Origin: Minisyncoccota bacterium
GTDB taxonomy: Bacteria; Patescibacteriota; Minisyncoccia; Phycocordibacterales; UBA2100
Reading direction: 5' to 3'
DNA length: 64,000 bases
Assembly: GCA_022842645.1 (NCBI GenBank)
Contig: JALHPE010000004.1
Span: 8,557 to 72,556 of the forward strand
Shown: positions 1-64,000 of the stretch, in pieces
Numbering within the stretch: position 1 is the stretch's first letter
How the letters are laid out: the number at the start of each line of letters is the position of its first letter
Notes under the pieces: model-generated
Seen by the model: the letters and a program-made list of their open reading frames with translations, nothing else
What the model was told of the DNA's origin: nothing
The model's database searches: none
Made by a program: the position numbers and the translations under genes

Positions 1-12
1 CATCGGCTAACC

Positions 13-1980
13 TTACAACCACTTCTCAAGTCGCTCAAGTGCGAGCCAAAATCCTTCACCTCCATTCTCGTGTCCTTGCCAGATCTCAGGAATGAATGAT
101 GCCTTTGGTGCAGCACGTTTTAGGTCGTAACCAAGCTGTTTGAAATCGATTGTTCCTTCACCAATCTGAAGCCCTTCTTCGCCAAGACCTGCCCCATCTG
201 CGATGTGAAGGTGCGTGGTGTACTTACCGAGTGCATTTACATATTCCGTGAGAGTTTTGCCAAGATGATTTGCTGCAAGATATGAATGTGATGTATCGAA
301 ACACACCCGATATCCATATGCTTCACAAAATTTCGCCGTTTCTTGGTCATCAACGAAAAGATTGTGGAACATTTGCCCACCAAGAAGCCAAGGATATGGG
401 GGCATGGTCTGGATCACAATCTCAACCCCCTCTGTATCGAGCATGCGTAGACTCTCTGCGACACGACGATACATATCTGCACGAGCGCTTTGTGGGAGCG
501 GACGCTCTCTTGTAAAACCCCCCGCATTTACTATAAGGAGCGGACGTGCAGTGCGCGGGAAAAATCGCTTCAGTGCACGAGTGTGGTCAATGCACCTTTG
601 CAGGTTACGCACCGATTCCGCACGATACCCTTCGTCGAGAGATGCGAGGTTGAGGATATGATCGTTCTCGAACGTCTCAACCCCATGCACAACAAGCTCG
701 ACGTCATATTGCCCTGAACACACCGATGCAGGATTGATTGCAAGATCCCGATAGCTCATGTGAAATTCAACGAGATCCGGCTTCGTCCGCACGATCATGT
801 CTTTAAAGTCGTGGAACCGCACGGGTACACCCCACGGACGCTCAAACCGATATTGCCGCGGAGCAAGTGTCCGATCGAGTAGATCACTCGCATGAAAGAC
901 ATCCCCCGCCTTGAGAGCCCGACGCGCTTTTTTACCTATAAGCTCAGGCTTGCGATGAGGCTGAAGACCTCGCCCAGGACTTTTAACGTCAAGCGCGTTC
1001 TCCGTGATCACCTCCCCTTCGTGAATATCGCGTGCGGCAACAATGCTTTTTGCAAGATTCGCACGATTCATGCGCTCACCCTGAGTCATACTCCGCACGC
1101 GCGATGAACCAAACGACGCCTCAACCTGACGAATCGCTTCGACTAGCTCTTTAAATTCGTGTGGAAGTAGCGACGCCTTGTGATCAGTTCCCTCCATGTC
1201 TCGATCAAGTGTGATGTGCTTCTCAATTATTTTTGCACCACGTGCAACTGCGGCAACGGCAACATAAATTCCACGCTCATGTCCCGAGTAACCGTAAAGC
1301 GCCGTTCCTAAACGATCCATGAGTTGCAATTGAATGTCCTGAAATGGTGTGGGGTAGGTCGAGTTGCAATGCATGAGAATGTACTTAACGCCCAATCGTC
1401 GAAGCAGGCGGTTTGCGGCAACTATTTCCTCCTGATCAGCCATGCCCGTTGATACGATCAGCGGCTTCTTAGTTTCAGCGAGCGCTTTGATGAGGTCGTG
1501 ATTGGTGAGATCTGGGGAACCAATTTTGTAGACTGCCATCCCGTACTCCTGCAATCTCTCTACACTTGCCGTATCAAATGGGGTGCAGAGCGGAAATAAT
1601 CCCTTCTCTTTTGCATAATCAAAAAGCGCGACCAATTCTTCGGGAGGAAGATGCACCTTGGAGAGAAGGTCGAGTGAATATTGTGTCGTGAGATTTTGTC
1701 GCGCATCACTTGCATCGCGCGATACATAGAGCGAATCCAGATCGCGCATTTGAAATTTCACTGCATCCACACCTGCCTCAGCGGCTTTATCAATAAGGGC
1801 GCGAGCGAGCTTAGGATCTCCGTTATGATTAATGCCAACTTCTGCGATGATGAATACGGGCTCATCTTTTCCCACGTAGCGTTTCCCGAGCTTGATACGC
1901 TCGTACCGCGGATACAATGCGAATCGTATCCGCCGAAAAAGACGTTTTGGTAAAGAAGAAAGTATGCGCAGGTATGTCAC
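13..1980 (-). CDS. NeuB-like nonulosonic acid (N-acylneuraminate/pseudaminate-type) synthase fused to a C-terminal xylose-isomerase-like TIM-barrel (sugar phosphate isomerase/epimerase) domain
   Basis: 655 aa. The N-terminal ~350 aa carry the NeuB signature IIAEVGINHNGD plus a SAF-like region. The C-terminal ~280 aa resemble AP-endonuclease-2/xylose-isomerase-like TIM-barrel proteins. The gene is last in a neuA-kdsC-neuB minus-strand operon. Confidence 0.72.
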   Translation of the reverse strand: MTYLRILSSLPKRLFRRIRFALYPRYERIKLGKRYVGKDEPVFIIAEVGINHNGDPKLARALIDKAAEAGVDAVKFQMRDLDSLYVSRDASDARQNLTTQYSLDLLSKVHLPPEELVALFDYAKEKGLFPLCTPFDTASVERLQEYGMAVYKIGSPDLTNHDLIKALAETKKPLIVSTGMADQEEIVAANRLLRRLGVKYILMHCNSTYPTPFQDIQLQLMDRLGTALYGYSGHERGIYVAVAAVARGAKIIEKHITLDRDMEGTDHKASLLPHEFKELVEAIRQVEASFGSSRVRSMTQGERMNRANLAKSIVAARDIHEGEVITENALDVKSPGRGLQPHRKPELIGKKARRALKAGDVFHASDLLDRTLAPRQYRFERPWGVPVRFHDFKDMIVRTKPDLVEFHMSYRDLAINPASVCSGQYDVELVVHGVETFENDHILNLASLDEGYRAESVRNLQRCIDHTRALKRFFPRTARPLLIVNAGGFTRERPLPQSARADMYRRVAESLRMLDTEGVEIVIQTMPPYPWLLGGQMFHNLFVDDQETAKFCEAYGYRVCFDTSHSYLAANHLGKTLTEYVNALGKYTTHLHIADGAGLGEEGLQIGEGTIDFKQLGYDLKRAAPKASFIPEIWQGHENGGEGFWLALERLEKWL

Positions 1981-2011
1981 AGACCTACTCTATCGGAAAA
2001 AACACGTTGTG

Positions 2012-2575
2012 TCAGGCAGGTGGAAGCGTTGCTTCATCCAGACCTCGCGCGTCGAGAACACGCTCAGCAAATTCACGAATGGCGCCGTCGCCGCCAGAAG
2101 ACGAGAGCAGGAGGTCTGCTCGAACCTTCGCAACACGGCGCGCGTTTGAGGGACATACAAATAATCCCGTTTTCTGTGCACTCTCAACATCATCACGATC
2201 ATCACCGAAATAGACGCATGTGTTCCATGCGTACCCACGCGCGCTAAGCCAGTTTTCGATAGAAGACATATCCTTTCCACCCATAAACGACACTGGCTTC
2301 CATGCCCCTGAACGAACCGAGGGTAATGCGTTAATTTTCTCTACGATACTTTTCAGTGGCTCGGATTCTGTTGCAAGAAAGGCAACCTCAATTCCCATAG
2401 CACGCAAAAAAGAAAGCCCTTGCCCATCATGCAGATGCCGCTCTTTTCCTACGACGACCTCGCCTGAGGGTAACACCATCCGAATTTCTTCACCTGTAAA
2501 CCACACTCCGTCCACGTCGAGGAGGAGCACTGAGAATTCTTTTAGAAATGCTTCATGAGACATACTTACTCCCAT
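2012..2575 (-). CDS. HAD-superfamily KdsC-like sugar-acid phosphate phosphatase
   Basis: 187 aa with a DxDGV motif (LLLDVDGVWFTG), typical of KDO-8-P/Neu5Ac-9-P phosphatases. It sits between NeuA-like and NeuB-like genes. Confidence 0.62.
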   Translation of the reverse strand: MGVSMSHEAFLKEFSVLLLDVDGVWFTGEEIRMVLPSGEVVVGKERHLHDGQGLSFLRAMGIEVAFLATESEPLKSIVEKINALPSVRSGAWKPVSFMGGKDMSSIENWLSARGYAWNTCVYFGDDRDDVESAQKTGLFVCPSNARRVAKVRADLLLSSSGGDGAIREFAERVLDARGLDEATLPPA

Positions 2576-3324
2576 ACACGCTCGCCGCGCGCCTCGAGCT
2601 CTTTAATAATCAACTCTGCGTAGGTAAGGTCACGCGGGGAATCGATATCAACATCACGCCATTTGTCGAATTGAAGCGGTAGTATTTTCGAACCACTCAT
2701 GGAGCCATCACGAATCACGTGCGGTCGAATGACATCCACATACCCTGAATGTCGCCAAATAACAGGAAGTTTTTGGCGCGGCATGTTGTAGGGCTCTGCA
2801 TGCTCGGAGTAAAAATCGCGATATTCTTCGCGCAAGATCGGCTCAAGAAAGGGTGACTCATCGCGCAGACGATACATTTTGAACGGAGTATGATGTGGTT
2901 CACAGATGGAGCGTACCGACTCCGCTTCTGGATTTTTGAGAAGCAATTCAATCCCCGCATCGATGTGCGCTGCTTTCTTAAGGGGTGTTGTGGGTCGCAA
3001 ATGAACAACCACTTCGGGAACATAACCCTCGTTTTTTTCAAGCCATTCAAGTGCATGCTGAAACACCGGAAGATCAAGTGTGTCATCCTGTGCAAGCTCT
3101 TTCGGACGCATGAATGGCACTTCAACACCAAGAGCCCGAGCTGTCTCCGCCATTTCTTCGTCGTCAGTTGAAATAATGAGGCGTGTTATATGTTTTGCAC
3201 CTTGTGCGGCTTTAACAGTGTAAAAAAGAAGTGGATTCCCCGCGCACGGCGCGATACTTTTTTTTGGGATAGATTTCGAGCCGCCACGAGCAACGATGAC
3301 GGCAAGTACGTGTGGTTTTTCCAT
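2566..3324 (-). CDS. neuA: acylneuraminate (CMP-nonulosonate) cytidylyltransferase, NeuA/PseF-like
   Basis: 252 aa with an N-terminal VIVARGGSKSIPKK motif, characteristic of CMP-NeuAc/CMP-KDO synthetase-family cytidylyltransferases. Confidence 0.78.
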   Translation of the reverse strand: MEKPHVLAVIVARGGSKSIPKKSIAPCAGNPLLFYTVKAAQGAKHITRLIISTDDEEMAETARALGVEVPFMRPKELAQDDTLDLPVFQHALEWLEKNEGYVPEVVVHLRPTTPLKKAAHIDAGIELLLKNPEAESVRSICEPHHTPFKMYRLRDESPFLEPILREEYRDFYSEHAEPYNMPRQKLPVIWRHSGYVDVIRPHVIRDGSMSGSKILPLQFDKWRDVDIDSPRDLTYAELIIKELEARGERVWE

Positions 3325-3380
3325 GCGTCCATCATAAACCCGCTCAATGGTTATGATACTTGTGTTATATATATATATTG

Positions 3381-3389
3381 TGGTATAAT
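3381..3389 (+). promoter_or_regulatory. extended -10 element (TGgTATAAT) preceded by a (TA)6 tract, in the divergent intergenic region between neuA and the transporter
   Basis: tatatatatatat at ~3367-3379, then TGG TATAAT about 35 nt upstream of the ATG at 3424. Confidence 0.4.
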
Positions 3390-3423
3390 TTTCTCTAGAG
3401 GCAACAGATGGAAAGGTCCTGCT

Positions 3424-4413
3424 ATGGAACTGCTTGCAATAGCCCTCACCCTCGTCGCCGTCTTAGCGATGACGGCCGAAACGCTCTACCGGAAACACTT
3501 GCTCGTGCAAGGTTTTACCGAGCGTGAACTCCTCGTTACCAAGTGTGGCGTTGCCGCGCTTTGGTGCGTGATTTGGCTGGCGCTTGCCGGAGAGTGGTGG
3601 AACTCGCTCGCACCAGAAAAGACTGATGCACGTATGTGGTGGATTGCGCTTGTCGCGACGACACTCGCAAACATCGTGATCCAATTCGCAAACATGCGCG
3701 CAACGCGGCTTGCGGAAGTATCGTTCGTAGTGCCGATTAGTGCACTCACACCTGGACTCGTCGTACTCTCGGGATTTCTCATAGGAGAAATACCGAGCAT
3801 GATTGGGCTTCTTGGCATCGCACTCATCGTTCTCGGTACCTACGCGCATGCGCGCGAAGGTGCAACGCTGCGGGAATATTTCACTCCCCTCTTTTTCTGG
3901 CTTGCGTTCCGCAAAACGGACGAATTGCCGGAAAAGGAACGCGATCGTTTTCGCGCTCTGCGGTGGGCATACGCCGGCGCACTTTGTGCAACGGTCGGCC
4001 TCATGGGCGATGGACTCGTCGCGCGGCATGGTGACATGATCCTTGCCGTTGCTATTGAGCTCTCGGTTCTCGCGCTTGTATATGCACTGTTTCTACCGCG
4101 AAGCGGAGGATCGGTGTTCAACCTGCGGCGATGGGGACAGAGTGCGATTCTCGGGTGCTTGTTCGCAGTGCCGTTTCTGGCACTCGGTCTTGCATTCCGA
4201 CTCGCGCCCATCTCCTACATCGGAAGCTTGAAACGCCTTGCAATTGTTCTCACGGTTCTTGGCGGCATCTGGCTTCTGAAAGAAGCGTCCGGTGCGAGGC
4301 GCATCTTCCTCGCACTCGTGATCGTTTCGGGAGCTATGCTCTTGGTGCTTGATCCGACACAGGCGGTCGTGCTCGATTCACTCGATGCATACATTGCACG
4401 ACTTGTGTATTAA
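3424..4413 (+). CDS. EamA/DMT-family membrane transporter (10 TM, two repeats)
   Basis: The ORF track starts at 3190, but a hydrophobic two-repeat DMT-like protein begins at MELLAIALTLV (ATG 3424, with ggaaagg upstream). It is followed by a terminator. Confidence 0.55.
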   Translation: MELLAIALTLVAVLAMTAETLYRKHLLVQGFTERELLVTKCGVAALWCVIWLALAGEWWNSLAPEKTDARMWWIALVATTLANIVIQFANMRATRLAEVSFVVPISALTPGLVVLSGFLIGEIPSMIGLLGIALIVLGTYAHAREGATLREYFTPLFFWLAFRKTDELPEKERDRFRALRWAYAGALCATVGLMGDGLVARHGDMILAVAIELSVLALVYALFLPRSGGSVFNLRRWGQSAILGCLFAVPFLALGLAFRLAPISYIGSLKRLAIVLTVLGGIWLLKEASGARRIFLALVIVSGAMLLVLDPTQAVVLDSLDAYIARLVY

Positions 4414-4423
4414 GAAGAAAGGC

Positions 4424-4452
4424 AAAAGGCGATCCTCACGGGTCGCCTTTTT
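4424..4452. terminator. bidirectional rho-independent terminator
   Basis: The stem GGCGATCC...GGGTCGCC is followed by TTTTT. It lies between convergent genes ending at 4413 (+) and 4459 (-). Confidence 0.6.
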
Positions 4453-4458
4453 ATATGA

Positions 4459-5454
4459 CTAGTGGGTTGTATCCCGCCCAAACTGCTCCACAAGCGACAT
4501 ATTGTTTTTGTACCACTCAAATGTTTTTTGTAATCCGTCTTTTAAGGGGAAGCGATAGTGCCAATTCACAACATTCTTGGACTTCTCCATCGAGAGATGT
4601 TCAAGGTCATGTCGAGTGGTGGCCGCTGTTCCAATCACTTTCGGTTCAATCGCCTGTCCAGAGACTTCAATGATCGTTTTCACAAGCTCGAGCACACTTA
4701 CCGATTCACAGGTGATATTAAATGCTTCACCGCGAACCCCATCGTGATGGGCTTCTTCTGCAAGGCGAATATACCCCTCAACCGTATCCTCAACATAGAG
4801 ATATGCTTTAGTGGGTGTACCGTCTGATTTTATTACTGGCTGCTCCCCCTTTAACAGAGAAAGGATTGTTGAGGTGACAACATGTGTGAGGTGGTAGTCT
4901 CCCCCACCGTAGGTGTTCGTCTGCCGACACGCCACCGCATTCATCTTCAAGGTTTTGCCGTATGAGCGGACGATGACATCGGTGCATACTTTTGAAGCTG
5001 CATACGGGTGGTCACCATTAAGCGGAGCATCTTCGGTCGTCGGAAACTGCGTCTGCTCGCCGTAAACTGTGTTCGATGATGAGGCAACAATCCGATCAAC
5101 GCCAGTTGCACGAGCTGCTTCGAGCACCGTCCATGTGCCACGCGCGTTCACATCAAATGTGTGCGAAGCGGCTGCCTCTCCAACCTCAATCATCGATTGT
5201 CCTGCAAGATGGAAGCAGACACTGACCCCGTGCGTTTTGAACGCAGTCTCAAGTGCAGGCTGATCAAGAATACTCCCCTTAATAAAGGTGATTTTCTCGG
5301 CAAGCCCGGGATGAAGCGGAAGCGCGCCAGTCTCGCTCAAGTCAAAGCCAATCACTTTTGCACCCCGCTCCAAAAGTTTCTCAGCGAGCCAACAACCGAT
5401 AAACCCGGTAAGCCCAGTAATGAGCACTGTTTTGTCTTTCCAAAAATCATTCAT
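4459..5454 (-). CDS. NAD-dependent epimerase/dehydratase (SDR), CDP-/NDP-hexose 4,6-dehydratase-like
   Basis: 331 aa with an N-terminal TGLTGFIG Rossmann motif and YxxxK chemistry. Confidence 0.72.
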   Translation of the reverse strand: MNDFWKDKTVLITGLTGFIGCWLAEKLLERGAKVIGFDLSETGALPLHPGLAEKITFIKGSILDQPALETAFKTHGVSVCFHLAGQSMIEVGEAAASHTFDVNARGTWTVLEAARATGVDRIVASSSNTVYGEQTQFPTTEDAPLNGDHPYAASKVCTDVIVRSYGKTLKMNAVACRQTNTYGGGDYHLTHVVTSTILSLLKGEQPVIKSDGTPTKAYLYVEDTVEGYIRLAEEAHHDGVRGEAFNITCESVSVLELVKTIIEVSGQAIEPKVIGTAATTRHDLEHLSMEKSKNVVNWHYRFPLKDGLQKTFEWYKNNMSLVEQFGRDTTH

Positions 5455-5495
5455 AGCAATCAGCCGATTATATGTGGAGAGTCTGAAAACACCAA

Positions 5496-6290
5496 CTACC
5501 GCGCACGTTTACGCAGATGATACACTCCCGTGACCCCGCCATGCGGTGTTGAGCGTTCAAAGGGTACGACATGTGTCTCAATCCAATCGATATAGTCTGC
5601 AATCCGCTCTGGATGATTGGGGAGCTTTGAATCGCGCAGCACGTTTGGGATACGGCGCCGGAAATCCTCAACTAATCGCATGCCATGTCCCCAATCATGA
5701 TCAACGGTTTTCCACGAGAGTGTCATGCCGAGTTTCTTCGCCCATGCAGTGAACTCGACTGGAGAAAGGTAGTGGATGTCAGCGAGCGTAATTTTTGCAT
5801 GAAAAAGGCGCCAGAGCGTCTGTAACATATATCCGCGGGGGTTGAGCCAGTTGGGGCATGTGAGAAGGAGTGAGCCGCCCTTTTTCACATGGCGACTAAG
5901 GGTGCGTAACACGGTGAAGGGATTGTCGGTATGCTCAAGAGTACCCATCGAAATGACGACATCAAACAGGCCTTGCACACGCGCAAGATCCATTACTTCG
6001 TAGGAAAGGTTTGGGTGTTTATATTTACCGCGGGCAACCACAATCGCTTCAGGTGAATAATCTATCGCGAGCACGTGAGCACCTTTCTTTGCAATTCGAT
6101 ATGCAACTTCTCCTGTGCCACATCCAACATCAAGAACCACCTTCCCCTTCCAGGACGTCTCAGCAAGAATTGCTTTCTTATCATTAGTTAACCCTCCTTT
6201 TGAAAAGATAAGGCGTGTATAGTGCGCATCCTCGCCTTTTTTGTACGCAGCATTATATATTTTTTTAACACTCTTATTGGTACGGGTCAT
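5496..6290 (-). CDS. class I SAM-dependent methyltransferase
   Basis: 264 aa with motif I VLDVGCGTGE and an acidic motif II (LAIDYS). Confidence 0.78.
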   Translation of the reverse strand: MTRTNKSVKKIYNAAYKKGEDAHYTRLIFSKGGLTNDKKAILAETSWKGKVVLDVGCGTGEVAYRIAKKGAHVLAIDYSPEAIVVARGKYKHPNLSYEVMDLARVQGLFDVVISMGTLEHTDNPFTVLRTLSRHVKKGGSLLLTCPNWLNPRGYMLQTLWRLFHAKITLADIHYLSPVEFTAWAKKLGMTLSWKTVDHDWGHGMRLVEDFRRRIPNVLRDSKLPNHPERIADYIDWIETHVVPFERSTPHGGVTGVYHLRKRAR

Positions 6291-7633
6291 GATGATTTTT
6301 GTATTATGTGTTCAGCTACTCGACGACCCGACTCCCCTATCTGCCCAACGAGTTTCTGAATTATGTTCTTTCTACCTAACCCATGCAAGGAGGGGTTGGT
6401 GAGGTACTGCTGCACATACTCAATCAATTCTCCGGCGCTGCGCGCCACGGTCATGCCCCCGGAATCGACCAGTGGTCGCATGTGATCATACGTATAGTAT
6501 CGTATACACGATAATTCTGGTGGGAGTGCCGCGTTTCCATCGAATCCTATGGATATAAGCGGCACATCAAAAATTGCACCTTCGATATTGAGGGTCGAGA
6601 CCGTGCTCACCAGTACGTCGGCATGAGCAAGCGAGTTTGCCAAGTGCACAATATCAGCATCGTTAAACTCCCATGAAATTAAGCTCCCTGAAACTTTCGT
6701 ACCCGGGCGATCGATAGAGACAAACGGTCGCCGAGGTACACGCGAACTATCAAATGCATATTTAGGATGAGGCCGCACAAGGATATGTACCTTGGGAAAA
6801 CTGGCATCTTGGTCGATATGCGCAATGAGTTGTGTGAGTACTTCTTCATCGTGTGGCGCCAGTTGGTGTCCCGCAGCAGCATAGAGCACAATCTTGTGAC
6901 GAGGATCAATGCCAAGTCCGGCACAAAAATCTTGACGAGTGTGTATAACGCTTTTTGTGGAGTAAATGTCAAATTGAGGAAACCCTACCACCTCCACCTT
7001 CTCACGCGGATATCCAAAGAGTCCGATAACTTCTTCTTTCATGAGCGCGTTCTGCACCATCATCCAGTCAGGAAAGATATTGAAGAATGTTTTTGAAGTA
7101 AGATTATCCCAACTTTTCGGCATCCCAATACTCACGACGCCGTGACGACGCGCACTCTTGATGAGACGAAAATCTTCTTCCGAAATCATATTCGGCACAA
7201 ACACCGCGCCTGGTGAATAACGAGCAAAAAATAAATCGAATGATCTATCGGGCGCGCATGTGTATATCCACCGCATGATGACATGTACAAGCCTGAATTG
7301 ACCTGCATACCAGGCTAGCACCCGAAGCCAGTATTTCAGACGCCCCCCACTGTTTGCAAAGCTGAAATTTATTTTTGCTCGCACGGTGTGCGTATGCAAC
7401 ATACTTAACGCAAGCACATTGAACATGCGCTCAAACCGCGGCGAGGTCGCCTTTGGAATCACCTCAACACACACCGTATCACTTGCATACAAACGCTTAT
7501 AGTATTCACATTTCTCTTCTGAAACGAAAAGTACAAGGTTAAAACGGTTCTTCAAGATCGTGAAAATATCCGTGCGCAACACATTCTTCGCTATTGCACC
7601 GTCGTATATAGTAATGAAGAGTGTTTTTCTCAT
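6287..7633 (-). CDS. hypothetical protein, possible GT-B-fold capsule/nonulosonate transferase (HP motif)
   Basis: 448 aa with no clear family match from sequence alone. A VRPHPKY (HP) motif and its position next to the NeuA/NeuB module suggest a TagF/sialyltransferase-like GT-B protein. This is speculative. Confidence 0.3.
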   Translation of the reverse strand: MRKTLFITIYDGAIAKNVLRTDIFTILKNRFNLVLFVSEEKCEYYKRLYASDTVCVEVIPKATSPRFERMFNVLALSMLHTHTVRAKINFSFANSGGRLKYWLRVLAWYAGQFRLVHVIMRWIYTCAPDRSFDLFFARYSPGAVFVPNMISEEDFRLIKSARRHGVVSIGMPKSWDNLTSKTFFNIFPDWMMVQNALMKEEVIGLFGYPREKVEVVGFPQFDIYSTKSVIHTRQDFCAGLGIDPRHKIVLYAAAGHQLAPHDEEVLTQLIAHIDQDASFPKVHILVRPHPKYAFDSSRVPRRPFVSIDRPGTKVSGSLISWEFNDADIVHLANSLAHADVLVSTVSTLNIEGAIFDVPLISIGFDGNAALPPELSCIRYYTYDHMRPLVDSGGMTVARSAGELIEYVQQYLTNPSLHGLGRKNIIQKLVGQIGESGRRVAEHIIQKSS

Positions 7634-7651
7634 AGTGAAAACACTATACTC

Positions 7652-8995
7652 CTATCGCATCGGTGCCCAGAGACGTTGTTTGATACGAGAGATGAGCATT
7701 TTGTCATATTCGTCATAACTCACTATATCGCGAATACTAATGGTGAACGTCGGATACAGTTTTCGCAAAGCACGGTATCGTTCGAGCGTAAAAAGGACGG
7801 CAGTGGCTATGTACTCACAGACAACTCCATAAATTCCGAACAGTGGCATGAGCGCACCACCTAATACCCCTACGAGGACAAACCGAACGAGCTGTGAAAA
7901 GAACAGATTCCGCTGGGCTTTGCGTATATAAAACATTGTTTGGAATACCGTATTTATACTTGATGGTATAAGAGAGAAAACAATAAGCGCAAACACAGGC
8001 AACATGGCACCATAGTGAGGGAAGAACGTATTAATAAGCATTGGTACCCCTACAAAACCCAGAAGTATCAGTAGCACGGCGAGTATGAACTGATACTTCA
8101 TTGTTTTATCAATAATCTTGAAAAACAGAGTCTCGTTCCGCACATAACGAGGAAGAATGGGGGCAACGACAGAATTGATAGTCAAAAACGATGAGAGTTG
8201 CCCCACGACCCCCTGTGCCACCGCAAATAACGCAACAGCCTCTGTTCCAACAAAGATTTTTATGAGCCAAAGCCGGAAACTTCGAGTAACCGAATCAAGA
8301 TAGTTAGAGACGAGCGTCCACATATTGTGACCAAAGAAAAAACGATGTAAAGCGAGTCTTCCTTCAACGGGATGTGAACGAAGCATACGCACCCATCGCA
8401 CCGTACGGGGAGAAAGCGCTACAATCGACGCTACCTGGGCAAACACATACGACCACAACACCGCCGCAATACTCATGCTATCCAAAAACAGGGCGCTCAC
8501 AAGGAACACAAGCTTGAACGCCTCCTGTAAAAATGTAAATACTGCGATCATGGAAAGATCGAGATAGACGTTATATAAGATTCGCATCACAATCGCACAA
8601 GGTGCGGAGAGAAATAAAAATGACAATATAACAAAATATGAACCAATCTCTTCAGTAAAGAAGATCTTCATGAGATTGGATCCGAAGAAGAGCAGTGCCC
8701 AACCCGCGAGCGAACAGAGTGAGAGGAGAAGAAAGAAATCGACAAACAGGCGCCGCGCCGCGCCCGCGCGCCCGCGCCCATACTCAACACCCATATCTGC
8801 AGTTACTGTCTTTTCCAAACCTGCAAGTTGGAAAATACTAAGCGCCCCCACAACTGAAAGCGCGAGTTCAGTAACGCCATACGCGTACGGAGTCAATCCC
8901 GCAAGAACTATGATGCTATTGGTTAATGCAACGCACTTCGTGAATCCATTTGAAACAAAAAAAGAGAGCCCCCCACGCTCTATAAGCGAACGCAT
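7652..8995 (-). CDS. Wzx-like polysaccharide flippase (MOP superfamily)
   Basis: ~12 predicted TM segments and 450-470 aa. The likely start is MRSLIERGG (8995); the longest ORF extends to 9058. Confidence 0.55.
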   Translation of the reverse strand: MRSLIERGGLSFFVSNGFTKCVALTNSIIVLAGLTPYAYGVTELALSVVGALSIFQLAGLEKTVTADMGVEYGRGRAGAARRLFVDFFLLLSLCSLAGWALLFFGSNLMKIFFTEEIGSYFVILSFLFLSAPCAIVMRILYNVYLDLSMIAVFTFLQEAFKLVFLVSALFLDSMSIAAVLWSYVFAQVASIVALSPRTVRWVRMLRSHPVEGRLALHRFFFGHNMWTLVSNYLDSVTRSFRLWLIKIFVGTEAVALFAVAQGVVGQLSSFLTINSVVAPILPRYVRNETLFFKIIDKTMKYQFILAVLLILLGFVGVPMLINTFFPHYGAMLPVFALIVFSLIPSSINTVFQTMFYIRKAQRNLFFSQLVRFVLVGVLGGALMPLFGIYGVVCEYIATAVLFTLERYRALRKLYPTFTISIRDIVSYDEYDKMLISRIKQRLWAPMR

Positions 8996-9081
8996 ATGTG
9001 CAGGTGGCTGTTCTAGGTGTTGACTTGGATTTTGCACCATTACGGGCGATGGTACCATGAAGAAATAGTCGATGATATAAT

Positions 9082-9990
9082 GTGAAATCTATGCACGAAT
9101 CAACAGTCTCATCCTTCAGCCCCTACCAATTACTCTTGCGAGCGTATTTTTCAGTTAGGAATTCATGGCCGATATGGTACGGCGTGCTTAATCGTGGGGC
9201 GCGTACACAATTTGCACAACACACACCATCTCTCAACACTATACAAACGACTATCTTGCAAAACCTTGAGCGCGACGGTATTGCCTTCACCTCCCTTGAG
9301 CAACTATTCCCGGGGCAACAGGCACTCGAAACGCTACAACACTACACCACAACTTTGGAAGAACGCGGCGCTGCAAACACCAAGAAAGAATTTTTGTTGC
9401 CCTACTGGGAACTTTCACCTCACCTTGATACAACAAACCCCTTTCTCACATACTCCCTTTCTCCAATCGTCCTCGATATTGTGAATTCATACGACCGTAT
9501 GTGGCGCCGTCTTAATTACTACTCGCTCGCAAAAACTGTCCCCATAGGAGAAAAAGCGCCGCAGTTCTCGCAGCGATGGCATCGTGATAACGAAGAGAAA
9601 CGCATGGTGAAATTCTTTATTTATTTGAACGATGTTGACTCTGAAGCCGGACCCTTTACCTACGTAAAAGGATCTCAATTCAAGGGCGCGAAGTACGGTA
9701 CACTCTTCCCACAAAAACTACCCTTGGGCGTTTACCCCCCATCAGGAGCAGTCGAAAAAGCGGTACAAGCGGAGGACATTATCAAAGCGACGGGCACAGC
9801 GGGAACTGTTATTTTCTGCGATACTGCCGGTCTCCACCGAGGAGGGCATGCAATCAGTAAGCATCGTATTATGTTTACCGCTTTCTACCCTTCTAGTTGG
9901 TGGACGGAATCTCCACGATATGTCATGACTGAGGAGGTACAAAAGAGCCCGCTCTCGGAAGAGGCGCGGTACGCACTTTTTTTAAAGTGA
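9082..9990 (+). CDS. phytanoyl-CoA dioxygenase (PhyH) family 2OG-Fe(II) oxygenase
   Basis: 302 aa with WHRDNEE...FTYVKGSQ...GTVIFCDTAGLHRG, an HxD...H-type cupin layout. Confidence 0.55.
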   Translation: MKSMHESTVSSFSPYQLLLRAYFSVRNSWPIWYGVLNRGARTQFAQHTPSLNTIQTTILQNLERDGIAFTSLEQLFPGQQALETLQHYTTTLEERGAANTKKEFLLPYWELSPHLDTTNPFLTYSLSPIVLDIVNSYDRMWRRLNYYSLAKTVPIGEKAPQFSQRWHRDNEEKRMVKFFIYLNDVDSEAGPFTYVKGSQFKGAKYGTLFPQKLPLGVYPPSGAVEKAVQAEDIIKATGTAGTVIFCDTAGLHRGGHAISKHRIMFTAFYPSSWWTESPRYVMTEEVQKSPLSEEARYALFLK

Positions 9991-9991
9991 G

Positions 9992-10669
9992 CTACCGTTT
10001 TTGATAGAAATATTTGTTGGCCTCGGCATCGTGCTCAAAAAAAGCCACTTGTTCGCCAAAGTGCTCTTCAATTGCCTTGGTAGCTCCTGGCCACGCAGGT
10101 GTCTTGTATTCATCAAATAAAATATATCCGCCTTTTACCACACGCGGCTCAAGGACACGTAGCACATCTTTGTATGATTGGTAAAGGTCGACGTCAACGT
10201 GGAGGAGCGCAATATCATCATTAAAGTGCATAAACGTATCGGGGAAAAAACCAGGTACCAAATGGATATTCGCTTCGATAAATGCGTTGTTAATACCCGA
10301 ACGCCGCACAATGTGCTTGATATCATCAGGGCTTGTGCCCGACCATTCACCCTTACGGGGTGCGCGAGGACTCGTGTCATGAGTAGTAGGATCTGGAAAA
10401 CCTGCAAATGAATCAAACCCCCACACGTGACGCTCTGGACTAAGAGAGGCAAGATACGAAAAATAGAGAAACGTTCTTCCTCTCCCCACACCACATTCAA
10501 CAATCGCCCCTCTCGTATTCCCGAGCCTCTCGTACACCCGCGAGATATACCGCAAGGATCGCATTTGGCGCACATCTATGTGTATACCGTGCGACGGCAC
10601 TACGTCATACCCTGCGATTTTCGCGATTTTTTTTATACTTTGACGAAACATATTGATGAAGAATAGCAC
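9992..10669 (-). CDS. TylF/MycF-family sugar O-methyltransferase
   Basis: 225 aa with GVGRGRTFLYF and DSFAGFPDP motifs, typical of macrocin-O-methyltransferase-like enzymes. Confidence 0.68.
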   Translation of the reverse strand: MLFFINMFRQSIKKIAKIAGYDVVPSHGIHIDVRQMRSLRYISRVYERLGNTRGAIVECGVGRGRTFLYFSYLASLSPERHVWGFDSFAGFPDPTTHDTSPRAPRKGEWSGTSPDDIKHIVRRSGINNAFIEANIHLVPGFFPDTFMHFNDDIALLHVDVDLYQSYKDVLRVLEPRVVKGGYILFDEYKTPAWPGATKAIEEHFGEQVAFFEHDAEANKYFYQKR

Positions 10670-10684
10670 GTATGTTGTGTTTTA

Positions 10685-13153
10685 TTAGTCGCGCACGAGA
10701 CCAAGGAGTTTTAACACGCGCAATTCGTTATGCAGCCCTTGGTATTCAAAGCGCACCTGGTGCTTCCCTGCGGGCACATGTATTGCCATATACAGCCCAT
10801 TAGCTCGTACAAGCGAAGTCTCTGTGTCATTAATCCATGCACGCCAACCCGGAGTATACGCCTCGGAGAGCATCACATACCCTCCTTTGGTCTCCACTTC
10901 CATAGTATGTAACCCATTCTTGCTCGTGTAGTTTCGAATTATACCCCCCTGATGCGGGGCACATGGTTCGCAATCAAGGTATGCTTCACCCTCAAAATTA
11001 CGACGACTGGAAGATGCGTAGAGTGACGCAAAGCTTTCGTGGAACTCCCCATACACCACGCTCGGCATAAACACGCGCGGATAGGGGTTCTGCACTTCGT
11101 AAAGACGTAGCACGATTTCGTATTTCGTGACTCGCTCTGAGGCTCGGAACACGAGGCGAGGATGAGATAGTTCAACTCCAGAAATAACATATTTACCCCC
11201 CATCATTGCAAGAACCTCCACGTTCTGAAGTAATCGATCCGTACGTTCCGCGTATGTACCCGAACCATATCCCGCGTACAGTTCGCCCCCTGCCGCTTCG
11301 ACAGCAGTCAACATATCAACAGTCTGAAACTGATCGTACCCGTCGACACTGCCCATTGGGTGGTGCAGGTGATAATTGGGAACACCTGCACGCACCGTCA
11401 CCTCCTTCACCGCATCCATTTCAGGTCGCGAAAGCTTGTACTGCGGAGGAATAGCATTGCCCAGAGATGCATTCGCAAGAAACGAATAAAAACGATACTG
11501 CTGCATATCCTCCAAGCTCGCGTAATCAAGCGCAAGATGGGGTGCGGCTCCCGCCTGCGTCGGAAGATAAAAATGTTCGTAGCGAAGTATGGGAATCATG
11601 AGAACTGTTGCACACGAAATAACGAGTGCGGCGTACTTAAATTCTGATACTGTTACTTTGTTGCGCATAAGCGCAAGCATCGCAACAATTGAAAATCCGA
11701 GAATCGCCGTGGGAAGAAGAATACCTATATCAACGAAGCTCAACAGTTCATGATATGCAAAAAGAGCCCTCTCAAGCGCCTCGGCATAGTGAGCATCTCC
11801 CTTGGACATATCAAGAAAGTGGTACACGCCCAGGGTGCTTGCAAGCGCATGCCCCGTCTCTGCCATAAAGCGAATACTTCTCTCTGACAAGAAATTACTC
11901 CCTACAATAAGCCCTAGAAGGAGTGTGTAAGCCCCGAGCAGTACGTAGAGGCATATGCGCACTATTCTGTCTTTCAAAAACATCGCGATACGGTCAAATC
12001 CAAATGCACCAAGGAGCGCAAAAAAGAAGACGCCCACATACATAAACCGGTACGGGAACCTGAAGAGCTCGAAAAGAGGTAGTTTACTCAAAAGATAATA
12101 CAGGGGTGAATGTGCGACCGAGAAAAGTAAAAAAAGAATTGCCGTACACGCCACCGCCCCGAGACGGGATTCATCGAAAGGTATTTTCCGCTTACGCACA
12201 AAGCGGGTAACGACATACACACATGCCGTAACCGCAAGTAGCCCCCATAGCGTGCCCACGTAGAGTGGCTTTCGTCCCGCGGTGATATACGGAATATAAA
12301 AATGATCGGGAACCGCTATGAGCGTAAAATCTCCCAACTCAATAACTTTTCTCGTAGCGTCCGCATACGATGCGACCTCCGATCGAGCGCTCAGCGGTAA
12401 GAGTGAAAGTGCCGGTAGTATGAATGGTAACCCCACCACAACACCACATATAATGCCCACGAGCGGTGCAATACTCTTTGATGCAAGCGAACGAACAGAT
12501 TCAACGCGCTCTAAAAAGATGCGTATGCCTGCATACAGAGAAGCGGCAAGGAGCGCATACAGCACAATTTGTGTATACCCGGCAAGTAAGGTGCTCCCAA
12601 CACTGAGCGCAAGAAGTGCCACAATCGTGCGCCTCCTGAGAGTGAGGTCAAGCACGCCATTTACCACGTAGATAAGCAGTGGGATGAGAAACAATGTATT
12701 AGTAATTATCGGATTCGAAAGAAAACGCGTATGAAATGCTATCAGGAAACTTGGACCCACAAGTGCAGATGCGGTACGAGAAAGTCCGAAAGAGCGGGCG
12801 GCAAGATACGAGAACACAAACGTGAGAACGATGTCAAAAAAAAGACGAATGTGTGTTCCGGTAAACCCATCAAAAATACTAAAGATGAGTATATTGAGGG
12901 GGTCAAGAAATCCCGCAACCTGGCTTGCATACGCCGGAAAGCCCGAGAATATTCCAGGTACCCACAAAAAAGATTGTCCCGACTGGAGAGCTCGGGCATA
13001 GAATTCAAAAAGTGGATAGTAATATAAAGCAGCATCGTGGTCGGTAATATGCATTGCATAACCCAAGAACCCCGGCGCAACCCACACAAGACCCAGACCT
13101 ACGAAAGCGGCGGCGAGCTTGACCTGAGTATTATTCCAGAGTTGCATGAACAC
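10685..13153 (-). CDS. YfhO-like large integral membrane protein (GT-C-like glycosylation factor)
   Basis: 822 aa with an N-terminal multi-TM block and a C-terminal soluble domain. Size and topology match YfhO. Confidence 0.5.
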   Translation of the reverse strand: MFMQLWNNTQVKLAAAFVGLGLVWVAPGFLGYAMHITDHDAALYYYPLFEFYARALQSGQSFLWVPGIFSGFPAYASQVAGFLDPLNILIFSIFDGFTGTHIRLFFDIVLTFVFSYLAARSFGLSRTASALVGPSFLIAFHTRFLSNPIITNTLFLIPLLIYVVNGVLDLTLRRRTIVALLALSVGSTLLAGYTQIVLYALLAASLYAGIRIFLERVESVRSLASKSIAPLVGIICGVVVGLPFILPALSLLPLSARSEVASYADATRKVIELGDFTLIAVPDHFYIPYITAGRKPLYVGTLWGLLAVTACVYVVTRFVRKRKIPFDESRLGAVACTAILFLLFSVAHSPLYYLLSKLPLFELFRFPYRFMYVGVFFFALLGAFGFDRIAMFLKDRIVRICLYVLLGAYTLLLGLIVGSNFLSERSIRFMAETGHALASTLGVYHFLDMSKGDAHYAEALERALFAYHELLSFVDIGILLPTAILGFSIVAMLALMRNKVTVSEFKYAALVISCATVLMIPILRYEHFYLPTQAGAAPHLALDYASLEDMQQYRFYSFLANASLGNAIPPQYKLSRPEMDAVKEVTVRAGVPNYHLHHPMGSVDGYDQFQTVDMLTAVEAAGGELYAGYGSGTYAERTDRLLQNVEVLAMMGGKYVISGVELSHPRLVFRASERVTKYEIVLRLYEVQNPYPRVFMPSVVYGEFHESFASLYASSSRRNFEGEAYLDCEPCAPHQGGIIRNYTSKNGLHTMEVETKGGYVMLSEAYTPGWRAWINDTETSLVRANGLYMAIHVPAGKHQVRFEYQGLHNELRVLKLLGLVRD

Positions 13154-14474
13154 GATCGTACCACCATATTGCGGCCATTACCGCAACAAACAACAAAAAT
13201 CCCTCTATTGGTACCCGGTACCGAGCGTTCGAGACAGGTCCCGTGAGAAGTGCAAAATATACGACGAGCGCTGAGAGAAAGAGTAGTGACGACCATTCCC
13301 GCCGCATGATTGACCGCATTGTCTCGAAACCAAAAAGAAGCGTTACCACCCCCCAAAACCCGGTACCTACCAAAAACAAAGTGACCGCCAATCCCCCACC
13401 CATCACATACGTGACCAAAAGTGGAAAATCAAGGCGCATGAGTGCTGTTGATATGTTAGGGATTGCACCAACATCGACGCCAAACAGGCGAATAGTGTCG
13501 CGTAGTCCATCGGTTACAAAAAAAGGAATTGTTTTCACGAGGTGAAAGAACGTATAGGACAGCTCCTTCCCACGGATGATTTCGCGAAATGTCTCGGTAA
13601 ATACGCTGTTTCTCGTGAGCGAAAGTGCCTCTTCTCGCGGCAATGCCGCTTGTTCGTTTCGAAATGAATCGAGGAGAGCTTCTGATTTTTCATCACTATG
13701 CCATTTTAAGAATTCCGGAGCATTGTACAGCATAAGATTCGCCGCGCCGACAGAGGAGATACTCCATGAGTCGAATGTAATATGGTTGCGGTACATCCAT
13801 GGACCTATAACTAGGAGTGAGGACGTGCACAAGAGGCTTGCGGCAATAATGCTTGTTCTCGAAAATGTTCCCATCGCAAGAAGATAGGCGCTGTATACCA
13901 ATGGCAAGAATATGGCGATGGGACGCACGAGTATAGCGATTCCGAGAAGGATCCCACTCGCAAGTACCGCACGATACGAGTGTGACGTGTGCATCAGGCA
14001 GAGCAATGACGCTAAGAACACTACCGTAAAAAACGCATCCGACAGAAAAGATGCCGAAAGATATAAGCGCACCGGCTCACAAGCAAACAGGATCGAAGCC
14101 CAAAATGCGGCTCGTTCATGAAAGGGGCGCACGAGTAGATAGAGCAACATAGGAGCACTACTTACGATTAGCGCGTGTACAAAAAGCGCAGCATACGAAA
14201 CACCGACGATACTGAATATAAGCGCGAGAAACGCTGGATAGCCGGGGGCGCGGAAGCTTTCTGGATAAAATGGCGCGCTCGTTGCTACGGAAAATACCCC
14301 GTGAGCTCGCATATTTTCGGCAAGAAGCACGTATCCCTTACTATCTCCCGTGAGGTGAAGCGGATTGAGTCCCTGCTTTTCTGCAAAAATAATAAGTGCC
14401 GCACATGCCGCAAGCGTCACAGCAACCGAAACGAGAGCGACAATGCGAAATCGTTTTTCGTGTATGATATTCAT
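13131..14474 (-). CDS. GT-C glycosyltransferase, ArnT/PMT (GT39/GT83)-like
   Basis: 447 aa and multi-TM, with N-terminal motifs (LTGDSKGY, RAPGYPAFL) typical of dolichyl/undecaprenyl-phosphate-sugar-dependent transferases. Confidence 0.62.
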   Translation of the reverse strand: MNIIHEKRFRIVALVSVAVTLAACAALIIFAEKQGLNPLHLTGDSKGYVLLAENMRAHGVFSVATSAPFYPESFRAPGYPAFLALIFSIVGVSYAALFVHALIVSSAPMLLYLLVRPFHERAAFWASILFACEPVRLYLSASFLSDAFFTVVFLASLLCLMHTSHSYRAVLASGILLGIAILVRPIAIFLPLVYSAYLLAMGTFSRTSIIAASLLCTSSLLVIGPWMYRNHITFDSWSISSVGAANLMLYNAPEFLKWHSDEKSEALLDSFRNEQAALPREEALSLTRNSVFTETFREIIRGKELSYTFFHLVKTIPFFVTDGLRDTIRLFGVDVGAIPNISTALMRLDFPLLVTYVMGGGLAVTLFLVGTGFWGVVTLLFGFETMRSIMRREWSSLLFLSALVVYFALLTGPVSNARYRVPIEGFLLFVAVMAAIWWYDRVHATLE

Positions 14475-15196
14475 GACTTTTGCACAACCGCAACAAGCGA
14501 GACCCCATATGGAAGCGGTGTGAATCGTAGGAGAAATCGTTCGCTACCAAAGAGTGACGCAAGGATGGGATTCAAAAAGCCGGGTGATTTGTTGAAATCG
14601 TTTCCCGCTTCTTTCCAACGCAGCTTCCCGAAAAGTCGCACCAGTGCGATAAGCGGAAATAAGAAAAAGTTGTAATAACTTAGCACACGCACTGTGAGTC
14701 CCGCCTCCTGAAAAAGCTTTTGCAGCTCGCGCTTGCGATAACGCCTGAAATGGTGTGCACGCTCATCGTGAGAGGTCCATAAAAACTGAAACGCGGGCAC
14801 CGTAATAACGGCTACGCCGCCCTTGTTAAGGATACGGTGCACATCCCTAAGTGCTGCACTATCGTCTTCTAAGTGTTCTACTACGTCGAGAAGCGTTACC
14901 ACATCGTAAGTACCGGAAGGAATTTCTGATGAGGGAAATACTGACTGCACAATAGCGACCTGAGGAACTGCTTCTTTCGCAAAGAGAATGGCGTCCGGCG
15001 ATGGTTCGAGGCCATGCACATCATAACCCTGATCACAAAAAGCCTTTGCATTGAACCCTGTGCCGAGCCCAATATCCAGCAACTTCCCCTTTGGCGCGTA
15101 GTGACGCATGAGATCAAAAACGACGGCACGGCGCCCCTGAAACCACCAATGGTTCTTTTCAAGCTCGGCCATCTCCGCATACATGCTTTTCTCCAT
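14471..15196 (-). CDS. class I SAM-dependent methyltransferase (type 11/12)
   Basis: 241 aa with motif LLDIGLGTG. Confidence 0.75.
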   Translation of the reverse strand: MEKSMYAEMAELEKNHWWFQGRRAVVFDLMRHYAPKGKLLDIGLGTGFNAKAFCDQGYDVHGLEPSPDAILFAKEAVPQVAIVQSVFPSSEIPSGTYDVVTLLDVVEHLEDDSAALRDVHRILNKGGVAVITVPAFQFLWTSHDERAHHFRRYRKRELQKLFQEAGLTVRVLSYYNFFLFPLIALVRLFGKLRWKEAGNDFNKSPGFLNPILASLFGSERFLLRFTPLPYGVSLVAVVQKS

Positions 15197-15199
15197 ACG

Positions 15200-15955
15200 T
15201 TAATTATACTTTCCTTGCAGGAAGCGGATAGCTATAAAAAACATGCCTTTGAGCGAACGAAAAGTGTCGCGAACGGGATGCACACGTGAATCCGGATCAT
15301 CTGTCCAGGTAACTGGTAGCTCGATAAAATGATGTCCGCGTATTTTTGTAACGAATACCTTTTCTGCCTCTGCGACATAAAAATGATCAAATTGGTGCAT
15401 GAAGATGTCGTGCGCCGCTTCTCGGCGGTACATTTTGAATCCGAGTGTAAAATCGGTCGTAGACCACATCCAGAATTGCACGCGTGCCAGAAACAAAAAT
15501 CCGTATCCTAAGAACACGCGAAGTAATGGTTGCCAGAGCACGATGCGTGATTCTGGCAACTCACGACTCCCAAAAATCACTTCCAGTTCAGGATGCTCTC
15601 GCAACTGCTTCACAAAACGAGGAATGGCTTCATCTGCAACTGAACCATCTGAGTCCGTCTCCAGGATGAGAGCGCCGCGCGCCTCAAATATACCCTTCTT
15701 CACGGTAGCACCACGACCTCGATTTACACCATCGCTCATGACACGAATCTCGGGATACCGCCCTTTCGCAAGAGCCTCTACGGTCGTGACAGTTGCATCC
15801 TTACTTCCATCATCCATGATGAGCATCTCAAACAAAATACCTTCTGAACGAAGATAGGGAATGGTGCGCTCGAGCATTTTTGGCAGTCGTTGTTCCTCGT
15901 TGTATGCCGGGACAACAATCGAGAGCTCGAGGGGAGTGGGATTTTGCATACCCAC
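15200..15955 (-). CDS. GT2 polyprenyl-phosphate glycosyltransferase (GtrB/ArnC/DPM1-like)
   Basis: 251 aa with VVPAYNEE...DDGSKD motifs. Confidence 0.8.
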   Translation of the reverse strand: MGMQNPTPLELSIVVPAYNEEQRLPKMLERTIPYLRSEGILFEMLIMDDGSKDATVTTVEALAKGRYPEIRVMSDGVNRGRGATVKKGIFEARGALILETDSDGSVADEAIPRFVKQLREHPELEVIFGSRELPESRIVLWQPLLRVFLGYGFLFLARVQFWMWSTTDFTLGFKMYRREAAHDIFMHQFDHFYVAEAEKVFVTKIRGHHFIELPVTWTDDPDSRVHPVRDTFRSLKGMFFIAIRFLQGKYN

Positions 15956-15972
15956 ATACTATACTTAATTCT

Positions 15973-16416
15973 ATGACAAACGACATTGCGACAGCACCCG
16001 AGGGCGAAACTAGTCCCGCAGTTTCCCTTATAGGCTCAGAACACACCCATGAATTTGTCCGCTACCTCCTTGCCTCCGTACTTGCTCTCGCAGCTGATGT
16101 GAGTGCACTCTTCCTCCTTACTAGTGTCGCAGGTATATCGTATCTCCTCTCCGGGGCGCTTGCCTTCACCTTGGGTCTTGTGGTCATATATCTCCTCAGC
16201 ACCCGTTGGGTATTTACAACGCGAAGCATGCAAAGTCCGCTCGCTGAATTTGGGATATTCGCAGGTATTGGCCTCGTTGGTCTTGCCTTGAATGCATTGG
16301 TGCTCTGGATATTAACGGGATGGCTTGGCGTCTTTTACCTTATTTCCAAATTCGCAAGCATAGTACTCGTATTTGCCTGGAACTTTTCTGCTCGTAAGTG
16401 GATGTTGTTTCATTGA
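15973..16416 (+). CDS. GtrA-family small membrane protein (polyprenyl-sugar flippase-like)
   Basis: ~147 aa with 4 TM segments, ending in a ...WNFSARKWMLF-type motif. It is divergent from the GT2 gene. The start at MTNDIATA (15973) was chosen inside the 15880 ORF. Confidence 0.62.
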   Translation: MTNDIATAPEGETSPAVSLIGSEHTHEFVRYLLASVLALAADVSALFLLTSVAGISYLLSGALAFTLGLVVIYLLSTRWVFTTRSMQSPLAEFGIFAGIGLVGLALNALVLWILTGWLGVFYLISKFASIVLVFAWNFSARKWMLFH

Positions 16417-16441
16417 CAAAATCAATAATTTGTATCACAAT
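16413..16441 (+). promoter_or_regulatory. sigma70-like promoter TTGACA-17-CACAAT
   Basis: It lies upstream of the GTG-start gene at 16479, which carries an AGGAGG RBS. Confidence 0.45.
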
Positions 16442-16478
16442 GATCCTGGAAAGGTACGTTTAGCGAAAGGAGGCAGCG

Positions 16479-16991
16479 GTGCCGAAGTATATTCTTCCTC
16501 TCCTGAAGAGCCCAAACCCAGCTGGACGAGTGGGCCCCAGAAGGTGGCAAGATTGGTACGTTTCTTGTTACCGAGCGACACTTTTGGCTCAGGGCAGCAA
16601 TACGATAGTTCTCGTAGTAAGCGGCTTCATTGAGTCTCATTTCGACGAAGCGGAGTGCTACAAGAAAGCGCTTGAGGAGTCGGGCGTCGCGAATATTGTT
16701 CTCATCCGCGAAGGCATGGAAACAATCGGGCAACTGGAGTCAGCACTCGGAAGGCTGAATTGGGATGACTCACTCACCGTGATCGCGTCTCTTCCGCATT
16801 GGCCGCGAGTGTGGTGGCTTACCCACCACGACGCGCGAGTGCAAAGACAAATAGTCGTCGGTATACCACGCCCGAAAGAGCTCGTGACCGATCTTATCTT
16901 AGCCATCGCATTTCCGATGATCGACTCTATCGGCCTCAGAGGCTGGTGGCTCGGACGTATCGAGTCAAAACGTGCGAAAGGAAAAATATGA
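16479..16991 (+). CDS. DUF218 (YdcF/SanA-like) family protein
   Basis: 170 aa with a GTG start and a GGAGG RBS. The conservation pattern VLVVSG...AECY...GV...ETIGQ...ASLPHWPR resembles the DUF218 core. Confidence 0.45.
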   Translation: MPKYILPLLKSPNPAGRVGPRRWQDWYVSCYRATLLAQGSNTIVLVVSGFIESHFDEAECYKKALEESGVANIVLIREGMETIGQLESALGRLNWDDSLTVIASLPHWPRVWWLTHHDARVQRQIVVGIPRPKELVTDLILAIAFPMIDSIGLRGWWLGRIESKRAKGKI

Positions 16992-17080
16992 CCTAGAAAT
17001 ACTGGATTACTCTAAGGCTGTGCGCACATGCGCACAGCCTCTTCTTTCGTTCGCTGTCTCTGTTATGATGGCGCAACTAT

Positions 17081-18637
17081 ATGGCACAGAAGACCGCACT
17101 CATTATAGGTGCTGGCCCCGCAGGACTTACGGCGGCACTCGAATTGTTGCGAAAGACGGATATTCACCCGATCGTCGTTGAGGCAGACCCAGAATACGTG
17201 GGGGGAATTTCACGCACCGTAAATTACAAAGGCAACCGCATTGATATTGGTGGACACCGATTCTTTTCAAAATCGGATCGTGTTATGCAGTGGTGGTCAG
17301 AGATATTGCCAGTGCGCATTGTTCAAGAAGGGAGTATGGATATCACCTACCAACGCACCACACGTGCGCTGACCCAAGGTCTGAAACGGGCCACGGAAGC
17401 AGACGGTGACAACGTGATGCATGTCCGCCCCCGTAAAACACGCATTATTTACGGAGGTAAATTCTTCGCGTATCCAGTCGAACTTTCTCTCGACACCCTG
17501 CGAAAATTAGGATTGGTCAAAGTGGTGCGGATTGGAATCACCTATATGCGCGCAGTTGTGTTCCCCATTCGTCCCGAAAAAACTCTTGAAGATTTCTTTC
17601 TTAATCGATTTGGACGAGAACTCTACGAAACATTTTTTAAATCCTATACAGAGAAAGTCTGGGGAACGACGTGCGACACCATGTCTGCTGAATGGGGTGC
17701 GCAACGAGTCAAAGGTCTTTCAATCACCAAGGCGATTAGTCACGCAGTAAAAAAGATTGTGCGCGCCGGGGCGCTTTCGGGTAAGGGAGTCGAAACCTCG
17801 CTCATCGAGCAATATCTCTACCCCACCTATGGGCCAGGACAAATGTGGGAGACGGTTGCGGATCATGTACGCGAAAAAGGGGGCGATATACGCATGGGCA
17901 CACGGGCTATCTCTATCCACATAGACCACAACCGTGCGACGACTGTCACACTTGAACATGACGGAGAACGTAAGATCGAAGCGATTGATTACGTCTTTTC
18001 TACAACGGATGTGCAAAACCTTGTGCGCATTATCGAACCTGCGGCACCTTTGCATGTGTCTGCAGTATCGTCCGAGTTGCACTATCGGGATTTTCTTACC
18101 GTTGGCCTCTTAATGCAGGAAAAACTCAAGGATCCTGATGGTTCGCCTATGACTGATACGTGGATGTATGTGCATGAAAAAAATGTGCACGTTGGTCGTG
18201 TACAACTCTTTCATAACTGGCATCCAAAACTTGTGGCTAATCCTGCTCATGGATGGATTGGTCTTGAATACTTTGTAAACGAGGGTGATCATCTATGGAA
18301 CATGGATGATCAGGCTCTTATCACGCTTGGTACAGACGAGCTTGAGAAAATCGGTCTTCGTCAAGGCATTCCGATTATTGACGGCACCGTGATACGACAA
18401 CCAAAAGCATACCCAGGCTATTTTGGTGCCTACACCGAATTTCCTCAGATTCGCGCCTATCTTGATACCATCGAAAATCTCTTCCCTATCGGTAGAAACG
18501 GCATGCATCGGTATAACAATCAAGATCACTCTATGCTCGCCGCCATAGAGGCAGTAGCTATCATTGCGACGGAGGCAACGGACAAAACACGCCTATGGGC
18601 AATCAACACTGAAGAAGAATATCACGAGACCAAGTGA
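17081..18637 (+). CDS. FAD/NAD(P)-binding oxidoreductase (amine-oxidase / UDP-galactopyranose-mutase-like fold)
   Basis: 518 aa with an N-terminal GAGPAGL dinucleotide-binding motif and a GGHRFF motif. Confidence 0.55.
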
Positions 18638-18639
18638 GG

Positions 18640-19506
18640 TTAGATGTTTATGTGTGCTGCCGCATTGGATTGACGCTGCTCGAGCTCATTAATAAGGCCC
18701 ACGATTGTGACTCCCAGAGCGAGAGATTCGTCTTCCTTTCTTTTTGAACGAATCGCCTCAAGAAAATGGGTGATTTCTTTTGTAAGCGGCAAGGCAACGT
18801 CGTATGCAGGGTACGAAACAACATCATTACAGATGAGCGTGAGTTTTCTCTCTTTTGCCACATCGTCGAACATCAGTGTTCCATGTTCTCCGTAGAATAC
18901 GAGAGTAGTACGCTTTACGGGAGAAAGCCAGCTCATATAAGAGAACATTGTTGTGGTGCCCCACTGAAAACGTGTTACCGCTGCCTCAGTAAGGCCTGTG
19001 GGCGTTTTTGCTAGACTCCAGGCACGCATATCTGAAGGCTCGCCCCCAAAAAGCGTGTATGCAATAGAAAGCGTGTGGGGGAGGCAGTCCCACAACACGG
19101 ACGAATCGGTGCGTGGAAGAGCATAAAGATGCTCAAATGACGCGAGACGAATTGAGCCGAGACTTGGCATATGATCGCGCATGGCGAGAAGTGCGGGATT
19201 GTGCGTATGAATATGCCCCACTTGCACGAATGTAGTATGTTCTTCAGCCGCTTTTTGAATTGCATGTGCATCAACGAAAGACGTTGCAAGCGGCTTTTCT
19301 ATGAAGGTTGGGATGCCCTTCCTAATATACGGGAGTGCGACGTGCGCATGAGTTGCGCTCGGCGTTGCAATCATGACTCCGTCGACCGTGAAATCACTTT
19401 CCCCTTTTTCAATGAGGACGACCTCCATGTTCGGAAGTGTACGCAGTGTTTTCTCGATAATGGTTCCCCAATGCCCGTGTCCAACGAGGCCAATTCTGAG
19501 ACTCAT
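18640..19506 (-). CDS. Gfo/Idh/MocA-family NAD(P)-dependent sugar oxidoreductase
   Basis: The start at MSLRIGLVGHGHWG is 4 nt after the stop of the upstream UXS-like gene. An EKP motif is present. Confidence 0.72.
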   Translation of the reverse strand: MSLRIGLVGHGHWGTIIEKTLRTLPNMEVVLIEKGESDFTVDGVMIATPSATHAHVALPYIRKGIPTFIEKPLATSFVDAHAIQKAAEEHTTFVQVGHIHTHNPALLAMRDHMPSLGSIRLASFEHLYALPRTDSSVLWDCLPHTLSIAYTLFGGEPSDMRAWSLAKTPTGLTEAAVTRFQWGTTTMFSYMSWLSPVKRTTLVFYGEHGTLMFDDVAKERKLTLICNDVVSYPAYDVALPLTKEITHFLEAIRSKRKEDESLALGVTIVGLINELEQRQSNAAAHINI

Positions 19507-19510
19507 GCCC

Positions 19511-20659
19511 CTATCGTACCGCATCACGATAGCTCTCTTCTGCTTTTGCCCACTCCACAAACCGCTTGAGACCCTCATGCAGATCTACAGTCGCGCTATA
19601 TCCAAGGTCTTTTTCCGCCTTTGCAAGATCGGGGCACCGACGCTGTGGCTCGCCTGCGGGGTAGGTATCTGGATAATCGATCAACGAGTGGCGCGCGCCT
19701 GGCACGACTTTGCGAAAGAGTTCCGCTAATTCGCGCATTGCAATTTCGTTTTCAGCATTACCAATGTTGTAAGCATGCCCTGATGTGCCGCGAAGGAGCA
19801 CCTGTAGGAAGCCCGTAATCGCATCTGAAATGTAGCAAAACGTACGCGTCTGGTGTCCATCGCCATGCACAGGAATCTCTCGTTTGTTTAGTGCCTGGTA
19901 GGTAAACATGGGGATCACGCGACGATCGTTATGCCCCATACCGGGACCAAATACGTTGAAAGGTCGTACGATCTTTGCGGGAACCTGGTGACGATCATGG
20001 TAAATAGTTACCAAGGTCTCACCGAGACGCTTTGATTCGTCGTAGCAGGCGCGAGGACCAACGCTGGAAACATACCCATGGTAGGTCTCCGGCGTAGGCA
20101 CCGCTTTGGGATCCGGATCGCCGTAAATCTCGCTTGATGAAAAGAAGAGGAAGCTTTCAAGCTTTGGATTCTTCCGAGCAAGTTCGAGTAGGTTGCGTGT
20201 TCCATGTACCGCACTCTCGATTGTTTCGATTGGATGCTTCATGTAGTAGACAGGCGAGGCGACGCCGGCGGCATGAATGATGAAATCAATGTCTTGTCGA
20301 AGTGGAAGCGGGTGGGTAACGTCTGCCCACACATGGAGAATATGAGGATCTCCCGCAGCGCCTGCGCGATGCGCCTTTGCATCTCCGGTAATAAAGTTAT
20401 CAACTGAGATGAGTGTGCAAGGCTCTGAGAGCACCTCTGCGTTCAAACGCTTCACGAGCGCAGTGATATGGCGACCAAGAAATCCAGCGCCTCCTGAAAG
20501 CAGTACTGTTTTCCCGGAGAAGCGATGAACGTCTTTGCCAAGTTTTCGGATTATTTCTGCTGTGTCATCGAAGCGCGAACCGGCACGCATCGCCGCTTTT
20601 CGCACAGGCTTTTTAGTTTTTTTCTTACTTGCCGAGTGTGGTGTCTTTTTCTTTTTCAT
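19511..20659 (-). CDS. UDP-glucuronate decarboxylase (UXS)-like SDR with Lys-rich N-terminal extension
   Basis: 382 aa with GGAGFLG and YDESKRLGETL (UXS-like catalytic region). The first ~30 aa are KKKKTPHSASKKKTKKPVRK. Confidence 0.65.
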   Translation of the reverse strand: MKKKKTPHSASKKKTKKPVRKAAMRAGSRFDDTAEIIRKLGKDVHRFSGKTVLLSGGAGFLGRHITALVKRLNAEVLSEPCTLISVDNFITGDAKAHRAGAAGDPHILHVWADVTHPLPLRQDIDFIIHAAGVASPVYYMKHPIETIESAVHGTRNLLELARKNPKLESFLFFSSSEIYGDPDPKAVPTPETYHGYVSSVGPRACYDESKRLGETLVTIYHDRHQVPAKIVRPFNVFGPGMGHNDRRVIPMFTYQALNKREIPVHGDGHQTRTFCYISDAITGFLQVLLRGTSGHAYNIGNAENEIAMRELAELFRKVVPGARHSLIDYPDTYPAGEPQRRCPDLAKAEKDLGYSATVDLHEGLKRFVEWAKAEESYRDAVR

Positions 20660-20674
20660 ACACGATGGCCTGCC

Positions 20675-21910
20675 TTATAGTATTTCCGGGCGGGGCACGG
20701 GGAGTATATACTTTCCACCCCCTTCCGCAAAGCGCTTCGTTGCTTCCATTATGGGAAGCGCAAAATTCCACGCCAATAGCAAACAATAATCAGGCTTGCG
20801 AGCATAAAGCTCGTCTCGCGCGACAATGGGAATATGCGTCCCGGGCATCACCCTACCCTGCTTAAGCGGAGAATCGTCGACGATAAAATCAATGTCTGCA
20901 TGTGTGAGCCCAAATGCGTATGAGAACGTTGTCGCTTTAGCGGGCGCGCCGTATCCCGCGATTCGGCCACCATTCATTTTTATACGATTCATCACTTCAG
21001 ACAGAGCCGCCTTATTTGCTAGAATGGACGCGCGAAACTGCTCGTAGATTGGGGACGTATTGAGGTGGGCTTCACCCTGCAGAAGTGTGGCGAGTGTTTC
21101 AGACACCTGACATGCACCCCCTTTTTTCTGTACCCACACTCTGACTGAACCGCCGTGCACCGCTATACGCTCCACATCAAAGATTTCCATGTCGAGGCCA
21201 GCAAAAAAGTGCTGAAGCGGAGCGAGGTGATGGTAAAAGATGTGCTCATGATACACAATGTCGAACAAATTTTTCTCAATAAGATCCTTCAGATATTGCA
21301 CTTCAAAAACAAATACTCCGTCATCGGAGAGCAGTGTGCGCACTGATTCTGCAAAACCACGGAGGTCGTCAGTGTGCGCAAATACATTATTTGCCGTCAC
21401 AACACGGGCATGACGCTTCTGTGCAAGAGACGACGCGAGCGCGGGCGTTAAAAATGCATTCACGGTTTCAAGTCCCGCGGCATTTGCATCGGCTGCAATG
21501 TTCTTTGCGGGTTCAATACCCAATACATCCACACCGTGATCCTTGAATGCCTTGAGGAGCACCCCATCATTTGAGCCGACATCTATCACCAGATCTTTGG
21601 AATTGAGCTCAAGCTTCTGCAGAACCTGTTTCGCATAATCCTCAAAATGTTTCCGAAATGACGGGGACGTACCTGATACGTACAAATAGTTTTCAAACAA
21701 CGCCCGTGGATCAACCGTATGTCGCAACTGCACCGAAAAACACGAAACGCAGCGCACAACCTCAAGAGGAGCAAAAGGTTCTTCTGTGCCCACCTCCTCA
21801 GGGAGCAGGAAATTGTTTGCGAAAGGAGTCTCGCCAAAAGAAATAACCTCTTCAAAGGCTCGAGCGCCGCATAAGCGACATGTCGTAGATTCTACGAATA
21901 GAGAGCTCAT
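20675..21910 (-). CDS. NDP-hexose C-methyltransferase (TylCIII-like; zinc-ribbon + class I MTase + C-MTase C-domain)
   Basis: N-terminal CxxC...CxxC (CRLCG...CVSC), then a SAM methyltransferase fold, at ~410 aa. The start is either MSSLF (21910) or a GTG at 21967. Confidence 0.6.
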   Translation of the reverse strand: MSSLFVESTTCRLCGARAFEEVISFGETPFANNFLLPEEVGTEEPFAPLEVVRCVSCFSVQLRHTVDPRALFENYLYVSGTSPSFRKHFEDYAKQVLQKLELNSKDLVIDVGSNDGVLLKAFKDHGVDVLGIEPAKNIAADANAAGLETVNAFLTPALASSLAQKRHARVVTANNVFAHTDDLRGFAESVRTLLSDDGVFVFEVQYLKDLIEKNLFDIVYHEHIFYHHLAPLQHFFAGLDMEIFDVERIAVHGGSVRVWVQKKGGACQVSETLATLLQGEAHLNTSPIYEQFRASILANKAALSEVMNRIKMNGGRIAGYGAPAKATTFSYAFGLTHADIDFIVDDSPLKQGRVMPGTHIPIVARDELYARKPDYCLLLAWNFALPIMEATKRFAEGGGKYILPVPRPEIL

Positions 21911-21956
21911 CGAGACAGTATCCTGCATTACTACATGTGAAGCAACTCTGGCGCAG

Positions 21957-22436
21957 ATGGCAGTCACATCGTACTATAACGCTATGGATCCATTACACGA
22001 GCGCGCAGAATATATACAGAAAACATCCAATCCCTTTGTCGATGTTCGGGGACGCATTGATAATTATGATTTGGTCGCGCCCATCAACATGGCGAACATT
22101 ATCACTTCTGCACCCCGCACCATTCGCGCCAATCACTACCATCCAGAACAACTACAACAATGCCTCGTGATTTCTGGTTCATACATCAGTGTATTCAAAG
22201 ATCTGCTTCGCCCAGACGCAGTCCTTCAGTCACAGGTGGTGCGCGCAGGAGATCTTTCTGTGATGCCACCCATGGTGGCGCACGCTATGATTTTTACTGA
22301 GGACACGGTGTTTCTCAATCTCGTAGGTGGCAACAGAGATCGTGACACATTCGGTAAGCATACCGTTCCCTTTACCCTCGTCACCGACGCTGATATTGAT
22401 GGCTTTATTGAGAAGCACCGTGAGCGTGCGCTCTAA
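21957..22436 (+). CDS. cupin-fold protein, possible NDP-sugar keto-isomerase/epimerase (WxcM/FdtA-like)
   Basis: ~160 aa with a His-rich cupin core (RANHYHPEQ...). The start is uncertain (21957 or 21984). Confidence 0.35.
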   Translation: MAVTSYYNAMDPLHERAEYIQKTSNPFVDVRGRIDNYDLVAPINMANIITSAPRTIRANHYHPEQLQQCLVISGSYISVFKDLLRPDAVLQSQVVRAGDLSVMPPMVAHAMIFTEDTVFLNLVGGNRDRDTFGKHTVPFTLVTDADIDGFIEKHRERAL

Positions 22437-23608
22437 GCAACGCTCTCTAGCAGTCTCTTGATTGCTTCCGCTCGCGCCTCCCACGTATGTGTTCGAGCGA
22501 GTGTTTGCGCAGACTCTTTCCGCGCACCATGGGCACTGCTCTCAAGAATAGTTTGTATGGCTCGTGCAAAAGACTCTGGGTTATCCGGCTCCGCAAATAT
22601 CACTTCTTTTTCAGTAACAATTTCGCGTATTGATGGTAAGTCGGATGTCACGATAGGAGTTCCTGATGCAAGGTACTCAAATAATTTTACTGGTGACGTT
22701 TCGTATTTCGATGCTCGCTCTTTCGCTGTATTGGGAAGCACAATCACATCTGCCGCTCTCAAAAACAGGGGGATGCGCGCATGCTCTTGGTGTGGCAAAA
22801 ACACAATACGAGGAAGTGACCGCTCAGCAACAAACTGCTCGATACTTGCGCGATCCGACTCGGTCCCTCCAACGAAATAGACGCATGTGTCTTCGGGAAG
22901 GAAAGGCGTAACTTCTGCAAGGGTGTGTACTCCTTTCCAGGAAAACAGATGCCCCGTATAAAGCACGATCCGCTGTTCTAGAGGCAAATGCAAGATCTCT
23001 CTCGCTTCCGGTTGTGTTTGAGGTATATCAAACATAGGAACGTCCACTGCATTCGGCTGTACGATCATTCGTTTTTCCGGAAAGCCATAATACTCCGCGA
23101 GGCGTTTCTTTTTTATAGAATTAGTGACAATTAATCCTGCCACACGATGAAGCACAAAACGATTGAGTACATGCCATCGACTTTCATAAAAATCATGAAT
23201 CTCGACACAGATCGGCAACCCAAGAATACTGGGGAGCACAAAATCGCGCAGATCGTGACCGTATAGCAGTACATTCTCGTTGAGCCCCCGCAACCTCCAC
23301 CACACCGCAAGATTAAATGAAAAGACCATCATGAAGAATCCGATTGATCCGAGCTGAGCCATAAGATCGAGTGCCCAGATTTTTCGAATCGGGAAATTCA
23401 ATTGGATTCTGTGTTTCTCGAAAGGATCTCCGTCAAACGCATTACGACGCTGTGGAACCCACAGTTCAACATCGTACCCGAGACGGACAAATTCCTCACA
23501 TGTTTTGAGAATAAGAGGTGACATCGTTTTTTCCGACGGAATCCGCCAGTGAGTGAGATAGATCAGCCTCTGAGCCATATCGCTGTATCGTACTCTCGCC
23601 CATCTCAA
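22433..23608 (-). CDS. GT4 glycosyltransferase
   Basis: 391 aa with a C-terminal EYLASGTPIVTSD motif (GT-B/GT4 E-x7-E region). Confidence 0.8.
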   Translation of the reverse strand: MRWARVRYSDMAQRLIYLTHWRIPSEKTMSPLILKTCEEFVRLGYDVELWVPQRRNAFDGDPFEKHRIQLNFPIRKIWALDLMAQLGSIGFFMMVFSFNLAVWWRLRGLNENVLLYGHDLRDFVLPSILGLPICVEIHDFYESRWHVLNRFVLHRVAGLIVTNSIKKKRLAEYYGFPEKRMIVQPNAVDVPMFDIPQTQPEAREILHLPLEQRIVLYTGHLFSWKGVHTLAEVTPFLPEDTCVYFVGGTESDRASIEQFVAERSLPRIVFLPHQEHARIPLFLRAADVIVLPNTAKERASKYETSPVKLFEYLASGTPIVTSDLPSIREIVTEKEVIFAEPDNPESFARAIQTILESSAHGARKESAQTLARTHTWEARAEAIKRLLESVA

Positions 23609-23635
23609 AACACCAGAATTACGGTACTATACAGC

Positions 23636-24048
23636 ATGCGTGATTTACTGAGCTCTCGCGAACGCATTATTCACATGGCACGAGTCGCCTGTGTTGGCGG
23701 TATTGGATTTGTCGTACAAACAAGCATTTTTGAAATCGTTGGTATCCAATTGGAACTCCTTCGCCCTTCAACAGCCCACTCCTTGGCGGCGAAATAGCCG
23801 TCTTGCTTGGATTCGTTTTGAACAACCACTTCAACTTTCCGGATCGGACAGTGCCAGTGCACACACGTCTGCTTCGATTCCATACCGTGGTTCTTGGCTC
23901 CCTCTTCTTGCAGTGGCTCTTTGTACGCCTCGCTGAAATATATTTCCCCGGATCTACAATGATGCTCCGCGCCGCGTACCTCTGCGGTATTGGTCTTGGT
24001 TTCCTCTCGAATTATATCGGCTACACGCTCTGGGTGTGGCGAAAGTAA
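23636..24048 (+). pseudogene. GtrA-family gene interrupted by a frameshift (N-half 23636-23797, C-half to 24048)
   Basis: ORFs 23549-23797 and 23803-24048 encode the N-terminal half (ACVGGIGFVVQTSIFEI) and C-terminal half (PLLGGEIAVLLGFVLNNHFNF...WVWRK) of one GtrA-like protein. They lie in different frames, with the junction near 23735-23770. Confidence 0.5.
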
Positions 24049-25136
24049 TCTGAGCGTGCGCCTTTGGCGAGACGTATACGAATGTCATTCACGATATTTG
24101 GCACTTGTGCATCGATACGAAAGTATCGCACGAACACTTCGCGTGCTTTGTACTGCATGTCTTTGTATTGCTGTGGTGAGAGGGACGCATGAAAATCCGC
24201 GATGCGTTCGGGAAGTTTTTGTAGATCTCTAAAATCAACGACGAGTGAGAAATCGCGCATGTCGACATGGTCGCTAAAAGGAAAATTGCGTTCTGTATCA
24301 AGAATGATGGGAATGCGCCCAAGCGAGAGAATCTCATAGAGCCGTGTTGCATCGTTTGCATCCCCTCGCACATCGAGTGCATAGTCGGAATTAAGAATCG
24401 TATCCACCAATTCCTCACGCAGTGCCCGCATGTCTTTTTCGGCAGTCTTAGCAGTGCCAGAAAAAGAGTTGCGCGCTTTAAGATTGAGGGAGACCCGCGG
24501 CGATGAGCGCAGTACATCAACGGCACGTTTCCGCCAAAACACACCCTTCGTGCATGCTTTGTATCGATCATCGAATAAACCGTGCAGGCGCACTGGTGCC
24601 TCACGCATCATGGTACGAAGCGCTGGGAGGAGTGGATAGTGTACCCAGGCGGCAAAACCAACGCTTGGTATTCCTTCTTGTTTCTCGCGGGGAGAGAATA
24701 CCCCACTCCGGCAGCGTTCGAGCAAATCGTCAGAAGCAGGCGGTACCTGAATACGGTTGCGCTCTGGCAGAAAGCGGTAGCCGCCGATTCTCAATACATA
24801 TGCGTCTTCGTAGGAAACCGGGAATTCAACATCGCCCATACCATCAATAAAAAGTGGGAGCTTGTGCGCGCGAGCACGCTCGATACATTCAGCGAGAAGC
24901 GCCGGGTCGTTCTGCATAAGCCACACGTGCCGGTATGGCGCGAAGACCATGTCGGCATTTGTAATATCATGAACGATCGTATAGTGCCGCCTGTCGAATG
25001 AAAACGCATCAAACATTTCTTTGGCAAAAAGAGACGTGGCTTCGTTGGGATTCCCCCAAAATGGGTAGAGGAACGGCGCATGAAGCCCCCTCCTTCTCCA
25101 CGCAGGATCAACGTAGAGGCGTAAGGGGGTGCTCAT
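24021..25136 (-). CDS. exostosin (GT47)-like glycosyltransferase
   Basis: 371 aa. The C-terminal block LYEILSLGRIPIILDTERNFPFSDHVDMRDFSLVVDFRDL...QQYKDMQ matches the conserved exostosin C-terminal signature. Confidence 0.5.
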   Translation of the reverse strand: MSTPLRLYVDPAWRRRGLHAPFLYPFWGNPNEATSLFAKEMFDAFSFDRRHYTIVHDITNADMVFAPYRHVWLMQNDPALLAECIERARAHKLPLFIDGMGDVEFPVSYEDAYVLRIGGYRFLPERNRIQVPPASDDLLERCRSGVFSPREKQEGIPSVGFAAWVHYPLLPALRTMMREAPVRLHGLFDDRYKACTKGVFWRKRAVDVLRSSPRVSLNLKARNSFSGTAKTAEKDMRALREELVDTILNSDYALDVRGDANDATRLYEILSLGRIPIILDTERNFPFSDHVDMRDFSLVVDFRDLQKLPERIADFHASLSPQQYKDMQYKAREVFVRYFRIDAQVPNIVNDIRIRLAKGARSDYFRHTQSV

Positions 25137-26221
25137 AGAGCCTCCACCACGCGAATATATTCTCGTGCGGCTTTGGGCCAGGAAAAGATTGTCGCGCGGT
25201 CTTTTCCTTTAGTGATGAGTTCTGTGCGGAGAGCTTCGCCATTGTAGATGCGCTCCATTGCTTCGGATATCGCATCAACATTATGTGGATCAACGAGGAG
25301 AGCTGCATCGTCCGCAACTTCTGCCATCGAGGAAATATTCGAAGTAATAACTGGCGTACCAAGGCTCATGGCTTCCACGATTGGCATGCCGAATCCTTCA
25401 TTAATTGATGGAAAGACACATGCGAGTGCGTTTTTATAGTAGGCATAGAGCGCCCCCTTCACCGTATACCCCACAAAATGAACGTTCTGTTCTAGTCCAG
25501 CCTCCTTAATGTCCTCCTGGATTTTTTCGTAATAGGATCCGCCATAGTCGCCTGCAATAACGAGCTGACAATTGGAAGACATCCGTTTTTTAAAGCGAAT
25601 AAATGCGGAGACAATGCCGTGCACATTTTTGCGGTATTTCACTTTTCCTATAAAGAAAAAATAGGGTTTCAAATTCTCGTTCACGGGAACTGCCTCGTCT
25701 TTATATACTTCAAGACTCTGAAATCCGTCATAACTCACCGCAATACGATCCTCTCCTATACCATAAAAATGCATGAGGTCTTTTTTTGTAGCCTCAGAAG
25801 CGGCGATGATATGACTCGCACGCGCAAACGAAAGACGCATGAGTATCTGATCGCGTAAGAACGCAAACGCTTTTGCACTCAATCCTTGTGGTGGGATCTT
25901 CTGGCTCGCGAGCTCTTGGCACATGGGGATCGCATGTACACCGCGCACAATCAAAGGCACCATCGGCACCATGAAAATAAGTGCATCGGGACAGTTTTTG
26001 AGCGTAAAAAAGAACCAGAGTTTCTTTAGAAAGTTATGGGGGACGATTATGTTCTCATAGGCACCGGGAACGAGTGCCCGATCAATTGGTTTTGATGAGT
26101 AGAAAAGAAATTCGTGCGCAGGCCCTTCTTTCGGAAGGTTACGCATAAGTTCGAGAATCACATACCCCATCCCCGAGGCATTACGCTCCTCGTATGGCTC
26201 TGCGACAAACCCAATTCTCAT
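25133..26221 (-). CDS. GT4 glycosyltransferase
   Basis: 362 aa with INEGFGMPIVEAMSLGTPVITSN. Confidence 0.8.
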   Translation of the reverse strand: MRIGFVAEPYEERNASGMGYVILELMRNLPKEGPAHEFLFYSSKPIDRALVPGAYENIIVPHNFLKKLWFFFTLKNCPDALIFMVPMVPLIVRGVHAIPMCQELASQKIPPQGLSAKAFAFLRDQILMRLSFARASHIIAASEATKKDLMHFYGIGEDRIAVSYDGFQSLEVYKDEAVPVNENLKPYFFFIGKVKYRKNVHGIVSAFIRFKKRMSSNCQLVIAGDYGGSYYEKIQEDIKEAGLEQNVHFVGYTVKGALYAYYKNALACVFPSINEGFGMPIVEAMSLGTPVITSNISSMAEVADDAALLVDPHNVDAISEAMERIYNGEALRTELITKGKDRATIFSWPKAAREYIRVVEAL

Positions 26222-27249
26222 ACCACCAAGGGCTCAAGCACAGCGCGATTCTCTTTGATCCACGCAAACATGTCGTCAAAACCCTCTTCAAGAGCAATTG
26301 CCGGTTTCCAGCCAAAATCATGCTCGGCTTTGCGTACGTCAGAGATATAGAGCTTTTGGTCACCGGGGCGCCAATCACTATGAGACACTGCGACCGTACC
26401 AATTTTTTTCTCAAGAAACGAGACAAATTCAAGAATGGACGATGTGTAGCCGGCGCCGCCACCAATGTTGTAGATCTGACCCCGTGTCGCATCAATGCGT
26501 GCGATTGCGGCGTCAAAAGCTCGCACCAGATCGTTCACGTGCAGAATGTCGCGCACTTGTTTGCCGTCGCCATAGATCGTGATCGGTTTTCCAAAAAGCG
26601 CACGCATCGTGAGAAACGCCACCCATCCTTGATCCACAATGCCAAATTGGTGTCCGCCATAAATACACGATTGGCGGAATACGACAGTCGGCACATCATA
26701 GATACGACTCCAATCGCGCACATATTGATCTGCCGTGCCCTTAGAACAACCGTAGGGTGAGTGGAAGTCGAGAAGCATCTCTTCGGGAACACCGTGGGGC
26801 ATATCGGGAAATACATAGCGTGTTCCCTCTTCTTTCACGACAACATGCTCCAACCCTCCGTACACTTTATTAGTTGAAGTGTAGAGAACGATCGGCTTCT
26901 TCGTTGCGCGACGCGCGCCATCCAGTACTGCCAGCGTGCCCAGCGCGTTAGTATTGAAGTCAAGAAGAGGGTCGGTCACCGATGTCGTCACGGCAACCTG
27001 CGCTGCGGCATGGAGAATGACATCGTAGTCACCTTGTGCAATGTGCTCGGAAACTGCGGGAACATCTTTAGCTACATCCATCTCAAGAACGATGATGTTC
27101 GGTACGGCTTGTTTTAGAAACGCTTCGTTAACCCGAGAACCTGGGCGAGAGAAATTATCAAGACACGTAATATCCCATCCCTTTGCTGCAAAATACACTG
27201 CAGCGTTTGTACCGATAAAGCCGCTTCCCCCTGTGATGAGCATCTTCAT
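26218..27249 (-). CDS. NAD-dependent epimerase/dehydratase (CDP-paratose-2-epimerase/dTDP-glucose-dehydratase-like SDR)
   Basis: 343 aa with ITGGSGFIG. Confidence 0.78.
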   Translation of the reverse strand: MKMLITGGSGFIGTNAAVYFAAKGWDITCLDNFSRPGSRVNEAFLKQAVPNIIVLEMDVAKDVPAVSEHIAQGDYDVILHAAAQVAVTTSVTDPLLDFNTNALGTLAVLDGARRATKKPIVLYTSTNKVYGGLEHVVVKEEGTRYVFPDMPHGVPEEMLLDFHSPYGCSKGTADQYVRDWSRIYDVPTVVFRQSCIYGGHQFGIVDQGWVAFLTMRALFGKPITIYGDGKQVRDILHVNDLVRAFDAAIARIDATRGQIYNIGGGAGYTSSILEFVSFLEKKIGTVAVSHSDWRPGDQKLYISDVRKAEHDFGWKPAIALEEGFDDMFAWIKENRAVLEPLVV

Positions 27250-27264
27250 GCGCGTATGATACCG

Positions 27265-27894
27265 CTACTTCGCATGAAGCTCCAGAGTAAAAAAATGGTG
27301 GTAGGGACTCTCAAACGGGATAAAATCACTGACGATTTTGCCGTGCTTCGAAAGTTCTCCGCGGATGCGAGAGATGGGGTAATCGCGCTTCCCTATTTCC
27401 CAGTAGTGCTGGCCATTGAAGGCGTGTGCTTTGGGATATGGGATTTTATAGGCAAGACGCACGCGCGGAAGAAATGGGATCTTGCATGAAAGTGAGAGCA
27501 TGGGACCAAAATGCGGAAGACTTATGAGTACATGCGAGCGCGCAACACGCGCAAGCTCACTCAGTGCTGGTTGGAATTGATCAAACGGAAGGTGTTCCAG
27601 AACCTCAAATGCGCATGACACATCAAAAGAAGCACCGGGAAACGGAAGCTTTGTTACAGGCGCGATCACATCCGCCCCAACATCATCCGCAATGTCGACT
27701 CCTATGTATGCAATGCCGGTATTGTTTTTGAGATAACTCCCCACCACACGATCTCCCACACCAATTTCGAGCACTGAGCGCGGCTTCACGCGCATGATTT
27801 CAGTGAGCTGCGCGTGATAGCTCACAAAACGCTCCTCATCGCCATAGAGGTCAAAATGATACGCATCTTTGTCTACTTGTTTTTGAGTATGCAT
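27265..27894 (-). CDS. class I SAM-dependent methyltransferase (type 11)
   Basis: 209 aa with VLEIGVGDR. Confidence 0.72.
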   Translation of the reverse strand: MHTQKQVDKDAYHFDLYGDEERFVSYHAQLTEIMRVKPRSVLEIGVGDRVVGSYLKNNTGIAYIGVDIADDVGADVIAPVTKLPFPGASFDVSCAFEVLEHLPFDQFQPALSELARVARSHVLISLPHFGPMLSLSCKIPFLPRVRLAYKIPYPKAHAFNGQHYWEIGKRDYPISRIRGELSKHGKIVSDFIPFESPYHHFFTLELHAK

Positions 27895-28925
27895 ACAAGG
27901 CGTTCTATAAGATTTGGGAGTGCGTGATCGCGCTCTACGATAGCACGGCTTTGCTTTCCGAGCGCCTCGAGCGTCTCGCGCCTAAGGTTGTAGACGCGCA
28001 CAAGCGCGCGAATGAAAAGCTCTGGCTTTGGCTCTGAAACCACAAGATCAGAATGGATTTTTGCGAGGATTGGTTTTGCCGCGTCGTTTGAAGAAATAAC
28101 AATGCACCCCGCGGCCATTGCCTCCAAGACTGCCTTATCAAGACTCCCCGTCGTACTTGCATGGAGCATGATGTCGGAATTCGCCAGCAATTTCGGGATC
28201 TCAGCGGGTGTCTTGGAACCTGCAAAAAGAACCTTGTCTTGGAGATGAAACCGCTCGACGAAGGAGTGTAGCTCTGCTTCATAGCGCTGATCATCTCGAG
28301 TTACGGACGCCCCCACCACAAGCAGCTGGTATGGCACCCCGCTTCTCGGAAGCTCCGGTAATGCCTCAAAAATGGTCATTAAGCCCTTGGAAGGCGCGAT
28401 ACGACCGAACGCAATAAGCCGCAGAAAATCAGGTGTTGGAGGGCGTTCTAAGGCAAAAAGAGTGGTGTCGATGCCATGTCCGGTCACAGTCACGTTTGGG
28501 CGCTTGAGGCGGAAACTTTCGGGAGACGCAGTGCAGATAGCGTCGACGAGATGGCTCCCGAGACGAACCTTGAGATCAGTGCTCTTATGCGCATACCAGA
28601 GCAAGCGACGCCTCTGAGCCAGTTTCCAAAGTGGCCACCCGAGGATCGCGTACTCAGGATTCATGTGGATGAAAACTGCATCGCAGCGAAACAAAAAACG
28701 AAGGGCGAAATAATAAAAGCGAAAGAAGCGGACGACTCGATGAGTTCCCCTTTCTTTACCGAGAGAATGCACATGCACGTGCGCGGGAAGATCGTACTTC
28801 CCTTTGCGCAAACAAATAATCTCGATCGATTCGCAGTGCTTTGCAAATTCAAGCACCCATCGATGGAAAAATCCCAAAACCGGATCTTCGCTATCAAGTG
28901 CCTGTGTACAAATTAAGAGGCGCAT
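27873..28925 (-). CDS. GT4 glycosyltransferase
   Basis: 350 aa with EAMAAGCIVISSND. Confidence 0.75.
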   Translation of the reverse strand: MRLLICTQALDSEDPVLGFFHRWVLEFAKHCESIEIICLRKGKYDLPAHVHVHSLGKERGTHRVVRFFRFYYFALRFLFRCDAVFIHMNPEYAILGWPLWKLAQRRRLLWYAHKSTDLKVRLGSHLVDAICTASPESFRLKRPNVTVTGHGIDTTLFALERPPTPDFLRLIAFGRIAPSKGLMTIFEALPELPRSGVPYQLLVVGASVTRDDQRYEAELHSFVERFHLQDKVLFAGSKTPAEIPKLLANSDIMLHASTTGSLDKAVLEAMAAGCIVISSNDAAKPILAKIHSDLVVSEPKPELFIRALVRVYNLRRETLEALGKQSRAIVERDHALPNLIERLVCILKNK

Positions 28926-29785
28926 ACGGCCTTTGGGTTCTCGCCATAGACGCCGCGCAAGAGATCGAGGTCTTTCTCGCTCTCAAGGAGAAGCCCGATG
29001 TTCTTACACTCAAGTGCACGCAAGACCGCCGCGCCGTTTTTGTCGTGCGGCAGTGTTTTTTCGTACATGGAGCGGAGTGCCGCAATGTCTTTGATAAAGC
29101 AAAGGCCTCCCGCACCACGCCCCGGCTTTGAGCCCTGATGCCCGCTTTCATGCACAACCGTGAGGTGCGATGGGCCAATGCGCGGATCGGCTGCAAGTGC
29201 CTTTTTAATTTCCTCGTAATTACACCCGTCGGCTTTCACGAGGTCATAAAAGATATTCGCAAACATCACCTTCATATAGAGAAAAAGGTTGTTAGCGTAT
29301 TTGACATACTCAGCTTCCCGCGCAGTGCAGATTGAGGAGTAAGTTGCTGAGGCCAAAACCGAAAGCACTTTTTCTGCGTGGGGACGGTCTTTTTCTGCAA
29401 CAATACCGATGATGTTTTTGTCGGGGTGCGCCGCATCGTGTGCCGCGGTTGTCACGCGCAAAAACTCTGGCGAGTGCATGACAATGCGATCGGGATATTC
29501 TTTTTGGATCGATTCAGTTGTCCCTGGAATGATGGTGGATTTAATAACAACGACGGTGCCAGGAGCGGTTGTTGCAACCGCAGCACGTACGATTGAATCG
29601 TCATATCCTTCAGGAGTTGTGGGTGTAGGGACGGCGATAAAAACGATTTCGCATTCCTTTATTTTCTCTTTGTTTTGTACGTAGGGCTCTTCAAGCGCAT
29701 ACCGCACAATCGAGAGGCCGCGACGCTCAAAATCGTCGGCATAATTCTTTCCGATAAACCCTTGTCCGATGAATCCGATCTGCAT
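28913..29785 (-). CDS. UDP-glucose/GDP-mannose dehydrogenase family protein, short form lacking the C-terminal UDP-binding domain
   Basis: 290 aa with GQGFIG...FIAVPTPT (N-terminal domain) and GGLCFIKD (catalytic-Cys central domain). It stops where the ~100 aa C-terminal domain would normally begin. Confidence 0.55.
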   Translation of the reverse strand: MQIGFIGQGFIGKNYADDFERRGLSIVRYALEEPYVQNKEKIKECEIVFIAVPTPTTPEGYDDSIVRAAVATTAPGTVVVIKSTIIPGTTESIQKEYPDRIVMHSPEFLRVTTAAHDAAHPDKNIIGIVAEKDRPHAEKVLSVLASATYSSICTAREAEYVKYANNLFLYMKVMFANIFYDLVKADGCNYEEIKKALAADPRIGPSHLTVVHESGHQGSKPGRGAGGLCFIKDIAALRSMYEKTLPHDKNGAAVLRALECKNIGLLLESEKDLDLLRGVYGENPKAVCAS

Positions 29786-29791
29786 AGTGTT

Positions 29792-30691
29792 TTACCAATC
29801 TTTAGTGTAACCCTTCTCACTCTCAAGCCACTGTGCGGTTTTTCGTAAGCCCTCTTCCCATTCTGTCTTTGCATACCAGCCACCGAGGAGGGCCCGCGCT
29901 TTTTCAACGCTAAATTCTTCGTGATAGGTCTGGCGAGGCCGGTCAGTGACATGCACAATCTGTGAAGGCGATTCAACCACACGCTTTATATCTTCTGCCA
30001 TCTTGTTTGCGGAAATAGGCTCAGACGCGGTGAGATTGATCACGTGCCCCTGGCTTTCGGGATGCTCGTGTGTGCGCACAATGCCGTCCACGAGGTCTTC
30101 GATAAACGTGAGGGTGCGATCCTGCTCGCCAGTGCCATGCACGGTAATGTCAGCACCTTTGTATGCTTGATCGAAAAAGACGTGCGTCGCAAGTGCCTCA
30201 CGCATGCCGGGGCCATAGATCGTCGCAAAGCGCAAAATTGTCCACGCCATGCCGAAATTGAGCCCGTAGCCTTTGATAACCTCTTCCCCCGCGAGTTTCG
30301 TTGCGGCATAGAGCTCTGCCGGCTTTGGAAGTGTTGAGTCTTCATACTCAGGATGTGTTTCTTGATTGCCATACACGCAACAGGTGGACGCGTACACAAG
30401 CCATACTTTGTGCTTCGCGCATGCAAAGGCAACGTTGTGCGTCCCGGTCACATTGAGTTCAGTGCAGAGGTAGGCGTCTTCAAACGATTTTACTTTGGTG
30501 AGATCTGCTTGTGCGGCGATGTGGTACACGACTTGAACCCCATCTGCAATCGCCGCGTCAACCGCATTGCGATCGAGAATGTCCCCTCCAGAACGAATAT
30601 CAAATGGCACAATCTCGTGCCCCTGCTCCTTGAGGCGGAGAACAACGTGTCCACCAATGAATCCGTCTGATCCGGTAACAAGTATTTTCAT
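29792..30691 (-). CDS. NAD-dependent epimerase/dehydratase (SDR)
   Basis: MKILVTGSDGFIGGHV. The start was chosen at the 7th codon of the ORF. Confidence 0.78.
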   Translation of the reverse strand: MKILVTGSDGFIGGHVVLRLKEQGHEIVPFDIRSGGDILDRNAVDAAIADGVQVVYHIAAQADLTKVKSFEDAYLCTELNVTGTHNVAFACAKHKVWLVYASTCCVYGNQETHPEYEDSTLPKPAELYAATKLAGEEVIKGYGLNFGMAWTILRFATIYGPGMREALATHVFFDQAYKGADITVHGTGEQDRTLTFIEDLVDGIVRTHEHPESQGHVINLTASEPISANKMAEDIKRVVESPSQIVHVTDRPRQTYHEEFSVEKARALLGGWYAKTEWEEGLRKTAQWLESEKGYTKDW

Positions 30692-30708
30692 GACAAGTAA
30701 CGATACCA

Positions 30709-31770
30709 TTACACGCGGGCGCGCTCAATATCGGCGCACCATGCCTCGACGTACGCGTCGAATGACTGTGGAAGAGAGAGCGCAAGCGCTCCACTCCGGG
30801 GACCGTGTTCGATCCAATCACAGAGTGCGTCAGAAAATCCCTCTTTTGTGGTAATGAGCGCACCAGCCTCCCGTGCGATTCCTACATCGGTTGAGAGAAC
30901 CGGCACGCCTGCAGAAAGCGCGCTCACCACTGAAAGTCCGTACCCTTCATACTCGGAGGGTGCGAGCACAATGTCAGCCTCGGCAAGAAACGGACGCATG
31001 TCTGCTTGAAAACCCTTGAAATCGACGAAACGTTCGAGGCCGAGAGCGCGCGAGAGCGCGCGAAGTTCTGATTCGAGGGAGCCCGTGCCAAGGATCGTGA
31101 GTCCCGCGTCATGCCCAGCGTCACGCGCCTCTTTGAGTGCGCGAATCGCATGTTCGACACCTTTCTCGGGTTCAAGGCGACTCATCACGAGAAGCGCAAT
31201 TTTGAAGCGCGAATGTTTGAGGCGCTGCATAGTGGCAAACTGAGTTACGTCGACGAAGATGGGAAGAACAGTTGGCACAGTTTGTAGACTGTAGTTTGTA
31301 GTTTGTAGAGAATCTCTAATTCGTTCGGAGACGACCCGAATGCCTTGTGCGCGAGGAAGGACGATACGCGCGATCATGCGACGCACGCGATTGAGAAGTG
31401 AGGCGCGTACAAATTCAGGCGCGAGAAAATCAGTATGAATTTGCACATGGAGTGGAACACCAAACGCACGCGCAATGAAAAGTCCTGCGAGTCCCGCCTC
31501 GAATGGGTCTTGCACCGTTACAACATCCGGCTTCTTGAGTTTTCGTGCAATTCGGTACGCGTCATAGATATATAGAAAACGGCTTCGTGAGGAAGTGGGA
31601 TGCGCATGCACTCGCGTAGAAAGTTCCGTCGATTTGCATGCGTGCGCACGGAGTGAAAATACTACGATATCGAGTGCGCCCAAGCGTTCTCCATAGGCAA
31701 TTTGGCGCTTTGCACTCGCGCTTCCTTGCACACACACACTTCTATCCGATCCAATCGAAAGTACGTGCAT
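30709..31770 (-). CDS. GT4 glycosyltransferase
   Basis: 353 aa with PSEYEGYGLSVVSALSAGVPVLSTD. Confidence 0.8.
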   Translation of the reverse strand: MHVLSIGSDRSVCVQGSASAKRQIAYGERLGALDIVVFSLRAHACKSTELSTRVHAHPTSSRSRFLYIYDAYRIARKLKKPDVVTVQDPFEAGLAGLFIARAFGVPLHVQIHTDFLAPEFVRASLLNRVRRMIARIVLPRAQGIRVVSERIRDSLQTTNYSLQTVPTVLPIFVDVTQFATMQRLKHSRFKIALLVMSRLEPEKGVEHAIRALKEARDAGHDAGLTILGTGSLESELRALSRALGLERFVDFKGFQADMRPFLAEADIVLAPSEYEGYGLSVVSALSAGVPVLSTDVGIAREAGALITTKEGFSDALCDWIEHGPRSGALALSLPQSFDAYVEAWCADIERARV

Positions 31771-31771
31771 A

Positions 31772-32764
31772 TTAGTTTTTCATCGCTTCCACAATTTCGC
31801 GCGCGATATCGTCCCAAGAATGAGTAAATGAGAAATTTCGTGCGTTCGTTGCGAGTCGCTCGTACGTGACAGGATCAAGGAGGGACTCAACCGCCTGCGT
31901 GAGCGCAGATTCAGAACGAGTGTCGACGAAAAGGCCGCATTCGCCGAAGCGCTCTTTGGTACCGGTGTCGTCTGTCATCACAAATGGTTTACCGAACATC
32001 ACCGCATCAATCGCGGTGTTTGAACACACCTCTGAATATGAAGGGATGATGACCGCATACGCTTCTCCAATGCGCTTCTGGTGTTCCTCGCGTGGCAAAA
32101 GGCGCGTATCGAGTGTGAGTCCAGGATGGTCATTTACGAGACGCGCAACGACACGCTGTAAAGAATGGATGTTTTTGAGGCCGATAACACGCCCAGCAGA
32201 AACGAGCGTAAGACCCGTGGCAGGAAGATAGGTACCTATCGTCGGTGACACATAATTTTCAATAATGCGTACGCGTTCGTCGGGCATGTCGTACGCGCGC
32301 TTCCATAAATCGCGCTGAAAGTGTGTGGTGAAGAATGGATGCGCTGTGTGGAGAAGTGTGCGGGTAAAACGAAATATGAGTTTCTCCTTCAGAGAGAGCG
32401 TGTGAGGAGTTGCATAAAAATCAGAAAGTCGCACTGCTTCTCCCGTCCGCGCCACATATGACTCCCACAGAAAGTCCCCGCCAATGCGCAGCGCAACCGG
32501 CACGCCTCGAAGGCGTGCTGCGAAATACGCGGGCATCCCAACACTCCACGTGTCGAGCGCAAGCACGAATGAAGCGTCACGGAGAGTGCGGAAGAGTTGC
32601 AATGCGTATACCGCGTGAGAAAGCCCGGGCAGAAGATGATGTGGAGTGACCACGACCACAACCTCATGCCCAAGCTTTTTCAAACCCTCTTCAATTCCTG
32701 TAGCGTAGATAGCATGCACCCCAGCGCGGGGCGGGTAAAAAGCAGTTGCTATCACGATCTTCAT
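31772..32764 (-). CDS. GT4-like glycosyltransferase
   Basis: 330 aa with N-terminal MKIVIATAFYPPRAG and a C-terminal GT-B domain. Confidence 0.6.
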   Translation of the reverse strand: MKIVIATAFYPPRAGVHAIYATGIEEGLKKLGHEVVVVVTPHHLLPGLSHAVYALQLFRTLRDASFVLALDTWSVGMPAYFAARLRGVPVALRIGGDFLWESYVARTGEAVRLSDFYATPHTLSLKEKLIFRFTRTLLHTAHPFFTTHFQRDLWKRAYDMPDERVRIIENYVSPTIGTYLPATGLTLVSAGRVIGLKNIHSLQRVVARLVNDHPGLTLDTRLLPREEHQKRIGEAYAVIIPSYSEVCSNTAIDAVMFGKPFVMTDDTGTKERFGECGLFVDTRSESALTQAVESLLDPVTYERLATNARNFSFTHSWDDIAREIVEAMKN

Positions 32765-33038
32765 GAGGAAACTCTAGCGCGTGAAAGGAAAAGGCGCCAT
32801 CAGTGATGACGCCTTAGCCTACGTATCTACGCCCAAAGAGCGTCTGCGCCAGATCTTACCTACTAGGAAAGACTGTGCGCGGGTATAAAAATTCGAGAAG
32901 AACGCTCCTCGCCACATGACTTGCGGTGCGGAGAACGGTGAAGATGAGCATTGCGAGAATCCTTCTCTTTGGCGCCCAGGAACTGCCCCTAAGGCGACCA
33001 CTCTCACCCTACCCCGAAACCATAATTTTGCAACTTAG

Positions 33039-34217
33039 TTATGCACCGAGCGCTTTCGCAAAGACTTTCTCTCGCATATCGCTCGCCACGAGATCCCAAT
33101 CAAAGCGCTCTTTTGCTATCTCGCGCGCCGTCGCCACAACGCCCCGCATTACCTCAGGATTATCTATGATGTTATGTACCGCTTCAACAATCTGCTCGGA
33201 CGAATCCTTATCCACCACCCATGCTGTCTTTGGCATGTCAGGATTTCGCTTCGGGTCAAAAATAAAATCAGACAGCCCTCCCTCTTGCGTTGCGATCACA
33301 GGAAGCCCAGCGGCGAAGGCTTCGACAAACGAGTTTCCCATGCCTTCGGATCGGCTGGGGCGGAGAAATATGTCGCACGCTTTCAGATATTTGGGAAGAT
33401 CCTCGTGCTCCACGTGGCCAAGAAAATGAACGCGATTTTGTAGTGTGTAGTTTGTCGTCTGTAATTTTAATTCCTTCTCAAGAGGTCCGGTGCCGAGAAT
33501 AATGAAATGAATGTTCTCCGGAAGTTTCCGCAGTGCTTCAATGCACACATCGAGCGCATTTTTGCGCACGAGCCGCGAGGTGGTGACGAGAAATATATCA
33601 CCCATCCGTTTCCCTAGAGAATCTTTGATTTCGTTAATAAGAGGCTCGGGATATGCGCGCGCAAAGACTTCGGTATCAACACCATTTGGAATGACAATGG
33701 GCTCCCCAGGAAACCCCGCCTTTTTTGCCCACCCAGCAAGGAATGTAGAAATGGTTTGAATCACCACCGCATTCTTAAACCCTGCACGAAGGATGGGCGC
33801 GATGACACGGATGTGTGGGCGCCGAAACACGTGCTCAAACGGATCTCCCTCCTGGAGGCTTAGTGCATACGGAAGACGCACGCCAAAAAGACGTAAGAGA
33901 ATGAGCGGGAGCGACATATAGCTCATCATTGCCCATGCCGCATCAAAATTGTGTTCACGATGCAATCGTCGCGCCGCGAATGTTGCAGAAATAATGAAAA
34001 ACATTTTGGAGAAATATGACGTGCCATCGCCAATACGATGCACATGCACGTTTCCGAGCACCTCTTCGCGCGGCAGCGTAGTATCAAAACGATGCGTGAG
34101 AATATGGAACTCAATATCAGAAATCCGTTCAGTAATTTCCTTCACTGCGATCTCGGCGCCTCCTACTGGGCGTGGAAAATAGGCAAGGGAGAAGATGAGG
34201 ATTTTTTTACACTCCAT
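33039..34217 (-). CDS. GT4 glycosyltransferase
   Basis: The start is MECKKILIFSLAYFPRPVGGAE; the maximal ORF extends to 34340. EAFAAGLPVIATQEGG is present. Confidence 0.72.
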   Translation of the reverse strand: MECKKILIFSLAYFPRPVGGAEIAVKEITERISDIEFHILTHRFDTTLPREEVLGNVHVHRIGDGTSYFSKMFFIISATFAARRLHREHNFDAAWAMMSYMSLPLILLRLFGVRLPYALSLQEGDPFEHVFRRPHIRVIAPILRAGFKNAVVIQTISTFLAGWAKKAGFPGEPIVIPNGVDTEVFARAYPEPLINEIKDSLGKRMGDIFLVTTSRLVRKNALDVCIEALRKLPENIHFIILGTGPLEKELKLQTTNYTLQNRVHFLGHVEHEDLPKYLKACDIFLRPSRSEGMGNSFVEAFAAGLPVIATQEGGLSDFIFDPKRNPDMPKTAWVVDKDSSEQIVEAVHNIIDNPEVMRGVVATAREIAKERFDWDLVASDMREKVFAKALGA

Positions 34218-34284
34218 TGCAGAGTATATTGACATAGATATAAAAATGATGCAATATGTTCTTATCCAACAGCAGGAGGAAGTT

Positions 34285-34908
34285 ATGAAAGCAAAGGCTG
34301 TGATCTTTGACTTCGGAAACGTGCTTGGCACGTTCGACAAGTTTCGTGCCTTGCAACGCCTTGCGTGCGCAAGTCGCTACGAAACTAAGGAGATCATTCA
34401 GGTCATTCTAAACGATGGATTAGAGCGTATGCTCGAATCCGGTAAGATGTCGGAAATAGCGTTCTGCAACGAAGTGCTTTACCGATGCAAGATCAATCTC
34501 ACCGTGCCGGACGCGATGCGGATTTGGGGCAACATTTTCGCGCCAAATTCAGCAATCGTCCCTATCGTTGAGCAATTGATCGAAAAGCGCGTGCCAATTG
34601 GCGTTCTCTCGAACACGAACGGCATTCACTGGCCATACATTATGGATTTGCCGGTAATGCAGATGCTGAAAGCATACAGAGCGCCGTTGACACTCTCTCA
34701 TGAAATTGGCAGTTACAAGCCGGAGAGAATCATGTACGACAACGCTCTCGCGCAACTCGGGAGCAATCCCGAAGAGACGCTCTACCTCGACGATATTCAA
34801 GCGTATGTCGAGGCGGCCCGAGCTCGAGGCATGCACGCCGAACAATACGACTGCACGAAAGATCCCGACGCAATCGGATCGATCATGCAGAAGTATGGTC
34901 TCCTATGA
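34285..34908 (+). CDS. HAD-family hydrolase (subfamily IA)
   Basis: AGGAGGAagtt-ATG RBS. VIFDFGNVL is the DxG motif I, and a downstream motif III is present. Confidence 0.72.
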   Translation: MKAKAVIFDFGNVLGTFDKFRALQRLACASRYETKEIIQVILNDGLERMLESGKMSEIAFCNEVLYRCKINLTVPDAMRIWGNIFAPNSAIVPIVEQLIEKRVPIGVLSNTNGIHWPYIMDLPVMQMLKAYRAPLTLSHEIGSYKPERIMYDNALAQLGSNPEETLYLDDIQAYVEAARARGMHAEQYDCTKDPDAIGSIMQKYGLL

Positions 34909-34965
34909 AAAACACCCCCGCGGCCAACTTGGCTGCGGGGGTGAAGTTTTTGCACTAAACGCGAC

Positions 34966-35688
34966 TCAGCGCGGCCAGAGCTCTGGAAACGTCGCGAAGA
35001 AAATCAGCCAAAGTGAGTTTGCGGTGCACATACGATACACCGCCCCCTCATCGTCTTTTCCTTCGCGAATGCGTCGCAAGAGCTCGGAGACCGGAATGTA
35101 CTCGGCCGAGTAGATTGGCTCGTTCCGGTCGGCCTTCAATGCCTCCACTTTGTCGAGATCGACCTCAACAAAAAGGATGTCCGTCCATGAGCCTACGAAT
35201 GTTGGATTAGGGTTGTGCCATGGGCATTTAGGTGTAACCACCCGAATGACCGCAGTTGCACCCGTCTCCTCGCCGACCTCGCGAACAGCACCTGCGTTGG
35301 CGCTTTCGAACTTCCCACCGAGAAGCTTCTCGCGAAACCCCATAGGAAGTTGTCCGAACACAACTGGCGCGTGACCGTCGTTCCATTGACTCTCCGGATC
35401 ATCGGCGTGCGGACGCGGCTGTCGAATGACAGCCACGCACGCCTCAGGCCTCCGAAACCATCGCTTTCGCCAACCCCATGCAACAACGTTCGTTGCAGGA
35501 GCCTCGTAGATGATTGGACGATCAAAGTTTGGTGCGCCGTCCGGATGCATCACCACAGCGGTTTTGATGCCGCCATGCCGTGATTGCACTTCCCACTCGG
35601 TTTCGGGTGGCATTTCCTCGCCATTGACGACAAGTCGCCACCCAGCCTTGTGAGTCGGACAGTCTTTGAGTCGCTTTGTTGCCGTCAT
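34966..35688 (-). CDS. NUDIX hydrolase
   Basis: The Nudix box is GGKFESANAGAVREVGEETG. A GGAGG RBS precedes the ATG at 35688. Confidence 0.68.
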   Translation of the reverse strand: MTATKRLKDCPTHKAGWRLVVNGEEMPPETEWEVQSRHGGIKTAVVMHPDGAPNFDRPIIYEAPATNVVAWGWRKRWFRRPEACVAVIRQPRPHADDPESQWNDGHAPVVFGQLPMGFREKLLGGKFESANAGAVREVGEETGATAVIRVVTPKCPWHNPNPTFVGSWTDILFVEVDLDKVEALKADRNEPIYSAEYIPVSELLRRIREGKDDEGAVYRMCTANSLWLIFFATFPELWPR

Positions 35689-35813
35689 GGGTTTCCCCTC
35701 CTTCTGTTGCAACAAAAAAGACCTCAATTTGGTCTATAAAGATTGTAACACGAAATATGCTATCTAGCAATAGTCCCCGGAACCACCTATCGGTTCCGGG
35801 GACTGCGTTCTCG

Positions 35814-36347
35814 CTATGCAGCACCAAAAGGAAATGATTCCACTTGATACCACTCTCCAACTGATCCTTCTGTGCGCCATAATTCGATAGTGTTCACCGT
35901 GAATGTGGCGGCACATAGGGCGTTACAGCTCTCGAGCGACAACTTCGCAGACATAAGATCTTCATCTGAGAAGTCACCGTAGGCAAAGCTGCAGTGGGGA
36001 AAGTATATGCTCTCCCCAATTTCGAAAACATCGCGAGCGCGCTGCCCTGCCGCCATCACCTCTTCAGATTGCGCAACGCGCGAAAATAATATCTGAAAAT
36101 ATGTGCCGTGGGAGCCGATGGTGCCGAGATGCACTGCATACGGCACAAGATTGCTCGCGAGCCACCTTGTCTTTTGACGCACCTCTTCTGAGTCGCCCAC
36201 AATTCCTCCGAGGAGGGTTACGTGCGGCTCAAAGGCTGGCGTTCCATAGTGTCGTGCAATTTCTTGTATCGCCGCATTGAGTAGTCGATACATATCGGAC
36301 TCCCGATCGGGCACAAGCCAGAGCGAATATCCAGTTGCTTTTGACAT
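35814..36347 (-). CDS. 2H phosphoesterase (LigT/cyclic phosphodiesterase-like)
   Basis: Two H-x-T/S-x motifs (HVTL and HCSF), at ~178 aa. Confidence 0.55.
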   Translation of the reverse strand: MSKATGYSLWLVPDRESDMYRLLNAAIQEIARHYGTPAFEPHVTLLGGIVGDSEEVRQKTRWLASNLVPYAVHLGTIGSHGTYFQILFSRVAQSEEVMAAGQRARDVFEIGESIYFPHCSFAYGDFSDEDLMSAKLSLESCNALCAATFTVNTIELWRTEGSVGEWYQVESFPFGAA

Positions 36348-36395
36348 GGGTATGTCCCCTTTCCTGATTTGCTTTATACCACACATGTGGCCTGT

Positions 36396-37868
36396 TTACA
36401 ACTTTTTCTCTGGCTCCTTCGTGATTCTCACTCTCAAAAAGTTTGCATACGCAAACCGGATCTGGTTTGCAAACGCATCGCCCTCACCCATCGATGAGCG
36501 GAGTTTGATACGTGCGCTCACGCGGCTCGCATCTTTTTCTTGAGAAAATTCTGAGGCGTAGACCTGATCGGCACGACGCAGGAGCAGCCGCAGAAGAAGG
36601 CGGGTGAAAAAAGGTGCGTTATCGAGCGATTGATTTGCAAGGGTTACCAAGAGCGGCAGATTACTCACCTGCTTGAGCATGAGCGCCGCAAGGCCGCCAT
36701 AGCTCGCCATCAAGGACCACGAAAAAAGATACTGATGCTTTGCGTGGAGAGAGCGTGCTTTTGAAAACCCTAGAATGGGGAGTAAGAATTTATCACTCGG
36801 ACGACCATAACCCACACGATAGATGGTGGCGTTCCCGACGGGACACACCGCTTTTTCAGTTGAGGGATGATATTTCGTCGTGACGACATCGAAATGTACA
36901 TCTGGCATCGCCGCCATTAAGTCGCAGAGCGCTTCTTCAGCAACACCCGCTATCGGATGAAAGGTGGTAGTGAAGACCAAGACGCGACGTTCGCGCTTTA
37001 TCGCCCTCTTGGGCACATGCTCAACCAGCTCGTAGATTTCATCTTCGAGATTTCTTTTTGGCTCCCAGCCGAGAGAGCGCGACTTGGAAATATCGATTCC
37101 GGCGCTCATGCGGTTACCGGGGCGCTCGGGGAGCATAACGATATCCTCGCTAAAGAGTCGTGCCACGTGGAGCATGGAAAATGCTTTTTCGTTCCCCAAA
37201 CCATACTCATCCCCTTCACCTTTTTCACCAATGAGCATGAGGCCGTCGACAATATCGTCGATGTGCGTAAAGTTGCGCAGCTGTGTGCCGGGAGACGTGA
37301 CGGTGATTGGCTGGCCGTTTCTCACTTGCTCCGCGAAGATTGCAATCACGGTGCCATAGCGGCCGCTTCGCTCGCCGTGGCCGTAGACGTTATAGAAATA
37401 GGTGATCGCAAAGGCAAGGCCATACCACTCGCCATAATTTTTTACGAGCTCGGTGTTTGCGGCTTTGGTGTAGGCATACGGTGTCGCGTTTCGCGCGAGC
37501 CCGCCGTCGCCGAATTTGGTTGAAGAGCCCGCATACACAAGTTTGCATTTTCGTTTTCGCCAATACTCGAGGACTGCGGCAGTGCCAACTGTATTAAGAT
37601 CGTTCACAACATCCGGCTCTTCAAGACTCTGCTCTACACGCGAATATTCACCGAGATGATAGATGATGTCTGGGGTCTCGGGCACGAGGCTCTCGATCTC
37701 TTTGGTGTGGCCGGTACGATACTCGACGCCTTCCACGTGTGCCGCTTCGGTGCCTGCGAAATAATTGTCGAGTGAGATGACACGCGCACCCTCAGAAGCG
37801 AGCCGCTTGATGAGGTTGGAGCCGACAAAGCCAGCGCCGCCGGTGACTAAGATTAATTTTCCCTGCAT
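36396..37868 (-). CDS. NAD-dependent epimerase/dehydratase fused to a C-terminal ~190 aa GT-B half-domain-like region
   Basis: 490 aa. The N-terminal SDR domain has VTGGAGFVGSNL. The C-terminal domain (RVLVFTTTFHPIAGVAEE...) resembles a GT4 N-terminal Rossmann half. Confidence 0.7.
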   Translation of the reverse strand: MQGKLILVTGGAGFVGSNLIKRLASEGARVISLDNYFAGTEAAHVEGVEYRTGHTKEIESLVPETPDIIYHLGEYSRVEQSLEEPDVVNDLNTVGTAAVLEYWRKRKCKLVYAGSSTKFGDGGLARNATPYAYTKAANTELVKNYGEWYGLAFAITYFYNVYGHGERSGRYGTVIAIFAEQVRNGQPITVTSPGTQLRNFTHIDDIVDGLMLIGEKGEGDEYGLGNEKAFSMLHVARLFSEDIVMLPERPGNRMSAGIDISKSRSLGWEPKRNLEDEIYELVEHVPKRAIKRERRVLVFTTTFHPIAGVAEEALCDLMAAMPDVHFDVVTTKYHPSTEKAVCPVGNATIYRVGYGRPSDKFLLPILGFSKARSLHAKHQYLFSWSLMASYGGLAALMLKQVSNLPLLVTLANQSLDNAPFFTRLLLRLLLRRADQVYASEFSQEKDASRVSARIKLRSSMGEGDAFANQIRFAYANFLRVRITKEPEKKL

Positions 37869-37889
37869 GAGACTAGACTATACCCTGCT

Positions 37890-38630
37890 TCACGTTTCCT
37901 CAATGATGGTCCATTCCTCTCTTTCAGCGCGGCGCGCGAGCACGGCGCCCGCGATGCCGACAAACGAAATGCAGCCGACACCGAGAAGCCAAAGTGTCAT
38001 ACTTGGGTTTTCTTGGGGGAGCTCGAAGGATCCGAGCGATTCTCTCTCAGTTTGAGTTCCAAGAACCTGAGGAGAGGAAGCTGGTGTGGCCACGGCTTTC
38101 TTTGCACTCGCTTTTTCTTGTATCGCCGCACGCACTAGGCCTCCTACAGGAATTCCTGCGCCGGGGGTTGGGAGGCCGGGAGCCAGCGCCCCGCCTGTCG
38201 GTGTTGTTCTTTGGAGCGATTCCCCTGAACCGTTACCACCGAGAGATTTTGTGTACACAGCACTATCGATAGTCGTATCTCCTTTGCGTAGTTCAATCGT
38301 CTCGCCATCGTTATTCAAACTGAACGCACTATCGAAAAGAAGTCCTGTGTAGTTCGGATAATCGGCACGAAATTTTTCTGGCTTGTCGGCAATGACAGCA
38401 TGTGCCCCGGGCGCAATGAGTGATTCGCCCTTGATTACGTGTTTGCGATTACTTTCGAAAAGAATAAGTTCTGCGAGCGATAGGGGTACTGCGCCTATGT
38501 TGTATACCTCAATCCATTCGCGACCACTGTCTGACCCTTCGGCAAGGTCGTACATGATTTCAGAAATTATCACCTGCGCCGAGGTGAGTGCGGGAAGTAG
38601 TAAGGCAACAATGAACGCATTACGAACCAT
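37890..38630 (-). CDS. lamin-tail-domain (LTD) secreted protein with C-terminal TM anchor
   Basis: Signal peptide MVRNAFIVALLLPALTSA. LTD signature SEIMYDLAEGSDSGREWIEVYNIG...LNNDGETIELRKGDTTIDSAVY. A Gly/Pro-rich linker is followed by a C-terminal hydrophobic helix. Confidence 0.62.
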   Translation of the reverse strand: MVRNAFIVALLLPALTSAQVIISEIMYDLAEGSDSGREWIEVYNIGAVPLSLAELILFESNRKHVIKGESLIAPGAHAVIADKPEKFRADYPNYTGLLFDSAFSLNNDGETIELRKGDTTIDSAVYTKSLGGNGSGESLQRTTPTGGALAPGLPTPGAGIPVGGLVRAAIQEKASAKKAVATPASSPQVLGTQTERESLGSFELPQENPSMTLWLLGVGCISFVGIAGAVLARRAEREEWTIIEET

Positions 38631-40413
38631 GGAGGACTTTGCGAAGGTCTTCGGGCGATATGCCATCGGTGTTTTTTTCTGATACTGATTCTCGTGGCGG
38701 GGCCACATGCACCGTGTTTGGATCGCGGCGCGCTTCGCGCGCCGCTTTTCGCGAACGAATAATATCCGCAGGGGAACGCATATCAATGGTTGCCCCGCGC
38801 GCCGAAGCAATAGCACTTTTTAGCGCATCGCGTGTATGAGTCTCAGGTTGTGGGGTCTGGGGGCGGGGCGCAGGAGGCGTTTCTCGCATTGGTTCTGGGG
38901 CGCGCGGACGAGGAGCCTCTTCTCGACGCTCTTGTACCGGCTCTTCCCTCCGAGGTTCTCGAGGAGCGGGAGGCCGCGCCTCGCGCGGACGATCATCGCG
39001 ACGCGGCTCTCTCGGGGCACTCCCAAAATCCCGCCGCTCTCCGCCAAAACGAGTCGCACCGCCCGGCCGATCCGTCTTTGGCTTCGGCGGAGGTGCTGCA
39101 AAGGCTGTTTGCCATTCGCCAATCTGCTTCTCCACCTCGGCGCGAGAGAGCGCGAACTCTGCGCGCGTATGATGAATCACATCTTCGCGGTATGAAATAG
39201 CGGGCGCATCAATTGGTGGAATGGTCTCCGCAGAAAAAGGCTGACTCCCCACGCCGTCGATCATGAGCGTGAGATAGATTTGCCCCAGCCCCAGGTTCGT
39301 TAAATCCTCTGGAAGGAAGATTGGTTTGTAAACGGTCTCCAACACCTCAGCATCAAACGGCCCCACACGAAACGTGATCAGCGTCCCCACGTTACCAAAC
39401 ACGGCATTGCGCACATTCTCTTCCATCTGCTCGATGTACTGGTTTGCAAGCGTGAGTGCGAGCTTATATTTGCGTGATTCGGAGAGAATGTCGGCGAATG
39501 CCTCGTTCATCATCGACTGGAACTCATCGACGTAGAAGTAACAGCGCGGAAGCGCCGCCATGCGTGCGGGAGGCTCGTCGGCGCGCGACATCGCCGCGAG
39601 ATAGATTTTCACGGTGAGCATTGAGCCCAAAAGCGCAGCGTTTGATTCTCCCATTCTTCCCTTCGAGAGATTCACGATAAAAATCTTTTTCTCATCCATC
39701 ATCTTTCGAAGATCAAAGGTGGATTTTGACTGTCCAACGATATTACGGATCAGTGGGTTCGAAACAAACTGACCAACTTTGTTTTGAATCGCGGGCGTGG
39801 CTTCCTGTGTGTAGCGGTCGGTGTACGTCGCAAATTCGACTGTCCAGAAATCGCGCACGATGGGGTCGGTGATTTTCTCAATCACCGCCGCACGAAATGA
39901 TTTGTTGGTGAGCATGCGGTTCACGTCGATCAAGGTCGCTCCGGGGTATTCCAGAAGTGCTAAGAGCACGTTCTGAAGGATGTATTCCATACGCGCACTC
40001 CACGCGTCCACCCAAATACGCTTGAAGGCGCCCATGAGGCCGGAGACCACCAAATGGCGCTTGTCGTAACCCACATCTTCCATCACATTAAAGCCGACAG
40101 GATAATCCACATCAAACGGCGCAAAGTAGAGCACGTCTTTAATGCGCTCGTGTGGGATGAAATCCAAGAGCTTCTCGGCAGTTGAACCGTGGGGGTCGAT
40201 ATAGGCAATACCTTCTCCATTTTGAATATCCTGAATCGCCATATTCTCGAGCATGGTCGATTTCCCCATACCCGTCTTTCCAATCACATACATATGCTTC
40301 CCACGATCAATCGCGCGAATGCCAAACATCTCGCGCTTTCCGCGCGTATGCGTTGTCGCAAAATACGTTATGCGCCGTTCGTCGTTATGGCTCCCGCTTC
40401 CCTTGGGGGTCAT
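38620..40413 (-). CDS. HerA/DUF87-type (VirB4/TraG-superfamily) P-loop ATPase with ~150 aa Pro/Arg/Glu-rich C-terminal tail
   Basis: 597 aa. Walker A is VIGKTGMGKST. YIDPHG, a Walker B CYFYVDEFQ and SESRKYKLALTLANQ (an EGRKyG-like motif) are present. The tail is PREPRRDDRPREARPPAPREPRREEP... Confidence 0.6.
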   Translation of the reverse strand: MTPKGSGSHNDERRITYFATTHTRGKREMFGIRAIDRGKHMYVIGKTGMGKSTMLENMAIQDIQNGEGIAYIDPHGSTAEKLLDFIPHERIKDVLYFAPFDVDYPVGFNVMEDVGYDKRHLVVSGLMGAFKRIWVDAWSARMEYILQNVLLALLEYPGATLIDVNRMLTNKSFRAAVIEKITDPIVRDFWTVEFATYTDRYTQEATPAIQNKVGQFVSNPLIRNIVGQSKSTFDLRKMMDEKKIFIVNLSKGRMGESNAALLGSMLTVKIYLAAMSRADEPPARMAALPRCYFYVDEFQSMMNEAFADILSESRKYKLALTLANQYIEQMEENVRNAVFGNVGTLITFRVGPFDAEVLETVYKPIFLPEDLTNLGLGQIYLTLMIDGVGSQPFSAETIPPIDAPAISYREDVIHHTRAEFALSRAEVEKQIGEWQTAFAAPPPKPKTDRPGGATRFGGERRDFGSAPREPRRDDRPREARPPAPREPRREEPVQERREEAPRPRAPEPMRETPPAPRPQTPQPETHTRDALKSAIASARGATIDMRSPADIIRSRKAAREARRDPNTVHVAPPRESVSEKNTDGISPEDLRKVLHGS

Positions 40414-40428
40414 GAGAATAGTATACCG

Positions 40429-41700
40429 CTACTCTGGCTTCAAAACCTGCTTCAAACTCGAATACTTGTTCGCCGGATCCCAAACAAAGTAGGAATGGAG
40501 GCCGAGCTCGGCGTTCGCGCGGATCTGGGCTTCCACCATTCTTGGCGTGTATTCGACTGGGTAATCGAAGTCTTGGAGCCAGGGGCGCATCTTTTTCTTG
40601 TCGTACGAAGGCTTTAAATAGACTGCGGGGGTTGAGGTGCCGATGCGTGTGTAGGCGAGCGAGGCAATCTGTGTCGTTGTTGCAACGGTTCTCTCGACAG
40701 CGCTCGCCATCACAAATTTCATGAGTTCATACGGCACCGCGTTCACATTCTGCCAGCCGTTAAAGCCTTTCGGATAGTGGGACGGATAGACCATAGGGCC
40801 GATGTAATCGAAATATGGAAGTGCCCTCTCTAAGACTTGGCCGATATTAAGATCGTCGTAGTTTGTCGTCACCATGCCGAAAAGGTCGGCGGAAGTGACA
40901 ATTTCGGGAGAAAGTTTCTCGTCGAGATATTTGAAGAATTCTTCGAGCATTTCTTGCTTAGTTTTTCCGTCGCGTTTGATATAGACCGCCGCTTTCATGT
41001 CGCCGTCTGATGGGTAACGAATGTAGTCGAAGTTTATTTCATCAAAACCAATTGCGTATGATTCTTCGGCAAGTGCAACGACGCTATCCCAGTATTCAGT
41101 GGCGCCCACGTCCACGAACGCTAAGCCCTTGTGATCTTTCCACACTCCCCCGCCCACTTTTTGCACCGCCTGCTCCGGGTGCATTTTGGTGTAGAGCGGA
41201 TTTTGGAACGTGGTAATGCGCCCAATGACGTAGATATTTTTCTCATGAAGCTTCTCGATAAACGCTTTCATATCCTGCGCACCACACTGATCTGACACCA
41301 TATCTTTGAGAAGCGGATGGTCTGTCGGGAACGCGATGCCGCCAGTGTAATCACGAATGTCGATGATGACTGCGTTGAGTTCTGTCGTATCAATGAGCTT
41401 CACGAGTTCTTCGCGGAAGGACGGCGTGCCGACCACACACTGCGACATATAAATCGCTTTCACGGGATCCGGCGTGGGAAGGTGTGCGACCTTTGGCTTT
41501 TCGGGTTCGGGAGGGGTGCCAGGAATCATGTCGCTTGAGCTTGCTGACCGTGAGAACGATACACTGCCGGGGAGCTGTGGCGCACTCGTAATCTTTTCAA
41601 AAAGCGCTCCGGCGGAACCAGAAACGACTCCGGCGGAAAGGAGTAATCCTCCACCGAGCATGAATGCAAGCGGAAGCTTACTGCGTGGCTGACGTGTCAT
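40429..41700 (-). CDS. secreted/anchored putative glycoside-hydrolase-like TIM-barrel protein (GHL/DUF4015-type)
   Basis: The start at MTRQPRSKLPLAFMLGGGLLLSA is a signal/anchor. ~420 aa with a pattern of alternating conserved acidic and aromatic residues. Confidence 0.45.
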   Translation of the reverse strand: MTRQPRSKLPLAFMLGGGLLLSAGVVSGSAGALFEKITSAPQLPGSVSFSRSASSSDMIPGTPPEPEKPKVAHLPTPDPVKAIYMSQCVVGTPSFREELVKLIDTTELNAVIIDIRDYTGGIAFPTDHPLLKDMVSDQCGAQDMKAFIEKLHEKNIYVIGRITTFQNPLYTKMHPEQAVQKVGGGVWKDHKGLAFVDVGATEYWDSVVALAEESYAIGFDEINFDYIRYPSDGDMKAAVYIKRDGKTKQEMLEEFFKYLDEKLSPEIVTSADLFGMVTTNYDDLNIGQVLERALPYFDYIGPMVYPSHYPKGFNGWQNVNAVPYELMKFVMASAVERTVATTTQIASLAYTRIGTSTPAVYLKPSYDKKKMRPWLQDFDYPVEYTPRMVEAQIRANAELGLHSYFVWDPANKYSSLKQVLKPE

Positions 41701-41908
41701 GCGACGCGATGGGTGGAGCGCTTTCGACAAAGGTAGTGGTTCGTCGCGTGCGAAGTCCCAAACCCCGACGGCGTACGACGATACCGAGCATGATCGTAAG
41801 AAGTCCGAGCACAACAAGAATGATGTTGTCCCAGGCAATCGGAAAGCCCATAAACGGCAGAAGCGCTACAAGTGCGCCGAGCGTCATAATGAGAATGTCG
41901 AGAGTCAT
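41678..41908 (-). CDS. small 2-TM membrane protein (76 aa), hypothetical
   Basis: A hydrophobic ORF directly upstream of, and overlapping, the start of the GHL gene. No homology assessment was possible. Confidence 0.3.
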   Translation of the reverse strand: MTLDILIMTLGALVALLPFMGFPIAWDNIILVVLGLLTIMLGIVVRRRGLGLRTRRTTTFVESAPPIASHDTSATQ

Positions 41909-41973
41909 CGCAGAAGTATATAGTATCCCGTATATCGTATCTAGTATTCATACGAAATACCGGATACAAAATA

Positions 41974-42642
41974 CTAGATACTTTGAATGATTACTACAAA
42001 TTCCCCGCGGGCGGTGCCGGCAGTGTCGAGACGCATGCGGAGTTCGTAGGCGGTGCCGGAGAGCACTTCTTCGTGCATTTTTGTGAGTTCGCGAGCGATG
42101 ACGATCGTGCGGTCGCCCAGGGTTTCTAATTCTTCTAAAAGCTTCAGAATGCGGTGGGGGGATTCGTAGAGAACGACGGTTCTTTTCTCGGCAACAATCC
42201 CCTTCAAAGCAGTTTGGCGACCTTTTTTGTGTGGGAGAAATCCAAGAAAGACAAATTCGGTGGCGTCGACGCCTGCAATCGAGAGCGCGGCAGTGAGCGC
42301 AGAAGCGCCGGGAATCGCCTCAATCCGCCAGCCGGCGGAGCGCACGCGCGCTACGAGACGCACTCCCGGATCCGAAATCCCCGGCGTCCCTGCATCAGAA
42401 ACATACGCAACGCGCTTACCTTCCTCGAGCATCTCGATCGCGCGCTGAGCCGCCTTCTCTTCACTCGCTTCATCAGCACGCACCAAAGTTTTCCCTGTAA
42501 TTTCGTAGCGTGCCAAAAGCTTACTCGTCACGCGCGTATCTTCGCAAAAAATAGCATCTGCTTCTTTCAGCGTGCGGAGTGCGCGAAGCGTAATGTCTTC
42601 AAGATTGCCGATGGGCGTCGCGACGATTGAGAGTGTTCCCAT
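41974..42642 (-). CDS. rsmI: 16S rRNA (cytidine1402-2'-O)-methyltransferase RsmI
   Basis: Tetrapyrrole-methylase-fold N-terminus MGTLSIVATPIGNLEDITLRALRTLKEADAIFCEDTR. Confidence 0.85.
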   Translation of the reverse strand: MGTLSIVATPIGNLEDITLRALRTLKEADAIFCEDTRVTSKLLARYEITGKTLVRADEASEEKAAQRAIEMLEEGKRVAYVSDAGTPGISDPGVRLVARVRSAGWRIEAIPGASALTAALSIAGVDATEFVFLGFLPHKKGRQTALKGIVAEKRTVVLYESPHRILKLLEELETLGDRTIVIARELTKMHEEVLSGTAYELRMRLDTAGTARGEFVVIIQSI

Positions 42643-42644
42643 AC

Positions 42645-43073
42645 TTATTTACTTAGGAAACGGTCTAAGTCGTCAATAACCATAATGACATGCGGAGCAA
42701 CAGTGGAATTCTGCACCACTTCGTCTCGAGTAAGGAATTTGCCGTACTGTCCTTCATTCACTGTAATATGGGTTTCAAAATCGGCAGAGACTTCATCGAT
42801 AAAAACATTATAGAACGCCCGCGCATCTTCAAATCGACTGAAATAACGAGGGGCTTGTGGCATATATTCGATTTCTTCTTCAGTCTCGCGCATCAGTGCT
42901 GTATACATATCCTCACCCTCATCGATCCCCCCACCAAAAAGACCGAATTGATTTGCATACATGGGAGCATTACCATCGCGCATTTGGAGAAAGTATTCAT
43001 ATACACCTTCTGCATTTTTACGAAATGGAATAAGAGAGACTGAAAAACGCTTATGATTTTGGATCGGTTCCAT
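42645..43073 (-). CDS. NUDIX hydrolase (small)
   Basis: Nudix-box-like GGGIDEGEDMYTALMRETEEEIEY. The ATG lies immediately after the murC stop. Confidence 0.55.
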   Translation of the reverse strand: MEPIQNHKRFSVSLIPFRKNAEGVYEYFLQMRDGNAPMYANQFGLFGGGIDEGEDMYTALMRETEEEIEYMPQAPRYFSRFEDARAFYNVFIDEVSADFETHITVNEGQYGKFLTRDEVVQNSTVAPHVIMVIDDLDRFLSK

Positions 43074-43074
43074 A

Positions 43075-44346
43075 TCACGCCTCAACAATCTGTTCAGCCA
43101 CTTTGTAAATATCTCCTGCGCCCATGGTGATGATGAGTGTGTTTTCTGGCTCGGTGAGAAGGGCTTCGCGAATGTCGTCGAAGGAATCAAGCGCCTCGAC
43201 GTGATTCCCGGCTTCGGCGAGGGAGTGATTTGAGACGGTCTGTGTTTCCTCTGTGCGCGCTTCGTAAATAGGAGCGACTATCGCGCGGTCGGCAGTGTCT
43301 AACGCGTCCGCAAATTCTTGGAGAAAACTTTCCGTGCGGCTGTGGAGATGGGGGTGGAACGCGACGACGATGCGCTTCTCGGGGAATTTTTCGCGTGCGG
43401 CGGCAATGGTTTTTGCGACGGCGGTGGGGTGGTGTGCGTAGTCGTCGTAAACAATCGCGCCGTTCGGGGTTTCGCCTTTGTGTTCGAAGCGACGCCACGA
43501 GCCTTTGAAATTTGAAAGCGAGCGCACACCAGCCTCGAGTTCGATGTGGGGCGCGGCAGCGCGGGCGGCGCAGAGCGCCGCCCGCGCATTCTCACGATTA
43601 AACTCTCCCACAAGCTGCAATTCTCCCACCGCAGCCTGTGTGTAATCAACGATACGCGCAGAAACACCTTGTAACACCGGAATCACAGTGTGGTCGCTCG
43701 GATTCGCAACGATCACGCCGTGCGCGGGTACCCTCTTCGCTGCCTGATGAAACGTATCTTGCAGCGCATGAAGCGAAGGAAAATAATCAGTGTGATCAAG
43801 CTCGATGTTGGTGATAACCAAAATCTCGGGCGAGAGCTCGAGTACGTGATCGCGATATTCACACGCTTCGACGACAAATAAATCGTCGCGCCCCGCCAAA
43901 AAATTCGACTGAAAATCACGCACGATAGAGCCCACAATCGCTGTTGGCTTCTCACCTGCATCAGAAAGAATTTTTGCAACCATCCCCGTCACCGTTGTTT
44001 TGCCGTGTGTTCCTGTAACTGCGATCGTTTTGGCGCCGCGAGACACTTCACCCAAGACCTCAAAATAGGATTGCTGTGGAATACCCATCTCATGCGCCTT
44101 TTGCCGCTCAGGATTCTCCGCGCGCACGGCATCGCTATATATCAAAAGCTCCGTGCCCCCCGGCACTTGCCCCGCCTCGTGTCCAATCTGCACGTGCACC
44201 CCCTTTTCTTTCAAAAGCATAGTCGTCGGCGATTCTTCCCTGTCCGAGCCAGTCACACTGCGCCCGCGCGAAGCAAGCAACTGCGCAAGCGCCGACATCC
44301 CAATCCCCCCAATCCCAACCATGTGAATGTTTTGGGGGATTTTCAT
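43075..44346 (-). CDS. murC: UDP-N-acetylmuramate--L-alanine ligase MurC
   Basis: 423 aa with MVGIGGIGMSALAQLL and other Mur ligase motifs. Confidence 0.9.
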   Translation of the reverse strand: MKIPQNIHMVGIGGIGMSALAQLLASRGRSVTGSDREESPTTMLLKEKGVHVQIGHEAGQVPGGTELLIYSDAVRAENPERQKAHEMGIPQQSYFEVLGEVSRGAKTIAVTGTHGKTTVTGMVAKILSDAGEKPTAIVGSIVRDFQSNFLAGRDDLFVVEACEYRDHVLELSPEILVITNIELDHTDYFPSLHALQDTFHQAAKRVPAHGVIVANPSDHTVIPVLQGVSARIVDYTQAAVGELQLVGEFNRENARAALCAARAAAPHIELEAGVRSLSNFKGSWRRFEHKGETPNGAIVYDDYAHHPTAVAKTIAAAREKFPEKRIVVAFHPHLHSRTESFLQEFADALDTADRAIVAPIYEARTEETQTVSNHSLAEAGNHVEALDSFDDIREALLTEPENTLIITMGAGDIYKVAEQIVEA

Positions 44347-44406
44347 ATGACGAATATAACAGTTTTTGAGAAAAACTCCCCCTCGCGGGGGAGAAACGAA
44401 GAGAGT

Positions 44407-44537
44407 TGCGGGAACGAGGACCGCGAACGCCCCGCCGTCGACCCACTGGTCGTCTGACTTGACCCAGTAGGCGTACAGCCACCGACCACCGTCATTGCGG
44501 TTCGCGGTGAGGACGTTCGGGTTGCCGTCTGAGTCGA
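44407..44537 (-). repeat. non-coding ~131 bp cassette ~97% identical to the 3' end of gene 44889-45554; DGR template-repeat (TR)-like
   Basis: Direct comparison with 44894-45024 shows four internal mismatches. Three are A (cassette) to G (gene) on the coding strand, at the first base of AAC/AAT codons. The cassette frame has no start codon. Confidence 0.6.
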
Positions 44538-44814
44538 AATGTACGAGATGTCTTCCGTGCCACCGTCCATAGAAGGCTCGCGCCGATCTCCAGACTGGAT
44601 CGTATTCGGCATCTCATTCAGTAGAATAACCTACTGGGTATAATGCCCTAACATCTCGCACCAAGTATCTTCATTTTTTTGAAGTGTCTGCATACACCAC
44701 GCTACCTGAAACCGTGATCGCAGATATTCTGGATGTATGGATACTGGATTCGGCAGCGGGAAGCCGTAACCGCCCACATATTCGCCTACTACCGCGTTCA
44801 TTGTATACGAAAAC

Positions 44815-44842
44815 CCCGCCCGCGAGTACGCGGGCGGGGCAA
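44815..44842 (-). terminator. perfect 11-bp GC hairpin (CCCCGCCCGCG-tact-CGCGGGCGGGG) followed by TTTT
   Basis: It lies ~50 nt downstream of the stop of the 44889-45554 gene. It could be a plain rho-independent terminator, a DGR-type hairpin, or both. Confidence 0.6.
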
Positions 44843-44888
44843 AGGTCTAAGGGATCAAGGGCAAGTGCAAAACTCCAAGTCCCAAGTG

Positions 44889-45554
44889 CTAAATTGCGGG
44901 AACGAGGACCGCGAACGCCCCGCCGTCGACCCACTGGTCGTCTGACTTGACCCAGTAGGCGTACAGCCACCGACCACCGTCATCGCGGTCCGCGATGAGG
45001 ACGTTCGGGTCGCCGTCTGAGTCGAGAATGGTGTCATGAAGCCCTGTAATATACGAGAATCCCATTTCCTTCAACTGCTCGCCGGAAACAAGTTCACGAA
45101 TACGAGGCATGATGCCAGCCTGCGGTTTTTCGTAGCCAAACCTGAGCGCTTCTTTGCGCAGGTTCGCCGTAGTTCCATCGCGATTTTTCACAATCACGTT
45201 TCCAGGCATAATGGCAACCTGGTACGTCTGTCCGGCAATCAGACGATGCTTTTTGTCATAGCCGTCTGTGCCGACACTCAGCAAAACGGATTTCGCATAT
45301 TCGCTTATGCGATAACCCGCCGCTTCAAGACGCGCGATTTCCTCTGCGCCCGTGAGATTGAGCCCAGTGATCGTCGCAACGAAGTGACCGTGCTGATTAC
45401 GACTGATCGGCGACAAGGTATCTCCGAAGGGATTTTTGCGCTGCGTAAAGAGCGCAAGCTCGTCGAGTGTGAGAGCCCCCTTCCGAATCTTCTCGATTTG
45501 GTCGATCAATAGTCCAGCCAGGCGATCGCCCGGCAAGGTTCCGATGATTCCCAT
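44889..45554 (-). CDS. hypothetical protein (221 aa) whose last ~43 codons form a variable-repeat (VR)-like segment
   Basis: The C-terminus ...DSDGDPNVLIADRDDGGRWLYAYWVKSDDQWVDGGAFAVLVPAI is duplicated downstream with Asp codons replaced by Asn (AAC/AAT). No signal peptide is present. Confidence 0.5.
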   Translation of the reverse strand: MGIIGTLPGDRLAGLLIDQIEKIRKGALTLDELALFTQRKNPFGDTLSPISRNQHGHFVATITGLNLTGAEEIARLEAAGYRISEYAKSVLLSVGTDGYDKKHRLIAGQTYQVAIMPGNVIVKNRDGTTANLRKEALRFGYEKPQAGIMPRIRELVSGEQLKEMGFSYITGLHDTILDSDGDPNVLIADRDDGGRWLYAYWVKSDDQWVDGGAFAVLVPAI

Positions 45555-45607
45555 CAGATTGCTCCTATTTCAAGGTACTGTTGCGTAGCAGATGCCACGT
45601 CACCACA

Positions 45608-46990
45608 CTATACAATATTTTTAATTATTTGCAAAAACTGATCATTCCTCTCATACTCATTCTTAAACATACCAAACGAGGCGAAGGCGGGACTGAAGAG
45701 GATGGTGTCGCCTTCCTCGGCAAGTTCGAGAGCTTTAGAGACGGCCTGGTTGAGAGAGTTGAAGGGACCGTGGTGTGCAGGTTTTAGGTTATAGGTTTTA
45801 GGTTCTAGGGAATTCCCTAACACCTTATCCCTAGCACCTAGCACCTTTTCGGTGCCGGAGCCCGCGAGAAAGACTACAGCCTTACATGAGCGATTCACTT
45901 CCTCCACGAGTGCACTCATGTCCAACCCTTTATCTGCCCCACCCATAATAAGTAGTATGTGGGACTTCGTAAGTCCCACATTGAGTGCTTGCAAGGCAGC
46001 GATCGCTGCCTCCGGCGTCGTTGCGTTGTTGTCGTTATAGATTTTGACGCCATTAATTTCACGTACGAATTGTAAACGCCCCTCCACACCACCGAATGAA
46101 GCGAGTCCTTCGCGAATTTCTTTTTCCGACAATCCATAGGCCTCTAGCGCGGCGGCGGCAAGTGCAGCGTTCAGGCGATTGTGCTCGCCCGGCATTTGAA
46201 TCCCCCACCCTTGAGGAAGTGGCGTTTCAATATGCTTTGCGTACACATCCGGGACAGCAATCCCGGCAATGCGCTCAGCGAGCTCAGGTGTTGCAATAAG
46301 CGTATCTCCTTTCTTTTGGAAGCGGAAAATATTCGCCTTATCAGCAAAATAGGTATCCATGTCAGGATAATAATTTTGGTGATCCGGCATGAGATTGGTA
46401 AAAACGGCAATATGCGGACTCAGCTTCAAATCGCCAAACCCCTGCAACTGCCACGAATCAAGTTCCAAGACGAGCACATCGCCTTCTCGAAAATCCGGAA
46501 GCATGGCGAGTGTAGAGACACCGCGAATGTTCCCGCCAAGATGTGCTCTCCGCCGGCTGGCGGACCCCGAAGCGACAAGCGCATGGTGGATCATGTGCGC
46601 GACGGTGGATTTGCCGCGCGTGCCGGTGACACCAATAATCTTGACTCCCATTTCATATGCAAACTTCGCCGCCAGAGCGGTCGACATGTAGACAGGCACC
46701 CCCGCAGCTTTTGCTGCAGCGACTTCTTTTGAATCGAGCCGCACGCCCGCGCTTTTTATGACCATGTCGGTGTCGGTGAAATCTACGCTATCATGCCCCC
46801 CGAGATGGAATGTGACGCCGAGCCCCTCGAGCCGCGCTACTGATTCAACAAGTTCCTCATGCGTCTTCAAATCCGTCACCGTCACACGCCCGCCGCACTT
46901 GGCGATACATTCAGCGTCGCCTACTGAGCGCCCCAAAAGTCCGAGCCCGAGTATGGTGACACGCTTCCCCTTAAAAAAATCGCCGTACAT
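45608..46990 (-). CDS. murD: UDP-N-acetylmuramoylalanine--D-glutamate ligase MurD
   Basis: 460 aa with N-terminal GKRVTILGLGLLGRS and a Mur ligase central domain. Confidence 0.9.
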   Translation of the reverse strand: MYGDFFKGKRVTILGLGLLGRSVGDAECIAKCGGRVTVTDLKTHEELVESVARLEGLGVTFHLGGHDSVDFTDTDMVIKSAGVRLDSKEVAAAKAAGVPVYMSTALAAKFAYEMGVKIIGVTGTRGKSTVAHMIHHALVASGSASRRRAHLGGNIRGVSTLAMLPDFREGDVLVLELDSWQLQGFGDLKLSPHIAVFTNLMPDHQNYYPDMDTYFADKANIFRFQKKGDTLIATPELAERIAGIAVPDVYAKHIETPLPQGWGIQMPGEHNRLNAALAAAALEAYGLSEKEIREGLASFGGVEGRLQFVREINGVKIYNDNNATTPEAAIAALQALNVGLTKSHILLIMGGADKGLDMSALVEEVNRSCKAVVFLAGSGTEKVLGARDKVLGNSLEPKTYNLKPAHHGPFNSLNQAVSKALELAEEGDTILFSPAFASFGMFKNEYERNDQFLQIIKNIV

Positions 46991-47008
46991 TCCGCAACTA
47001 TACCGCGC

Positions 47009-47689
47009 CTATCCGCGCGCCAGAAGAGCAAGAATAATGTACCAAAGCCAGTGCAAGGCATAGGAATATATGACCCCATTCTCAACACGAATGATGAGAT
47101 AGGGGAATATCAACGCACCAATACAGGCAAATATGCTAAACAAAAGCGTCATGCCAAGATCAAAGCCGATAAACACGAGTAAGAGATGCGTAAAACCAAA
47201 TACAAATAGTGCCATAAACGCGACCGTTGTCACCGACTCAAATTTACGAAACGATGCCAGGATAAATACAGTAATAAGAACCTGCTGGAGTGCGATATCA
47301 AAAAACTTTGGAAAGAAAAAGAAAGGTTCTGTCGCCAAAAACCAGTAGCGTGTGGTATCAAGTGGCACACGTGAGTCTAGAGGAGTGAGCGGAAGAAGGA
47401 CCAGATACAATGTGCCGATCACGCTCACAAATACACTTCCCCAGAGCAGAGCCCTATGCCAATTATCAACTAACGTGCGCGAGCGCAGTATGGGAAAAAA
47501 CGCAATCACCGCGACGATCGTCCAGAGTGCGAAATAGATCGCGCTTTCGACGGGATGCGTCCCATACCCTACGTCAAACCCCAACACATTAAACACACTG
47601 TGGTACACGACTACCACAAAAATCCACAGTGAAATACACTGCAGGGTTACCCACGCAAGATTACCCTCTTTCTGTCGCATACTATACAA
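47009..47689 (-). CDS. polytopic membrane protein, possible CPBP/Abi-family intramembrane protease
   Basis: 226 aa with ~6 TM segments. FGFTHLL and YALHW motifs are loosely reminiscent of CPBP motifs 2 and 3. Confidence 0.35.
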   Translation of the reverse strand: MYSMRQKEGNLAWVTLQCISLWIFVVVVYHSVFNVLGFDVGYGTHPVESAIYFALWTIVAVIAFFPILRSRTLVDNWHRALLWGSVFVSVIGTLYLVLLPLTPLDSRVPLDTTRYWFLATEPFFFFPKFFDIALQQVLITVFILASFRKFESVTTVAFMALFVFGFTHLLLVFIGFDLGMTLLFSIFACIGALIFPYLIIRVENGVIYSYALHWLWYIILALLARG

Positions 47690-48431
47690 GTATTTTCATC
47701 GTATCTTCGTACTCGGGAAACAGTTCACGAATACGACGTCTAAAATGTTCAGAATCTTGCGACGCGCGGAAATAAATCGAGCCCGAGCCTGCAGTATCAA
47801 AACGACGCTCGGTCTCCTCCGCAACAGAATCCGCCGGATCCAAAATTTCGACATTTCCGAAGGCAACACGCGCCTCTTCCTCAATAATATGTCGCGCAAA
47901 CGGATAGTGTGTGCATCCTAAAAAGACGTAATCTAAGGGTTGGCGCCACCGTTTCTGGAACTCAGTGCGCACGATGTCGCGAATTTTGTCATCATGCGCG
48001 CCAAATTCGATTGCTCCCGCAAGTTCCACAAACGGGTGTTGGTGCAGTATGACCATGCCGCCGAACGCGCTCTCATAAATGCGCGATTTGACCGTTGCGG
48101 GCGTTGCCATAAGGAGGACGCGCCCACCTGCATAGTGGCGCATGCCGCGCGCAGCCGGGCGAGTCATTTCAATCACATCTGCCCCTTCCGCGCCGTGACT
48201 CAGCACATGCGGCGAAACAGTATTACACGCGCTCACAATCTCCTGCGCACCAAACATCCTGAGCGTGCGAAGCCCTCCTGTTGCTAAATGCACAAGCTCT
48301 GACGCCTCGCGCGTGCCATACGGCGCATGTTTGATGTCGCCAAAATACACGACATCGGCCGTAGGTTTGCGCTTCCGTATTGCCTGGAGGACCGAAAGTC
48401 CGCCAGATCCTGAATCAAAAAGACCAATCAT
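47682..48431 (-). CDS. murI: glutamate racemase MurI
   Basis: MIGLFDSGSGGLSV...GCTHYP. Confidence 0.9.
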   Translation of the reverse strand: MIGLFDSGSGGLSVLQAIRKRKPTADVVYFGDIKHAPYGTREASELVHLATGGLRTLRMFGAQEIVSACNTVSPHVLSHGAEGADVIEMTRPAARGMRHYAGGRVLLMATPATVKSRIYESAFGGMVILHQHPFVELAGAIEFGAHDDKIRDIVRTEFQKRWRQPLDYVFLGCTHYPFARHIIEEEARVAFGNVEILDPADSVAEETERRFDTAGSGSIYFRASQDSEHFRRRIRELFPEYEDTMKILV

Positions 48432-48437
48432 AACGTG

Positions 48438-49517
48438 TCAGTAGTTTTTGTATTCGTTTTCGAGAAAATCTTTGAGTCGCCGTAAACCCTCATCAATTTT
48501 TGTTACATCAAGAGCGTAACTAAACCGCACACGATCCGGCGCGCCAAACCACGCGCCGTCGTAGGTAATCATGCGGTAGGTATAGTATAAATCACTCACG
48601 ACGCGTCCTGAATGCTTAAACGTGGGAAGCACATAAAAGGCGCCCTCAGGTTCCCAGAGCTCAAGCCCGAGTGCGCGCATGCCCGTGTACATTCTATCGC
48701 GCCGCTCTTTCCACACATCAACATAGGATGTCACATACGAGCGCGGGGAAAGAAGCGCCGCAAGTGCCATGTCCTGCGCCAAAATACTTGTGTTCATCGC
48801 TGTATGCGTTTTCATCTCTACCACCGCTTTCACAAGTTCTGCGTCTTTAGAAAACAGATAGCCGACGCGAAGCCCGCACATCGCATACGTCTTCGAGAAC
48901 GAATTGATGGTAACCACATGCGGTCCGTGGAGGAGATAATTTTCGCGGACATAGATTAAATCTTTGTACACTTCGTCAGAGAGTATGTAGATTCCTTCCC
49001 GCGCACAGAACTGCTCAACTGCCTTTAGTGTTTCTACGTCTTGCACTGTACCCGTTGGGTTTGAGGGTGAGTTAATAAAGACCGCAATAGAACCTGTCGC
49101 TGCTTTTTTAAATGTCTCGAGATTAATTTTTCCTTCCTCAAGGTCGTAGTACACAGGTTCCATACCCGCGAGCCGCACGTTGTGTGGGTAGGAATAGTAG
49201 TAGGGGCGCGGAAGTGCGACCTTTCCACCTGGTCCGCCAACTGGCGGAGCAATTGCACGAAGCGCGAGATCGATCGCCTCTGAAGCGCCATTGGTTATGA
49301 CGAAATCATCGGGCCCTGCGTCTGCGTACTGTTTTGCAAGCTCGCTTCGCAGCGCGACGGAACCAGCCACTGGTCCATATTTAAATCCACGGTGACTTGC
49401 AAGTATCGCAAAAGCCTCCTCCGGCGGCGGCAAGTCCGGTTGCCCCGAGCCGAAGGAAATTAAAGAATCATCGCCTTTCCCAATGAAAAAAGATGGGCCG
49501 GGAATTGGAGGATTCAT
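48438..49517 (-). CDS. class I/II pyridoxal-phosphate-dependent aminotransferase
   Basis: 359 aa with SFSKTYAMCGLRVGY, the Lys-bearing PLP motif. Confidence 0.8.
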   Translation of the reverse strand: MNPPIPGPSFFIGKGDDSLISFGSGQPDLPPPEEAFAILASHRGFKYGPVAGSVALRSELAKQYADAGPDDFVITNGASEAIDLALRAIAPPVGGPGGKVALPRPYYYSYPHNVRLAGMEPVYYDLEEGKINLETFKKAATGSIAVFINSPSNPTGTVQDVETLKAVEQFCAREGIYILSDEVYKDLIYVRENYLLHGPHVVTINSFSKTYAMCGLRVGYLFSKDAELVKAVVEMKTHTAMNTSILAQDMALAALLSPRSYVTSYVDVWKERRDRMYTGMRALGLELWEPEGAFYVLPTFKHSGRVVSDLYYTYRMITYDGAWFGAPDRVRFSYALDVTKIDEGLRRLKDFLENEYKNY

Positions 49518-49524
49518 CGGGGGA

Positions 49525-49553
49525 TTCTAGCGCTTGCGGCGCTCCGACACAAA
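49525..49553 (-). promoter_or_regulatory. sigma70-like promoter TTGTGT-17-TAGAAT placed ~7 nt upstream of the aminotransferase ATG (leaderless-type arrangement)
   Basis: Sequence read on the minus strand. Confidence 0.4.
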
Positions 49554-49732
49554 CACTTGTGGGCATGGGAAGCTCGGACAAGAGCTCGTTTTGATCCCGT
49601 CGAATCAAAACTCCTCTCAGCCCTGCTCGCACGACCCGTTCTGCTGAACGGGTGCCCGTGCTCACTTTCGAGTCTCCCCGTACGCCTCACAAAACATAGT
49701 CGCCAAACACATGTGTTTGGCTCGTTGTTTTG

Positions 49733-49814
49733 TGGGCATGGGGAGACTCGAACTCCCATGTCTTTCGACACACGCTTCTGAGACGTGCGCGGCTACCAAT
49801 TACGCCACATGCCC
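49733..49814 (-). tRNA. tRNA-Leu (anticodon CAG), class II with long variable arm
   Basis: Acceptor stem GGGCATG/CATGCCC. Anticodon stem CACGT/GCGTG with loop CTCAGAA. T-arm GGGAG-TTCGAGT-CTCCC. It is followed by the palindromic hairpin GCCAAACACATGTGTTTGGC (49701-49720). Confidence 0.8.
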
Positions 49815-49882
49815 GTCTCGCAATACTAAGCGCCCCGCACTGCTGGTGCAATGCGGGGCGCGTTCAGTGCATAGTCCGATCT

Positions 49883-50434
49883 TCATGAGTGCGAACTAGA
49901 TGGGCGTAATTCTGCCGCCATGCAACCCTTTTCGCCCATGCCCCACCGAACTTCGATAGTCTGCCCTGGACGGAGCTCGATGAAGCCAAAGCGACGCAAG
50001 GTCTCCCTGTGGACAAAGATATCTGACCTGTCCTTGATGCGAGTCAGAAACCCGAACCCACGAACGCGACTGAACCATTTTACGACAGCCGATTCCCAGT
50101 CACTCTCCGGTGTCACGACGACATGCGTGCGTTGAGGCAATCGAGAAGGATGAATAGCGGTGCTGTCATCCACCTCCAAGAGACGAACTGTTTGCATACC
50201 CCTCGGTGTCTGTACCACTTCGCAATGCACCCGTGCCCCTTCGTATACGACCTGAAAGCCGCCCGCTTTGAGGCAGTTGATGGGCAAAAGCACATCTGGA
50301 AGCCCGTTGTCTGGAACGATGAATCCGTAGCCTTTCCCGACGTCGAACCATTTAATAGTTCCGACGATCTCGATGGTCTTGAGATCCGGCTGAGGTTTCT
50401 TGATGTGCTGAGAGAACGTATCCAACTGTGTCAT
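49883..50434 (-). CDS. tandem cold-shock-domain (2x CSD) nucleic-acid-binding protein
   Basis: Two CspA-like repeats (GTIKWFDVGKGYGFI and AVVKWFSRVRGFGFL). Confidence 0.8.
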   Translation of the reverse strand: MTQLDTFSQHIKKPQPDLKTIEIVGTIKWFDVGKGYGFIVPDNGLPDVLLPINCLKAGGFQVVYEGARVHCEVVQTPRGMQTVRLLEVDDSTAIHPSRLPQRTHVVVTPESDWESAVVKWFSRVRGFGFLTRIKDRSDIFVHRETLRRFGFIELRPGQTIEVRWGMGEKGCMAAELRPSSSHS

Positions 50435-50516
50435 CTAACTAACTCCACACACATATCTAGCACTATTGCTAGATAGCCTGCGAAAACAATATAGCCGCTC
50501 TCTCTGTATGTAAAGA

Positions 50517-51821
50517 CTACTCAATCGCATCAATTTCTGCGCCCACCGCCTTTAAGCGTTCGTGCAAATTCTCGTACCCGCGGTTGATTGGGTACACATT
50601 TTGGAGCTCTGACTCCCCTTCTGCGGCGAGCATGCCAATGAGAAGCATAGTCGCCGGGCGAAGTGCGGGAGGCGCTTCCATATGCACGGAGTGCAGTGGA
50701 GTTGGCCCTTCAATTTCGACACGATGTGGATCGAGCAGCTTCACGCGTGCACCAAGCTTTTCCATCAGTGTGTAGTATTGCGCTCGACCTTCGTAGACCC
50801 AATCGTGAATGAGAGTCGTGCCCGTGGCCTGCGTTGCGACCGGCACGAAGAACGGCAGGTTGTCGATGTTAATGCCGGGATACGGACGCGGTGCAATCTT
50901 TTCTGGTGGTGCATTCAAAACATCGCCTTTCTTTACTGTGATATCAATGAGTCGTGTGTGCCCATTTTCTGCAAGATATTCTGCGCCACGCGAATGTCGC
51001 ACGCCCATGCTCCAGAGCGTTGCGAGTTCGAGCTCAAGAAAATCAATCGGGCAGCGCTTCACCGTGATTTCAGATTTCGTCGTCGCGGCAAGTGAGATGA
51101 AGAACATGCTTTCTATTGGATCTTCGCTCGGAGCGTACTCAACTGCCTCGTTAATTTCCTCAACACCGTGCACAACCAAAGTTGTGGTTCCTATGCCTTC
51201 AATTTTCACTCCACATCGCTCAAGGAAGAAACAGAGATCCTGCACCATGTAATTCGCACTCGCGAATTTGATCGTCGTCTCTCCCGGAATCTTCGCGGCG
51301 GCCATGAGAACATTCTCAACACCCGTATCCGACGCTTCATACATGATGATCTCGCGCGGCCGTTTCTCGCCAACTTCAACGTGATAGCTATGCGTGTCTT
51401 CGTGACCCTCGAGATTGATACCGAGTCGTGCAAGTGCGTCGATATGCGCACCAAGCGAGCGTTTGCCAAGATTACACCCCTTAGGCGCAGGAAGATCGAA
51501 GGAAGCAACAAGGTGCGCAAGCGGCGCGATAAAAAGCGCGATTGAACGCGTCTTCTCCGCCGCTAGGCGATCAATGTTCTCAAGGTCGAACTGTGCGCGA
51601 GGCTCTATAACAACGTCGCCCCCAACCCATTCGACAGAGACACCGATTGAGCGGAGTACTTCAATAAGGCGATTTACCTCCTCAATGTGCGGCATGCGCT
51701 TGAGTGTCGTTTTTCCTTTGTTCAAAAGTGAAGCGGCAAGAAGCACGACCGCGGCGTTCTTGGAGATGTTGGTAGTCACTTCCCCTGAAAGGGTTTTACT
51801 CCCGATGACGCGGTAGTTCAT
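50517..51821 (-). CDS. murA: UDP-N-acetylglucosamine 1-carboxyvinyltransferase MurA
   Basis: 434 aa with an EPSP-synthase-family fold and MurA-type N-terminus. Confidence 0.85.
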   Translation of the reverse strand: MNYRVIGSKTLSGEVTTNISKNAAVVLLAASLLNKGKTTLKRMPHIEEVNRLIEVLRSIGVSVEWVGGDVVIEPRAQFDLENIDRLAAEKTRSIALFIAPLAHLVASFDLPAPKGCNLGKRSLGAHIDALARLGINLEGHEDTHSYHVEVGEKRPREIIMYEASDTGVENVLMAAAKIPGETTIKFASANYMVQDLCFFLERCGVKIEGIGTTTLVVHGVEEINEAVEYAPSEDPIESMFFISLAATTKSEITVKRCPIDFLELELATLWSMGVRHSRGAEYLAENGHTRLIDITVKKGDVLNAPPEKIAPRPYPGINIDNLPFFVPVATQATGTTLIHDWVYEGRAQYYTLMEKLGARVKLLDPHRVEIEGPTPLHSVHMEAPPALRPATMLLIGMLAAEGESELQNVYPINRGYENLHERLKAVGAEIDAIE

Positions 51822-52020
51822 ATCAGTGAGGGTTAGTTTTACATGGACAGCGATGGATGTCTAAGGCCTCCTGCTTGCACCTTGTGGTCACAAATAATTT
51901 CTGTCCCGTCGGACAGAAATTTTCGCGACCCCGGCTCGCCCGTTTTTGCTACTGCAAAAACATGGCTCCGCCCCGCACCAAAGCACAAAATCCTGCCGCA
52001 GGGCAGGATGTTTGTGTCTT

Positions 52021-52096
52021 TGGTGCGCGCACTAGGGGTCGAACCTAGGACCTCCCGAGTATCAGTCGGACGCTCTACCAGCTGAGCTATGCGCGC
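52021..52096 (-). tRNA. tRNA-Ile (anticodon GAU), CCA encoded
   Basis: GCGCGCATAGCTCAGCTGGTAGAGCGTCCGACTGATACTCGGGAGGTCCTAGGTTCGACCCCTAGTGCGCGCACCA. Confidence 0.85.
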
Positions 52097-52194
52097 GTGG
52101 AAAGGATAGTAGCAAAAAGAGCCCGGATATGCTACCTTTTCGAGCGCGGCACGTGTTAGGCCGTGTTCAGAGTTAGCAAAGGAGAAAGTAGTAA

Positions 52195-52340
52195 TGAAGA
52201 AGCTCAAGTATCCTGGTGCTCACAGCAAGAAGACGAGCGGGCGCAAGTACAAAGCCGGTAAAGTAAGTCGTCGAGAAGCGTGGCAAGCCCAAGCCAAGCT
52301 CGAAACCGAGCGGGCATCCCAGCGACCATCCTTCCGCTAA
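52195..52340 (+). CDS. small basic protein (48 aa), hypothetical
   Basis: AAAGGAGaaagtagtaATG RBS. The sequence is Lys/Arg-rich: MKKLKYPGAHSKKTSGRKYKAGKVSRREAWQAQAKLETERASQRPSFR. It is below the ORF-track length cutoff. Confidence 0.35.
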
Positions 52341-52440
52341 TCGACTTTGACATAAACACATTGTGCGGCGCGCCCAAAGGCGCGCCGCTTTCTTTGTAAG
52401 CCACCCCAATCCCAATCGTCATAAGTGCTATCATCACAAT

Positions 52441-52764
52441 ATGAAAACACTTCTCATTGGCGTCCTCTTAATTATCCTTAGCGCAGTGGGCTATTACTTT
52501 TTCTTCATGATGCCCGCAACAACGCTCAATTCGAATCCGACACCCTCTATCGGAACTCCTGCTCCCGGGAACGAAGGCAACTACCCCGAGCCGCAAAGCA
52601 AACTCAATATCGATGTGATTTGCACCGAATCTCTTGCCTACATGTCATTCCAGAGCGGTGCGGAAGCAGAAGCCTGGGTCGCCGCTTGTAAGCGCGGCGA
52701 GCATCCTGAGGCAATTGATCAGTGGAAACAAATGAACGGCATTACTGACGATCGCGCGATCTAA
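52441..52764 (+). CDS. small N-terminally anchored/secreted protein (107 aa), hypothetical
   Basis: The start is at MKTLLIGVLLIILSAVGYYFFFMMPA (a TM/signal segment) inside ORF 52363-52764. Confidence 0.4.
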   Translation: MKTLLIGVLLIILSAVGYYFFFMMPATTLNSNPTPSIGTPAPGNEGNYPEPQSKLNIDVICTESLAYMSFQSGAEAEAWVAACKRGEHPEAIDQWKQMNGITDDRAI

Positions 52765-53237
52765 CGCTCAATCTTAGACGCCGCTTTCTCTTCAAGCCGT
52801 GCCGATACGCCGGCAATCACGAACGCAGTGACGGTAAGAAAGAGACCGACGGCGACGCCGCCCGCGATGTCGTCCTGGCCTTGATTCGTGAGCGCGAGAA
52901 AAGCCATCGCCGCGAACATAAGTCCGGCAAACGACAGCGCGCAGTATCTGATAGTGCGCAAGGCGCGCACTGATTGCGGCGAGCATGCGTTGCCCTGCCC
53001 GACATAGCCCGCAAGTCTGAATGCCGTGTAGAGCCCCACGAACACGGCAACAAACGAGATGTAGATGTACGCTAGAAACGGGTCGTCGAAATAGATGTCG
53101 TAAAGCGAAGTAGCGTTTGCATTCACACCCTCGACTGTAGGTTCATAGAGCAGTGCGGCCAGAATGCCAGTCCCGAGGAAAACGATTGCTGCCTGCAGAA
53201 ATATCGCTAGAACGCGCTTAGTGCTTCGAACTTCCAT
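52761..53237 (-). CDS. 4-TM membrane protein (DUF2975-like)
   Basis: 158 aa with four hydrophobic helices. Confidence 0.4.
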   Translation of the reverse strand: MEVRSTKRVLAIFLQAAIVFLGTGILAALLYEPTVEGVNANATSLYDIYFDDPFLAYIYISFVAVFVGLYTAFRLAGYVGQGNACSPQSVRALRTIRYCALSFAGLMFAAMAFLALTNQGQDDIAGGVAVGLFLTVTAFVIAGVSARLEEKAASKIER

Positions 53238-53388
53238 ATTTTGAGCCTATCATAAAAACAAAAACCTGAGCATTTGTGTAGAATTGCCCTATGGAAGACA
53301 AAGAAGTGTTTGAGAGATTTTGAAATAAGCCCGAGATTTAACATGAGAGAGGCTTTGTATTTCCCCCAAATTTAACGTATCGAGTTTC

Positions 53389-53601
53389 TTATTTTTTTGG
53401 TCTTATCCAACTCGAAATAATAGACCCTAATATGGCAATCATGATTGAGAGTATCAGAAGACCCAAAAGATAATCACCTGAGAAAAATTGAGAAGGATTA
53501 CCCGACAACAAACTCAGGGTGCCGAATATTAAGATGAGGCCTACAGCTGACCAGCAAAACCAGCGGATAAAAGATTTTAGATTCATGATAAAAGCATACA
53601 A
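53389..53601 (-). CDS. small 2-TM membrane protein (70 aa), hypothetical
   Basis: Hydrophobic ORF only. Confidence 0.25.
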   Translation of the reverse strand: MYAFIMNLKSFIRWFCWSAVGLILIFGTLSLLSGNPSQFFSGDYLLGLLILSIMIAILGSIISSWIRPKK

Positions 53602-53809
53602 TAAAAAAACTACCCATTCGGGCGTTTTGTGTTTGCATTTTGACTACAAACTGCTTTCTACAAACTACACACTGTTCACAAAACACTCTTTTGTTCCGTC
53701 CAATACCCCGGTCTTTCCCGGCGTCCGACATATTTGAGGGGTCTAATGTCATGACCCTTGGATACTCGTACGAGATATCCAAATCGACTAACAGCAGATA
53801 CCGAAGTAT

Positions 53810-55670
53810 CTGGTTGTATAGAATGAATCCACGAGCAGCTTCCGCTACCCGTGCCTTGTTACGACTTACTCTTTGTCATTGAGTTTGCCTTGATGCATCG
53901 CAAGGATGCGCTTCGGGCACTCCCAACTTCCCTGAGTTGACGGGCGGATTGCTACCACTGAAGGCTCAGTGTGCGTCCCCACGTAGCGTACGGATTTCCC
54001 GTACTACGCGAGTTCGATATGTTCTATCGATTTTGTCCTTCATTACTCTTTCGAATAACTACTACGACTCTGCTGACTTCTCATGACTGATTTGGTGCCT
54101 TAAATCATGAGATCTCCTTCGGTCATTTTGATTTCTGTTCCATGCATCCATCCGAGCTTTTTTGCATACTTCCCCATTACTCACCGACTGGGTCGTATGC
54201 ACTCTTTCTGTATTGCTACAGGGAGGCTGCGTTTTGCTACTAGGACTCTCGGCACAAAACCTCGCGATTTTATGCTGTCCGTTCACTACATCTTTCGATG
54301 ATCCGATTTTAACGGATTAGAAAACAAAACTACGAAGCACTTTTCTATGTTGAGTACAAGGCTTGAGAACGTATTCACCGCGGTGTGGCTGACCCGCGAT
54401 TACTAGTGATTCCAGCTTCATGAGGTCGGGTTGCAGACCTCAATCCGAACTGACGCCGCTTTTATAGATTTGCTCCGGGTTACCCCATTGCGCCTTGTTG
54501 TAACGGCGATTGTAGCGCGTGTGCAGCCCAAGATATCAGAGGGACATGCTGACTTGGCGTCATCTCCACCTTCCTCCCCCGTGAGGGGGCAGTCTCGCCT
54601 GACAAATATAACAGGCAACGAAGGTTGCGTTCGTTACCCCACTGAAGGGAACGATTCAAACCACGAACTGACGACAGCCATGCATCACCTGTCCTACACC
54701 CTCGAAGGCTTCCTAGCTTTCGCTAGGCGTGCAGTAGGATTTCTAACCTTGGTAAGGTTCTTCGCTTAGCGACGAATTAAGCCACACGCTCCACCACTTG
54801 TGCAAGCCCCCGTCTATTCCTTTGAGTTTTAGTCTTGCGACCGTACTACCCAGGCGGATAACTTAACGCGTTAGCTTCGACTCAGAGAGGGTCGATACTC
54901 CCTAAATCCAGTTATCATCGTTTAGGGCGTGGACTACCGGGGTATCTAATCCCGTTCGCTACCCACGCTTTCGTGCTTGAGTGTCAGAAATGTGCCAGTG
55001 AATTGCTTTCGCTTTCGGTGTTCCCCATGATATCAACGGATTTCACCCCTACACCATGAGTTCCATTCACCTCTCACATCCTCGAGTCATGCCGTTTCGA
55101 GTGCGATTCCAGAGTTGAGCCCTGGGATTTAACACTCGACTAACATGACCACCTACGCACCCTTTACGCCCAATGATTCCGGGTAATGCTCGGGGCCTCT
55201 GTATTACCGCTCCTGCTGGCACAGAGTTAGGAGCCCCTTATTCATGAGGTAACGTCAATTACTTCCTCCCTCATAAAAGGTGTTTACGTCCCGAAGGACT
55301 TCATCCACCACGCGGCGTCGCTCGATCAGGCTTTCGCCCATTGTCGAATATTCTCGACTGCAGCCTCCCGTAGGAGTATGGACCGTATCTCAATTCCATC
55401 GATGGGGGTCAGCCTCTCAGCTCCCCTAAACGTCATAGCCTTGGTGAGCCATTACCTCACCAACTAGCTGATATTACGCAGGCCGCTCCAGAAGCGATAA
55501 ATCTTTAGTCTTTCGACACCATCGGGAATTACCCCGCCTTTCGGCGAGCTGTGCCCGACTTCTGGGTACGTTCCTACGCGTTACTATCTCGTCTGCCGGT
55601 TACCTTGCGGTCCCCTTGACTTGCATGCCCTATCCACGCCGCCAGCATTCACCCTGAGCTAGGATCAAAC
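53810..55670 (-). rRNA. rrs: 16S rRNA gene (~1.86 kb) containing a ~0.4 kb insertion near E. coli position ~1395; 3' end atypical
   Basis: Conserved blocks are found on the minus strand. The 5' end is AGAGTTTGATCCTAGCTCAG (~55663). The 515 region is GTGCCAGCAGGAGCGGTAATAC, the 785 region GGATTAGATACCCCGGTAGTCC, and the 907 and 1050 regions are present. ...GTACAAGGC (54347) and CCGCCCGTCA (53940) are separated by ~395 nt. Helix 45 with a GGAA loop is present, but the tail reads GGATTCATTCTATAC instead of GGATCACCTCCTT. Confidence 0.85.
53949..54345 (-). other. intervening sequence/putative intron inside the 16S gene (between the GTAC and ACACCGCCCGT halves of the 1390-1405 region)
   Basis: The flanks abut universally conserved 16S sequence. 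The insert is ~395 nt, too short for a homing-endonuclease ORF. Confidence 0.6.
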
Positions 55671-56085
55671 TCTCAGTTAAAGACGGAGAAATTAATCTCC
55701 GAACTTTTTTGGTTGGACGGAACAAAAGAGTGTACCTTCATGCACTGCAATGGGAGGAAGAGACGAACCTATGCTCGTAGAGCTAGTCTCGGCTCAGACG
55801 CTCAGCGCATCCATAACCTATCTCGCCCCTTCCATTGCAGCGCACAAAGATTTTCCGCCCGAATGAAATTCGTTCGGATAAACTTTTGTTCCTACTTACT
55901 TTACTTTCTTGTGTTCTTGCTTTTTGTGTGTGTTCCGAACGCGCAATTAAAAATTGTGCGCTCGAATAGTTTCTTACTCTCTTCAATTTTCAAAGGTCAC
56001 ACCACATAACGAAAAAAGCCACGTGGGATCCGTAATCTCACGAGGCTCTAGATCAGTAGAGTGAGATGGATAGGCATAGTATAGC

Positions 56086-56114
56086 CATCCCCGCCCCCCT
56101 GTCAAGTGCTCTAT
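56086..56114 (-). promoter_or_regulatory. near-consensus sigma70 promoter TTGACA-16-TATACT driving the 16S rRNA gene (~415 nt leader)
   Basis: Read on the minus strand: GAGCAC TTGACA GGGGGGCGGGGATGGC TATACT. Confidence 0.55.
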
Positions 56115-56128
56115 AGAGCCAAAAAAGA

Positions 56129-56160
56129 AGGCCCCCGACCTGAAGCCGGGGACCCTTAAT
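56129..56160 (-). terminator. rho-independent terminator after small ORF 56167-56355
   Basis: The hairpin TCCCCG-gcttcaggt-CGGGGG is followed by CCTTCTTTTTTGG on the minus strand. Confidence 0.5.
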
Positions 56161-56166
56161 TTCCAC

Positions 56167-56355
56167 TTACAAACGAGGGGATCCTGTACGACGCATACCC
56201 GATACGCGCACCTTTCTGAGGGCACATCTGTACTCAAGATCCTCTAAGAGAACACGAACGCTCTCCTCAGAGGAGTCGTCGAAACCGCCCTCGATAAGAG
56301 TTTTTTCTATTTTCGCAAGAGTCTCAGGTTTCAAATGCTGCACCGTGCTCGACAT
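56167..56355 (-). CDS. small acidic protein (62 aa), hypothetical
   Basis: An AGGGAG RBS lies 8 nt upstream of the ATG. A terminator follows immediately downstream. Confidence 0.4.
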   Translation of the reverse strand: MSSTVQHLKPETLAKIEKTLIEGGFDDSSEESVRVLLEDLEYRCALRKVRVSGMRRTGSPRL

Positions 56356-56614
56356 GGCTTTACTCCCTATTCTGTTGCGTAACGTGACACTACCCTTAAT
56401 TTATAGAACGTCAAGTTGTCATCCAGAAAATTGGCTTTATACTCGTTCTATGCACTCACGAATTTGCTCCATCCTCAATCGCGCCAGCTTTGTGTGGTAT
56501 TGGTTTACACGCTCCCTCGCGAAGGAGAGGATTGTGGTGAATTAACTTAGGAGAATTCACACCAACCCCCTCCTTCGCGGAGGGGTTTTGTTTTCTGTTC
56601 TTTACGGAGGATGT

Positions 56615-56806
56615 ATGAAAAAGGGATATGAACATCTACTCGTGCGGTTGTGGGGTCAGGCCTATGCGAGTGACTCTCGCTACCATGACTGGAAGACAAA
56701 CGTGGAGCACAAGTTTGGCCCCGGCTACGCGGAAGCTGATCTATGTGACAAGCTGCACGAGCTCCACAAAGAATCATCGCCCCGAGCCGGAAGTGGTGGT
56801 TGGTGA
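56615..56806 (+). CDS. small protein (63 aa), hypothetical
   Basis: GGAGGatgt-ATG RBS, with the start chosen at MKKGYEHLL inside ORF 56588. A hairpin terminator follows. Confidence 0.4.
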   Translation: MKKGYEHLLVRLWGQAYASDSRYHDWKTNVEHKFGPGYAEADLCDKLHELHKESSPRAGSGGW

Positions 56807-56808
56807 AA

Positions 56809-56841
56809 ACAAGGCATCGCGCATGCGCGATGCCTTTTTGT
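56809..56841. terminator. bidirectional rho-independent terminator (AGGCATCGCGCATGCGCGATGCCT + TTTTGTTTT)
   Basis: It lies between the convergent small + gene and secF (-). Confidence 0.6.
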
Positions 56842-56842
56842 T

Positions 56843-57739
56843 TTAAGCCTTCTTACCCTTCCATCGCTCGTAGGCAACAAGGAGCGGCGTCGCGAGCGCA
56901 ATAGACGAATACGTTCCCGCAACAACACCAATAATGAGCGTGAGTGCAAAGTCGCGCGTTGCTTCAGGGCCAAAGATAAAGAGTGCCACGAGGGCAAGCA
57001 GTGTTGAAACCGACGTGTTTACTGAGCGCACAAAGGTCTGTTCGATTGCACGCCCTGCAACCGTCTCAAAATCTTCTTTGCGATGTGCTTCAGCATTGAG
57101 ACGCAGATTTTCGCGTGTACGATCGAAGACGACGATGGTGTCATGCACCGAGTAACCAAGGATGGTAAGGATTGCGGTTACAAAAAGCGTGTCGACGTGG
57201 GCACCCCAGAGATACCCGAAGAGCGCGAATGCGCCGAGCGGCACGAGCACATCATGGGCGAGTGTCACAATCGTAATGAGTCCATAGACCCAACTCGAAA
57301 CCGGCTCTGATACTTTGCGAAACGCAAAGGCAACATAGAGCACAATACAGAGCACGACGAGTCCGAGTGCAACGAGTGCTTTTGTGCGCAGTTCTTTCCC
57401 TAAGGATGGACCTACGTCAGTGAGCCGCTCCACGGATCCACCTGTCTCTGCAATAAGGACCGGCAGCGCGGTGCGCGCGCCTTCTGAGAGTGGCGCAGAG
57501 CGGATGATATACCCCGCCTCCGATGCGCGGACAGACACATTTTCGAGCCCGCCTTCTGTAAGTTTTGTCGAGAGCTCTTCCTGCGATGGACGCTCCGCCT
57601 CATAGCGAACCTCAATGAGTCCACCTCCCGTGAAGTCGGTTCCCAAATTCAAACCGAGTGTTACAAAAAGCACGAGAGATGCAAGGGTGATTGCACCAAT
57701 GATCCCGAAGAATATGTTTCTGTATTTGATGAACATCAT
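56843..57739 (-). CDS. secF: protein translocase subunit SecF
   Basis: 298 aa with 6 TM segments and SecD/SecF-family motifs. It is directly downstream of secD. Confidence 0.88.
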   Translation of the reverse strand: MMFIKYRNIFFGIIGAITLASLVLFVTLGLNLGTDFTGGGLIEVRYEAERPSQEELSTKLTEGGLENVSVRASEAGYIIRSAPLSEGARTALPVLIAETGGSVERLTDVGPSLGKELRTKALVALGLVVLCIVLYVAFAFRKVSEPVSSWVYGLITIVTLAHDVLVPLGAFALFGYLWGAHVDTLFVTAILTILGYSVHDTIVVFDRTRENLRLNAEAHRKEDFETVAGRAIEQTFVRSVNTSVSTLLALVALFIFGPEATRDFALTLIIGVVAGTYSSIALATPLLVAYERWKGKKA

Positions 57740-57744
57740 ATGTT

Positions 57745-59088
57745 TTATCGGATACCACTGCCGTAAAGGAATCGGCTTATGCGACCCTCGCCTGGCGGAA
57801 GCGCGAGCAGGAATGTGCGCGAGACAGTAATCGCCGAGAGCATAGAAATAACAACGCCGAGCCCGAAGACAAGCGCGAAGCCTTTCACAATGGATGTGCC
57901 AAACCAGAAGAGAATGATGGCGGTGATGATCGAGGAAATATTTGAATCACGAATCGAGAGCCATGCACGATTAAATCCTTCACGAATCGCTTCTTCACCA
58001 ATTTTTCCATTTTTCATCTCTTCACGCATGCGCGCAAATATGAGCACATTGGCATCCACGGCCATACCAATCGAGAGAATGAATGCGGCAATGCCGGCTG
58101 CCGTGAGCGTGACGGGAATGAGTTTAAAAATCGCCAGTGAAAGCACGACATAGAGACTCAGTGCTAAAACCGCAAGAAGACCCGGGACGCGATACCAAAG
58201 AATCATAAAGAGCGCGACGATGCCAAAACCAGCCGCACCCGCAAAAATGCCGTCACGCACGGCTTCCCCACCAAGCGTGCCGGAAACTGTCTGCGTCGAA
58301 ACAAGCTCAATCGGCACTGGGAGCGCACCGAAGTTAAGGTTCTTCACAAGATCGCGCGCCTCCACTGCGGTGAAATTGCCAGAAATAACCGCGGTGCCCC
58401 CGGGAATTGCTTCGTTAATGACGGGTGTTGAAATCGGCACGCCGTCGAGAAAAATGCCGAACACTTGGCCAACGCTTTGTGCTGTTGTGTCGGCAAAAAT
58501 CTTTGTGCCTTCATCGTCAAAAAAGAGAACGACAACGGGCTCATTTGCGAGGCCGCCTGCGCTTCCGAATTGCAGCTCCGCGCGGGCAATGTGCCGCCCC
58601 GTAAGAATCGCCGGACCAAACAGATCGTTTGCACCAGGAAGTGTCGTTGTGCCACTTGCCACTATTTCCTCGCCATCGCCTTTCAGCATGCGAAATTCCA
58701 AGACTGGCGTTTCTCCGATTTGGCGAATTGCCTCGTTTGCATCCGTCACACCCGGAAGCTCAATAATGAGCCGCTCCTCTCCTTCGCCGGCAACAGAACT
58801 TCCCTTTTCGCGTTGAACAAGAGGCTCTGCAACACCAAAAAGATTGACGCGTCGTTCGATCGTCTCACGCAGCGCATCGAGGGACTCCTCGGTGTCGCCC
58901 GCAATCGCGCTCGTATCTGCTTTGTAGAGAAGCTGGGTTCCGCCGGAGAGGTCGAGCCCGAGACGGAACGGACGAGTTCCGTTCACTTCAGAGCTATAGA
59001 CATACCAGCCCAAAAAGGCGGTTACAAAAATTGCGGCAAGCGCGGAGAAGCGATATGTCCACATGAGGGTGCAGTCTACATTCTGCAA
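57745..59088 (-). CDS. secD: protein translocase subunit SecD
   Basis: 447 aa with the N-terminal TM segment, periplasmic domain and C-terminal 5 TM segments typical of SecD. Confidence 0.88.
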   Translation of the reverse strand: MQNVDCTLMWTYRFSALAAIFVTAFLGWYVYSSEVNGTRPFRLGLDLSGGTQLLYKADTSAIAGDTEESLDALRETIERRVNLFGVAEPLVQREKGSSVAGEGEERLIIELPGVTDANEAIRQIGETPVLEFRMLKGDGEEIVASGTTTLPGANDLFGPAILTGRHIARAELQFGSAGGLANEPVVVLFFDDEGTKIFADTTAQSVGQVFGIFLDGVPISTPVINEAIPGGTAVISGNFTAVEARDLVKNLNFGALPVPIELVSTQTVSGTLGGEAVRDGIFAGAAGFGIVALFMILWYRVPGLLAVLALSLYVVLSLAIFKLIPVTLTAAGIAAFILSIGMAVDANVLIFARMREEMKNGKIGEEAIREGFNRAWLSIRDSNISSIITAIILFWFGTSIVKGFALVFGLGVVISMLSAITVSRTFLLALPPGEGRISRFLYGSGIR

Positions 59089-59160
59089 GCATTTGACGCG
59101 AGTTGACAGAATCTTAAATTATGATTAAATGCTTCCAGAAACAACTGGAGGAGCACTCCC

Positions 59161-59367
59161 ATGATTGCCGTCGCGCACTTGGCCATCGCTTGCATTATCG
59201 CATTTCTCGTAGCGCATGTGATGGAGCACATCTCCATCACCCACTTCAACATGCCTGCAGCGGATCCGACGAAGCTGTCAGCGACCGATGTCGCCCTCTT
59301 CACGTTCGCGGGCGCAGCACTCTTTATCTTCGGCATCCTTCGTCTGTTCTCTGACGACAAGCGCTGA
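59161..59367 (+). CDS. small 2-TM membrane protein (68 aa), hypothetical
   Basis: GGAGGA RBS 9 nt upstream. A terminator hairpin follows (59376-59412). Confidence 0.45.
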   Translation: MIAVAHLAIACIIAFLVAHVMEHISITHFNMPAADPTKLSATDVALFTFAGAALFIFGILRLFSDDKR

Positions 59368-59375
59368 AGCGTAGC

Positions 59376-59412
59376 GACCTCATCCATCTTCTTTTAGGGT
59401 GAGGTCGTTTGT
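59376..59412 (+). terminator. rho-independent terminator (CGACCTCA...TGAGGTCG + TTTGTTTT)
   Basis: Directly after the 59367 stop. Confidence 0.55.
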
Positions 59413-59528
59413 TTTCCACACTTTTTCCACATCCTATCCACAACTCTTACGCCACAACACAAAAACTACACCTATCGTAAATGCTACCGTTGGTATAGGT
59501 TCTTTGAAACCTAAGCAACGCATAGGAG

Positions 59529-60470
59529 ATGCGCGTGAATACCGTAGTAGAATTAAAAAGTCCTGAACGCTCTCCAATAGTTCCCGCACAGGATATTGGT
59601 GAAGCAGTTCACAACATGCTTGAGCGCGGTTGGACCCGCCTGGAGTACCCTTCTATCTCGCGTCGTTTCGAACAACTCGTGTCGTCGTTCATTGCCATGA
59701 TCGGCGACGAAATGCGGGATCAGTATGTGATCACCGACACGCGAGAGCTCGACACCGATGGTGAACCTGACCTCGGGCTTATTTTCAAAGCAAAAGGTCA
59801 GGTGAAGCCGCGGCCACGCCCAGACGAAATCGCCGAGGGTCGGCTTCGGTATGACAGCACGAAAGCAGTGCATCACTACAACCCGCGTCTCTTGGCATAC
59901 CTCGGCCGCACGCCGGGAGTTCTCGAGAAACACGCTGAGTTTTTCCTCGAGAGTGCTCGCTTGCATGCCTCGACCGTTCTTCTCGTCATTGAATTGGCGG
60001 AAGAAATGGATCGACGTATGCCCGGGTATGGTTTCGCAGACCGAGTGCGCATGATGGAGTGGGAACATAAATCCCGTCTTCTTCACTACGAATGCGACGG
60101 CCCGACGCAAGAGATTGCAACACGACATCGCGACAAATGCTTCATCACGCCACATGCTCGATCAAGCCGCGGCGGTTTGTGGCTCGTCGATAATCGTGAC
60201 ACGATCGTGCCGGACGCCGAAGAAACGCGCGCAAATTCTGTACTGCTTTTCTTCAGTCGCCAGGCGTGGGAAATCACGCGCGGCAAACTGAAAGGCATCG
60301 TGCATGGCGTGAAAGACACCACGTTCAACGACCTTGTCGGGAGAACGCCCCGTCAAACGCTCGTGTCGTTCGTAAAGGCGCACACGACCGAAGAAGATCG
60401 TGCGTGGGCAAAAGACAACATGTCGCAGCTCAATATCCCTGCGCATGTCGATCGTTTTGCGAATACATAA
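59529..60470 (+). CDS. hypothetical protein (313 aa)
   Basis: No family was recognised from sequence. It is followed by the terminator GGGAGCCTTGCGGCTCCC + TTTTTC at 60479-60504. Confidence 0.4.
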   Translation: MRVNTVVELKSPERSPIVPAQDIGEAVHNMLERGWTRLEYPSISRRFEQLVSSFIAMIGDEMRDQYVITDTRELDTDGEPDLGLIFKAKGQVKPRPRPDEIAEGRLRYDSTKAVHHYNPRLLAYLGRTPGVLEKHAEFFLESARLHASTVLLVIELAEEMDRRMPGYGFADRVRMMEWEHKSRLLHYECDGPTQEIATRHRDKCFITPHARSSRGGLWLVDNRDTIVPDAEETRANSVLLFFSRQAWEITRGKLKGIVHGVKDTTFNDLVGRTPRQTLVSFVKAHTTEEDRAWAKDNMSQLNIPAHVDRFANT

Positions 60471-60478
60471 AACTAGAC

Positions 60479-60504
60479 GGGAGCCTTGCGGCTCCCGTTT
60501 TTCA
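60479..60504 (+). terminator. rho-independent terminator
   Basis: GGGAGCC-ttgc-GGCTCCC followed by GTTTTTC. Confidence 0.55.
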
Positions 60505-60595
60505 TTCAAGAGAAAGACTGCGCTACACATAAAGTGTTTGCGCAAACGTTGCAATAACTGAGATACTTACCACAGTCAATAGAGGAGAAACAACG

Positions 60596-61243
60596 ATGCG
60601 TACTAAACGCGCGAAAGAGCTCTCCGATCTCATCGAGTTCGTCGAGTTTACCAATCTATTTCGGAAAGTGGAACGCCTAATCTGGTTTAAGGGTGTCGAG
60701 GGTCGTGAGAGAGTTGGTGAACATTCGTTCCAGCTTGCACTCGTATGCTGGTTCGTGAATGAACGATGCGAGCTCGGTCTTAACACAGGGCTTATGATTG
60801 AATATCCGATCGTGCACGATATTTTCGAGACGTATGCGGAAGACACTCCTGCGTTCGGTACACATTATGAAAATGGCGAACCTATCCCGCAACGAAGTGA
60901 CAAAGCTGCACGAGAAAAAGCAGCTGAGCGTCGAATTATTCGTGAATGGGGTGAAAAATTCCCCCCCCCCCTCATCAATCGAATGACCCGTTATGCACGC
61001 CAAGAAGACGAAGAGAGCCGTTTTGTATATGCGATGGATAAAGTACTCGCACTATTGAACGTATACACTGACGGCGGCAGGAGTTGGCACATGCTCGATG
61101 TAACTATTGAGACCATGGATCTCTACAAACGTCCCCGGGTCGCGGCACATGCGTTCGTAAAAGAGCTATACGAAGAGCTTTTTAAGATCTTGTCGCGGGA
61201 ACAAAAGAAATTGTTTGCACCCTCCAAGGAGCCGATCTCATGA
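60596..61243 (+). CDS. HD-domain phosphohydrolase (YfbR-like 5'-deoxynucleotidase family)
   Basis: The H...HD metal motif is GEHSFQLALVCW...VHDIFETYAEDTP. The gene contains an 11-nt poly-C tract at ~60962-60972 (FPPPL). Confidence 0.6.
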   Translation: MRTKRAKELSDLIEFVEFTNLFRKVERLIWFKGVEGRERVGEHSFQLALVCWFVNERCELGLNTGLMIEYPIVHDIFETYAEDTPAFGTHYENGEPIPQRSDKAAREKAAERRIIREWGEKFPPPLINRMTRYARQEDEESRFVYAMDKVLALLNVYTDGGRSWHMLDVTIETMDLYKRPRVAAHAFVKELYEELFKILSREQKKLFAPSKEPIS

Positions 61244-61250
61244 TCGGCTC

Positions 61251-62012
61251 CTACTTTTTTGTAAGCTCAAACAGATTCTTAAAAATCATGGCGACCGCAA
61301 TCGGGCCTACTCCCCCAGGCACCGGAGTAAAAATAGATGCTTTTTCGGCACATACAGGATCTGCATCCCCTGCCACTTTTCCATTGCTCTCACTCGTTCC
61401 CGCATCGATTAACACAACACCGTCTTTGATATGTTCTGGCCTTACCAATCCCGGCTCACCGGCACCGAGAACAACGACGTCTGCATCTTTCAAAGATTCG
61501 AGCGAGTCTCCTTTCCCCAGCACCTGCACTTCTGCACCAAGCTCTCGCAGAAGTTGCGTGCACGGCGCACCCACAAGCCGCCCTGAACCCACAACAATAG
61601 CCTTCCGGCCGCGCGTCGCCACTAATTCGCACATGATAATTTCCTCTACCGCAGCGGCAACTGGCGGACGCACGCGCGCCTGGGGCGAAATGCCATCCAC
61701 GTCTTTGTGGGGAGGAATCTCCGCAAGTAACGCATCCGTATCAATTCTCTCTGGGAGAGGTAGTTGCACGATCACGCCATCTGTTCGCTGCGCAAGCTCG
61801 CGCACAGTAGCGCAAGCAACATCAGTTGTTGCATCCAGTGGAAGCTCGGCGCGCACGAGCGTGACACCAAGTCGCTCTGCCGCTTTTGCTTTAATGCGCA
61901 CAAAAGAATCCGTGACGGGGCTCCCACCCGCAAGAAAAACACCGAGCGAAAGGGGTCGCGGCGTAAGCGACACATAGACACTCTCAGCAATTTTTCTTCC
62001 ATCGATAATCAT
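61251..62012 (-). CDS. folD: bifunctional methylene-THF dehydrogenase/methenyl-THF cyclohydrolase FolD (short form)
   Basis: 253 aa with MIIDGRKIAESV...FVRIKAKAAERLG and a C-terminal NAD(P)-binding GxGxxVG region. Confidence 0.82.
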   Translation of the reverse strand: MIIDGRKIAESVYVSLTPRPLSLGVFLAGGSPVTDSFVRIKAKAAERLGVTLVRAELPLDATTDVACATVRELAQRTDGVIVQLPLPERIDTDALLAEIPPHKDVDGISPQARVRPPVAAAVEEIIMCELVATRGRKAIVVGSGRLVGAPCTQLLRELGAEVQVLGKGDSLESLKDADVVVLGAGEPGLVRPEHIKDGVVLIDAGTSESNGKVAGDADPVCAEKASIFTPVPGGVGPIAVAMIFKNLFELTKK

Positions 62013-62033
62013 AAAGGTAAGACACGCCGCGTC

Positions 62034-62939
62034 TTAAATGCCCCACTCCGTCTTAAGTGCGGCGATACCTTCTTCAAGCATACGTGAGGGCTCCCACTCA
62101 AGAAGCTCGTGTGCTTTCCGATTGTCAGCCTGGGCGCGCCCTGGTTCGACGCGCGCCTCGACATGCGTCACCTCGCCACCAATAAGGCTCGCAAGCGCAT
62201 TTACATCAGTCTCGCGTCCGGTGCCGATATTAATCGCTTCTCCCTTCCCCACTTTCTGAGAAGTGGCCGCGAGAAGATTCGCGCGCGCGACATCACTCAC
62301 ATGTACATAATCGCGGGTGTTCGTGCCATCTCCCCAAATCTCGATCATTTCCCCCTCTTTGCGGAGTCGCAAAAACTTCCCAATCGCAAGCGCGTACGCG
62401 CCGTTCGGATCAAGGCGTGGACCATACACATTGAAATAGCGGAGCGCCACCGTTTCCAGTCCGTAGAGCTCGCTCCAGAGTTTACAGGTGTTTTCCCCAA
62501 TCGCCTTATGCAAGGCATAGGGACTCTTGGGAGCAAGCGGCATATCTTCAGAAAGGGGCATGGTCGGTTGGTCGCCATACACAGCAGCAGATGACGAGAA
62601 TACAAAGCGACGCACGCCTGCGTCGCTTGCCGCTTTAAGCAGATTCACTGTTCCATCCACATTGACGCTAAATGTTTCAATCGGATTCTCAATCGAATAC
62701 TGCACACGCGGAAGCGCCGCAAGGTGAAAGACACACTGAGCACCCTGTACGAGCGGCACGAGCGCTTCGAATGAACGAATATCCACTTCATGATAGGTCG
62801 CACGCGAGTTGATGCGATTCTCAAAACGACCAGAACAAAACGTGTCTACCACGTGCACGTCGTCACCGCGCTCAACGAGCGCATCCACAATATGAGATCC
62901 AATAAACCCACCGCCGCCGGTTACCAACATCTTAGCCAT
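62034..62939 (-). CDS. NAD-dependent sugar epimerase (GalE/UDP-GlcA-4-epimerase-like SDR)
   Basis: 301 aa with VTGGGGFIGSHIV and YxxxK. Confidence 0.78.
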   Translation of the reverse strand: MAKMLVTGGGGFIGSHIVDALVERGDDVHVVDTFCSGRFENRINSRATYHEVDIRSFEALVPLVQGAQCVFHLAALPRVQYSIENPIETFSVNVDGTVNLLKAASDAGVRRFVFSSSAAVYGDQPTMPLSEDMPLAPKSPYALHKAIGENTCKLWSELYGLETVALRYFNVYGPRLDPNGAYALAIGKFLRLRKEGEMIEIWGDGTNTRDYVHVSDVARANLLAATSQKVGKGEAINIGTGRETDVNALASLIGGEVTHVEARVEPGRAQADNRKAHELLEWEPSRMLEEGIAALKTEWGI

Positions 62940-62948
62940 ATGCTGATA

Positions 62949-63983
62949 CTACGACCCACGCGCCGTAAGCACAATACGAATAGTCTGCAGAATGATGTAG
63001 AGATCAAGAAGAAGCGAACGGTGGAAAAAGTAGTAGAGATCGTAGGAAAGCTTTTCTTTTGTCGCCGCGACGTCCGTCCCGTGGTGCGGATGGCGGTCAT
63101 GATAGATCTGCGCCCAGCCAGTGAGTCCTGGCGTCACAAGATACCGCGCGTTGTAATACGGAATGCGGGCGTTGTAGTGCTCGGCAAGCGTCGGAAATTC
63201 AGGACGCGGCCCTACCAAGGAGAGTTCCCCCCGAAATACGTTCCAAATTTGCGGAAGCTCATCGAGCCGAAGTGCCCGAAGCACTTTACCGACGCGTGTC
63301 ACCGTCAATTCTGTTTTACCTTTTTCACCATATTCTCCGCTGTCATTCCCCGTCATTGATCGAAACTTAATGACCGTAATCGGCCTTTGAAACCGACCAA
63401 CGCGTTTTTGAGTAATGAAAATGTCCCCACCATCATCCATCTTGATCGCGAGCATAATAAACGGATACAAAAGCAACGAAAGCACACCACCCACGACTGA
63501 GGCACCAATATCAATCACTCGCTTCAATACATCGTATGCAGGAGAAGTGCTTGAATTTCCTAAAACCCATTCGTAGCGAACCAAAGAGAGCGGTACGCGA
63601 TCAAATACTTCCTGGTACATATCCATCACATTCACCATGACAAATCGTTGCTTTTGAAATGCGGCATCATAGAGAATCGGAAGTGCAGTTTGGATTGCAG
63701 TGTCTGAAACATCAACCACCAAAAACGCAATGTGGTCGTCTTCTGCGATGCGACATGCATGCTGAATAATTTCATGCGATGGTGTCTGGGCAGTATCAAT
63801 CACATATTCAAACGAAAATGGATAGCGCGCATCAGAGGCAATCTCTTCGGCGAGTGCTTTCGCATCGGACCCCGTTGCAAGGAGTACTCCTTTGAGGCGT
63901 TTACCGTTTCTAATGTACGGGAATACTAATACGCGCCAGGTAAAAATAAGGAGTGAGGAAACCGCGAGATAGATAATGAGCAC
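62949..63983 (-). CDS. polyprenyl-phosphate sugar phosphotransferase (bacterial sugar transferase, WbaP/WcaJ/PglC-like priming enzyme)
   Basis: The C-terminal domain has DIFITQKRVG...KFRSM...LDELPQIWNVFRGELSLVGPRPE. An N-terminal TM helix is present. Confidence 0.85.
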   Translation of the reverse strand: MLIIYLAVSSLLIFTWRVLVFPYIRNGKRLKGVLLATGSDAKALAEEIASDARYPFSFEYVIDTAQTPSHEIIQHACRIAEDDHIAFLVVDVSDTAIQTALPILYDAAFQKQRFVMVNVMDMYQEVFDRVPLSLVRYEWVLGNSSTSPAYDVLKRVIDIGASVVGGVLSLLLYPFIMLAIKMDDGGDIFITQKRVGRFQRPITVIKFRSMTGNDSGEYGEKGKTELTVTRVGKVLRALRLDELPQIWNVFRGELSLVGPRPEFPTLAEHYNARIPYYNARYLVTPGLTGWAQIYHDRHPHHGTDVAATKEKLSYDLYYFFHRSLLLDLYIILQTIRIVLTARGS

Positions 63984-64000
63984 CGTTTTCGGCGCGATTC

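Follow-up and report, generated by a model that had tools for sequence, protein, structure and literature searches.

Within the 64-kb stretch of Patescibacteria DNA analysed here (hereafter the window), the gene for a 221-amino-acid protein ends in a segment that recurs almost unchanged a short distance downstream. Are the two copies the template repeat (TR) and variable repeat (VR) of a diversity-generating retroelement (DGR) and, if so, how might such an element work with no reverse transcriptase (RT) gene beside it? Here, we propose that the locus belongs to a family of DGR cassettes that have parted from their enzymes, and that it is probably (we put this at about 60%) served in trans by an RT-Avd complex from elsewhere in the genome.

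The repeat pair and its relatives

The repeat is 132 nt long, with one copy at 44406-44537 and the other at 44894-45025 (both read on the minus strand; start-to-start distance 488). The copies are identical at 128 of 132 positions (97%), and the repeat search found no third copy in the 64-kb window. The second copy forms the last 43 codons of the target gene (44889-45554, minus strand), the ORF of which is intact. A first-pass annotation made from the letters alone had described a cassette of ~131 bp as ~97% identical to the last ~43 codons of this gene, in good agreement with these values. It had also called the sequence upstream of the shared block unrelated, as is indeed seen on comparing the copies, which on the 3' side diverge directly beyond ...CCCGCAA. 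The G+C-rich character that it gave to the shared 3' part is likewise borne out (44894-44927, minus strand; 74% G+C over the last 34 nt of the repeat). Between TR and VR, this end is largely invariant in the window and in its three closest homologues (L010, L011, and L012), and nearly so in a complete element, L005; it presumably acts as an IMH. The description of the downstream copy as non-coding needs a correction, in that an 89-amino-acid ATG ORF (44343-44612, minus strand) overlaps it in a frame different from that of the gene copy. Relatives keep no reading frame across the cassette, however, and so the description stands.

On the minus strand, and in the direction cassette to gene, the four mismatches are AAC>GAC, ACC>ATC, AAC>GAC, and AAT>GAT (A>G, C>T, A>G, and A>G). 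As the annotation had it, three are A-to-G changes at first positions of Asn codons and the fourth is C to T; three of the four AAY codons remaining in the window TR thus differ from the VR, each at the first base. In the gene copy, the A positions of these four codons correspond to minus-strand bases 45010-45011, 45004-45005, 44989-44990, and 44983-44984. Given the 24 A among the 132 nt of the cassette, the probability that at least three of four mismatches fall at A is 0.019; for the first bases of its four AAY codons, the corresponding value is 4e-5. Since all four changes are transitions, their bias towards A is by itself no more than suggestive. The adenine-specific pattern that had prompted the DGR interpretation is therefore present, but it is weak evidence alone, and the identity of the locus rests on homology. 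Indeed, a direct repeat of 132 nt whose copies differ by four transitions would also fit a plain partial duplication of the 3' end of the gene, with no retroelement involved.

Comparison with complete DGRs decides this point. In Patescibacteria, these elements are laid out as target gene with VR, structured RNA, TR, stem-loop, reverse-strand avd, and RT, and from 16 of 17 to 22 of 22 of their TR/VR mismatches lie at TR adenines. L005 (target P0031) has its VR at 3575-3703 and its TR at 4021-4149 (87% identical, 16 of 17 mismatches at TR adenines), an RT of the RVT_1 type at 4559-5566 with the motifs LGNLTSQ and YADD, and avd on the reverse strand between TR and RT. A tblastn search with the L005 Avd recovered avd in 80 of 94 related cassettes, again on the opposite strand and between TR and RT. 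Across 89 related cassettes, the median is 17 mismatches at A to 1 at other bases, and the DGR RT family is 65-78% identical across hosts, with more than 8,000 matches. The minus strand of the window aligns with L005 over the VR, the whole spacer, the TR, and the post-TR hairpin, where the homology ends. Because the cassette at 44406-44537 sits in the TR position of L005-type DGRs, it is a TR and not a stray duplication. More widely, homology to the TR, RNA domain, and stem-loop of more than 100 DGR cassettes with adjacent RT and avd extends over the copy and the sequences on either side of it, and these relatives display A-only mismatches. A plain duplication is already refuted by this homology, and we give it practically no weight. 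The window locus is a genuine DGR cassette with a true TR and a true VR, as first proposed, on the strength of the homology to complete DGRs and not of four mismatches alone.

The target protein is consistent with this assignment. It contains no Pfam domain, and its 59 homologues are nearly all unnamed proteins from Parcubacteria/CPR metagenomes. Its predicted structure has a C-type-lectin fold, one of the folds that the annotation had named as fitting. In the family alignment, identical scaffolds carry scrambled residues interspersed in the last ~45 amino acids (P0021, P0023, P0025, P0027, P0029, and P0033), and the protein variants P0003/P0062 and P0021-P0033 differ almost only within the VR, which is thus hypervariable among otherwise identical homologues.

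The RNA domain and the flanking hairpins

Directly upstream of the TR lies a conserved structured RNA domain (44538-44793, minus strand). RNAalifold applied to 90 cassette sequences gives 45 consensus pairs in 8 helices, and a 12-bp long-range helix joins the segment just past an invariant 18-mer to the segment just before the TR. The pairs are supported by covariation: 94.4% of cells are paired, against 36-51% with the partners slid, and 826 cells are compensatory, against 102-208 in the slid controls; these pairing and covariation values were reached by none of 500 shuffles. The window retains 45 of 45 pairs. With a 25-nt insertion set aside, its RNA core is about 94-97% identical to those of L010-L012, where murD is 75-77% and the target scaffold 76-82% identical, and about 97% of aligned positions in the domain agree between the window and L012.

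The 18-mer, AAATGAAGATACTTGGTG (44659-44676, minus strand), occurs in at least 119 stretches in a scan of GTDB genomes. Among the matches listed, 108 are genuine DGR cassettes, and 11 of the 119 were excluded as chance matches in unrelated phyla. Most of the listed cassettes come from Patescibacteria, and some from MAGs labelled Bdellovibrionales or Gammaproteobacteria. Where the listed matches have an adjacent RT, it begins about 490-900 nt downstream of the 18-mer, typically 600-700 nt.

The 25-nt insertion occupies the apical loop of one hairpin of the domain (44615-44639, minus strand) and is absent from L005 and L010-L012. It appears to be tolerated, because cassette L116 carries a near-identical insertion next to an adjacent RT and has 16 A-only mismatches. 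We also considered and rejected a small protein encoded in the VR-TR spacer, either Avd-like or from the 56-amino-acid ORF at 44631-44801: among relatives, the frames are displaced by indels (one of them a difference in poly-A length), and none stays open.

At the gathering threshold, no Rfam family was found for the RNA domain in the window or in eight complete relatives. The best sub-threshold match is RT-7 (RF03028), with 20.4 bits for the window and 25.4 bits for L005, where the gathering score is 116.8. It belongs to the motifs RT-1 to RT-19 near RT genes, some of which have been proposed as parts of DGRs (Weinberg et al. 2017, PMC5737381). Sequence blocks such as GCCAGAGU and AGUGUGC are common to RT-7 and the RNA domain of the window and L005, but the domain lies below the gathering threshold and so is not a member by the Rfam criterion.

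Just past the TR, a stem-loop of the form UCCCCC-GCGA-GGGGGA is accompanied by a T-run (44376-44395, minus strand). Its stem of 6-7 bp is conserved in relatives, being kept while loop and stem sequence vary in L010, L011, L005, and L132 (the loop is GCGA in the window and UUCG in L005). In position it matches the stem-loop just 3' of the TR described by Handa et al., which is Avd-binding in many DGRs, including CPR ones. The 5' domain, the TR, and this 3' stem-loop with its T-run may together be viewed as an RNA gene that appears to be transcribed independently of the RT. Such independence, if real, would explain why the cassette is separable from its enzymes. A simple scan found no sigma-70 promoter for the TR RNA; on visual inspection, an A/T-rich box that immediately precedes the conserved GGUAGUAGG start offers a lead for one.

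The annotation had likened a second hairpin, 3' of the target gene, to the DGR homing hairpin. The structure exists (44813-44840, minus strand; G+C stem of 11-12 bp, loop TACT, T-run), with a perfect 11-bp G+C stem at 44814-44839 that lies ~50 nt beyond the stop codon and is followed by TTTT. Published DGR hairpins have a stem of 7-10 bp, a GRNA loop, and a distance of 4-34 bp from the VR (Guo et al. 2011, PMC3240598), and the window hairpin differs from these in loop and distance. In L005, a hairpin of other sequence stands at the same post-VR position, there too with a T-run. The window hairpin looks more like an intrinsic terminator than the published DGR hairpin, and the resemblance of DGR hairpins to terminators was itself remarked on by Guo et al. 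(PMC3240598).

With the DGR of Bordetella phage BPP-1 (mtd-VR, avd, TR, brt), the window has in common a TR/VR pair, adenine mutagenesis, a C-type-lectin target, a G+C-rich shared 3' end, a post-VR hairpin, RNA flanking the TR, and a stem-loop just after it. In BPP-1, RNA both up- and downstream of the TR is needed by RT-Avd. The DGR class of the window differs in having avd on the opposite strand and conserved structure mainly upstream of the TR, and the window itself in its VR hairpin (non-GRNA, about 50 nt away, with a T-run) and in the absence of the enzymes.

Cassettes without enzymes

No RT was found in the 64-kb window, either by tblastn with the L005 RT (best E = 1.3) or by a motif scan, which gave nothing credible. 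The two methods agree with the absence reported at first pass, and Avd is absent from the 64 kb as well (tblastn with the L005 Avd, best E = 0.32). At the site of avd and RT in complete relatives, the window has a murC-type Mur ligase gene (43075-44346, minus strand), with its start codon 59 nt past the TR. The upstream neighbour is a murD-type Mur ligase gene (45608-46990, minus strand; Pfam MurD-like_N, Mur_ligase_M, and Mur_ligase_C). Pfam assigns both flanking genes to the Mur ligases, and the locus does lie, as claimed, in a murC-murD interval.

How, then, might such a cassette be diversified? The three closest homologues, L010, L011, and L012 (70-79% protein identity, from independent samples), have the order murD-target/VR-spacer-TR-murC, with the same TR-murC junction as the window and no space for an RT. 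Their TR/VR pairs look active; in L010, 15 of 15 mismatches are at TR adenines. One 1,503-nt locus is represented by two sequencing runs (L012 and L135), and the versions differ at 6 positions, each of which lies within the VR and corresponds to a TR adenine; the TR and all sequence outside the VR are identical. A-only VR differences at a locus with neither RT nor Avd directly support the view that the murD-target-TR-murC clade is diversified in trans, by enzymes elsewhere in those genomes. Of the three options offered at first pass (a trans-served pair, a decayed DGR, or an unusual target in this interval), the first therefore holds for the clade, while the window itself fits either a trans-served or a decaying element.

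The clade is not alone in this respect. Among the genuine cassettes listed with enough flank, 14 are without both RT and avd; such loci make up about 13% of the listed cassettes of this widespread lineage. Some are clearly degraded: in L018, L028, and L058, most mismatches lie outside A, and in several cassettes RNA pairing is down to 62-79%. Others look fully active. In L046, which also lacks RT and avd, TR and VR belong to the locus itself and differ by 18 A-only mismatches; about 23 kb from it on the same contig is an RT-bearing cassette, L081, with a different TR. L132, the target of which has the N-terminal 43-amino-acid module of the window target, shows 11 A-only mismatches, and the C-terminal parts of its avd and RT remain, flanking a deletion; to judge from these remnants, deletion is the way in which RT-less cassettes arise out of complete elements. 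The RT-adjacent TR of L113, in the Campbellbacteria assembly MFAE01, also has a VR partner on a separate contig (L056; 17 A-only mismatches). At least some RT-less cassettes still undergo diversification. Other searches gave less. Within 10 kb of the target homologues L001, L003, L007, and L009, neither a TR copy nor an RT was found; L088 comes from the assembly that also holds L007, but its TR and the L007 VR do not match; and a metagenome scan with the TR-end 21-mer returned just the known L011 contig and one chance match, L133.

Cell-encoded DGRs are abundant in the CPR/Patescibacteria, as 'clade 2' (Roux et al. 2021, PMC8144416) and the 'CPR set' (Wu et al. 2018, PMC5758913). The window and its relatives resemble these in host group, in their small, domain-less targets, in the 3' position of the VR, in an AAY-rich TR, and in A-specific mismatches. 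Unlike them, the window lacks RT and avd in cis, has murC abutting the TR, and has lost most of its mutable TR adenines. Remote DGR targets are on record in Treponema denticola (PMC4891356) and elsewhere (Wu et al. 2018, PMC5758913), and supply of avd, TR, or RT in trans is known; for the incomplete DGR loci of Thiohalocapsa PB-PSB1, possible diversification through an RT and/or TR from elsewhere has been discussed (Doré et al. 2024, PMC10907252). The likeness to these trans DGRs is a target without adjacent RT and with functions that can be supplied from elsewhere. The difference is that remote targets normally use the RT-adjacent TR, whereas the window, L046, L012, and L132 own a distinct TR with a full RNA scaffold, so that an enzyme acting on them would have to accept a second template RNA. 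What goes beyond the known systems is an enzyme-less cassette with its own TR and RNA scaffold, synteny across diverged lineages, and A-specific diversification at the level of alleles. A template that appears to be partly rewritten with VR-type sequence, as described next, is also beyond them.

The template of the window and its meaning

The TR of the window is poor in adenine (24 A, 18%) compared with those of L010 and L005 (34 A each) and of the 89 related cassettes (26%). It contains 4 AAY codons, against 10 in L010 and L005 and 6 in L011 and L012. The 97% identity of the window pair lies outside the range of the 89 cassettes (77-94.4%, median 85.7%), and 3 of its 24 TR adenines differ in the VR, compared with half in those cassettes.

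With the majority of the TRs of L010, L011, L012, and L005 taken as the ancestral state, 10 of 33 ancestral-A sites are altered in the window TR, compared with 6 of 99 non-A sites (p = 7.6e-4). The losses of ancestral A all fall in repeat positions 47-103 (10 of 19 there, 0 of 14 elsewhere, p = 0.0014), and several changes take both adenines of a codon (AAT>GGT, AAT>GGC, and AAY>GTC). All 16 derived states match the window's own VR, and the 53% adenine loss in positions 47-103 is just the proportion of TR adenines that, in the median of the 89 cassettes, are mutated in the VR. Because a 53% loss of A with 5% change elsewhere resembles a VR compared with its TR, this segment was probably replaced by mutagenised sequence; the simplest reading is that TR positions 47-103 now hold mutagenised sequence of VR type. 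A likely cause would be either VR-to-TR gene conversion across the 132-bp repeat or homing into the TR. The latter route could begin with a 3'-anchored homing event in the TR, with TR-to-VR transfer then proceeding as normal. As judged from the sequence, the cassette is still structurally competent, but its diversification range has shrunk to about 15^4 variants, compared with an earlier 15^10 or so.

Might the near-identity and the apparent erosion instead have arisen in the computer, from VR reads threaded through the TR locus, or the reverse? The assembly is of metagenome type, the copies lie 488 bp apart and have long exact stretches in common, and VRs are polymorphic in populations, all of which would favour such an error. 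The switch from TR-type to VR-type sequence is confined to 4 nt (repeat positions 43-47), however, a distance that would not permit a k-mer crossover had the true TR kept its AAY codons there, which makes an assembly chimera unlikely. In addition, L011 and L012, from independent assemblies, are also part-depleted of A, as their 6 AAY codons attest. We therefore consider an artefact quite improbable.

A stronger competitor is that the locus, although derived from a DGR, is an orphaned relic. The genome would then have no DGR RT or Avd, TR and VR would have been homogenised by gene conversion and left to drift by point mutation, and the target would be fixed. The window has several features that this predicts: neither enzyme in 64 kb, a TR/VR identity above that of all 89 related cassettes together with an A-poor TR, and four mismatches that are all transitions, one of them non-A. 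The target, moreover, departs from its family at 7 conserved positions (family median 4), among them R127G and F216V, substitutions at two nearly invariant residues, the second encoded in TR and VR alike; and other RT-less cassettes, such as the three dominated by non-A mismatches and those with reduced RNA pairing, are clearly degraded. Against a relic stand the RNA domain, complete in all 45 pairs and matching L012 at about 97%, the intact target ORF, and the fact that three of the four mismatches fall on surviving AAY codons (each on a different one of the four, and always at its first base; P = 4e-5). Against it, too, is the demonstrable diversification of RT-less sister lineages of the same layout (L012/L135). 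We hold the relic to be the less probable of the two main readings, though a serious one.

As to present activity in this genome, the intact ORF, the full set of RNA pairs, the active sister lineages, and the three differing AAY codons are in favour, and the near-homogenised pair, the non-A mismatch, R127G and F216V, and the want of an enzyme in 64 kb count against it. Ordinary drift after homogenisation would yield the same mismatch picture in the window, that is, transitions with one non-A change.

At this locus, the target gene and a self-contained template-RNA gene have survived the loss of the avd-RT module that stands behind the TR in complete relatives. If the cassette is served in trans, the reading that we prefer, its working may be pictured as follows. 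A roughly 440-nt RNA (5' domain, TR, and 3' stem-loop) would be transcribed on its own, from a promoter and with a priming mechanism that we infer, and an RT-Avd complex from another part of the genome would bind it. Copying of this RNA to cDNA would bring misincorporation opposite adenines, and the cDNA would substitute for the VR, re-coding the ligand-binding face of the C-type-lectin-fold protein.

A broader proposal, which we offer as speculation and consider doubtful, is that satellite cassettes, each a target with an autonomous structured template RNA but neither RT nor Avd, are stably inherited, and that one shared RT-Avd diversifies several unrelated templates. The TR would also be rewritable from a selected VR, by back-copy or by homing into the TR, hard-coding successful residues and narrowing later searches, so that it would serve as an updatable memory and not as an invariant master copy.

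What does the locus mean for the DGRs of CPR bacteria? The window cassette must draw its enzyme from elsewhere in the genome or else be falling silent. Its partly VR-converted TR gives a concrete picture of a DGR losing, or deliberately narrowing, its capacity for diversification. Loci of this kind are invisible to DGR surveys because these anchor on the RT gene, and RT-anchored surveys themselves say that RT-less loci escape them (Roux et al. 2021, PMC8144416). If one RT-Avd serves several template RNAs, the hypervariable proteins of CPR bacteria are undercounted, and the conserved RNA domain that precedes the TR would be a candidate handle for recognition, one that is testable and may be engineerable.

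Structured RNA and avd beside the template repeat

Directly upstream of the template repeat (TR), more than 100 diversity-generating retroelement (DGR) cassettes (GTDB loci L015-L131) carry a strongly covarying structured RNA of approximately 230-260 nt, a domain that occupies 44538-44793 in the window and 3793-4037 in L005, a complete relative with TR, variable repeat (VR), avd and reverse transcriptase (RT). The hosts of these cassettes are mostly Patescibacteria, together with some metagenome-assembled genomes labelled Bdellovibrionales or Gammaproteobacteria. Rfam, searched at the gathering threshold, did not capture this upstream RNA.

In 80 of the 94 related cassettes of this DGR lineage, the accessory gene avd occupies the interval that separates TR from RT and is read in the opposite direction to these two and to the target. 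This is the arrangement in L005 (avd region 4150-4620), where the final avd codons overlap the post-TR stem-loop. By eye, all that appears to be kept of avd in the window is the tail overlapping the stem-loop, at approximately 44360-44405.

Cassettes without enzymes and targets without a nearby template

In L132, a cassette whose RT was lost by deletion, remnants of both enzyme genes flank the deletion directly after the TR. Within 2745-3003 of this locus, avd is represented by a C-terminal piece that matches query residues 80-137 (E=2e-9), and the RT by a C-terminal piece that matches residues 254-326 (E=6e-5). The TR still differs from its own VR by 11 mismatches, all at TR adenines.

Template and target may also sit on separate contigs, as in assembly MFAE01, where an RT-adjacent TR (L113 1788-1915) matches a VR on a second contig (L056 60-187) with 17 mismatches, again all at TR adenines. 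L056 has no TR of its own and retains part of the upstream RNA domain. Homologues of the window target at L001, L003, L007 and L009 occur in quite different gene neighbourhoods, with neither a TR copy nor an RT within 10 kb; either they are served remotely by a TR that escaped notice, or they were targets once and have since become fixed.

Other features of the window

The 16S rRNA gene (53830-55680, minus strand) is interrupted; CPR 16S genes are known to carry insertions. Its body (54311-55680) and its 3' end (53830-53947, model positions 1390-1520) are split by a stretch of approximately 385 nt, which holds an Rfam group-II-D1D4-1 match (54035-54114, 41.7 bits) and in which no ORF of at least 120 aa was found. 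Separately, the 3' part of the murD-type gene contains a short tandem, partly palindromic repeat (45779-45846), consisting of AGGTTTTAGGTTAT twice, followed by the complement of the same sequence.

The N-terminal module of the target

Residues 1-43 of the window target (45426-45554, minus strand; MGxIGTLPGDRLAGL...LALFTQRKNPF) form a module that is also found, at up to 93% identity, on the proteins P0049-P0059, whose C-termini are unrelated yet VR-like. One of these carriers, P0049, belongs to L132 and is itself part of an RT-less TR/VR cassette. Together, these observations suggest that a common N-terminal module has been shuffled among different variable domains.

Follow-up and report, generated by a model that had tools for sequence, protein, structure and literature searches.

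The 16S rRNA gene of an uncultured Kaiserbacteria-like Parcubacteria (CPR/Patescibacteria) bacterium is interrupted by a 403-nt group II intron and ends in a tail that has genuinely lost the anti-Shine-Dalgarno (anti-SD) sequence, in a host whose mRNAs are probably leaderless; we put the probability of this explanation as a whole at about 0.82. Both the intron and the tail without an anti-SD are traits already documented for CPR bacteria. Here, we present the comparative evidence for each of them, together with the alternative explanations that have to be weighed against this reading.

The 16S rRNA gene and its insert

A search with the Rfam model RF00177 locates a bacterial SSU rRNA gene between positions 55680 and 53817 of the window, the 64,000-nt stretch of DNA that was analysed. 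The gene lies on the minus strand, as do all its parts described below. The search scored 1264 bits for the 5′ part of the gene, and the 3′ exon by itself scored 74.9 bits (model positions 1387-1533). With the insert left out, the mature 16S rRNA is 1461 nt long, in good agreement with the ~1465 nt estimated in the initial annotation of this DNA. The 5′ exon (54351-55680; E. coli positions ~1-1398) ends in ...GCCUUGUACUCA, a boundary taken from intron-less relatives, and the 3′ exon (53817-53947) begins with CCGCCCGUCA and continues through helix 44, helix 45 and the tail. The closest 16S relative (95.4%) is without the intron.

The insert is exactly 403 nt long (54350-53948, minus strand) and lies between A1398 and C1399 in the numbering of E. 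coli 16S rRNA. Its boundaries are unambiguous, as intron-less relatives read GUACUCA|CCGCCCGUCA (in DNA, GTACTCA|CCGCCCGTCA), so that in the window GCCTTGTAC(TCA) is parted from CCGCCCGTCA. The initial annotation had placed an insertion of ~395 nt near position 1395; the insertion itself is real, whereas its coordinates were off by 2-7 nt and its length by 8 nt. The same annotation had allowed that alignment to an SSU covariance model might reduce the anomaly to an ordinary variable-region expansion and an intact canonical tail, and the alignment found neither.

On the insert, the Rfam model RF01998 (group-II-D1D4-1) exceeds its gathering score (35) with 41.7 bits, and RF00029 (Intron_gpII, domain V/VI) gives no match even at E<=10. 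Of the two intron classes originally suggested for comparison, group II is the one that fits; a group I intron was rejected, the insert being without an Rfam group I match at E<=10 and having the structure of a group II intron. Judged from the Rfam match, the intron-less relatives, the alignment of homologues and their covariation, the insert (53948-54350) is very probably an ORF-less group II (IIC-type) intron, boundaries included, of the IIC-derived 16S family known as rns-1396 or CPR 16IS9.

Architecture of the intron and predicted recognition of its 5′ exon

An alignment of ten homologous introns over 459 columns yielded an RNAalifold consensus of 13 helices and 88 pairs, in which 94.5% of cells are paired; in a control with the pairing partners slid, paired cells fall to 33-44%. 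Compensatory changes are present at 51 of the 88 consensus pairs, as opposed to 11-22 with the partners slid, and none of 500 shuffles reached 51. The multi-domain layout of group II introns is present, with a domain I that comprises sub-helices and a long-range closing helix, followed by domains II to VI. Domains II-III and J2/3 (GGAGAUCU...AGAAGUCAGCAGAGUCGUAGUA...GAAGGAC) occupy 54035-54114 and are the segment matched by RF01998; the DII/J2-3 motif also marks terminator-adjacent IIC introns that encode RVT_1+GIIM proteins (RT/maturase) and carry a CGC-triad domain V. Domain IV (54013-54034) is a 22-nt hairpin with no ORF. Domain V (CUCGCGUAGUACGGGAAAUCCGUACGCUACGUGGGG; 53977-54012), as read from the alignment and from pair counts, bears the CGC triad with its central G in a G.U pair (C-G, G.U and C-G at alignment columns 397-399/425-427) and a 2-nt bulge (columns 418-419). 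Its sequence, CUCGCGUAGUACGG-GAAAU-CCGU-AC-GCUACGUGGG, is nearly invariant in the family. Domain VI and the 3′-terminal AAU (53948-53976) consist of a basal GC/GC helix, which co-varies (helix 13 of the consensus), an inner CACUGA/UCAGUG helix and an unpaired GUA located 6-8 nt from the intron end. Relatives differ from one another in the middle of domain VI, and no canonical bulged branch-point A is clear in this domain. The 3′-terminal AY is present, with the intron ending in ...GCAAU and an AU end found in 17/17 related introns compared.

The 5′ end departs from the group II consensus, GUGYG being absent as the first five intron nucleotides. The intron starts with ACAUAGAAAA, a 10-nt linker (54341-54350) that was compared with those of relatives and that runs from the exon to GUGCU (54336-54340), a degenerate form of the consensus found only at nucleotides 11-15 and aligned with AUGCG/AAGCG of relatives. 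In 30 of the 31 related introns, L128 being the one left unscored, the linker measures 5-10 nt, and this departure from a GUGYG start corresponds to a recognised trait of the subfamily, the '5′ terminal linker'.

Homologues of the window intron can be traced by sequence. A BLAST comparison with the intron of one relative (L023) gave E=4e-46, and an independent metagenome contig (L129) holds a 436-nt homologue with ~80% identical aligned positions, as read off the MAFFT alignment, which has the same linker and compensatory changes in its helices. Longer relatives have a domain IV of 315-510 nt, with ORFs that match Pfam LAGLIDADG_1 (E=2e-15 to 3e-23). Such an ORF is absent from the window intron with its short domain IV. 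Its only ORF, of 74 aa (54062-54286), lies within the helices of domain I and is without a Pfam match, and was rejected as a coding sequence.

The 5′ exon ends in UACUCA (54351-54356), the predicted IBS1, and these 6 nt are perfectly complementary to intron nucleotides 168-173, UGAGUA (54178-54183), a candidate EBS1 in a terminal loop of domain I. In related introns, EBS1 is found at nucleotides 165-200 and complements the last 5-7 exon nucleotides, and across 31 of these introns its register shifts with the insertion site. Introns located after C1397 have GAGUACA (6/6), those after A1398 have UGAGU(A) (5/6) and those after C1399 have GUGAG (17/18), so that each of the three adjacent insertion points has its own matching EBS1. 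These matches are good comparative evidence that the exon boundary is recognised and probably spliced despite the 5′ linker, and the window copy adds a clean ORF-less case whose exon-binding register is evident from the sequence. Cleavage at GUGCU would leave 10 extra nucleotides in the 16S rRNA, and this placement of the 5′ splice site was rejected on two grounds: in each of the three site classes, EBS1 is complementary to the true end of the exon, and the junction itself is fixed by the relatives without an intron. For EBS2, no domain I element consistently complementary to exon nucleotides -7 to -20 was found in the subfamily of the window intron, the sole recurrent match being the structural DII/J2-3 strand.

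The best-surviving alternative, although an unlikely one, is that the insert is an intervening sequence (IVS) or expansion segment which does not self-splice, and which is either kept or cut by RNase III or other host nucleases to give an enlarged or fragmented 16S rRNA. Many rRNA insertions in CPR bacteria have not been assigned to a class, and some of them look like IVSs processed by RNase III (PMC11270868); the missing RF00029 match and the position of the 5′ consensus away from the exon junction would also fit such an origin. However, an IVS does not account for the full six-domain group II architecture with its strong covariation, nor for the conservation of a CGC-triad domain V, and an EBS1 register that follows the exact insertion site would make no sense unless the RNA recognised its own 5′ exon. 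Furthermore, the insert is located in the decoding centre, a region unlikely to tolerate additional RNA or a strand break.

As a group II intron, the insert would be transcribed within the pre-16S RNA, and EBS1 in the domain I loop would pair with the exon end. The ribozyme core, formed by J2/3 and the CGC-triad domain V, would then cleave the RNA where the exon ends, 10 nt ahead of GUGCU. Judging from other group II introns with such linkers, 5′ cleavage probably proceeds by hydrolysis, with branching as the alternative. Ligation of the exons would restore GUACUCA-CCGCCCGUCA, the precisely ligated product being GUACUCACCGCCCGUCA. Splicing and its chemistry are thus inferred from comparison; a working ribosome would require the intron to splice. 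Domain IV may once have held a gene for a single-motif LAGLIDADG homing endonuclease, as it does in relatives, which would since have been lost from this lineage; with this gene gone, the intron would now be a passenger that is immobile or is mobilised in trans.

The 3′ end of the 16S rRNA and translation initiation

The tail GGAUUCAUUCUAUA (53817-53830), which replaces GGAUCACCUCCUUA and contains no CCUCC, comes after helix 45, which bears the GGAA loop. The covariance model sets this tail straight onto the anti-SD positions, with mismatches. CCUCC is absent from 42 of 43 related 16S genes, in which the non-SD tail GGAUUCAUUC... is conserved, and an independent assembly (L001) matches the tail at 100% identity, thus reproducing the sequence from which the initial annotation had noted the lack of CCUCC. 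Downstream lies a 3′ trailer (53760-53812) with a UUCG hairpin (53795-53812), the conserved string GUCGAUUU (53781-53788) and a second hairpin (53760-53780), in line with the strong stems and UUCG tetraloop reported earlier beyond the apparent 3′ end. The pre-16S RNA is closed by a perfect 21-bp processing stem, whose 21-nt 3′ arm (53683-53703) is 100% complementary to the 5′ arm (55713-55733). From helix 45 to this stem, no CACCUCCUU-like string is present. A hidden downstream CCUCC was rejected after a search by eye as far as the processing stem and a comparison of the 43 relatives, in which CCUCC-like strings are not conserved. On these comparisons, we are highly confident that GGAUUCAUUCUAUA represents the genuine 16S end, and that the anti-SD CCUCC has been lost throughout the clade.

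The initial annotation had nevertheless argued that a CCUCC tail must exist, since many genes in the window seemed to have GGAGG-type ribosome-binding sites. Counting does not bear out this premise, and the argument therefore has no basis: with start codons set by the longest ORF, SD-like GGAG/GAGG/AGGA motifs are found at -16 to -4 in only 7 of 55 long ORFs, compared to a window background of 7.9% (p=0.14), whereas the same script applied to 50 kb of E. coli as a control recovered 24/55 (p=2e-16). AGGAG is slightly over-represented upstream (6 versus 2 expected). The most enriched upstream 5-mers are ATAAT, TATAA and TATAG. With no hidden anti-SD, the apparent paradox of SD sites without an anti-SD is removed.

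A different signal is present upstream of the genes. TANNNT boxes are found at -13 to -11, mostly at exactly -12, ahead of 13 of the 55 start codons (p=3.5e-9), and a peak at -12 is also present in 174 genes of relatives, in which the SD profile is flat. The box is found in only 24% of the genes of the window because their start codons were set by the longest ORF. The position of these boxes suggests leaderless mRNAs. Many genes would start 6 nt downstream of a -10 box and without SD motifs, and individual -10 promoters, some of which may lie within the 3′-terminal part of the gene upstream, would drive such transcripts. Genes inside tight operons need a mode of initiation other than the leaderless one. 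If the mRNAs lack SD motifs and are probably leaderless, the anti-SD would be dispensable, and we consider leaderless initiation to be the somewhat favoured reason why it could be lost. The wider proposal, to which we give even odds, is that Kaiserbacteria-like Parcubacteria have abandoned SD/anti-SD initiation clade-wide for an essentially leaderless (70S-type) regime with a remodelled 16S 3′ end, in which leaderless mRNAs may serve most genes that come first in their transcription unit. We found no account of such a regime for CPR bacteria in the papers searched.

It is very unlikely that the altered tail is instead a new anti-SD that pairs with a new SD motif, such as GAAUGA or GGAAU, upstream of genes. 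In favour of it are the conservation of the tail throughout the clade and the description of organisms which bind without a conserved CCUCC core (PMC10783764). However, the -22 to -1 regions of 127 ATG-start genes show no enrichment of 5-mers that could pair with the tail, and tail-complementary k-mers form no positional peak in the 174 genes of relatives.

It is as improbable as a new anti-SD that this 16S gene represents a pseudogene in decay or a chimera of the assembly, with a normal copy elsewhere. With 64 kb of the genome in view, a second rRNA copy could lie outside it, and rRNA regions are hard to assemble, as indicated by Logan contigs that break inside the 16S gene. Against this stand the scores of 1264 and 75 bits with all helices intact, the perfect processing stem that flanks the gene, and the recurrence of intron type, insertion site and tail in dozens of independent genomes and metagenomes. 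Moreover, ribosomal RNA genes are usually present as a single copy in CPR genomes.

Least probable of all is the second insertion or intron near positions 1506-1512, or an unusual 3′ processing downstream of helix 45, which the initial annotation had invoked to supply a CCUCC tail: the trailer between tail and processing stem is structured (z=-3.2) and one CCCCUC is present in a hairpin arm ~85 nt downstream, but CACCUCCUU is absent from the whole region enclosed by the processing stem, the tail is the element conserved in the relatives and downstream CCUCC-like strings are not, and the genes are without an upstream SD signal that would require such a tail, so that a second intron is not needed.

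Related systems and wider implications

Insertions in CPR 16S rRNA genes were reportedly first noted by Brown et al. in 2015. A later survey, based on Rfam classification only, counted 53 insertions of group-II-like type near position 1400 in the 16S rRNA of CPR bacteria, termed site 16IS9, most of which carry a LAGLIDADG ORF and none a reverse transcriptase; 14 of the 53 are ORF-less, and ORF-less and ORF-bearing forms are scattered over the host phylogeny (Tsurumaki et al., 2024; PMC11270868). The window intron agrees with these insertions in host group, gene, site and the lack of a reverse transcriptase. Within 16IS9, it is a specific 403-nt ORF-less variant with the GUGCU motif and a 10-nt linker.

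The rns-1396 intron family of Thiotrichaceae is said to have been treated by Salman et al. in 2012. Its group IIC-LHE introns, reported only in Gammaproteobacteria, have a IIC backbone and in all cases a 5′ terminal linker, recognise their exons by IBS1/IBS3 only with no EBS2, encode a single-motif LAGLIDADG protein (LHE) in domain IV and are inserted around 16S positions 1396-1400 (Liu et al., 2026; PMC13190283). The window intron differs from them in its CPR host and in the loss of the ORF, and is likened to them by described traits. Assignment to rns-1396/16IS9 is thus one of matching traits, with sequence homology shown to CPR genome and metagenome copies only.

Mitochondrial IIB1 rRNA introns with 5′-terminal insertions provide a parallel. 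According to what Li, Costa, Michel et al. reportedly found in 2011, they have lost EBS2, are associated with LAGLIDADG rather than RT proteins, and start splicing by hydrolysis to yield linear introns. They belong to another subclass (IIB1 as opposed to IIC) and another host compartment, and the loss of the branch-point A is clear in them but ambiguous in the window intron. Classic RT-encoding IIC introns, of the Oceanobacillus iheyensis type, share with the window intron a ribozyme of ~400 nt, the CGC triad in domain V and the GGAGAUCU...AGAAGUCAGC DII/J2-3 motif. Unlike it, they are located after terminator hairpins, have GUGUG directly at the junction and encode an RT/maturase.

With respect to the tail, Ca. 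Wolfebacteria, Ca. Campbellbacteria and Kaiserbacteria are usually placed in Parcubacteria. The first two are named (PMC10783764) among the SD-scarce prokaryotes without a CCUCC core, which have been described as a class (PMC10783764, class iv; PMC6107228, Amin et al., 2018). The window host belongs with this class in having no CCUCC after helix 45, in the conservation of this state within its lineage and in showing no SD enrichment; these papers do not name Kaiserbacteria-like genomes and propose no mechanism, such as leaderless mRNAs, for the CPR cases. Leaderless-dominated genomes, including Actinobacteria and Deinococcus, are known as 'group C' of GeneMarkS-2 (PMC6028130, PMC3160421). They resemble the window in having a -10-like box that precedes start codons by a short, constant distance and a weak or absent -35 element, but keep a canonical anti-SD and SD motifs for many genes, whereas in the window host the anti-SD is gone. 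Leaderless initiation, if true, would have consequences for how genes are called in thousands of CPR genomes.

Introns in the 16S genes of CPR bacteria, along with 530-loop and 1396 variants, make their hosts invisible or mis-sized in amplicon surveys, and also break assemblies at the rRNA locus. A scan of viral contigs gave no match to the 530-loop variant. Both 530-loop and 1396 variants are also present in the 16S rRNA described here, and short Logan contigs of the same organism break inside the gene.

Boundaries of the insertion and its host

The 403-nt insertion in the 16S rRNA gene is, with a probability of roughly 90% for both identity and boundaries, an ORF-less group II intron derived from the IIC class. 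On the minus strand from 55680 downwards, the gene matches the Rfam bacterial SSU model with 1264 bits, in an alignment that stops at the insert; positions 53950-53817, searched alone, give 74.9 bits to model positions 1387-1533, with helices 44 and 45 intact. Related loci were gathered in one scan of genome contigs with the 22-mer directly upstream of the insert (AATACGTTCTCAAGCCTTGTAC), yielding 57 loci; nearly all belong to MAGs that bear the label Candidatus Kaiserbacteria, Paceibacterota or Parcubacteria. Based on these labels and on the nearest 16S genes (relatives L006 at 95.4% identity and L016, partial, at 96.3%), the host is a Kaiserbacteria-like bacterium within the Candidate Phyla Radiation (CPR).

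The insert is absent from 38 of the 57 loci, 37 of which read GTAC-TCA-CCGCCCGTCA, with ACA for TCA in the outlier locus L045. Measured against these, it comprises exactly 403 nt (54350-53948), other placements being excluded. In E. coli numbering, for which we take the reference to read G1392-UACACACC-G1401, the insertion point is flanked by A1398 and C1399, within the decoding centre, and the predicted mature 16S rRNA is 1461 nt long (1330 + 131). The initial annotation, with about 395 nt near position 1395 and a mature length of about 1465 nt, was essentially right. Inserts are found at the same place in 17 related loci.

Neither 23S nor 5S rRNA was found within the 64-kb window, and the 16S gene is therefore unlinked. 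The usual site of tRNA-Ile(GAU) is the 16S-23S spacer; here it lies 1.7 kb downstream of the 16S gene (52021-52096, minus strand), with a gene for a DUF2975 protein between them (52761-53237, minus strand). In the 530-loop (about 55199-55220, minus strand), GTGCCAGCAG-GAG-CGGTAATAC replaces the CCG version, with a compensating change upstream; among 22 relatives and the window, GAG occurs in 19, CAG in four and CCG in none, and the variant is mismatched to the common 515F primer.

A group IIC-derived intron and its predicted exon recognition

Several lines of evidence identify the insert as a group II intron. Positions 54114-54035 match the Rfam model group-II-D1D4-1 (41.7 bits; gathering score 35), while the curated domain V/VI model RF00029 gave no match on the insert. 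Its last 65 nt form a domain V hairpin, CUCGCGUAGUACGG-GAAAU-CCGU-AC-GCUACGUGGG, in which the triad is C-G / G.U / C-G and 2 nt are bulged, followed by a short domain VI and a terminal AAU. Scanning metagenomes for the DII/J2-3 motif yielded further related introns. For ten introns, aligned with domain IV trimmed, RNAalifold gave a consensus of 13 helices and 88 pairs. Its cells are 94.5% paired, and compensatory changes occur at 51 of the pairs; when partners were slid by 1-3 columns, these values fell to 33-44% and 11-22 pairs, and none of 500 shuffles reached the observed values. The DII/J2-3 motif is shared with metagenomic introns encoding RVT_1 and GIIM proteins, which start with GUGUG directly after a terminator hairpin, carry a CGC-triad domain V and are classic group IIC introns. 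The initial suggestion that the insert might be an intron is borne out. Two metagenome contigs, L091 and L109, each hold two copies of the motif about 1.85 kb apart, pointing to group IIC introns in tandem or in multiple copies.

The window intron starts with ACAUAGAAAA and lacks an initial GUGYG, GUGCU following at nucleotide 11; in 30 of 31 introns (L128 was unscored), 5-10 mostly A-rich nucleotides precede AUGCG, AAGCG or GUGCU. Despite this linker, the 5′ splice site is predicted to be the exon boundary, as the loop UGAGUA at intron nucleotides 168-173 is a perfect complement of the final six exon nucleotides, UACUCA. The insertion point differs among the 31 distinct introns, and the register of the EBS1 loop moves with it: the loop reads GAGUACA in 6/6 introns after C1397, UGAGU(A) in 5/6 after A1398 and GUGAG in 17/18 after C1399, one intron with an ambiguous junction falling outside these classes. 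This shift is the strongest comparative evidence that the intron RNAs would recognise their own 5′ exon. Five introns after C1397 (L008, L029, L048, L058, L061) also have a conserved GCUUGA at about nucleotides 125-152, complementary to exon UCAAGC, which abuts IBS1 upstream; unlike the window's subfamily, they may retain an EBS2-IBS2 pair. Hydrolytic splicing was reportedly described by Li et al. in 2011 for mitochondrial rRNA group II introns bearing 5′ insertions, and by this analogy hydrolysis is the favoured chemistry here, domain VI being too ambiguous to decide.

Published hallmarks of the bacterial rns-1396 family are a 5′ terminal linker, absence of EBS2, a IIC backbone and, within domain IV, a LAGLIDADG gene of the single-motif type (PMC13190283). 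The window intron and its relatives match the first three traits exactly, whereas the LAGLIDADG gene is present in longer relatives and missing from the window copy, whose domain IV is a 22-nt hairpin. In relatives of 793-989 nt, domain IV encodes ORFs of 150-230 aa (Pfam LAGLIDADG_1, E=2e-15 to 3e-23); in several others the ORF is degenerate. The nearest homologues are the introns of the related locus L023 (77% over 281 nt) and of metagenome contig L129 (436 nt; about 80% identical aligned positions, as read off a MAFFT alignment), the latter being identical to the window copy in linker and domain VI and having one domain I helix replaced compensatorily. Since the nearest 16S relative is intron-less and another close relative has a different intron subfamily at C1399, this patchy distribution would fit homing-endonuclease-driven spread followed by ORF loss. 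Of 53 group-II-like insertions reported at about position 1400 of CPR 16S genes, 39 have LAGLIDADG ORFs, 14 are ORF-less and none has a reverse transcriptase (Tsurumaki et al., PMC11270868); the window intron is a new instance of this trait.

Loss of the anti-Shine-Dalgarno tail

In the covariance-model alignment, GAUcACCUCCUUu of the window stands opposite GAUUCAUUCUAUA downstream of helix 45, and the independent Logan assembly L001 is 100% identical through helix 45, tail and trailer. CCUCC is absent from 42 of 43 related 16S genes with recovered 3′ ends, most of which read GGAUUCAUUC(C/A)AAA; the sole exception is L045 (GGAUCACCUCCUU). The locus is enclosed by two arms, 55713-55733 and 53683-53703, that are perfectly complementary over 21 bp and form a typical pre-16S processing stem, which limits all sequence possible in the rRNA precursor, and no conserved CCUCC was found in the trailers. 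The reported absence of an anti-SD tail is accordingly true, and there is little doubt that the loss is genuine and clade-wide. The second intron or special 3′ processing once proposed to account for it is unnecessary and unsupported, given the 42 relatives and the trailers, and the second-intron reading is judged wrong. Published examples of a lost CCUCC core alongside sparse SD use come from further CPR lineages, among them Ca. Wolfebacteria and Ca. Campbellbacteria (PMC10783764), and from other bacteria (PMC6107228); the tail is a new instance of a documented CPR trait. With both intron and tail so documented, their overall interest is modest.

Other features flank the gene. GUCGAUU (window 53781-53788, minus strand) lies 55-70 nt past helix 45 in 37 of 43 tails (42 relatives and the window), followed by a palindromic hairpin (window 53760-53780, minus strand; e.g. 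CUCGAUCGAG), and may be a processing signal. Within the first 30 nt past helix 45 of relatives L009-L060, a mini-hairpin is possible in 29 of 37 distinct tails (shuffled, 17.7 ± 3.0), in which UUCC, UUCA or UCAA of the tail pairs with GGAA, UGAA or UUGA in the next nucleotides (4-6 bp, mostly 4), with an A-rich loop and apparent covariation; the window tail reaches 3 bp only. Just outside the processing stem, a 22-nt inverted repeat in the 5′ leader (55736-55757 / 55828-55849, 82% complementary) may form a leader hairpin or regulatory structure.

Upstream signals and possible leaderless initiation

The initial observations are real apart from the claimed abundance of GGAGG-type ribosome-binding sites. 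Among 55 window genes (taken as the longest ORFs with 100 aa or more), seven have an SD-like 4-mer at -16 to -4, where the window background is 7.9% (p=0.14), compared with 24/55 in 50 kb of E. coli under the same script (p=2e-16); on inspection, GGAGG was seen in only two upstream sequences. K-mers complementary to the 16S tail showed no enrichment upstream of genes, where ATAAT, TATAA and TATAG are the most enriched 5-mers. TANNNT occurs at -13 to -11, mostly exactly at -12 to -7, in 13/55 window genes (p=3.5e-9) and in 1/55 of the E. coli control. Across 174 genes of relatives, the per-position profile of TANNNT peaks at -12 (14, against roughly 3-4 per other position) and that of SD motifs is flat.

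Leaderless mRNAs are characteristically marked by a -10 box 6 nt ahead of the start codon (GeneMarkS-2 group C, PMC6028130). Judging from this position, leaderless initiation is somewhat favoured as a coherent explanation of how the anti-SD was able to decay, and it leaves initiation at genes inside tight operons unexplained. Our literature search found no paper tying leaderless initiation to CPR, Patescibacteria or Kaiserbacteria. Across the clade, the pairing of anti-SD loss with a leaderless promoter architecture is the one thread here that may be under-described. The boxes exactly 6 nt ahead of ATG include TATAGT, TATACT, TATCAT, TATAAT and TAGAAT (examples are the minus-strand genes 45608-46990, 38620-40413, 26218-27249, 14471-15196 and 48438-49517); GCGG or GCGC often precedes them and a clear -35 was not seen. 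For several of them the intergenic gap measures just 3-18 nt, and the promoter therefore overlaps the end of the upstream gene.
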